IMG/VR virus record: IMGVR_UViG_2627853765_000005
Direction: 5' to 3' (one strand)
Length of the DNA stretch: 7,832 nucleotides
Source: a virus
Taxonomy: Duplodnaviria > Heunggongvirae > Uroviricota > Caudoviricetes
Shown here: positions 1-7,832 of the stretch, piece after piece
Numbering within the stretch: the stretch's first letter is position 1
Layout of the letters: every line of letters begins with the position of its first letter
The notes under the pieces: model-generated
Database searches by the model: none
What the model was told of the DNA's origin: nothing
What the model saw: only the letters and a program-made list of their open reading frames with translations
Position numbers and translations under genes: made by a program

Positions 1-28
1 ACTAAATCAGTAAGTTGGCAGCATTACC
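1..28 (-). mobile_element. IS1 copy, terminal 28 bp only (IRL end); rest lies left of the window
   Basis: Bases 1-28 match the right end of the complete IS1 (877-904) at 27 of 28 positions. The terminus reads GGTAATGCTGCC on the minus strand, a mix of the IRL and IRR consensus. Confidence 0.8.
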
Positions 29-151
29 AAAAAGGGTGAGCGATTTTTGATAGTTGAACCAGGCACTTTAAGTTTAACTAGGGCGTCATTATTTATTAAA
101 TTTTATAGACGCTATATATGGGTAGTAATATACATGGGTAATGACTCCAAA

Positions 152-849
152 TTATTGATAGTGTTTTATGTTCAGATAATGCCCGATGACCTTGTCATGC
201 AGCTCCACCGATTTTGAGAACGACAGCGACTTCCGTCCCAGCCGTGCCAGGTGCTGCCTCAGATTCAGGTTATGCCGCTCAATTCGCTGCGTATATCGCT
301 TGCTGATTACGTGCAGCTTTCCCTTCAGGCGGGATTCATACAGTGGCCAGCCATCCGTCATCCATATCACCACGTCAAAGGGTGACAGCAAGCTCATAAG
401 ACGCCCCAGCGTCGCCATAGTGCGTTCACCGAATACGTGCGCAACAACCGTCTTCCGGAGCCTGTCATACGCGTAAAACAGCCAGCGCTGGCGCGATTTA
501 GCCCCGACGTATCCCCACTGTTCGTCCATTTCCGCGCAGACGATGACGTCACTGCCCGGCTGTATGCGCGAGGTTACCGACTGCGGCCTGAGTTTTTTAA
601 GTGACGTAAAATCGTGTTGAGGCTAACGCCCATAATGCGTGCAGTTGCCCGGCATCCAACGCCATTCATGGCCATATCAATAATTTTCTGGTGCGTACCG
701 GGTTGAGAAGCGGTGTAAGTGAACTGCAGTTGCCATGTTTTACGGCAGTGAGAGCAGAGATAGCGCTGATGTCCGGCAGTGCTTTTGCCGTTACGCACCA
801 CCCCGTCAGTAGCTGAACAGGAGGGACAGCTGATAGAAACAGAAGCCAC
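152..849 (-). CDS. insB: IS1 InsAB' transposase made by programmed -1 frameshift at the A6C motif (insA frame 849-574, insB' frame continuing to 152)
   Basis: The insB' frame translates to ...[21 protein letters not shown]...[10 protein letters not shown], the InsB sequence. The AAAAAAC slip site sits at 592-598 (minus-strand sense). The insB' frame has an in-frame TAG at 623-625 upstream of the slip site, so an independent long InsB from the ATG at 653-655 is not possible in this copy. Confidence 0.85.
574..849 (-). CDS. insA: IS1 InsA (91 aa), transposition inhibitor and N-terminal part of the InsAB' transposase
   Basis: ORF translation [39 protein letters not shown]... is the InsA protein with its zinc-finger-like CxxC...CxxC and helix-turn-helix. 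This copy has the VSL variant. Confidence 0.95.
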
Positions 850-905
850 TGGAGCACCTCAAAAACACCATCATACACTAAATCAGTAAGTTGGCAGCAT
901 CACCG

Positions 906-962
906 AAGGACGGCAAGGACATTGTGCCCGATCGCATCCGTTCCGCGCTTGGGCTTGGCTGA
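906..962 (+). pseudogene. 3' remnant (18 codons, ...KDGKDIVPDRIRSALGLG*) of the gene upstream of gpE, truncated by IS1; possibly a tail tube (P2 FII-like) gene
   Basis: An open frame runs straight out of the IS1 boundary at 904/905 to a TGA at 960-962, just upstream of the gpE-like gene. In P2 gene order (FI-FII-E-E'-T-U-D) this position is FII. The frame choice and identity are inferred, not recognised. Confidence 0.3.
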
Positions 963-1017
963 TAAGTAATATGCTGGCGGCGCAGTGCGTCGCCTCTGAC
1001 TGAAAAGGAGACAACAG

Positions 1018-1392
1018 ATGAAAGACATCGATACTGAAACCCGGAATAACACCGTGGCGGATAATGTGACGGCAGTTGAGGATATGGCTGTCGAACGTGG
1101 CGTAAAACTGACCCGACCAATTGAGCGTGGTGGCGAAAAAATCACGTATGTGGAGATCACCGGGGCTATTGAGCAGGCTGGATCCCTGCGTGGTCTGTCG
1201 CTGTCTGATGTGCTGAATCTGAAAGCGGATACCATGTTCACGCTGTTGCCTCGCGTGACCTCGCCACGACTGGATGAAGTGATGATTAAAAAAATGTCGT
1301 CACGCGATTTTATTCAGTTGTGCGCTGTGGCTGTAAATTTTATGAGTGAGCCAGACTCTGGCGCGAAGAGCGTGCAGGAGACGGCAGCGTAA
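1018..1392 (+). CDS. Phage tail assembly chaperone, P2 gpE-like (124 aa)
   Basis: ATG at 1018 preceded by AAGGAG (1005-1010). The protein contains ...SLRGLSLSDVLNLKADTMFTLLPRV..., typical of P2 E-family chaperones, and sits immediately upstream of the tape measure gene. Confidence 0.85.
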   Translation: MKDIDTETRNNTVADNVTAVEDMAVERGVKLTRPIERGGEKITYVEITGAIEQAGSLRGLSLSDVLNLKADTMFTLLPRVTSPRLDEVMIKKMSSRDFIQLCAVAVNFMSEPDSGAKSVQETAA

Positions 1393-1556
1393 TCACCCTG
1401 GTGTGCTTTGAGCACATCGAAGATCTGGTGGCGGATATTGCCGCCATTTTTAACTGGTCGCCCGCCGAAATCTTCATGATGACGCCCTGCGAAGTGGTTA
1501 GCTGGCGTGAGCGAGCGGCACTTCGTAGCGGGAATGCAGACAATGAAGACTCTTGA
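1350..1556 (+). CDS. E' extension frame (-1 relative to gpE), expected to be expressed only as an E+E' fusion by programmed frameshift
   Basis: The -1 frame is open for 68 codons from 1350 to a TGA at 1554-1556 and has no start codon of its own. It encodes ...DLVADIAAIFNWSPAEIFMMTPCEVVSWRERAALRSGN..., overlaps the last 13 codons of gpE and the first codons of the tape measure gene, as in P2 E/E'/T. The slip site was not identified. Confidence 0.5.
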   Translation, partial: ARLWREERAGDGSVITLVCFEHIEDLVADIAAIFNWSPAEIFMMTPCEVVSWRERAALRSGNADNEDS

Positions 1557-4350
1557 TATCCGGGTCGCTTTCAGCGCCGTTGACAGGCTGACCCGGCCTG
1601 CCGAAAACGCCCGCCGCCTGATGGGGCAGTTTGGTGACTCCATCCAGCGAACGCAGGGGGCGATCAAAAATCTCGAGCGTCAGGCGCGATCATTTGAGCG
1701 CGCCCGTGACGCTGTCAGTAAAGCGGATGCGGGCATCGTGAAAGCACGACGCCAGCTTAACGCCCTTAATCAGTTACAACGCACGGGTACAGTGCTCAGC
1801 GAAAAACAACAAAAGCTGATGCAGCAGTTAAGCACCCGGCTTGAACGCCTGAATGAATCGCGCACACGGGAAATTCAGAAAATGCGGGAGCTTGGCGGAG
1901 AGCTGAAACGCCACGGCATTTCCCTGACAGGCAGCGATAACACCATCCAGCAGGCCATCAGACGCACCGAACAGTACAATAACCAGCTTGAACGCGAACG
2001 GCAGGCGCTTGCGCGTGTAACACGGGCGCGTGAGCGGTATTCGCGCGCGCAGGAAACAGCGGGAAAACTGAAAACAGGTGGTGCGCTGGCAATTGGTGCG
2101 GCAGCGGCGGGCGGCTATGCTGCCGGGCGTTTTTTGCAGCCTGCGATCGGGTTCGGCAAAGAGATGTTCCGCGTTCAGGCACTGACGCGAATCGACCAGA
2201 ACAGCCCGCAGTTTAAGGCGCTGCGTGAGCAGGCGTTAAAACTTGGCTCTGAAACGCAGTTCACCGCAGGCGATGCCGCCAGTGGACAGGCATTTCTTGC
2301 AATGGCTGGCTTTACACCACAGGCCATTCAGGCTGCGCTCCCTGGCGTACTGAGCATGGCAACGGCTGGCGGTATGGACCTCGGTGAGACGGCGGATATT
2401 GGCTCAAATATTCTGACGCAGTTCGGTCTTTCTGCTGACCAGATGGACCGGGTCGGCGACACACTCACCGCAGCGTTTACCCGTACCAACACTGACCTTC
2501 GCGCACTGGGTGAAACCATGAAATATGCAGGTCCGGTGGCGGGTAAGCTGGGAATATCTCTGGAGCAGGCCGCAGCGATGGCGGGCGTGCTGGCGAATAT
2601 GGGTATCAGGGGGAGTGATGCTGGTACGGCAATGCGTGCCAGCCTGGCTCGTCTGGCATCACCGCCAAAGGCGGCAGCAGAGGCGCTGAAAGAGCTTGGC
2701 GTGTCTGTCTCGGATGCCGGGGGCAAAATGCGCCCGATGGAGGATGTGCTGGCTGACCTTTATAAAGCTACCCGCAAATACGGGGAAGTTGACCGGGTAT
2801 CGTTCTTTAAGGACATTGCCGGAGAAGAGGCTTTCACATCATTTATGGCCCTCGTTGATGCGGCAGGTTACGGCTCCTTACCCAAACTGAGAAAAGAACT
2901 TGAAGGCGCGCGCGGTGAGGCTGAACGCACGGCAAAGGTTATGGCCAACAACCTTGACGGCGATCTGAAATCACTCAGCAGTGCATGGGAAGGGTTGCGC
3001 ATCCGCATTGCAGATCTGATTGACGGTCCGCTGCGTTCTGTCACGCAGTGGCTCACGCGTGTGGTATCAAAGGTGACGGCGCTGGCGCAGGCCCATCCCG
3101 CACTGACGCGCCAGCTACTGATTGCAGGCGGTGCATTGCTGGCAATGACTGCAACGGTTGGCTCGTTGTCGCTGGCTATTGGTGTGCTTGCTGGCCCGCT
3201 GGCAAAACTGCGTCTTGGTTTTTCCCTCCTGACCGGATCAATGAATGCTGTCAGGGTTCTGCCAGCACTATGGGGAATGGTGACGGGTTCCGTTTCTTTA
3301 CTGGGAGGCGCTATCGGGGCGTTGTTCAGTCCGGTTGGTCTTATCGTGGCTGCGCTTGCCGGAGCTGCCGTTCTTATCTGGAAATACTGGGATCCCATCA
3401 GGGCATTTTTTGCCGGGGTGTTCAGCGGGATTATGGAAAGGCTGACCCCGTTGCGCGAAACATTTGAACGGTTTGGTCCTGTTTTTGACGCAATCGGGAG
3501 TGGGATCAGCCAGGTGTTTAACTGGTTTAAATCGCTGCTGTCACCGATGGAGTCCAGCAAGGAAACTCTGGATAAATGTACCAGTGCTGGCGAGATATTC
3601 GGTAACGTTCTTGGCGGTGCGTTACAACTTGTTCTGACACCTGCAAAAATGTTGCTGGATACGCTGGCGTGGATACTTGAAAAGCTTGGTGTGCTTCCGG
3701 ATGAAGCGGAAAGGGCGCGCAAGAAAATCGAAGACGCACAGCGTGCGGCCATTCTTCAGGACAAGGTTGCCTTGCTTCAGGGGGACCTGGCGAAAATCAA
3801 TCCGCCGAAGCCTGTGGAAAATGGCAATGGCACCGGAGGTGATAACCCCAAAGACAATAAACCGCTCACAGACAGCAATACCGGTACGCTGCGCAGACTC
3901 AGCAAAATTGCTGATAACACAGGTAAGCTGGTTGAGGAGACGAAAAAACGCATTGGCCCCGGCGATATTGTCTTTAAAAACCTGCCCCGAGCACTTGCTG
4001 TTCGTGGGGAGTGGCAGGAGCGGAAGATTGCGCAGGTCAGTAAGCCTGCCCCCGCAATTAATATCACACCCGTGGTTCCGGCTCCGCTGCCTCCGGCGCT
4101 GGTCCCTGTTGTTGCGGCCAGCTCCCGCCCGGTGGCGGAGGCTATACGATCTCCAGTGGCATCAGTTCCTGTAACTTCCCGTAACCGGGAGCCTGTTGCC
4201 TCCGGATTTGGTGGTGAAATTCATGTTCATCTGCATAACGTTGTTACGCAGAATCCCCGCGAACTGGCGAAACTGGTCGGTGAAATGGTCAGGGCAGAAA
4301 TGGAACGGCGCGCCCGTGCCGGGCGTGGCTGTTTTTACGATAAAGATTGA
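1543..4350 (+). CDS. Phage tail tape measure protein (P2 gpT-like, about 935 aa)
   Basis: Very long ORF directly after the chaperone pair. It has a coiled-coil-like N-terminal region rich in Q/R/E/L, a long Gly/Ala-rich hydrophobic stretch (about 3091-3390) and a Pro-rich C-terminal stretch. Start is chosen at the ATG at 1543 (GGGA 9 nt upstream); the ATG at 1534 and the GTG at 1507 are alternatives. Confidence 0.9.
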   Translation: MKTLDIRVAFSAVDRLTRPAENARRLMGQFGDSIQRTQGAIKNLERQARSFERARDAVSKADAGIVKARRQLNALNQLQRTGTVLSEKQQKLMQQLSTRLERLNESRTREIQKMRELGGELKRHGISLTGSDNTIQQAIRRTEQYNNQLERERQALARVTRARERYSRAQETAGKLKTGGALAIGAAAAGGYAAGRFLQPAIGFGKEMFRVQALTRIDQNSPQFKALREQALKLGSETQFTAGDAASGQAFLAMAGFTPQAIQAALPGVLSMATAGGMDLGETADIGSNILTQFGLSADQMDRVGDTLTAAFTRTNTDLRALGETMKYAGPVAGKLGISLEQAAAMAGVLANMGIRGSDAGTAMRASLARLASPPKAAAEALKELGVSVSDAGGKMRPMEDVLADLYKATRKYGEVDRVSFFKDIAGEEAFTSFMALVDAAGYGSLPKLRKELEGARGEAERTAKVMANNLDGDLKSLSSAWEGLRIRIADLIDGPLRSVTQWLTRVVSKVTALAQAHPALTRQLLIAGGALLAMTATVGSLSLAIGVLAGPLAKLRLGFSLLTGSMNAVRVLPALWGMVTGSVSLLGGAIGALFSPVGLIVAALAGAAVLIWKYWDPIRAFFAGVFSGIMERLTPLRETFERFGPVFDAIGSGISQVFNWFKSLLSPMESSKETLDKCTSAGEIFGNVLGGALQLVLTPAKMLLDTLAWILEKLGVLPDEAERARKKIEDAQRAAILQDKVALLQGDLAKINPPKPVENGNGTGGDNPKDNKPLTDSNTGTLRRLSKIADNTGKLVEETKKRIGPGDIVFKNLPRALAVRGEWQERKIAQVSKPAPAINITPVVPAPLPPALVPVVAASSRPVAEAIRSPVASVPVTSRNREPVASGFGGEIHVHLHNVVTQNPRELAKLVGEMVRAEMERRARAGRGCFYDKD

Positions 4351-4356
4351 GGAGTC

Positions 4357-4851
4357 ATGGCCATGATGATGATCTACGGCATGTTTGTTTTTGAGCTGCG
4401 CACGCTGCCGCATCAGCAGTTACAGCAAAACAAAAGCTGGCGGCATGTGAAAAATGAACGCGTTAACCGTTCAGCAAGCTGGCAGTATATCGGTGCAGGT
4501 GATGATCGCATCGTTCTTTCTGGTGTGCTTTATCCTGAAATTACAGGTGGCGAAGTGTCGCTGTCGCTGCTGACCACGCAGGCGTATACAGGACTACCCT
4601 GGCCTTTGATTGATGGCGTCGGGCAGATTTACGGCATGTATGTCCTGACTGAAACGAATACGACCCGCTCCGAGTTTGATCGCTACGGTAAGGCGAAAAA
4701 GATAGAATTTTCACTGACTCTTGAACGCTGTGATGAGGATTTGCGGGAGCGCCTGCAATCCTCATCGTTCAGTGATATGCTGTCCGGCTTCAAAGATAAG
4801 GTGACATCATCTCTTAACAGCGCGGCCAGTTCAGTTAAAGGGCTGTTCTGA
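4357..4851 (+). CDS. Phage tail protein, P2 gpU-like (164 aa)
   Basis: Translation ...GMFVFELRTLPHQQLQQ...LSGVLYPEITGG...WPLIDGVGQIYGMYVL...KKIEFSLTLER... matches the P2 gpU family pattern and follows the tape measure gene as in P2. GAGGAG at 4349-4354; the ATG at 4363 is an alternative start with better spacing. Confidence 0.85.
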   Translation: MAMMMIYGMFVFELRTLPHQQLQQNKSWRHVKNERVNRSASWQYIGAGDDRIVLSGVLYPEITGGEVSLSLLTTQAYTGLPWPLIDGVGQIYGMYVLTETNTTRSEFDRYGKAKKIEFSLTLERCDEDLRERLQSSSFSDMLSGFKDKVTSSLNSAASSVKGLF

Positions 4852-4860
4852 TTTAACACA

Positions 4861-4890
4861 AAAACCGCTAATGGTCAGATTAGCGGTTTT
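4861..4890. terminator. Bidirectional rho-independent terminator hairpin between convergent gpU and the invertase gene
   Basis: Perfect inverted repeat AAAACCGCTAAT (4861-4872) / ATTAGCGGTTTT (4879-4890) with a 6-nt loop GGTCAG, followed by TTTTCATTTT on the plus strand and a U-rich run on the minus strand. The right arm overlaps the last codons of the invertase. Confidence 0.65.
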
Positions 4891-5479
4891 CATTTTCCTG
4901 AGTCTGCCCGGTTGTTTCTTCAGTCTGTATATCGCCTACAGGGTGATAACGATAAATCGTCGATGTGCCAATGCCGTAAATTATTGCCAGTTGTTTTCTG
5001 TCGTGCCCGTTTTTGATTAGCCTTGCTATTTGCTCATGCTGTTCTTTTGTCAGCTTCGGTCGACGTCCGCCTGTGCGCCCCCTTGCGCGCGCTGCCGCCA
5101 GCCCGGCCAGTGTACGTTCAACAATTAATTCACGTTCCATTTCAGCCAGGGCACCCATCACGTGGAAGAAAAAACGCCCCATTGGAGAAGATGTGTCTAT
5201 GCTGTCGGTCAGACTGCGAAAATTAATCCCTCGCTCCCGTAGTTCCCCGACGAGAGAAATCAGATGTTTCATGCTTCGCCCGAGGCGATCCAGTTTCCAG
5301 ACAACCAGCGTGTCACCTTTTTGAAGGCGCTTTAAAGCGCGTTTTAATCCCGGTCGGTCTGTCTTTGTCCCGCTTAATTTATCTTCAAATATTTGTTCAC
5401 ATCCTGCACAAACAAGAGCGTTTCGTTGCAGGTCTGTATTCTGGTCATTTGTTGATACCCTTACATAGCCAATCAGCAC
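4880..5479 (-). CDS. Serine DNA invertase of the Gin/Pin/Cin/Hin family (about 199 aa)
   Basis: From the GTG at 5479 (GGGAG 7 nt upstream) the protein begins (M)LIGYVRVSTNDQNTDLQRNAL..., the canonical invertase N-terminus with the catalytic serine. It continues ...GDTLVVWKLDRLGRSMKHL...MGRFFFHVMGALAEMERELI... and ends with a helix-turn-helix (...QLAIIYGIGTSTIYRY...). Confidence 0.93.
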   Translation of the reverse strand: MLIGYVRVSTNDQNTDLQRNALVCAGCEQIFEDKLSGTKTDRPGLKRALKRLQKGDTLVVWKLDRLGRSMKHLISLVGELRERGINFRSLTDSIDTSSPMGRFFFHVMGALAEMERELIVERTLAGLAAARARGRTGGRRPKLTKEQHEQIARLIKNGHDRKQLAIIYGIGTSTIYRYHPVGDIQTEETTGQTQENENR

Positions 5480-5533
5480 ACTGAATCTCCCGTCCAAAAG
5501 CGCAAATCATGCCATGCAGGCCAGAAACGGCCA

Positions 5534-5559
5534 TTATTTAAAACCTCGGTTTACAGGAA
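5534..5559. promoter_or_regulatory. gix/pix/cix-type 26-bp recombination (crossover) site for the invertase
   Basis: The minus-strand reading TTCCTGTAAACC-GA-GGTTTTAAATAA matches the Mu gixL sequence as I recall it at 24 of 26 positions, with the central GA dinucleotide at 5546-5547. It lies between the invertase start and the fibre cassette, and the fibre reading frame opens inside it. Confidence 0.8.
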
Positions 5560-5583
5560 ACGGTAAACAGGGCTGGTAACGCC

Positions 5584-6420
5584 GTGCAAAAAAATGGCGA
5601 TACCTTGTCCGGTGGGCTTACTTTTGAAAATGACTCAATCCTTGCCTGGATTCGAAATACTGACTGGGCGAAGATTGGATTTAAAAATGATGCCGATGGT
5701 GACACTGATTCATACATGTGGTTTGAAACAGGCGACAACGGCAATGAATATTTCAAATGGAGAAGCCGCCAGAGCACCACAACAAAAGACCTGATGACGC
5801 TGAAATGGGATGCACTAAATATTCTTGTTAATGCTGTCATTAATGGCAGTCTTGGAGTTGGTTCGACGAATGCGTTAGGTGGTAGCTCTATTGTTCTTGG
5901 TGATAATGACACCGGATTTAAACAGAATGGAGACGGTATTCTGGATGTTTATGCTAATAGTCAGCGTGTATTCCGCTTTCAGAATGGAGTGGCTATTGCT
6001 TTTAAAAATATTCAGGCCGGGGATGGTAAAAAATTCACGCTATCCAGCTCCAACAACTTCACAAAGAATGCAACGTTTAATTTATGGGGTGCTTCAACCC
6101 GTCCAGTAGTTGCAGAGTTAGGCGATGAGGCAGGATGGCATTTCTATAGCCAGCGAAATACAGATAACTCGGTAATATTTTCTGTTAACGGTCAGATACA
6201 GCCCAGCAACTGGGGGAATTTTGATTCACGCTATGTAAAAGATGTTCGCCTGGGTACGCGTGTTGTTCAATTGATGGCGCGTGGTGGTCGTTATGAAAAA
6301 GCCGGACACGCAATTACCGGATTAAGAATCATTGGTGAAGTAGATGGCGATGATGAAGCCATCTTCAGACCAATACAAAAATACATCAATGGCACATGGT
6401 ATAACGTCGCACAGGTGTAA
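5584..6420 (+). CDS. Tail fibre C-terminal variable-domain cassette (Mu S / P1 S family); likely the silent copy in the present orientation
   Basis: The frame is open from 5542, immediately after a TAA inside the gix site; the first in-frame start is the GTG at 5584, with no convincing ribosome-binding site. The C-terminus ...RPIQKYINGTWYNVAQV resembles the second cassette on the opposite strand. It is followed directly by a tail fibre assembly gene. Confidence 0.8.
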   Translation: MQKNGDTLSGGLTFENDSILAWIRNTDWAKIGFKNDADGDTDSYMWFETGDNGNEYFKWRSRQSTTTKDLMTLKWDALNILVNAVINGSLGVGSTNALGGSSIVLGDNDTGFKQNGDGILDVYANSQRVFRFQNGVAIAFKNIQAGDGKKFTLSSSNNFTKNATFNLWGASTRPVVAELGDEAGWHFYSQRNTDNSVIFSVNGQIQPSNWGNFDSRYVKDVRLGTRVVQLMARGGRYEKAGHAITGLRIIGEVDGDDEAIFRPIQKYINGTWYNVAQV

Positions 6421-6423
6421 ATT

Positions 6424-6951
6424 ATGCAGCATTTAAAAAATATTAAGTCCGGAAATCCAAAAACAAAAGAACAATATCAGCTAACAAAGAATTTTGATGT
6501 TATCTGGTTATGGTCCGAAGACGGTAAAAACTGGTATGAGGAAGTAAATAACTTTCAGGACGACACCATAAAGATTGTATACGACGAAAATAATATTATT
6601 GTTGCCATAACCAAAGATGCCTCAACGCTTAATCCCGAAGGCTTTAGTGTCGTTGAGATTCCAGATATAACAGCCAATCGTCGCGCCGATGATTCAGGGA
6701 AGTGGATGTTTAAGGACGGAACTGTGGTTAAGCGGATTTATACAGCAGACGAACAGCAACAACAGGCCGAATCACAAAAGGTCGCGTTGCTTTCTGAAGC
6801 TGAAAGCGTTATTCAGCCACTGGAACGCGCTGTCAGGCTGAATATGGCGATGGATGAGGAACGCACACGACTGGAGTCATGGGAACGCTACAGCGTTCTG
6901 GTCAGCCGTGTGGATACAGCAAATCCCGAATGGCCACAAAAGCCTGAGTAA
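6424..6951 (+). CDS. Tail fibre assembly protein (Tfa / Mu U family, 175 aa)
   Basis: Protein [24 protein letters not shown]...[30 protein letters not shown]... is Tfa-like. It starts 4 nt after the fibre cassette stop and is paralogous to the minus-strand ORF at 6980-7513. Confidence 0.85.
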
Positions 6952-6956
6952 AAATT

Positions 6957-6976
6957 AAGGCCCAATATCGGGCCTT
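6957..6976. terminator. Hairpin between the convergent tail fibre assembly genes, a possible bidirectional terminator
   Basis: AAGGCCC (6957-6963) / GGGCCTT (6970-6976) with a 6-nt loop. It is flanked by an A/T-rich run on the minus-strand downstream side; the plus-strand U tract is weak. Confidence 0.4.
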
Positions 6977-6979
6977 CTC

Positions 6980-7513
6980 TCATTCTGGTTGTTCGGGAAA
7001 CGTTACTGGCAGGCTGGAGGTGTCTGTAGATTCGACTTTCTGCGCATAGAGCATCCACTCGGTTAATTTTTGTTTATTCTCGTCGGAAATGATGCCCAGC
7101 CGTAGCTGTGAGTCCCATAGCTGGGTTTTATCCCTGACAAGTTGCAACAGGCTTTGCTTTTCATTTTCCGCTTGTTGCCTCTGCTCTTCCTCGGTATAAG
7201 TTCGCTTTATCACTACGCCATCTTTGAACAACCATTTCCCCGAAATATCAGCCCGGCGATTTGCTGTAATATCAGGTAATTCAACGACGCTTGCGCCTTC
7301 CGGATTAATTGCTGAAACATCCTTTTCAATACAAATAATAACGCCGTTATGGTCATAGACCATTTTCAAAGTGTCTGGCTGGAAATTCTTTTGCTCCTCA
7401 TACCAGTTTTTTCCATCATCTGAATAAAGCCATTTGATGTTAAATTGCTTTGTTAGCTGGTATTGCTCTTTTGTTTTAGGGTTGCCAGCAGTAATGTTTT
7501 TTAAGTGCATCAT
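6980..7513 (-). CDS. Tail fibre assembly protein, second copy (Tfa / Mu U' equivalent, 177 aa)
   Basis: Protein [24 protein letters not shown]...[30 protein letters not shown]... is a paralogue of the 6424-6951 product. GGGGAG lies 9 nt upstream of the ATGATG start at 7513. Confidence 0.85.
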   Translation of the reverse strand: MMHLKNITAGNPKTKEQYQLTKQFNIKWLYSDDGKNWYEEQKNFQPDTLKMVYDHNGVIICIEKDVSAINPEGASVVELPDITANRRADISGKWLFKDGVVIKRTYTEEEQRQQAENEKQSLLQLVRDKTQLWDSQLRLGIISDENKQKLTEWMLYAQKVESTDTSSLPVTFPEQPE

Positions 7514-7515
7514 CG

Positions 7516-7802
7516 TTAAATACTCCCCGCGTTATACCACGTCCCATTAATGCAATACTGAATTGGCCTTGCCTGTGTTGTATCAATTAATTCATCACGG
7601 TTTCCGTTAACTGAACCCGTAACGACATAACCTGACCTGTCAGACCAGCCGGGACCATTCCATGTCTGAACAGATGACAGACCGCCAAGGCGAATACCTG
7701 TAATAAACCTTGAGTTACATTCTGCCCGCGTATATGCACCAACATCTCCCGCTGAAGGTTTTCGTGTCGTGGTATAGAAATCTGACCAACCTAATTCAAC
7801 CC
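7516..7802 (-). pseudogene. Second tail fibre C-terminal cassette (Sv' equivalent), 3' part only; its 5' part is interrupted by IS1
   Basis: My manual minus-strand translation is open for 96 codons from the IS1 junction to a TAA at 7516-7518: ...GAYTRAECNSRFITGIRLGGLSSVQTWNGPGW...QARPIQYCINGTWYNAGSI*. The C-terminus parallels ...RPIQKYINGTWYNVAQV of the plus-strand cassette. There is no start codon before IS1 begins at 7803. Confidence 0.75.
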
Positions 7803-7832
7803 GGTAATGACTCCAACTTATTGATAGTGTTT
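7803..7832 (-). mobile_element. IS1 copy, first 30 bp only (IRR end); rest lies right of the window
   Basis: GGTAATGACTCCAACTTATTGATAGTGTTT matches the IS1 IRR terminus and 137-166 at 29 of 30 positions. It is in the same orientation as the complete copy. Confidence 0.85.

What the first reader, a model, noticed from the sequence alone, without database searches (positions are those of the whole stretch)
1335..1556. E/E' frameshift region has no canonical slippery heptamer where the shift must occur
The E' frame is closed by a TGA at 1347-1349 and open from 1350, while gpE stops at 1390-1392. A productive -1 shift must therefore happen within 1350-1389 (CCAGACTCTGGCGCGAAGAGCGTGCAGGAGACGGCAGCG). 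I find no X_XXY_YYZ motif there. The only textbook heptamer nearby, A_AAT_TTT at 1335-1341, leads to a stop three codons after slipping. Either the shift uses a non-canonical site, or a mutation has inactivated E+E' in this degraded prophage.
Basis: partly seen in the sequence, partly recalled or inferred. Interest (0 to 1): 0.5.

Follow-up and report, generated by a model that had tools for sequence, protein, structure and literature searches.

The report
Hidden stop kills prophage tail frameshift
This is an ordinary P2-type tail-chaperone frameshift site in an IS1-truncated prophage remnant: one C-to-T change, silent in gene E, put a stop codon two codons after the slip site, so the fused E+E' protein can no longer be made.

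Summary
E is 1018-1392. The in-phase heptamer A_AAT_TTT is at 1335-1341. A -1-frame TGA lies at 1347-1349. There is no slippery motif in 1350-1389, not even a run of three identical bases.

The cause is a lineage-specific mutation, not a non-canonical shift site. All 117 fetched relatives have C at 1347, giving CGA (Arg) in the E' frame and AGC (Ser) in E. None of 639 copies in complete E. coli genomes matches the window's 61-mer exactly.

In the eight relatives analysed, the heptamer is followed by an open -1 frame into E'. In a fused-protein alignment it falls in the same column as the annotated T_TTT_TTG site of phage P2.

The prophage remnant (905-7802) is cut on both sides by IS1. It lacks the sheath gene, nearly all of the tube gene, and the baseplate and head genes. 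A contig with the same IS1 junctions still has C at 1347, so the stop arose after the prophage was degraded. Six other assemblies or runs carry the T, so it is not a sequencing error.

Verdict: a known kind of element, here a decayed copy. Interest is low.

The parts
137..904 (-). Complete 768-bp IS1 copy (insA 574-849, insB 152-529, A6C slip motif 592-598). It replaces everything upstream of the last 58 nt of the tail tube gene. A further IS1 end lies at 1-28.
   Evidence: Pfam DDE_Tnp_IS1, Zn_ribbon_InsA and HTH_Tnp_IS1. IS1A-family annotation under BLAST hits. Terminal repeats read directly. A6C motif.
905..962 (+). 3' remnant of the tail tube gene (P2 FII homologue), stop TGA 960-962.
   Evidence: Similarity to Xuanwuvirus phages and prophages starts at about 902-905. 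The tube CDS in relatives ends at the equivalent of 962.
1018..1392 (+). Gene E homologue (tail assembly chaperone, 124 aa), intact.
   Evidence: BLASTP against P2 gpE: 35% identity over 89 aa, E 3e-15. phrog_103 'tail protein', 126.6 bits. Pfam Phage_TAC_7 only 20.7 bits, below the cutoff of 25.
1335..1341 (+). Slippery heptamer A_AAT_TTT, the inferred -1 shift site (P site AAU Asn, A site UUU Phe).
   Evidence: Only in-phase heptamer in E. Same alignment column as the annotated T_TTT_TTG site of P2 and the heptamers of 186, P88, Chuche, phiT5282H and ST16-OXA48phi5.4. H_HH.U_UU.Y motifs are among the most efficient in E. coli (PMC4066793).
1347..1349 (+). TGA in the E' (-1) frame created by C-to-T at 1347. 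It is synonymous in E (AGC to AGT, Ser110) and nonsense in E' (CGA Arg to TGA).
   Evidence: C in 117 of 117 fetched relatives. 0 of 639 E. coli copies match the window 61-mer exactly. The T allele recurs in six other records of the same remnant.
1350..1556 (+). E' reading frame (-1 relative to E), now unreachable. It encodes the conserved W..ER.GDG stretch and the Phage_P2_GpE domain, and overlaps the start of the tape measure gene. It also carries G1488T (Gly to Cys).
   Evidence: Pfam PF06528, 47 bits against a cutoff of 23. 48% identity to P2 E', E 3e-17. phrog_1756, 122.8 bits. Alignment. Substitutions.
1543..4350 (+). Tail tape measure gene (P2 T homologue), 935 aa, intact ORF.
   Evidence: Pfam PhageMin_Tail, 197 bits. 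Annotated as such in relatives.
7803..7832 (+). End (inverted repeat) of another IS1 copy, truncating the tail fibre gene.
   Evidence: The sequence GGTAATGACTCCAACTTATTGATAGTGTTT is near-identical to the IS1 end at 137. Similarity to intact prophages stops at 7802.

Best explanation
The window is a 6.9-kb remnant (905-7802) of a P88-like (Xuanwuvirus, Peduoviridae) prophage, bracketed by IS1 copies.

How the intact relatives work (inferred). The E gene carries a P2-type programmed -1 frameshift. Ribosomes with tRNA-Asn on AAU in the P site and tRNA-Phe on UUU in the A site at A_AAU_UUU occasionally slip back one base. They then continue in the -1 frame through the end of E and on to a stop just inside the tape measure gene. 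This gives a 179-aa E+E' fusion (108 + 71 aa) alongside the 124-aa E. By homology with P2 E/E+E' and lambda G/GT, the two act as tail assembly chaperones for the tape measure protein and tail tube.

What happened here. A single C-to-T transition at 1347 is silent in E but turns the third -1-frame codon after the slip (CGA, Arg) into TGA. Shifted ribosomes now terminate after Tyr-Glu and give a 110-aa product. E' is unreachable because no site downstream of the stop allows re-pairing. The change arose after IS1 had already removed the rest of the tail genes, so it is most simply neutral decay.

Shown: the sequence facts, homology, allele distribution, the IS1 truncation and the order of events. 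Inferred: the exact slip site, its efficiency, and the chaperone function.
For: - Frames, heptamer and stop.
- C at 1347 in 117 of 117 relatives. No exact match to the window's 61-mer among 639 places in 599 complete E. coli genomes.
- The eight relatives analysed, in five Peduoviridae genera, each have an in-phase heptamer inside the open -1 window. All fall in one column of the fused-protein alignment ('..V[NPG]F|'), the column of P2's annotated frameshift site.
- P88 and Chuche have a -1-frame TGA between the A7 run and the heptamer. That rules out the upstream A7 run as the conserved site.
- Homology to P2 E and E'.
- The -1-frame peptide between the slip site and the E stop (W..ER.GDG) is conserved across genera. 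This fits translation from the slip site rather than from GTG 1401.
- A_AA.U_UU.U belongs to the high-efficiency H_HH.U_UU.Y class in E. coli (PMC4066793).
- IS1 truncation.
- L033 has the same IS1 junctions at both ends, 4 mismatches and no gaps, and still has C at 1347.
- The T allele is present in six further independent records of the remnant.
Against: - No frameshift product has been demonstrated for any Xuanwuvirus. The slip site is assigned by homology and motif.
- In the closest relatives the -1 frame is open from 1290. Other upstream sites (A_AAA at 1290, T_TTT at 1308, or transcriptional slippage on A7 at 1288-1294) could contribute there, although all of them also run into the TGA in this window.
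- 'Neutral decay' rests on very few substitutions: about 3 non-synonymous plus 1 nonsense against 3 synonymous.
- Low-level UGA read-through cannot be excluded.
- Whether the missing tail genes exist elsewhere in this genome is unknown.
Confidence: 0.9

Rival explanations
1. A non-canonical but functional -1 (or +2) shift occurs between 1350 and 1389, so E+E' is still made.
For: The E' frame is intact from 1350 to 1556 and still matches Pfam Phage_P2_GpE. A locally predicted hairpin starts at 1350.
Against: 1350-1389 has no heptamer, no in-phase tetramer and no run of three identical bases, so no tRNA can re-pair. The hairpin is not better than shuffled sequence (z -0.6). No structure is conserved across relatives (consensus energy -0.29 kcal/mol). 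The same 40 nt occur in relatives that have the upstream heptamer with an open frame, so nothing points to a second site. The TGA allele is confined to one degraded lineage.
Confidence: 0.02
2. The T at 1347 is a sequencing or assembly error in this draft contig, and the real sequence is CGA.
For: It was the only T among the 117 relatives first fetched. The window is a short contig of a draft assembly.
Against: The same T is present in six other records from different assemblies and sequencing runs that carry the same remnant: L128-L133, from GCA_014020815.1, GCA_013996515.1, ERR6005813, SRR8186619, ERR1363998 and SRR15338601.
Confidence: 0.01
3. E+E' is still produced at a low level by double recoding: a -1 slip at A_AAU_UUU followed by read-through of UGA (Trp inserted in place of Arg).
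For: From general knowledge, UGA is the leakiest stop codon in E. coli. Everything downstream of the stop is intact apart from Gly to Cys at 1488.
Against: The yield would be the product of two low-frequency events. The context is UGA-G, with no known read-through signal. The remnant lacks the sheath, tube and baseplate genes, and (inferred) the late promoter upstream of the sheath gene, so there is nothing to assemble. The allele is absent from all intact prophages examined.
Confidence: 0.04
4. E' is an independent gene translated from GTG 1401, as public annotation has it, so the TGA at 1347 is irrelevant.
For: NCBI and other pipelines call a 51-aa 'GpE family phage tail protein' from this GTG in relatives.
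Against: There is no Shine-Dalgarno sequence at a usable distance; the AGGAG at 1376-1380 is 20 nt upstream. The -1-frame peptide upstream of GTG 1401 and upstream of the E stop is conserved across genera. phrog_1756 aligns from residue 2 of the translation that starts at 1350. P2's homologous E' is annotated as a -1 fusion with a defined site, and 186's as a probable frameshift product (PMC3091744).
Confidence: 0.03

Closest known systems
Bacteriophage P2 E / E+E' programmed -1 frameshift (FETUD tail operon; Christie et al. 2002, cited through PMC3091744 and the NC_001895 annotation)
   Same: Same gene order (tube, E, E', tape measure). E is 35% and E' 48% identical to P2's. The E' frame lacks its own start and overlaps the end of E and the start of T. 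The slip site falls in the same alignment column. There is no conserved downstream stimulatory structure.
   Different: The heptamer is A_AAT_TTT, one codon upstream of P2's T_TTT_TTG. P88 and Chuche carry both as A_AAT_TTT_TTG. E is longer (124 against 91 aa) and the overlap after the slip is longer (16 codons against 6). In this window the -1 frame is closed by TGA two codons after the slip, so the fusion cannot be made.
Phage lambda G / GT tail assembly chaperone frameshift and its conserved counterparts in tailed phages (Xu, Hendrix and Duda 2004; reviewed in PMC5009743)
   Same: Two overlapping reading frames lie between the major tail gene and the tape measure gene. A low-frequency -1 shift near the end of the first gives a fixed ratio of short and extended chaperone.
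   Different: I did not test sequence similarity to lambda G or T. The link is architecture and inferred mechanism only.
Intact Xuanwuvirus phages and prophages (P88, 503458, 520873, P884B11, Shae_phiSM, the UTI89 prophage)
   Same: 86-99.6% DNA identity over this region, with identical gene order and the same heptamer.
   Different: They have CGA or CGG (Arg) where the window has TGA, and they retain the sheath, tube, D, baseplate and lysis genes that IS1 has removed here.

Membership tests
P2-type E / E+E' tail chaperone frameshift cassette (Peduoviridae) | Located between the tail tube gene and the tape measure gene | tested here: met
   Tube 3' end 905-962, E 1018-1392, tape measure 1543-4350. 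Relatives have the same order.
P2-type E / E+E' tail chaperone frameshift cassette (Peduoviridae) | Upstream ORF homologous to P2 gpE | tested here: met
   BLASTP E 3e-15, 35% identity over 89 aa. phrog_103, 126.6 bits. The Pfam Phage_TAC_7 match is below its cutoff (20.7 against 25 bits).
P2-type E / E+E' tail chaperone frameshift cassette (Peduoviridae) | A -1 frame extension homologous to P2 E' (Pfam PF06528) that overlaps the end of E and the start of T and has no ribosome binding site of its own | tested here: met
   PF06528, 47 bits against a cutoff of 23. BLASTP E 3e-17. Overlaps read directly. No Shine-Dalgarno sequence near GTG 1401.
P2-type E / E+E' tail chaperone frameshift cassette (Peduoviridae) | An in-phase slippery heptamer near the end of E from which the -1 frame is open into E' | tested here: not met
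   The heptamer A_AAT_TTT is present at 1335-1341, but the -1 frame is closed by TGA at 1347-1349. The feature is met in the eight relatives analysed. This copy is therefore a mutated, non-functional member by descent.
P2-type E / E+E' tail chaperone frameshift cassette (Peduoviridae) | Demonstrated synthesis of both E and the E+E' fusion, with both required for tail assembly | not testable with these tools
   Known for P2 only: the NC_001895 annotation says 'essential tail protein' and 'site of -1 translational frameshift'; see also PMC3091744. The held papers checked report no experiment on a Xuanwuvirus E/E' frameshift.
Non-canonical -1 frameshift sites (tetramer Z_ZZN or structure-driven) | At least a Z_ZZN tetramer that allows A-site re-pairing, or a strong conserved stimulator, inside 1350-1389 | tested here: not met
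   No run of three identical bases in 1350-1389. Folding z-scores of -0.6 and -0.7. No conserved structure.

The most novel reading that the evidence does not exclude
The lineage still makes a trace of full-length E+E' by two successive recoding events: a -1 slip at A_AAU_UUU, then UGA read-through that inserts Trp for Arg. On this reading the IS1-bounded remnant is retained for some function rather than decaying. Separately, and much more likely but of little novelty: Xuanwuvirus phages use A_AAU_UUU, one codon upstream of P2's U_UUU_UUG, and public annotation misses the fusion throughout.
Probability: 0.03. Interest if true: 0.35.

Novelty: new member of a known kind. Interest (0 to 1): 0.1.

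Why it matters
It matters little for biology.

There are two practical points.

First, a substitution that is synonymous in the annotated gene can destroy a frameshift-encoded product. ORF-based annotation cannot see this. Here E and the 51-aa 'GpE family' ORF both still look intact in the public records.

Second, the P88-like phages are present in about 600 of 5,426 complete E. coli genomes. They evidently use A_AAT_TTT rather than P2's TTTTTTG, yet none of the seven annotated records examined here annotates the E+E' fusion as a joined CDS. Curators could fix that.

Tried and rejected
- **RNA structure downstream of the heptamer.** Single-sequence folds of the T and C alleles give z -0.57 and -0.73. 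A seven-sequence consensus fold gives -0.29 kcal/mol and 3 pairs. There is no stimulator, which agrees with reports for P2-like phages.
- **The A7 run at 1288-1294 as an alternative slip or transcriptional-slippage site.** P88 and Chuche have a -1-frame TGA between it and the heptamer, and other genera lack the run. Any upstream site also runs into TGA 1347 in this window.
- **The +1 frame.** It is full of stops.
- **Sequencing error.** Rejected by recurrence in independent runs.
- **Independent initiation at GTG 1401.** No Shine-Dalgarno sequence, and there is conserved -1-frame peptide upstream of it.
- **Scan of one genome per species for the T allele.** 0 hits, so the source genome is not in that collection.
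- **Source organism.** A literature search for the assembly accession found nothing. The organism name of GCA_000815765.1 remains unknown to me. An IS1-rich Escherichia or Shigella is my inference only.
- **Christie et al. 2002 (PMC135442).** Not held. P2 facts are taken from PMC3091744 and the NC_001895 annotation.
- **Promoter and terminator scan of 800-1700.** Chance-level matches only.

Full report
**1. The observation.** The E-like ORF runs from ATG 1018 to TAA 1390-1392 (124 aa). The -1 frame reads ...CGCKFYE* with TGA at 1347-1349. It is then open from 1350 to TGA 1554-1556, which overlaps the tape measure gene (ATG 1543). A script that lists in-phase X_XXY_YYZ motifs finds exactly one in E, A_AAT_TTT at 1335-1341. 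A slip there reads TAT GAG TGA. The stretch 1350-1389 holds no heptamer in any phase, no in-phase Z_ZZN tetramer and no run of three identical nucleotides. No tRNA could re-pair in the -1 frame there. The +1 frame is closed many times.

**2. What the region is.** The DNA is 98-99.6% identical to Xuanwuvirus (Peduoviridae) phages 503458, 520873, P884B11 and Shae_phiSM, and about 86-87% identical to P88, Chuche, 500465-2 and PhiR44_2.
- In those records the order is sheath, tube, a 121-124-aa 'tail protein', a 51-aa ORF, then the tape measure gene.
- The 124-aa protein is 35% identical to P2 gpE (E 3e-15) and matches phrog_103. Its Pfam Phage_TAC_7 match is below threshold (20.7 against 25 bits).
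- The -1-frame translation from 1350 matches Pfam PF06528 Phage_P2_GpE (47 bits against a cutoff of 23). It is 48% identical to the E' part of P2 E+E' (E 3e-17).
- So this is the P2 E/E' cassette. In P2 a -1 shift at TTTTTTG gives E (91 aa) and E+E' (142 aa) (PMC3091744). The P2 RefSeq record marks the site at 19685 and calls both products essential tail proteins.

**3. Where relatives shift.** For the eight relatives analysed I located the E stop, the extent of the open -1 frame and the in-phase heptamers. Each has a heptamer inside the open -1 window:

| Phage | Heptamer |
|---|---|
| P2 | T_TTT_TTG |
| 186 | T_TTT_TTG |
| phiT5282H | C_CCT_TTT and T_TTT_TTG |
| ST16-OXA48phi5.4 | C_CCT_TTC |
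| P88, Chuche | A_AAT_TTT and T_TTT_TTG |
| Shae_phiSM, 503458, UTI89 prophage | A_AAT_TTT |

- Building the fused proteins and aligning them puts all these sites in one column, '..V[N/P/G]F|'. That is the column of P2's annotated site.
- The window's clade lost the P2-type heptamer (TTG became ATG) but kept the overlapping upstream one.
- A_AA.U_UU.U belongs to the H_HH.U_UU.Y class, which Sharma et al. list among the most efficient -1 motifs in E. coli (PMC4066793).
- The -1-frame peptide between the slip site and the E stop (W..ER.GDG) is conserved across genera. This argues for translation from the slip site and not from the GTG at 1401 that pipelines annotate.
- In P88 and Chuche a -1-frame TGA lies between the A7 run (window 1288-1294) and the heptamer. 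The A-run is therefore not the conserved site.
- There is no conserved downstream RNA structure, as reported for P2-like phages.

**4. What is different in the window.** The five-way DNA alignment shows one difference near the site. The window has T at 1347 where all the others have C.
- In E this is AGC to AGT, Ser to Ser.
- In the E' frame it is CGA (Arg; CGG in P88) to TGA.
- A scan of IMG/VR for the 32-mer with either base gave 112 contigs. Together with the phage and E. coli loci, that makes 117 of 117 relatives with C.
- A 61-base query centred on 1347 matched 639 places in 599 complete E. coli genomes, none of them exactly.
- A scan of one genome per species found no T allele.

**5. Real or error, and when.** A look-up of the window's exact U protein showed that the window is the whole contig AMKD01000124.1 of GCA_000815765.1.
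- The look-up returned nine other records.
- Six of them (L128-L133, from two other NCBI assemblies and four sequencing runs) carry the T. Four of these reach the left end and show the same IS1 junction; L128 and L133 begin just inside the remnant. The T is therefore a real, lineage-fixed mutation.
- Three intact prophages with the same U protein (L125-L127) have C.
- The IMG/VR contig L033 covers window 879-7832 with 4 mismatches and no gaps. It has the same IS1 junctions at both ends, and it has C at 1347. The stop therefore arose after the IS1 truncation.

**6. State of the prophage.**
- Window 137-904 is a complete IS1.
- Positions 1-28 and 7803-7832 are ends of two further IS1 copies.
- Only the last 58 nt of the tube gene remain (905-962), and the tail fibre gene is cut at 7802.
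- The sheath, D, baseplate, lysis and head genes that flank this segment in UTI89 and GDSC2BY4G are absent from the contig.
- Substitutions specific to this remnant lineage are few: about three non-synonymous (including Gly to Cys at 1488 in E'), one nonsense and three synonymous. That is compatible with relaxed constraint, but the numbers are too small to prove it.

**7. Mechanism and consequence.** In intact relatives a minority of ribosomes (inferred) shift -1 on A_AAU_UUU and make a 179-aa E+E'. By homology with P2 and by analogy with lambda G/GT, it acts with E as a tail assembly chaperone on the tape measure protein. In this window the shifted ribosomes stop after two codons and give a 110-aa product. 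E' cannot be reached from any upstream site, because A_AAA at 1290, T_TTT at 1308 and the heptamer all lead into the TGA. It cannot be reached from downstream either, because no motif exists there. With no tail to build, the loss has no cost.

**8. Verdict.** The 'non-canonical site' reading is rejected and the 'inactivating mutation in a degraded prophage' reading is supported. This is a decayed member of a known recoding family. The only mildly useful by-products are the A_AAT_TTT site assignment for P88-like phages and the reminder that a synonymous change can be a hidden nonsense mutation in an overlapping frame.

Noticed in passing
window 1-28, 137-904, 7803-7832: There are three IS1 ends or copies, all in the same orientation, in one 7.8-kb contig. 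The complete copy carries its own programmed -1 site (A6C at 592-598, minus strand) between insA and insB. The window is an entire draft contig (AMKD01000124.1), presumably broken at IS1 repeats.
   Followed up: partly
window 1401-1556 and equivalents in L002-L006, L124-L128: Public records annotate E' as a free-standing 51-aa 'GpE family phage tail protein' or 'tail fiber protein' starting at GTG. None of the Xuanwuvirus records I examined joins it to E as an E+E' CDS. The TGA at 1347 is therefore invisible to annotation.
   Followed up: partly
window 1488: G-to-T gives Gly to Cys in E', at a residue that is Gly in Xuanwu-, Reipi- and Novemvirus relatives (Thr in P2 and 186). It is shared with the sister contig L033, so it predates the TGA.
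   Followed up: partly
window 4880-7802: This looks like an invertible tail-fibre (host-range) segment. It has a resolvase/invertase (4880-5479, minus strand), a fibre C-terminal cassette (5584-6420), two opposed tail fibre assembly genes (6424-6951 plus strand, 6980-7513 minus strand), and a 40-nt imperfect inverted repeat at 6367-6406 / 7530-7569.
   Followed up: no
window about 2289, 2555-2556, 2844, 2902 (tape measure gene): About 35-43 relatives show 1-nt and 2-nt insertions relative to the window at these points in BLAST alignments. This could be a compensated frame change in a variable part of the tape measure gene, or an alignment artefact.
   Followed up: no
window 1426-1446: A terminator-like hairpin followed by T5 lies inside the conserved E' coding sequence (ADIAAIFNW). 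The count is at chance level for the region.
   Followed up: no
L002 1921-1930, L003 1928-1937, L008 1120-1129: P88, Chuche and phiT5282H carry two overlapping in-phase heptamers (A_AAT_TTT_TTG or C_CCT_TTT_TTG), a 10-nt slippery stretch. The window clade and ST16-OXA48phi5.4 keep only the upstream one, and P2 and 186 only the downstream one.
   Followed up: partly

Follow-up and report, generated by a model that had tools for sequence, protein, structure and literature searches.

A probable Gin/Cin/Pin-family inversion switch for tail-fibre C-termini, interrupted by IS1, in a defective P2-like prophage of Shigella

The window analysed here, by which we mean the whole stretch of 7,832 nucleotides, is the entire draft contig AMKD01000124.1, the right end of which lies 30 bp into an IS1 element. 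It belongs to a defective P2-like prophage (Peduoviridae, Xuanwuvirus-like) of the Shigella boydii/dysenteriae lineage and contains the following features.

1–28 (−), terminal 28 bp of another IS1 copy at the contig end and assembly break, a direct repeat of 877–904
29–136 (no strand), 108-bp scrap of yccE, a chromosomal gene foreign to the prophage, with IS1 on either side and a 100% match in more than 4000 E. coli genomes
137–904 (−), complete IS1 (insA/insB; Zn_ribbon_InsA, DDE_Tnp_IS1 in Pfam) in the P2-type tail tube gene FII
905–962 (+), 3′ remnant of the tail tube gene FII, collinear with the tube-gene end in L001 (4571–5083)
1018–1556 (+), gpE/gpE′ tail assembly chaperone pair (weak Phage_TAC_7 match; PF06528 GpE on 1401–1556)
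1543–4350 (+), tape measure protein gpT, 935 aa (PF10145)
4363–4851 (+), tail protein gpU (PF06995 Phage_P2_GpU, E=2e-38)
4880–5479 (−), intact Gin/Pin-family DNA invertase, 199 aa (Pfam, Gin structures, Gin alignment)
5240–5479 (−), opening 240 nt of the invertase coding sequence, with a presumed Fis-dependent recombinational enhancer (234 of 240 nt as in Mu gin)
5534–5559 (+), invertase-proximal gix-type site with outer half TTATTTAAAACC, core TC at 5546–5547 and inner half GGTTTACAGGAA (24/26 identical to the Mu site beside gin)
5547–6420 (+), silent Sv-type fibre C-terminal cassette (5584–6420 matches Gp34_trimer)
6424–6951 (+), tail fibre assembly protein of the Mu U type, 175 aa (Caudo_TAP; 96.6% to Mu U)
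6980–7513 (−), tail fibre assembly protein of the Mu U′ type, 177 aa (Caudo_TAP; 97.2% to Mu U′)
7516–7802 (−), last 95 codons of an S′v-type cassette, the 5′ part severed by IS1
7794–7802 (no strand), one copy of the 9-bp IS1 target duplication, ATTCAACCC, the reverse complement of GGGTTGAAT
7803–7832 (−), start of the IS1 that interrupts the invertible segment (30 bp, up to the contig end)

The P2-type tail genes match the GpE, PhageMin_Tail and Phage_P2_GpU profiles of Pfam, sister loci carry the full P2 gene set, and the phage records closest to the window are those of Xuanwuvirus. The exact gpT protein was found in short draft contigs only, and a literature search gave no mention of either the assembly or the record accession. 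The prophage shows heavy decay, one IS1 having inserted in the tube gene and another in the fibre cassette. Assignment of the stretch to a Muvirus was rejected, as the invertase is followed by the P2-type gpU, gpT and gpE genes and not by com and mom. Mu-like prophages with the same segment, carrying Com/Mom, exist elsewhere (L002 and L010). The FI-U operon runs in the opposite direction to its P2 counterpart and was also considered as a second, larger invertible segment. This was rejected, because a scan of its flanks gave neither a gix-like site nor a convincing inverted repeat and because about 99 E. coli genomes and the Xuanwuvirus phage records all show the same arrangement.

The invertase contains Resolvase (PF00239, E=1.4e-50) and HTH_7 (PF02796, E=4e-13) domains, matches the Mu Gin structures 4m6f/3uj3 with E=1e-100 and is 85% identical to Mu Gin, residues 1–115 being almost identical. 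Its real start is GTG 5479, as in gin, rather than the TTG at 5497 given in the preliminary description. Ser9 and Met114 (Gin numbering) are present in VLIGYVRVSTNDQ... and ...ALAEMEREL..., respectively; in Gin the former is the catalytic serine and the latter the wild-type residue of the Fis-dependent form (PMC3575834). Alignment to the Gin structures further locates Q150, R153 and L154 in ...EQIARLI..., and in Hin the residues Q151/R154/L155 of helix 1 of the DNA-binding domain make invertase-specific contacts with Fis and the enhancer (PMC3798978). An identical protein is found in L005, L006 and L009, with intact prophages among the carriers, and in one sister genome, L037, the invertase is truncated to 142 aa. 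The recombinational enhancer of Mu sits within the 5′ part of gin, and the same part of the present gene presumably serves this role.

The gix site reads TTATTTAAAACCTCGGTTTACAGGAA on the plus strand, the reverse complement of the string quoted previously. It is indeed the single gix-like site of the window, as had been noted, with a second copy absent both at up to three mismatches and at six mismatches. In the 99.9%-identical genomes with the same IS1 junction the partner site is TTATCGAATACCTCGGTTTACGAGAA, and both sites, each with a TC core, occur in all relatives whose sequence extends across the region (L001, L003–L011, L024 and L026).

To the right of the site two cassettes, each with its own assembly gene, are positioned tail to tail, which is the arrangement of a Mu G-segment-type module. 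The layout proposed in the preliminary description is complete with regard to the invertase, the gix site and the facing cassette/assembly pairs, and the matches to Gp34_trimer and Caudo_TAP and to Mu U and U′ bear out its reading of 5584–7513 as fibre and assembly genes. The silent cassette begins at the crossover 5546/5547 and not at the GTG at 5584 as formerly suggested; its frame is open from LGLQETVNRAG..., the outer half-site provides a stop codon, and no constant part is joined to it in the orientation of the stretch. The same cassette forms the C-terminus of a 716-aa fibre in the flipped genomes L005/L034 and L040. The S′v-type fragment (7519–7800, minus strand) is 94.6% identical to the C-terminus of Mu S′v, and in L001 its collinear counterpart is the 3′ end of the gene for the 661-aa fibre. 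Related genomes contain in-frame fusions across the site, which read ...IEYLGL/QETVNRAG... in the 716-aa fibre and ...IEYLGL/RELGTSGEK... in fibres of 661 or 570 aa. In the orientation of the stretch the constant region would join the IS1-broken cassette and yield the truncated 570-aa fibre; the opposite orientation yields the intact 716-aa fibre.

Close relatives locate the partner site. In L001, an intact relative that is 99.6% identical, it lies inside the 661-aa fibre gene, 2678 bp away. L024 and L026 (CP041513.1) are collinear with 136–7832 at 99.9% identity (7–8 mismatches in 7.7 kb), both IS1 junctions included, and past 7832 the remainder of the IS1 is followed in them by 431 bp of cassette sequence, then by the partner gix and the constant fibre region, which in the sister genomes is of the P2-H type (PF12571 Phage_tail_fib). 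The expectation that the partner and the constant part lie past the right-hand IS1 thus holds in these 99.9%-identical genomes, with the correction that the IS1 is located inside the segment and not beyond it. In L005 the right-hand IS1 is 768 bp long and has the 9-bp duplication GGGTTGAAT on both sides, which indicates a simple insertion. The insertion of IS1 within the invertible segment, together with the end of the draft contig at that element, explains why the partner is unseen in the window; as the window is a whole contig, the extension to the right proposed in the preliminary description is impossible within this assembly. On the model of L026, the extended coordinates would be 7803–8570 for IS1, 8571–9001 for the 5′ part of the cassette, 8989–9014 for the partner gix and 9002–10278 for the constant fibre region; in the source genome, where the partner is likely still nearby, it would most probably be found at the predicted 8989–9014, about 1.2 kb past the contig end. 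The fibre/IS1 junction had no exact match in a collection with one genome per species, which evidently does not contain this lineage. The predicted 570-aa truncated fibre protein is found in many S. boydii/dysenteriae assemblies, including AMKE and AMJS of the same accession series; the source assembly GCA_000815765.1 is not among the matches listed, in which similar places were de-duplicated.

The preliminary description had proposed to look for both orientations of the segment, and these are seen across sister genomes, together with a reciprocal exchange of half-sites; the comparison is one between sister genomes, not within one culture. The segment is inverted in L005/L034 (CP026866.1), in L039 and in the drafts L015 and L019. 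The same IS1 boundary is observed in L005 at the stretch's own junction and in L015 at the opposite, cassette-5′ boundary, in L039 it follows from gene order and piece positions, and the L019 contig ends about 3 bp before the insertion point and does not reach IS1. L015 and L019 show no mismatches to the stretch over 4.6 kb, the flipped L039 has one difference from the unflipped L026 in 8.6 kb, and the flipped L005 has three differences from the unflipped L037, compared with six from L039. The cassette haplotypes agree with this nearest-neighbour pattern, with opposite orientations in two separate haplotypes. As each flipped genome is nearest to an unflipped one, at least two inversions have taken place since the arrival of IS1, which in turn means that the sites and a compatible invertase were functional recently, although the flips could possibly be the work of another Pin-family invertase acting in trans. 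A contig end inside gix in L020 was considered as a hint of mixed orientations within one culture and set aside as too weak.

The half-sites change in concert with the orientation. The window state consists of TTATTTAAAACC-TC-GGTTTACAGGAA and TTATCGAATACC-TC-GGTTTACGAGAA, whereas the flipped state consists of TTATTTAAAACC-TC-GGTTTACGAGAA and TTATCGAATACC-TC-GGTTTACAGGAA; the inner half-sites of natural genomes have thus changed places in just the way expected from a crossover at the central TC, which provides a clean natural record of the crossover position. With one site visible in the stretch, it could be argued that the 26-bp motif and the convergent gene pairs resemble a switch by chance and have no role in recombination, but this is exceedingly improbable and is refuted by the absence of the motif from 200 shuffles, its 24/26 identity to the Mu site beside gin, the half-site exchange and the 85–97% identity of the proteins to Mu Gin, U, U′ and S′v.

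Whether the resident invertase is the active agent deserves separate consideration. Both sites could have been kept in a fossil in which this invertase is inactive or unexpressed, the polymorphism then stemming from infrequent inversions in the past or from Pin-family invertases encoded elsewhere in Shigella genomes. The decay of the prophage, with IS1 in both the tube gene and the fibre cassette, and the truncated L037 invertase would fit such an explanation, as would the cross-reaction of invertases with foreign segments that is documented for PinQ, which inverts the e14 P segment (PMC12529663). We nevertheless consider it quite unlikely, since the invertase reading frame is intact, identical to that of intact prophages and conserved in the catalytic and Fis-contact residues, and since opposite orientations at 0–1 substitutions over 4.6–8.6 kb in two haplotypes suggest frequent and recent flipping.

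The left flank of the contig raises a different question. Sister long-contig genomes that retain the block have, in all those displayed, a truncated tube gene at the position of the yccE scrap, and the insertion point of the tube-gene IS1 is identical in L005, L024 and L026; the presence of yccE instead of the tube gene means that at least one IS1 junction of the contig has been rearranged or was mis-threaded by the assembler. In the former case, IS1 recombination may have parted the invertase-gix block from its partner and the constant region, by deletion or by relocation beside yccE, leaving a dead fragment for which local inversion is impossible. Consistent with this, a yccE fragment lies between IS1 copies where the tube gene is absent, the three IS1 copies are all in direct orientation so that the block is built like a composite IS1 transposon, and the finished S. 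boydii CDC 3083-94 genome and the AMKE/AMJS drafts have the order fibre (570 aa)-IS1-tube with the inter-IS1 block gone, from which it follows that recombination between IS1 copies does occur here. CDC 3083-94 likewise offers a precedent for the deletion that the preliminary description allowed as an alternative for the partner site and constant region, but in that genome the loss affected the invertase side. On the other hand, in seven sister long-contig assemblies the block has stayed where it was, 1.2 kb from the partner (block-retaining assemblies L024/L033, L026, L035–L038, L005/L034 and L039), the orientation and sequence of the stretch are indistinguishable from those of L024/L026, and draft assemblers often emit IS-flanked loops separately and thread IS copies arbitrarily, which would account for the yccE joint as well as for the AMKE/AMJS joint. 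An orphaned block is therefore rather unlikely.

Taken together, we consider it highly likely that the region is a Gin/Cin/Pin-family inversion switch for fibre C-termini, interrupted by IS1, in a defective P2-like prophage. In the mechanism proposed from sequence, the invertase would bind the 26-bp site at 5534–5559 and the inverted partner site inside the fibre gene, a step suggested by the near-identity of its catalytic domain and of the sites to Gin and gix, and would be assisted by host Fis on the enhancer predicted near the 5′ end of its gene. Both sites would then be cut at the central TC and the strands rotated, inverting the DNA in between, and whichever cassette faces the P2-H-type constant region (Sv+U or S′v+U′) would be translated in frame through the site as ...IEYLGL/QE... 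or ...IEYLGL/RE.... IS1 has inserted in the S′v cassette, inside the segment, with a 9-bp duplication, and the segment is thereby split across the contig break. The host-range switch named in the preliminary description has become vestigial, as the prophage is full of IS1 insertions and one of the cassettes is broken.

The closest known counterpart is the Mu G segment with Gin (and that of D108), in which the order of invertase, gix, cassette, U, U′, cassette, gix and constant region is the same. The first 240 nt of the invertase gene, including the Mu enhancer region, are 97.5% identical, U, U′ and the S′v C-terminus are 95–97% identical, and the stretch corresponds to a G(−)-like state with S′v/U′ facing the constant part. 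In contrast to Mu, where the com/mom right end adjoins the invertase, gpE/T/U of a P2-like prophage are found here, the constant region is P2-H-like (PF12571 Phage_tail_fib), the Sv-type cassette is only 47% identical to Mu S (Sv), the DNA-binding domain of the invertase has diverged (about 55% nucleotide identity in the last 240 nt) and an IS1 is present inside the segment. The invertible B segment with pinB of Shigella boydii, reportedly described by Tominaga et al. in 1991 (GenBank D00660), is reported to be similar to G-gin in size and organisation but to have a different constant region outside the segment, and is not known to contain an IS1 insertion. The species group is the same and the constant region differs here as well; the Sv start of the published B segment appears Mu-like (about 90% at the nucleotide level, from P1/Mu cross-references), whereas the Sv-type cassette here is divergent. 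According to the P1 record annotation, P1 S/U/U′/S′v are 89–93% identical to locus SHFPINB.

The P1 C segment with Cin, P7, Min of p15B and the e14 P segment with Pin involve the same family of Fis-dependent serine invertases, and there, too, paired assembly genes accompany the switching of fibre C-termini. P1 U, U′ and S′v are 95–96% identical to those here, but the P1 cassettes are much longer; p15B differs in being multi-site and shufflon-like, and e14 in being lambdoid. P1 was left out of the DNA alignment, its slice being without the cixL/5′-cin region. The same prophage type is represented by the fibre loci of P2-like prophages and by Xuanwuvirus (Escherichia phages 503458, 520873, P884B11 and P88), where the invertase is likewise positioned between gpU and the fibre cassettes; the segment is present in 91 complete E. 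coli genomes at ≥80% coverage and as much as 99.7% identity. That such loci are phase-variable has been demonstrated by sequencing and PCR in the P2-like prophage of EPEC E2348/69 (Goldberg et al. 2014, PMC4272514). These copies are uninterrupted, whereas here one cassette is broken by IS1 and the prophage is defective.

Two speculative extensions, jointly very unlikely, would have further consequences. The 7.7-kb IS1-flanked block, with gpE-T-U, the invertase, a single gix and the larger part of the segment, may be mobile as a composite IS1 transposon and have moved beside yccE, in which case an active invertase and its gix would be far from the orphan partner gix in the fibre gene, and such a separated pair could drive large chromosomal inversions or deletions. 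Alternatively, toggling between the truncated 570-aa and the complete 716-aa fibre may be retained by the host for a cell-level role, for example in masking receptors from other phages, a role reported for PinQ/StfE2.

Fibre switches of the Gin/Pin type are textbook knowledge, with earlier descriptions from both Shigella boydii and P2-like prophages, and with a known switch type in a defective prophage the finding matters little as a discovery; its value is practical and illustrative. It illustrates how a partner site may seem, as an artefact, to be missing when an IS element lies within the segment and the draft assembly breaks there, and the IS1-bounded loss of the invertase block is flagged in some S. 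boydii strains. More broadly, the sister genomes illustrate that the flipping of fibre switches continues in cryptic prophages well beyond the death of the phage, which bears on recent claims about host functions of cryptic-prophage invertases.

The window was mapped from its ORF list, sequence, repeats and Pfam scans, and the resulting map agrees with the anatomy given in the preliminary description.

Features of the window (coordinates, strand, identity and, in brackets, basis)
1-28, minus: end of an IS1 copy (repeats)
29-136: scrap of the chromosomal gene yccE (sequence match)
137-904, minus: complete IS1 (ORFs, repeats, Pfam)
905-962, plus: last 58 bp of the P2-type tail tube gene
1018-1556, plus: gpE/E' (ORFs, Pfam)
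1543-4350, plus: gpT, tape measure (ORFs, Pfam)
4363-4851, plus: gpU (ORFs, Pfam)
4880-5479, minus: serine invertase (ORFs, Pfam)
5534-5559, plus: 26-bp site (gix)
5547-6420, plus: fibre cassette (Sv-type)
6424-6951, plus: tail-fibre assembly gene (U-type)
6980-7513, minus: second assembly gene (U'-type)
7516-7802, minus: second fibre cassette (S'v), last 95 codons
7803-7832, minus: first 30 bp of another IS1

Over its full length the window shows 100% identity to the NCBI draft contig AMKD01000124.1 (GCA_000815765.1; L012) and constitutes that entire contig, both of its ends being breaks at IS1 repeats with no sequence beyond. The 124-aa gpE and an overlapping 51-aa GpE-family ORF (1018-1556) are laid out like the P2 E/E' programmed -1 frameshift pair.

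The invertase is closely related to Gin of phage Mu. The sequences of the Mu Gin crystal structures match it with an E-value of about 1e-100, identity to Gin is 85%, and both the catalytic Ser9 and Met114 are present, the latter being a residue whose mutation renders Gin Fis-independent (PMC3575834). DNA-binding helix 1 carries the Q/R/L residues, whose conservation is restricted to Fis/enhancer-dependent invertases (PMC3798978). Relative to Mu gin, the gene (4880-5479) is a mosaic, with 234/240 positions (97.5%) identical over nt 1-240, about 89% identity over nt 241-360, and only about 55% over the last 240 nt, which encode the DNA-binding domain and a longer acidic tail. In the Mu, Hin and Cin systems the Fis-binding enhancer sits in the 5' part of the invertase gene, and the conservation of this part in the window is consistent with an intact putative enhancer, although the same stretch also codes for the conserved catalytic domain. 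The crossover site TTATTTAAAACCTCGGTTTACAGGAA occurs once in the window and is identical in 24/26 positions to the Mu site adjoining gin in a direct alignment, and 200 dinucleotide-preserving shuffles yielded no gix-like match with ≤3 mismatches. In one related long contig (L037, CP026867.1, 8628-9056) the invertase is truncated to 142 aa. The draft contig L020, from a strain with an identical tape-measure protein, ends inside gix at the equivalent of window position 5541, perhaps because both orientations were present in the culture that was sequenced.

The intact relative L001 (99.6% identical) has the partner, TTATCGAATACCTCGGTTTACGAGAA, in inverted orientation within a 661-aa fibre gene; from one crossover point to the other, its segment measures 2678 bp. 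L024 and L026 (CP041513.1) are collinear with window positions 136-7832 at 99.9% identity (7-8 mismatches) and share both IS1 junctions. Both run on past the right end of the window through the remainder of a 768-bp IS1 and into the 5' part of the S'v cassette, which amounts to 431 bp with its 9-bp duplication; next are the partner site, the constant fibre region of P2-H type (1277 bp) and gpI, J, W and V. The arrangement is the same in the long contigs L035-L038. Extended accordingly, the window would have its IS1 at 7803-8570, the partner at 8989-9014 and the constant region at 9002-10278, and since the partner is predicted beyond the IS1, the latter would lie inside a 3455-bp invertible segment. 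The preliminary description had sought the partner and the constant fibre region to the right, beyond the IS1, which is where L024 and L026 have them, but the IS1 itself has to be moved into the segment. Because the 9-bp sequence GGGTTGAAT is duplicated on either side of the IS1 in the related locus L005, the IS1 evidently arrived by simple insertion.

For the comparison of orientations the region was cut into piece A, outside the segment on the invertase side, piece B, window 5547-7802, piece C, the 431-bp stretch that separates the partner site from the IS1, and piece D, the constant fibre region. The genomes form two classes, one with A joined to B and C to D, which is the window state, and the other with A joined to C and B to D. 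The flipped state is found in intact prophages (L009, L011, L040, L041) and, with the same IS1 insertion, in L005/L034 (CP026866.1), in L039 and in the drafts L015 and L019, the L019 contig ending about 3 bp before the insertion point and not reaching the IS1 itself. Both orientations, which the preliminary description proposed to look for in long-read data, therefore occur across sister genomes with the same IS1. The two drafts have 0 mismatches to the window over 4.6 kb. The IS1 boundary was observed at the window's own junction in L005 and at the opposite, cassette-5' end in L015, and in L039 it was placed from gene order and the positions of the pieces. The outer half-sites are fixed, TTATTTAAAACC beside the invertase and TTATCGAATACC beside the constant region, and the inner half-sites swap partners, GGTTTACAGGAA travelling with the Sv cassette and GGTTTACGAGAA with the S'v cassette, which is the exchange expected for crossover at the central TC. 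Over 8.6 kb, 1 difference separates flipped L039 from unflipped L026 and 3 separate flipped L005 from unflipped L037, compared with 6 between the flipped L005 and L039. Since the flipped genomes are nearest to unflipped ones, and the cassette haplotypes A,H and T,R are each found in both orientations, at least two independent inversions have taken place since the arrival of the IS1.

Whichever cassette is attached, the reading frame of the constant region continues across the site (...AVIEYLGL) into it. With the Sv-type cassette the product is a 716-aa fibre, and the U-type assembly gene comes next, as in L005; with the S'v-type cassette the product is a 661-aa fibre in intact prophages and, in the IS1-bearing lineage, a 570-aa protein ending in ...GYGVEW, with the stop just within the IS1. 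In the window the Sv cassette adjoins the invertase and is silent because the outer half-site provides a stop codon (II*NLGLQET...), and the window is therefore in the equivalent of the Mu G(-) state, the broken-fibre state in the IS1-bearing lineage. Of the two assembly proteins of the window, one has 96.6% identity to Mu U and the other 97.2% to Mu U'. The fibre fragment (7519-7800) has 94.6% identity to the Mu S'v C-terminus, and the invertase-adjoining cassette (5547-6420), a divergent tip of the Sv type, has 47% to Mu S. When P1 is compared as well as Mu, identities for U, U' and the S'v end are 95-97%, against only 47% to Mu S for the Sv-type cassette. The receptor-binding tip of the module has been exchanged and the chaperones retained.

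The IS1 copies in the tube gene and in the S'v cassette bound a 7.7-kb block, holding gpE-T-U, the invertase, one gix and most of the segment, that is missing in S. boydii CDC 3083-94 and in AMKE and AMJS, two drafts from the accession series to which the window belongs. In the finished CDC 3083-94 genome (CP001063.1, L031; 10001-12938) only one IS1 stands between the 570-aa fibre gene and the tube remnant and sheath genes, and both drafts likewise have the 570-aa fibre gene, IS1 and tube remnant in this order. The arrangement of L031 is also recorded for L025 and L027, and in these three loci an orphan partner gix is left in the fibre gene where the block was lost. To the left of the left-hand IS1 of the window (1-904) are a 108-bp yccE fragment and another IS1 end, in place of the truncated tail tube gene found there in every sister long contig retaining the block; this joint is either an IS1-mediated rearrangement or relocation in the strain or an arbitrary assembler path through IS1. 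The block could accordingly be orphaned in this genome, a rather unlikely reading that draws on the losses in the three genomes, on the yccE scrap, and on the direct orientation of all three window IS1 copies, which makes IS1 x IS1 deletion or movement of a composite element plausible. However, IS-flanked loops commonly come out as separate contigs with arbitrary threading through the IS copies, de Bruijn assemblers typically emitting such a loop as a contig of its own, and the partner site probably occupies its normal place in this genome.

Without the interruption the element is common: 91 complete E. coli genomes match it (coverage ≥80%, identity up to 99.7%), and it also occurs in phage records classed as Xuanwuvirus, Peduoviridae. 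The IS1 junctions are absent from all complete E. coli genomes, where the best matches span 902-7802 only. Truncated fibre proteins of the IS1 form are named Shigella boydii, Shigella dysenteriae or 'MULTISPECIES Shigella', and judging from these protein names the host of the IS1-bearing window is almost certainly a Shigella of the boydii/dysenteriae group. The prophage is defective: IS1 interrupts its tube gene, and sister genomes have other pseudogenes as well. Its virion host-range function is therefore vestigial. In the related loci L001 (2120-13622), L003 and L044, the FI-FII-E-E'-T-U operon and the invertase are on the strand opposite to H-I-J-W-V and D/ogr, all of which are co-directional with the FI-U genes in phage P2 (L043). 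About 99 E. coli genomes and the Xuanwuvirus records all share this opposite-strand layout, and no gix-like repeat flanks the FI-U block.

The Gin-type, Mu-G-like switch of the preliminary description is upheld: in functional type and in sequence the locus belongs with the Gin/Cin/Pin/Hin invertases, and its cassette module is of the Mu-G type. It differs from Mu in lying beside tail genes of P2 type and in having a P2-H-like constant part of the fibre. The Mu-like prophages L002 and L010 (8600-12500) carry a 98.9% nucleotide-identical segment next to com/mom, and the entire cassette module is common to Mu-like and P2-like prophages. L002 and L010 have Mu baseplate and tail genes, and the 3' half of their invertase differs from that of the window. 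The window switch also fits the reported features of the S. boydii B segment with pinB, which Tominaga et al. in 1991 reportedly described as G-gin-like with another constant region, and may correspond to it. Invertible fibre loci of P2-like prophages phase-vary in E. coli (PMC4272514), and Pin invertases of cryptic prophages have recently been given a role in phage defence (PMC12529663). The window switch is already explained by known biology, its only twists being the IS1 within the segment, which by breaking the contig conceals the partner, and the evidence for continued flipping of the crippled switch.

What the first reader, a model, noticed from the sequence alone, without database searches (positions are those of the whole stretch)
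5534..5583. Fibre reading frame opens exactly at the crossover centre, with a stop codon in the non-coding half-site
The cassette frame is closed by a TAA at 5539-5541 in the left half of the gix-like site and opens at 5542, four nt before the central TC/GA dinucleotide. There is no ATG and no good ribosome-binding site before the GTG at 5584. This is what a silent cassette looks like: it would be expressed only after inversion fuses it to the constant 5' part of the fibre gene. An imperfect copy of the right half-site follows at one helical turn (GGTTTACAGG at 5548-5557, GGTAAACAGG at 5562-5571).
Basis: seen in the sequence. Interest (0 to 1): 0.5.

Follow-up and report, generated by a model that had tools for sequence, protein, structure and literature searches.

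The report
Silent tail-fibre cassette at invertase site

Summary
All sequence facts in the finding hold. Window 5534-5559 is a 26-bp Gin/PinB-type crossover site. It has 2 mismatches to Mu gix and 1 to the published PinB bixR; none is expected by chance. An in-frame TAA at 5539-5541 closes the frame of the fibre cassette 5542-6420. In intact E. coli relatives a second, inverted site lies in the same codon phase inside a 661-aa fibre gene. Flipped versions (E. coli NU14, several Shigella boydii contigs) carry exactly reciprocal half-site combinations and a 716-aa fusion whose C-terminus is identical to the window cassette. One S. boydii assembly holds both orientations. Both invertase-side junctions are common in complete E. 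coli genomes (225 and 377). Three corrections apply:
- The TAA is not a general mark of silent cassettes. It depends on one variable base, was present in 30 of 73 surveyed sites, and is absent in Mu, P1 and e14.
- The "second half-site copy" is 14 bp away, not one helical turn, and is only coding sequence of this cassette type.
- A weak Shine-Dalgarno-like AGGG does precede the GTG, which is an internal valine codon in full-length homologues.
In this IS1-riddled Shigella prophage remnant the other cassette is broken by IS1, so the silent cassette is the only intact one. This is already known biology.

The parts
5534..5559 (.). 26-bp invertase-proximal crossover site (bixR/gixR type): outer half-site TTATTTAAAACC, centre TC (5546-5547), inner half-site GGTTTACAGGAA
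   Evidence: 2 mismatches to Mu gix, 0 expected by chance. 1 mismatch to published bixR. Natural recombinants limit the exchange to 5543-5554.
5539..5541 (+). In-frame TAA within the outer half-site; closes the cassette frame 2 codons before the crossover codon CTC (5545-5547)
   Evidence: Created by the CC->TT difference from Mu gix. Also present in bixR (ATC TAA) and in 30 of 73 surveyed sites.
5542..6420 (+). Variable cassette A: C-terminal (receptor-binding) part of a P2 H-type tail fibre, silent in this orientation. The GTG at 5584 is an internal Val codon.
   Evidence: From the crossover codon onward it is identical to the C-terminal 291 residues of the 716-aa fused fibre in S. boydii CP049283. 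That fusion is 82.5% identical to P2 H over its full length. Pfam Gp34_trimer.
6424..6951 (+). Tail fibre assembly (chaperone) gene belonging to cassette A
   Evidence: Pfam Caudo_TAP, E 4e-35. About 92% nt identity to P2 G.
6980..7513 (-). Tail fibre assembly gene belonging to cassette B
   Evidence: Pfam Caudo_TAP, E 1e-36.
7516..7802 (-). 3' remainder of cassette B (the cassette joined to the constant region in this orientation), cut by IS1
   Evidence: Collinear with L001 up to 12004. The same IS1 junction occurs in S. boydii contigs L009-L017.
7803..7832 (-). End of an IS1 element inserted in cassette B
   Evidence: The homologous 768-bp IS1 in L003 (15003-15770) has a 10-bp overlap of target sequence. 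The rest of cassette B, the second site and the constant region lie beyond it in S. boydii chromosome L009.
4880..5479 (-). Serine DNA invertase (Gin/PinB type), GTG start, transcribed away from the invertible segment
   Evidence: Pfam Resolvase + HTH_7. 80% identical to Gin, 77% to PinE, 72% to Cin. PDB Gin 3UJ3/4M6F, E about 1e-100.
5390..5461 (-). Presumed recombinational enhancer (Fis-binding sis equivalent), nt 19-90 of the invertase gene
   Evidence: The first 110 nt are identical to Mu gin. The region aligns with the enhancer annotated in the P1 record at cin nt 19-90. Function is inferred.
5480..5533 (.). 54-bp spacer between invertase start and site. It holds a 10-codon mini-ORF (ATG 5509 to TAA 5541) in the cassette frame.
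   Evidence: The spacing is 53-55 bp in all 73 surveyed loci. The homologous ATG/GTG in Mu and e14 reads through into the silent cassette. No sigma-70 consensus was found by the simple scan.

Best explanation
Window 5534-5559 is the invertase-proximal crossover site of a Din-family (Gin/Cin/Pin/Hin; here PinB-type) DNA inversion switch. The switch sits in a P2-family (Xuanwuvirus/P88-like) prophage remnant, most likely in Shigella boydii. The adjacent serine invertase (5479-4880, minus strand) pairs this site with an inverted partner site inside the tail fibre gene. It cuts both at the central TC/GA dinucleotide and flips the intervening segment, which is about 2.7 kb, or 3.46 kb with the IS1. 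That fuses the constant 5' two-thirds of the fibre gene (about 425 codons) in frame to either cassette A (5542-6420, P2 H-like) or cassette B, each with its own assembly chaperone. In the window's orientation cassette A is parked next to the invertase. It has no constant part and no start codon of its own, so it is silent. The in-frame TAA is a by-product of a T at a variable position of the outer half-site. Because IS1 has broken cassette B, the expressed fibre gene is truncated in this orientation, and the silent cassette is the only intact one. The prophage is also damaged elsewhere (IS1 in the tail tube gene), so the switch probably still flips but no longer matters for making phage. Shown: the site, the frame match, the reciprocal recombinants and both orientations in nature. 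Inferred: Fis/enhancer dependence, lack of stand-alone expression, and that the window's own genome still has the partner site.
For: - Site match.
- Partner site in the same codon phase inside the 661-aa fibre gene of intact E. coli relatives (L001 12413-12438).
- Reciprocal half-site exchange. Window/UTI89/L001 have TTATTTAAAACC-TC-GGTTTACAGGAA on the invertase side and TTATCGAATACC-TC-GGTTTACGAGAA on the constant side. NU14, L003, L011 and L012 have the two swapped combinations.
- UTI89 and NU14 carry the same prophage at the same locus in opposite orientations, 661-aa against 716-aa fibre.
- Census of complete E. coli genomes: window-type invertase junction in 225, flipped junction in 377.
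- S. boydii 600657 assembly. The chromosome is collinear with window 136-7832 at 99.88%, with the partner site about 420 bp beyond the IS1. An extra 26.7-kb contig has 100%/99.98% identical flanks and only the segment flipped.
- The fusion's C-terminus is identical to the window cassette.
- Invertase family and identity of its 5' end to Mu gin.
- Published PinB bix sites and experimentally shown inversion in P2-like E. coli prophages (PMC4272514).
Against: - Only one site lies in the window. The source genome itself was not found, so the presence of the partner site and constant region in that genome is inferred from near-identical S. boydii genomes.
- The window's left end (yccE fragment between IS1 ends) shows extra rearrangement not seen in those genomes.
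- No expression data exist.
- A weak SD-like AGGG precedes GTG 5584, and automated pipelines annotate the 278-aa ORF as a gene.
- The two-orientation assembly could in principle reflect two copies rather than a mixed population.
Confidence: 0.93

Rival explanations
1. The 278-aa ORF 5584-6420 is an independently translated gene starting at GTG 5584, as automated annotation has it, rather than a silent cassette.
For: PGAP annotates it as 'phage tail fiber protein' or 'hypothetical protein' in E. coli and Shigella. An AGGG 11 nt upstream gives an anti-SD duplex of -6.4 kcal/mol, comparable to real genes in the window.
Against: - The GTG is an internal Val codon (..GNAVQKNG..) in P2 H, Mu S and the 716-aa fusion.
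- The frame is continuous with the constant region after inversion.
- No promoter-like site was found, and the neighbouring invertase is transcribed divergently.
- The product would lack the ~425-aa N-terminal part that is common to both fused forms. That part presumably attaches the fibre to the baseplate (established knowledge of these fibres, not tested here).
- The SD spacing is too long.
Confidence: 0.04
2. The site is a fossil. In this IS1-degraded prophage the switch no longer recombines, and the cassette is permanently silent.
For: IS1 insertions lie in the tail tube gene and in cassette B, and further IS1 rearrangement is seen at the window's left end. The partner site is outside the window, and the source genome was not recovered.
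Against: - The invertase ORF is intact and identical to a protein found on more than 1000 contigs.
- The site is identical to that of E. coli prophages seen in both orientations.
- Shigella contigs that share this exact IS1 insertion occur in both orientations, so inversion happened after the insertion.
- One S. boydii assembly holds both orientations.
Confidence: 0.08
3. The in-frame TAA in the outer half-site is a selected translational barrier. It stops ribosomes that start at the conserved upstream ATG (5509) from reading into the silent cassette. It is not an incidental base choice.
For: - The two differences from Mu gix (CC->TT) are exactly those that create the stop.
- The same stop position recurs in two dissimilar half-site types (TTAT[C/T]TAAAACC and AAGACTAAAACG), in 30 of 73 sites.
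- In Mu and e14 the homologous ATG/GTG is in frame with the silent cassette.
Against: - 31 of 73 sites, including the experimentally studied Mu, P1 and e14 systems, leave the frame open for 12 or more codons.
- The stop needs only one T at a position that varies freely.
- The half-site is A/T-rich, so TAA is easy to get.
- The surveyed loci are closely related and not independent.
- The mini-ORF ATG has no SD (-0.1 kcal/mol).
Confidence: 0.1

Closest known systems
Shigella B segment / PinB inversion system (GenBank D00660; Tominaga, Ikemizu & Enomoto 1991, J Bacteriol 173:4079; sites listed in PMC3241671 Table 3)
   Same: The constant-side recombinant site (TTCCTGTAAACC GA GGTATTCGATAA) is identical to bixL. 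The window site differs from bixR by one base and shares its in-frame TAA. The host genus is the same. Both use a Gin-like invertase beside a Mu-G-like segment.
   Different: The published bixL and bixR both have the TTCCTGTAAACC inner half-site. Here cassette B carries TTCTCGTAAACC, so the second cassette differs. Here an IS1 sits in cassette B. D00660 itself could not be read with these tools, so identity of the invertase with PinB is untested.
Phage Mu G segment / Gin / gix
   Same: The gene order is the same: constant part, site, Sv, U, U', S'v, site, invertase. The 26-bp site differs at 2 positions. There is a 54-bp spacer. The first 110 nt of the invertase gene, including the enhancer region, are identical. 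Cassette A begins with the same sequence as Mu Sv.
   Different: The constant region and prophage backbone are P2-family, not Mu. Mu gixR has no in-frame stop, and its frame stays open 107 codons upstream with in-frame ATG/GTG. The invertase DNA-binding domain is closer to Hin than to Gin.
Phage P2 tail fibre gene H (non-invertible)
   Same: The Hc-cassette A fusion is 82.5% identical to P2 H over its full length. P2 H carries a relic site, TTATCGAATATCTCGGTTTACAGGAA, at the homologous codon.
   Different: The P2 region examined (I-H-G-fun(Z)) shows no second cassette or invertase next to H. That the P2 fibre is therefore fixed rests on established knowledge of P2, not on a test here.
P1 C segment/Cin/cix and e14 P segment/PinE/pix
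   Same: They use the same mechanism and the same codon phase at the crossover (..Y/N-L-GL..). The invertases are 72-77% identical.
   Different: The core dinucleotide is TT/AA rather than TC/GA. cin is transcribed toward its segment. There is no in-frame stop in the invertase-proximal half-site.

Membership tests
Din-family DNA inversion systems (Gin/Cin/Pin/Hin/PinB) | Small serine recombinase with N-terminal resolvase catalytic domain (Ser9) and C-terminal helix-turn-helix | tested here: met
   Pfam Resolvase 1.4e-50 and HTH_7 4e-13. S9 and the other invariant residues align with Gin, Cin and PinE. PDB Gin E about 1e-100.
Din-family DNA inversion systems (Gin/Cin/Pin/Hin/PinB) | 26-bp crossover site made of two imperfectly symmetric 12-bp half-sites around a 2-bp core | tested here: met
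   5534-5559 has 2 mismatches to gix and 1 to bixR, with 0 of 200 shuffles matching.
Din-family DNA inversion systems (Gin/Cin/Pin/Hin/PinB) | Two sites in inverted orientation with identical core dinucleotides flanking the invertible segment | tested here: inconclusive
   Met in intact E. coli relatives (L001 9735-9760 and 12413-12438, both TC/GA) and in the S. boydii chromosome L009. The window contains only one site, and its own genome was not found.
Din-family DNA inversion systems (Gin/Cin/Pin/Hin/PinB) | Recombinational enhancer (Fis sites) within the 5' end of the invertase gene | tested here: met
   Met by sequence only. The first 110 nt are identical to Mu gin and align to the enhancer annotated in P1 cin nt 19-90. 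Fis binding and stimulation cannot be tested here.
Din-family DNA inversion systems (Gin/Cin/Pin/Hin/PinB) | The segment actually inverts by exchange at the core | tested here: met
   Natural reciprocal recombinants limit the exchange to site positions 10-21. UTI89 and NU14 differ in orientation. Both junctions are frequent in E. coli. Both orientations occur in one S. boydii assembly.
Split tail-fibre gene with alternative C-terminal cassettes (Mu S/S' type) | Constant 5' part and both cassettes share the reading frame across the crossover, and each cassette has its own assembly chaperone | tested here: met
   The codon CTC spans the core in both sites. The 661-aa and 716-aa fusions are annotated in relatives. 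The fusion C-terminus equals the window cassette. There are two Caudo_TAP genes.
PinB/B-segment system specifically (D00660) | Sequence identity of invertase and segment with the published locus | not testable with these tools
   D00660 and the 1991 paper are not held. Only the two published 26-bp sites could be compared: one is identical and one differs by 1 nt.

The most novel reading that the evidence does not exclude
The in-frame TAA inside the outer half-site is a recurrently selected translational insulator. It keeps the parked cassette untranslated from a conserved upstream ATG, and it evolved independently in at least two half-site lineages.
Probability: 0.1. Interest if true: 0.3.

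Novelty: already known. Interest (0 to 1): 0.1.

Why it matters
It matters little for discovery. Tail-fibre switching by Gin/Cin/Pin/PinB invertases has been textbook material since the 1980s. The near-identical Shigella PinB sites were published in 1991, and inversion in P2-like E. coli prophages has been shown experimentally.

The practical value is for annotation:
- The 278-aa 'hypothetical protein / tail fibre protein' that pipelines call here is a parked gene fragment, not a stand-alone gene.
- A 26.7-kb 'unnamed plasmid' in an S. boydii assembly is most simply the alternative orientation of this chromosomal region.

It is also a tidy natural example of an inversion switch that apparently keeps flipping inside a decaying prophage, between an IS1-broken and an intact fibre gene.

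Tried and rejected
- An exact search for the window's right IS1 junction in the species-representative genomes found nothing. No complete E. coli genome carries it either, so the source genome was not identified. The exact cassette ORF points to S. boydii.
- The junction ORF taken straight from the window is not on record, because it has a non-standard first codon. With M as first residue it retrieved 13 contigs.
- The original PinB paper (PMC208056) is not held.
- The simple promoter/terminator scan of 5380-5700 found nothing on either strand. The invertase promoter is therefore unlocated, and the absence of a cassette promoter is only weak evidence.
- I considered whether the tail block FI-U, inverted relative to P2, reflects a second inversion. 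I rejected this: there are no meaningful flanking inverted repeats, and the same order is standard in the genus Xuanwuvirus.
- I considered the second 'half-site copy' as an accessory binding site and rejected it.
- I considered the TAA as a defining feature of silent cassettes and rejected it.

Full report
OBSERVATION. All coordinates in the finding are correct. TAA at 5539-5541 is in frame with GTG 5584, and there is no ATG/GTG/TTG between them. The frame reads *-N-L-G-L-Q-E-T-V-N-R-A-G-N-A-V-Q-K-N-G... The stretch 5534-5559 (TTATTTAAAACC TC GGTTTACAGGAA) matches the Mu gix sequence with 2 mismatches. No such match occurred in 200 dinucleotide-preserving shuffles. GGTTTACAGG (5548-5557) and GGTAAACAGG (5562-5571) are both there, but they are 14 bp apart, not one helical turn.

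CONTEXT. The window is a P2-family prophage remnant riddled with IS1.
- An IS1 end lies at 1-29.
- A 107-bp fragment of the chromosomal gene yccE lies at 30-136.
- A full IS1 at 137-904 cuts the tail tube gene.
- The prophage genes follow: gpE-like, tape measure (1507-4350), gpU (4357-4851), a strong bidirectional terminator hairpin (4861-4890), and a serine invertase on the minus strand (5479-4880, GTG start).
- After a 54-bp spacer come the site, cassette A (5542-6420), its assembly gene (6424-6951), a second assembly gene on the minus strand (7513-6980), and the 3' end of cassette B (7802-7516).
- Another IS1 end (7803-7832) cuts cassette B.
Window 902-7802 is 99.6% identical to intact prophages in E. 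coli such as UTI89 and GDSC2BY4G. The exact 278-aa ORF is recorded mainly from Shigella boydii.

THE PARTNER SITE AND THE FRAME. In the intact E. coli loci a second site, TTATCGAATACC TC GGTTTACGAGAA, lies in inverted orientation inside a 661-aa tail fibre gene (L001 12413-12438). There the gene reads ..V-A-A-V-I-E-Y-L-G-L-R-E.., with the codon CTC spanning the central TC. In the window the cassette reads ..A-I-I-*-N-L-G-L-Q-E.., with CTC in the same phase.

DIRECT EVIDENCE OF INVERSION.
- A contig of S. boydii 600657 (CP049283, L003) carries the same two IS1 insertions, but the segment is flipped. Its two sites are exact reciprocal recombinants. The constant-side outer half (TTATCGAATACC) is now joined to cassette A's inner half (GGTTTACAGGAA). 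The invertase-side outer half (TTATTTAAAACC) is joined to cassette B's inner half (GGTTTACGAGAA).
- The polymorphisms in the half-sites confine the exchange to site positions 10-21 (window 5543-5554), which include the central dinucleotide.
- From the crossover codon onward, the resulting 716-aa fibre is identical to the window's cassette. Over its full length it is 82.5% identical to P2 gpH.
- The uropathogenic strains UTI89 and NU14 carry the same prophage at the same position in opposite orientations.
- Among complete E. coli genomes, the window-type invertase junction is present in 225 and the flipped junction in 377.
- Among Shigella contigs that share the exact IS1/cassette-B junction, both orientations occur: window type in L009 and L013-L017, flipped in L010-L012. 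So inversion happened after the IS1 insertion.
- The chromosome of S. boydii 600657 (L009) is collinear with window 136-7832 at 99.88%. It has the rest of cassette B, the partner site and the constant region about 420 bp beyond the IS1.
- The extra 26.7-kb contig of the same assembly has flanks 100% and 99.98% identical to the chromosome, with only the 3.46-kb segment flipped. The simplest reading is that both orientations were present in the sequenced DNA.

THE RECOMBINASE.
- The invertase has Resolvase and HTH_7 domains.
- It is 80% identical to Gin, 77% to PinE and 72% to Cin, and matches the Gin crystal structures at E about 1e-100.
- Its first 110 nt, including the GTG start, are identical to Mu gin. 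They align with the enhancer annotated in the P1 record at cin nt 19-90. The Fis-dependent enhancer is therefore presumably present at about 5390-5461, but its function is inferred.
- The spacing from invertase start to site is 53-55 bp in all 73 surveyed relatives.
- The C-terminal DNA-binding domain is closer to Hin than to Gin.

WHAT IS KNOWN. Table 3 of PMC3241671 lists the sites of the Shigella PinB system (GenBank D00660; Tominaga et al. 1991). The published bixL is identical to the constant-side/cassette-A recombinant site found here. The published bixR differs from the window site by one base. Read on the window's strand, bixR is ATC TAA AAC CTC, which has the same in-frame TAA. Inversion in P2-like prophages of E. 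coli has been shown experimentally (PMC4272514). The feature is therefore a member of a long-known system.

(1) The stop codon is not a general signature of a silent cassette.
- In Mu gixR, P1 cixL and e14 pixR the frame stays open 107, 12 and 21 codons upstream of the crossover codon. In Mu and e14 there are in-frame ATG/GTG codons, which gene finders have used as starts.
- Across 73 invertase-proximal sites from viral contigs, the TAA at this position occurs in 30, a stop four codons upstream occurs in 12, and 31 stay open for 17-31 codons. These samples are not independent.
- The stop depends on a T at site position 6, which varies among related sites.
(2) The 'imperfect copy' of the half-site is the coding sequence E-T-V-N-R-A of this cassette type, which is shared with Mu Sv.
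- It degrades to 3-6 mismatches in cassettes that encode ETVNK, ETVNQ or ELGTSGEK and in pix-type cassettes, whose sites are intact.
- The 10-mer is at chance frequency in the window.
(3) A weak Shine-Dalgarno-like AGGG lies 11 nt before GTG 5584 (-6.4 kcal/mol, within the range of real genes here). The better argument against a stand-alone gene is that this GTG is an internal valine codon in P2 H, Mu S and the fused fibre.

CONSEQUENCE IN THIS GENOME. In the window's orientation the constant region is joined to the IS1-broken cassette B, which gives a 570-aa ORF running into IS1 in L009. The silent cassette A is therefore the only intact tip. The prophage also has an IS1 in its tail tube gene, so the switch probably has no phenotypic effect. 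That is an inference.

VERDICT. The system is already known, and interest is low.

Noticed in passing
window 1-29, 137-904, 7803-7832: There are three IS1 copies or ends. The full copy cuts the tail tube (FII) gene, and the right one cuts cassette B with a ~10-bp target overlap. This fits a Shigella genome.
   Followed up: yes
window 30-136: A 107-bp fragment of the chromosomal core gene yccE sits between two IS1 ends. This junction is absent from the related S. boydii contigs, so the source genome has an extra IS1-mediated rearrangement.
   Followed up: partly
L009 and L010 (S. boydii 600657, CP049281 and CP049283): The record labelled 'plasmid unnamed' (26.7 kb, linear) duplicates a chromosomal prophage region. 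Its flanks are 100%/99.98% identical to the chromosome, and only the invertible segment is flipped. It is most simply an assembly by-product of a population mixed for orientation, not a plasmid.
   Followed up: partly
window 4880-5479 (minus strand): The invertase looks mosaic. The N-terminal ~120 residues and the first 110 nt are essentially Mu Gin. The DNA-binding helix-turn-helix (GIGTSTIYRY) is closer to Hin. It also has a 16-residue acidic/polar C-terminal tail that Gin, Cin and PinE lack.
   Followed up: partly
window 4861-4890: A perfect 12-bp stem hairpin (-15.7 kcal/mol, z -5.4) lies between the convergent gpU and invertase genes. It is likely a bidirectional terminator.
   Followed up: partly
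window 5509-5541: A ten-codon mini-ORF (MPCRPETAII*) in the cassette frame ends at the half-site TAA. It has no SD. The homologous ATG in Mu and e14 reads through into the silent cassette, and gene finders have used such codons as starts (Mup52, stfE).
   Followed up: partly
L007 1505-1530 (phage P2 gene H): P2 H carries a relic crossover site (TTATCGAATATCTCGGTTTACAGGAA, 3 mismatches to gix) at the homologous codon. Nucleotide similarity to the window starts exactly there. The P2 region fetched (I-H-G-fun(Z)) shows no invertase or second cassette next to H.
   Followed up: partly
L001/L002 2200-9052; L098: The tail genes FI-FII-E-T-U are transcribed divergently from gene D and convergently with the invertase, unlike the P2 order. 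This is the standard order of the genus Xuanwuvirus. No flanking inverted repeats were found.
   Followed up: yes
L001 9785-10621, L002 9785-10621, L008 4783-5280: Annotation pipelines call the parked cassette a stand-alone CDS ('hypothetical protein', 'phage tail fiber protein') or a pseudogene, depending on orientation. This is a systematic annotation artefact of invertible fibre genes.
   Followed up: partly

What the first reader, a model, noticed from the sequence alone, without database searches (positions are those of the whole stretch)
7516..7832. IS1 insertion interrupts the second tail-fibre cassette
The minus-strand fibre frame runs without a stop from the IS1 boundary (7802/7803) to its TAA at 7516. 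Only 96 codons remain, against at least 292 codons in the paralogous plus-strand cassette (5542-6420). IS1 has therefore split or replaced the 5' two thirds of the cassette that, in this orientation, would be joined to the fibre constant region. The fibre switch is probably non-functional.
Basis: partly seen in the sequence, partly recalled or inferred. Interest (0 to 1): 0.6.

Follow-up and report, generated by a model that had tools for sequence, protein, structure and literature searches.

The report
IS1 splits one prophage tail-fibre cassette
An IS1 element has inserted into one of the two alternative tail-fibre ends of a decaying P2-like prophage in Shigella boydii; this is ordinary genome decay, except that the invertible DNA switch still flips with the IS1 inside it and its other fibre ending is intact.

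Summary
The window is a whole draft contig of Shigella boydii (AMKD01000124.1). It carries the tail and fibre-switch part of a P2-like (Xuanwuvirus-type) prophage. At 7802/7803 the minus-strand fibre gene runs into the last 30 bp of IS1. Only 94 native codons plus the stop remain (7516-7802).

IS1-free E. coli and S. boydii relatives have an unbroken 661-codon fibre gene at this position. Their empty site holds one copy of ATTCAACCC. A complete S. boydii genome (CP026762.1), 99.9% identical to the window, has a 768-bp IS1 flanked by that 9-bp duplication. The rest of the gene follows as a 570-aa truncated product. The cassette is therefore split, not replaced.

The claim that the switch is non-functional is not supported for the DNA inversion itself. 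The Gin-like invertase is intact. Another complete genome (CP026866.1) and several draft assemblies carry the same IS1-bearing segment flipped, with exchange exactly at the core of the 26-bp sites. In that state an intact 716-aa fibre is encoded.

The prophage as a whole is defective, because a second IS1 splits the tail-tube gene. What lies beyond the IS1 in the window's own genome could not be shown. The finding is ordinary and of low interest.

The parts
7803..7832 (-). Terminal 30 bp of IS1 (the GGTAATGACTCC... end). The contig stops here because IS1 is a collapsed repeat in the draft assembly. In sister genomes insA/insB read in the same direction as the fibre gene.
   Evidence: 29/30 match to the end of the complete IS1 at 137-166. 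A full 768-bp IS1 sits at the same place in CP026762.1.
7794..7802 (.). ATTCAACCC, one copy of the 9-bp target-site duplication made by the IS1 insertion.
   Evidence: A second copy lies on the far side of the IS1 in L005, L019 and L020. IS1-free S. boydii contigs L027-L029 have a single copy.
7516..7802 (-). 3' remnant of the variable cassette Sv2 of the P2 gpH-type tail-fibre gene: 94 native codons (V568-I661) plus TAA.
   Evidence: Translation. Identical to the C-terminus of the 661-aa fibre of IS1-free relatives except F568V.
6980..7513 (-). Tail-fibre assembly gene tfa2, cognate to Sv2. It lies downstream of the IS1 in this orientation.
   Evidence: Pfam Caudo_TAP, E 1e-36.
6424..6951 (+). 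Tail-fibre assembly gene tfa1, cognate to Sv1.
   Evidence: Pfam Caudo_TAP, E 4e-35; 56% identical to tfa2.
5560..6420 (+). Silent alternative fibre C-terminal cassette Sv1 (frame open from 5542). After inversion it is fused to the constant region to give an intact 716-aa fibre.
   Evidence: Pfam Gp34_trimer. In-silico flip. The exact 716-aa product is present in S. boydii assemblies and in CP026866.1.
5534..5559 (-). Left 26-bp gix-type crossover site, TTCCTGTAAACC-GA-GGTTTTAAATAA. The right partner lies beyond the IS1, outside the window.
   Evidence: Single match in the window, none in 200 shuffles. The partner site is in the fibre gene of relatives. Recombinant half-sites are seen in L020.
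4880..5479 (-). Serine DNA invertase of the Gin/Hin (Din) family, intact at 199 aa.
   Evidence: Pfam Resolvase + HTH_7. Matches the PDB chains 3UJ3 and 4M6F ('DNA-invertase'), E 1e-99 to 3e-100. 198/199 identical to the IS1-free relative.
137..904 (-). Second, complete IS1 (768 bp), in direct orientation to the one at 7803. It cuts the tail-tube gene FII, whose 3' end is at 905-962.
   Evidence: Sequence. InsA call. The same insertion with TSD CCGTCCTTC occurs in CP026762.1.

Best explanation
The window is the IS1-bounded middle part of a defective P2-like (Peduoviridae, Xuanwuvirus-type) prophage of Shigella boydii. The prophage carries a Mu G-segment-type host-range switch. A Gin-like serine invertase flips a 2.7-kb segment between two 26-bp sites. 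This joins the constant 428 codons of the fibre gene either to cassette Sv2 (with tfa2) or to cassette Sv1 (with tfa1).

An IS1 transposed into Sv2, 94 codons before its stop, and duplicated ATTCAACCC. In the orientation seen in the window the fibre gene is therefore cut. One part is a 570-aa truncated product (ending ...GYGVEW*, the stop lying in the IS1 end). The other is the promoterless 94-codon remnant at 7516-7802.

The insertion lies inside the invertible segment and leaves the invertase and both crossover sites untouched. The segment, now about 3.45 kb, still inverts and carries the IS1 as a passenger. In the flipped state the fibre gene (constant part + Sv1, 716 aa) and tfa1 are intact.

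Shown: the insertion, the duplication, the empty site, both orientations, and the exact crossover. Inferred: that this prophage's own invertase did the flipping, and that the far side of the IS1 in the window's own genome is still the rest of the fibre gene.
For: - IS1-free relatives continue as a 661-codon fibre gene exactly from window 7802.
- Empty site with one GGGTTGAAT in S. boydii contigs L027-L029.
- Filled site in the complete genome CP026762.1, which is 99.91% identical and colinear with window 136-7832. It has a 768-bp IS1 flanked by GGGTTGAAT on both sides, then Sv2 5' part, right site, constant region and gpI.
- 570-aa products ending GYGVEW in S. boydii and S. dysenteriae.
- Flipped state with the same IS1 in the complete genome CP026866.1 and in drafts L005, L009 and L021-L023. 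L005 and L009 are 100% identical to the window over about 4.7 kb.
- Reciprocal half-site exchange at the central dinucleotide.
- Intact invertase.
- In-silico flip gives a 716-aa ORF, and that exact sequence is on record in S. boydii.
Against: The window itself ends 30 bp into IS1, and the contig carrying the other half in its own assembly (GCA_000815765.1) was not found. The other IS1 in this window (137-904) has lost its duplication partner and abuts a scrap of yccE. IS1-mediated rearrangement has therefore occurred in this very genome and could also have affected the right-hand IS1. Flipping could have been catalysed in trans by another Din-family invertase in the genome. Whether flipping still occurs within cultures was not measured.
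Confidence: 0.88

Rival explanations
1. In the window's own genome the IS1 at 7803 marks an IS1-mediated deletion or rearrangement. The 5' part of the cassette, the right crossover site and the constant region would no longer be adjacent, so the cassette is 'replaced' and the switch is physically dismantled.
For: The left IS1 of the same contig has no target duplication and is joined to a 108-bp scrap of the chromosomal gene yccE. Two related complete genomes have lost the whole interval by IS1 x IS1 recombination. The partner contig of this assembly was not recovered.
Against: The left flank at 7794-7802 is the exact target duplication of the simple insertion. Every sister genome examined that retains this block has the partner half next to the IS1.
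Confidence: 0.1
2. The 96-codon frame is a naturally short, intact gene that merely abuts an IS1.
For: None beyond the open frame itself.
Against: There is no start codon at the boundary. The frame is the exact 3' end of a 661-codon gene in more than 100 IS1-free genomes, and an empty site exists in S. boydii.
Confidence: 0.01
3. The switch is dead. On this view the two orientations seen in the lineage are frozen relics of one old inversion, and no inversion happens now.
For: Only fixed assemblies were compared; within-culture heterogeneity was not measured. The prophage is defective, so no selection maintains the switch.
Against: The invertase is intact and both sites are intact. Both orientations occur among drafts that are 100% identical over about 4.7 kb of flanking DNA. 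One contig breaks exactly at the crossover site (L010), as expected for a mixed population. Defective prophages such as e14, and P2-like prophages of E. coli, are known to keep flipping in culture (PMC4272514).
Confidence: 0.15

Closest known systems
Invertible G segment of phage Mu with Gin (also the P1 C segment with Cin, and e14 with Pin)
   Same: A serine invertase whose first 138 residues are almost identical to the PDB 'DNA-invertase' chains 3UJ3/4M6F, which I take from memory to be Mu Gin. Two 26-bp inverted crossover sites close to my recalled gix sequence, with a central GA. A constant fibre 5' part outside the segment. Two alternative 3' cassettes, each with its own tail-fibre assembly gene, arranged tail to tail. 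DNA of the module is about 90% identical to Shigella phage SfMu over 72% of its length.
   Different: It is carried by a P2-like (Xuanwuvirus) prophage rather than Mu or P1. One cassette is split by IS1, so the segment is 3.45 kb and one state gives a truncated fibre.
Invertible tail-fibre loci of P2-like prophages of E. coli (Goldberg et al. 2014, PMC4272514; Escherichia phages 503458, 520873 and P88, genus Xuanwuvirus)
   Same: Same gene order and 94-99% DNA identity over the module. Such loci are known to phase-vary in culture.
   Different: The E. coli copies examined lack the IS1. None of the best-ranked hits among 5,426 complete E. coli genomes spans the junction.
IS1 insertions and IS1 x IS1 deletions in Shigella genome decay
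   Same: A 768-bp IS1 with a 9-bp target duplication and insA/insB. Two direct copies bracket a 6.9-kb interval that is deleted in S. boydii CDC 3083-94 (CP001063) and CP026872, leaving one IS1 with one flank from each insertion.
   Different: Nothing unusual, except that site-specific inversion of the segment reverses the relative orientation of the two IS1 copies.

Membership tests
IS1 insertion sequence | About 768 bp with imperfect terminal inverted repeats GGTGATGCTGCC... / GGTAATGACTCC... | tested here: met
   Only 30 bp lie in the window (7803-7832), and they match the complete copy at 137-904 at 29/30. A full 768-bp element sits at the identical site in CP026762.1, CP026866.1 and others.
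IS1 insertion sequence | insA (Zn-ribbon/HTH) and insB (DDE_Tnp_IS1) reading frames | tested here: met
   Precomputed Pfam hits on the element in L018, L019 and L020, and on the window's copy at 574-849.
IS1 insertion sequence | 9-bp target-site duplication with a matching empty site | tested here: met
   ATTCAACCC/GGGTTGAAT lies on both sides of the IS1 in L005, L019 and L020. L027-L029 have a single copy. Only one copy is visible in the window itself.
Din-family (Gin/Cin/Pin/Hin) invertible tail-fibre switch | Small serine recombinase with an N-terminal catalytic domain (Ser9) and a C-terminal HTH | tested here: met
   Resolvase + HTH_7. E 1e-99 to 3e-100 to the DNA-invertase structures 3UJ3 and 4M6F. 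The MLIGYVRVST motif is present.
Din-family (Gin/Cin/Pin/Hin) invertible tail-fibre switch | Two 26-bp crossover sites in inverted orientation with an identical central dinucleotide | tested here: met
   The left site is at 5534-5559 in the window. The right site is present only in relatives and sister genomes: L001 9413-9438, and core matches at 11274 and 14725 in L019. It is not in the window because the contig ends first.
Din-family (Gin/Cin/Pin/Hin) invertible tail-fibre switch | Both orientations occur, with exchange at the site core | tested here: met
   L019 and L020 are colinear except for 11261-14749, which is inverted, and hybrid half-sites are present. Drafts L005 and L009 are flipped relative to the window.
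Din-family (Gin/Cin/Pin/Hin) invertible tail-fibre switch | Fis-dependent recombinational enhancer within the 5' part of the invertase gene | not tested
   Only indirect evidence: the SfMu match at 90% overall identity spans window 5124-7791 in two joined pieces, a range that includes the 5' half of the invertase gene. No Fis-site analysis or assay was done.
Din-family (Gin/Cin/Pin/Hin) invertible tail-fibre switch | Alternative fibre C-termini, each with its own assembly gene, fused in frame to one constant region | tested here: met
   State A without the IS1 gives 661 aa followed by tfa2. State B gives 716 aa followed by tfa1.

The most novel reading that the evidence does not exclude
The switch may be more than a relic that happens to keep flipping. 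Because the IS1 rides inside the invertible segment, each inversion reverses its orientation relative to the second IS1 in the tail-tube gene. This toggles the outcome of IS1 x IS1 homologous recombination between deletion of the 6.9-kb tail module (direct copies, as seen in CDC 3083-94) and its inversion. A site-specific phase switch would then gate a larger genome rearrangement. Alternatively, the retained intact invertase and the 716-aa fibre state could be kept by selection for a host function.
Probability: 0.04. Interest if true: 0.4.

Novelty: already known. Interest (0 to 1): 0.15.

Why it matters
It matters little. The locus is a clean, fully documented example of Shigella genome decay, with an empty site, a filled site, a flipped state and an IS1 x IS1 deletion derivative all on record. 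It also shows that a Gin-type switch tolerates a 0.78-kb passenger. It is a useful caution for annotation: a contig that ends in an IS does not show that the gene's other half is lost, and a broken cassette does not mean that the DNA switch is dead.

Tried and rejected
- I searched the junction (7633-7832) in 5,426 complete E. coli genomes. None of the best-ranked records spans it; all listed matches stop at 7802.
- Megablast showed an apparent 1-bp gap next to the junction, which I first read as a possible frameshift. Sister and empty-site sequences show it is an A-to-C substitution (Phe568Val) beside the IS1 end.
- Exact look-up of the window's tape-measure protein and of its 104-aa partial fibre product returned only short contigs that break at IS1 or inside Sv1. 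None crosses the IS1.
- Look-ups of two truncated-fibre variants (P0113, P0114) did not hit the window's own assembly.
- Paper searches for the accession AMKD00000000 and for S. boydii + P2-like + prophage + IS1 found nothing.
- I looked for extra gix-like sites that would indicate a multi-inversion system or explain the divergent FI-U block. None was found with up to 3 mismatches in the 15-kb L001 locus. The gene order is simply that of genus Xuanwuvirus.

Full report
**What the window is.** Exact look-up of the tape-measure protein shows that the 7,832-base window is the whole draft contig AMKD01000124.1 of assembly GCA_000815765.1. NCBI names that protein as Shigella boydii. Pfam assigns these genes:
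- 1543-4350, P2-type tape measure.
- 4363-4851, gpU.
- 4880-5479 (-), a resolvase/invertase.
- 5542-6420 (+), a fibre C-terminal fragment.
- 6424-6951 (+) and 6980-7513 (-), two tail-fibre assembly genes.

The gene order and 94-99% DNA identity match P2-like prophages of E. coli and catalogued phages of the genus Xuanwuvirus, family Peduoviridae.

**Check of the observation.** The minus-strand frame from 7803 to the TAA at 7516-7518 is open and reads RVELGW...NGTWYNAGSI*. Bases 7803-7832 match the end of the complete 768-bp IS1 at 137-904 of the same contig at 29 of 30 positions. More than 100 complete E. coli genomes match the region up to window 7802 and then continue with a fibre gene of 661 codons. 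The window therefore keeps only the last 94 native codons. No listed hit among the complete E. coli genomes spans the junction.

**Anatomy of the switch.** The IS1-free relative has two 26-bp sites in inverted orientation. TTCCTGTAAACC-GA-GGTTTTAAATAA lies beside the invertase, at 5534-5559 in the window. TTCTCGTAAACC-GA-GGTATTCGATAA lies inside the fibre gene, 428 codons from its start. From memory, they closely resemble the Mu gix site. The invertase matches the PDB 'DNA-invertase' structures 3UJ3 and 4M6F, which I take to be Mu Gin, at E 1e-99 to 3e-100. It is 198/199 identical to the copy in the IS1-free relative.

The module is thus a G-segment-type host-range switch: constant region + Sv2 + tfa2 in the orientation seen here, and constant region + Sv1 + tfa1 after inversion. 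Sv2 is 233 codons long, so about 60% of it lies beyond the IS1. Sv1 and Sv2 share only 32% identity over about 110 C-terminal residues.

**What lies across the IS1.** The window cannot show this, because the contig ends in the repeat. Sister genomes can.
- Searching with the N-terminal 567 residues of the intact fibre found 568-570-aa proteins from S. boydii and S. dysenteriae. The 570-aa forms end ...RDGYGVEW, which is the product expected if the frame runs into the other IS1 end and stops.
- One of these proteins lies in the complete genome CP026762.1. Its DNA is colinear with window 136-7832 at 99.91% and continues as follows: Sv2 3' part, GGGTTGAAT, 768-bp IS1, GGGTTGAAT, Sv2 5' part, right site, constant region, gpI, gpJ.
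- IS1-free S. boydii contigs carrying the same Val568 allele have one copy of GGGTTGAAT.

This gives the classical set of empty site, filled site and 9-bp duplication. The cassette is split, not replaced.

**The switch still flips.** Draft contigs L005 and L009 are 100% identical to the window up to the left site. They then continue into the Sv2 5' part, the duplication and the other IS1 end, which is the segment in the opposite orientation.

Inverting the DNA of CP026762.1 in silico between the two site cores gives an intact 716-aa fibre (constant part + Sv1) followed by tfa1. That exact protein is on record from S. boydii in nine contigs. One of these is the complete genome CP026866.1, where the whole 3.45-kb IS1-bearing segment is inverted and the half-sites are exchanged reciprocally at the central dinucleotide.

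The same insertion occurs in both states, so inversion happened after the IS1 arrived. One draft contig ends exactly at the crossover site (L010), as expected for a mixed population. Continued flipping in defective prophages (e14) and in P2-like prophages is documented (PMC4272514). That this prophage's own invertase is responsible is an inference, because Din invertases are known to act in trans.

**State of the prophage.** A second IS1 (137-904) splits the tail-tube gene. In CP026762.1 this copy has its own duplication, CCGTCCTTC. The two IS1 copies are direct repeats in the window's orientation. In S. boydii CDC 3083-94 (CP001063) and in CP026872 the whole interval corresponding to window 905-7802 is gone. 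One IS1 remains, with one flank from each insertion, which is the signature of IS1 x IS1 recombination.

In the window's own genome the far side of the left IS1 is a 108-bp scrap of yccE followed by another IS1 end. This genome has therefore been rearranged further, which is the main reason for not putting the simple-insertion reading at certainty for this particular strain.

**Verdict.** The insertion is real and simple and inactivates one fibre ending. The DNA switch itself is not dead, and its other state is intact. All of this sits in a prophage that can no longer make tails. Every component is textbook (IS1, Gin-type inversion, a P2-like fibre module, Shigella IS-driven decay), and the locus is present in annotated public genomes. 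No paper describing this particular locus was found. Interest is low.

Noticed in passing
window 1-136: The contig starts with the last 28 bp of another IS1 (1-28), followed by a 108-bp scrap of the chromosomal gene yccE (29-136, 100% identical to E. coli yccE). The complete IS1 at 137-904 follows directly. That IS1 has no matching 9-bp flanks here (ATATACATG vs GAAGGACGG), although the same insertion in CP026762.1 has the duplication CCGTCCTTC. An additional IS1-mediated rearrangement has happened in this genome.
   Followed up: partly
window 905-7802; L016 and L018 11709-12476: The interval between the two IS1 copies is exactly what is missing in S. boydii CDC 3083-94 (CP001063) and CP026872. 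A single IS1 is left, with the fibre-side flank on one side and the tube-side flank on the other. Inversion of the fibre segment reverses the relative orientation of the two IS1 copies, so the deletion must have started from the orientation seen in the window.
   Followed up: yes
window about 5954-6267 (inside Sv1): Several short-read contigs from other isolates break inside Sv1: L004 at 6267, L006 and L007 at 6005, L008 at 5954, and L013 from the other side at about 5977. This suggests that part of the cassette is repeated elsewhere in these genomes, probably in another prophage fibre gene.
   Followed up: no
window 7799/7800: Megablast reported a 1-bp gap against all E. coli relatives next to the junction. 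It is really an A-to-C substitution (Phe568Val) that is also present in the IS1-free S. boydii allele. There is no frameshift.
   Followed up: yes
L018, L019, L020 (sister genomes): The prophage carries different further lesions in different strains. gpV is split into 91 + 98 aa in CP026872 and CP026866. CP026762 and CP001063 have a 294-aa ORF with gpO-N and M15-peptidase Pfam domains where the capsid genes would lie, which implies that those genes are deleted. Decay is therefore independent and ongoing.
   Followed up: no
L026 (NC_049341.1, Escherichia phage 503458) 2085-3843: The RefSeq 'phage' closest to this module itself has an IS100 (IS21 family) inserted in its tail-sheath gene. The reference record appears to be a defective prophage.
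   Followed up: no
L019 10525-10869: The constant part of the fibre gene contains an internal tandem duplication of about 130 bp, 86% identical between copies. It encodes the repeated KG.VQLSSATNS.SET.AATPKAVKAAYDLA motif (Pfam Phage_fiber_2).
   Followed up: no
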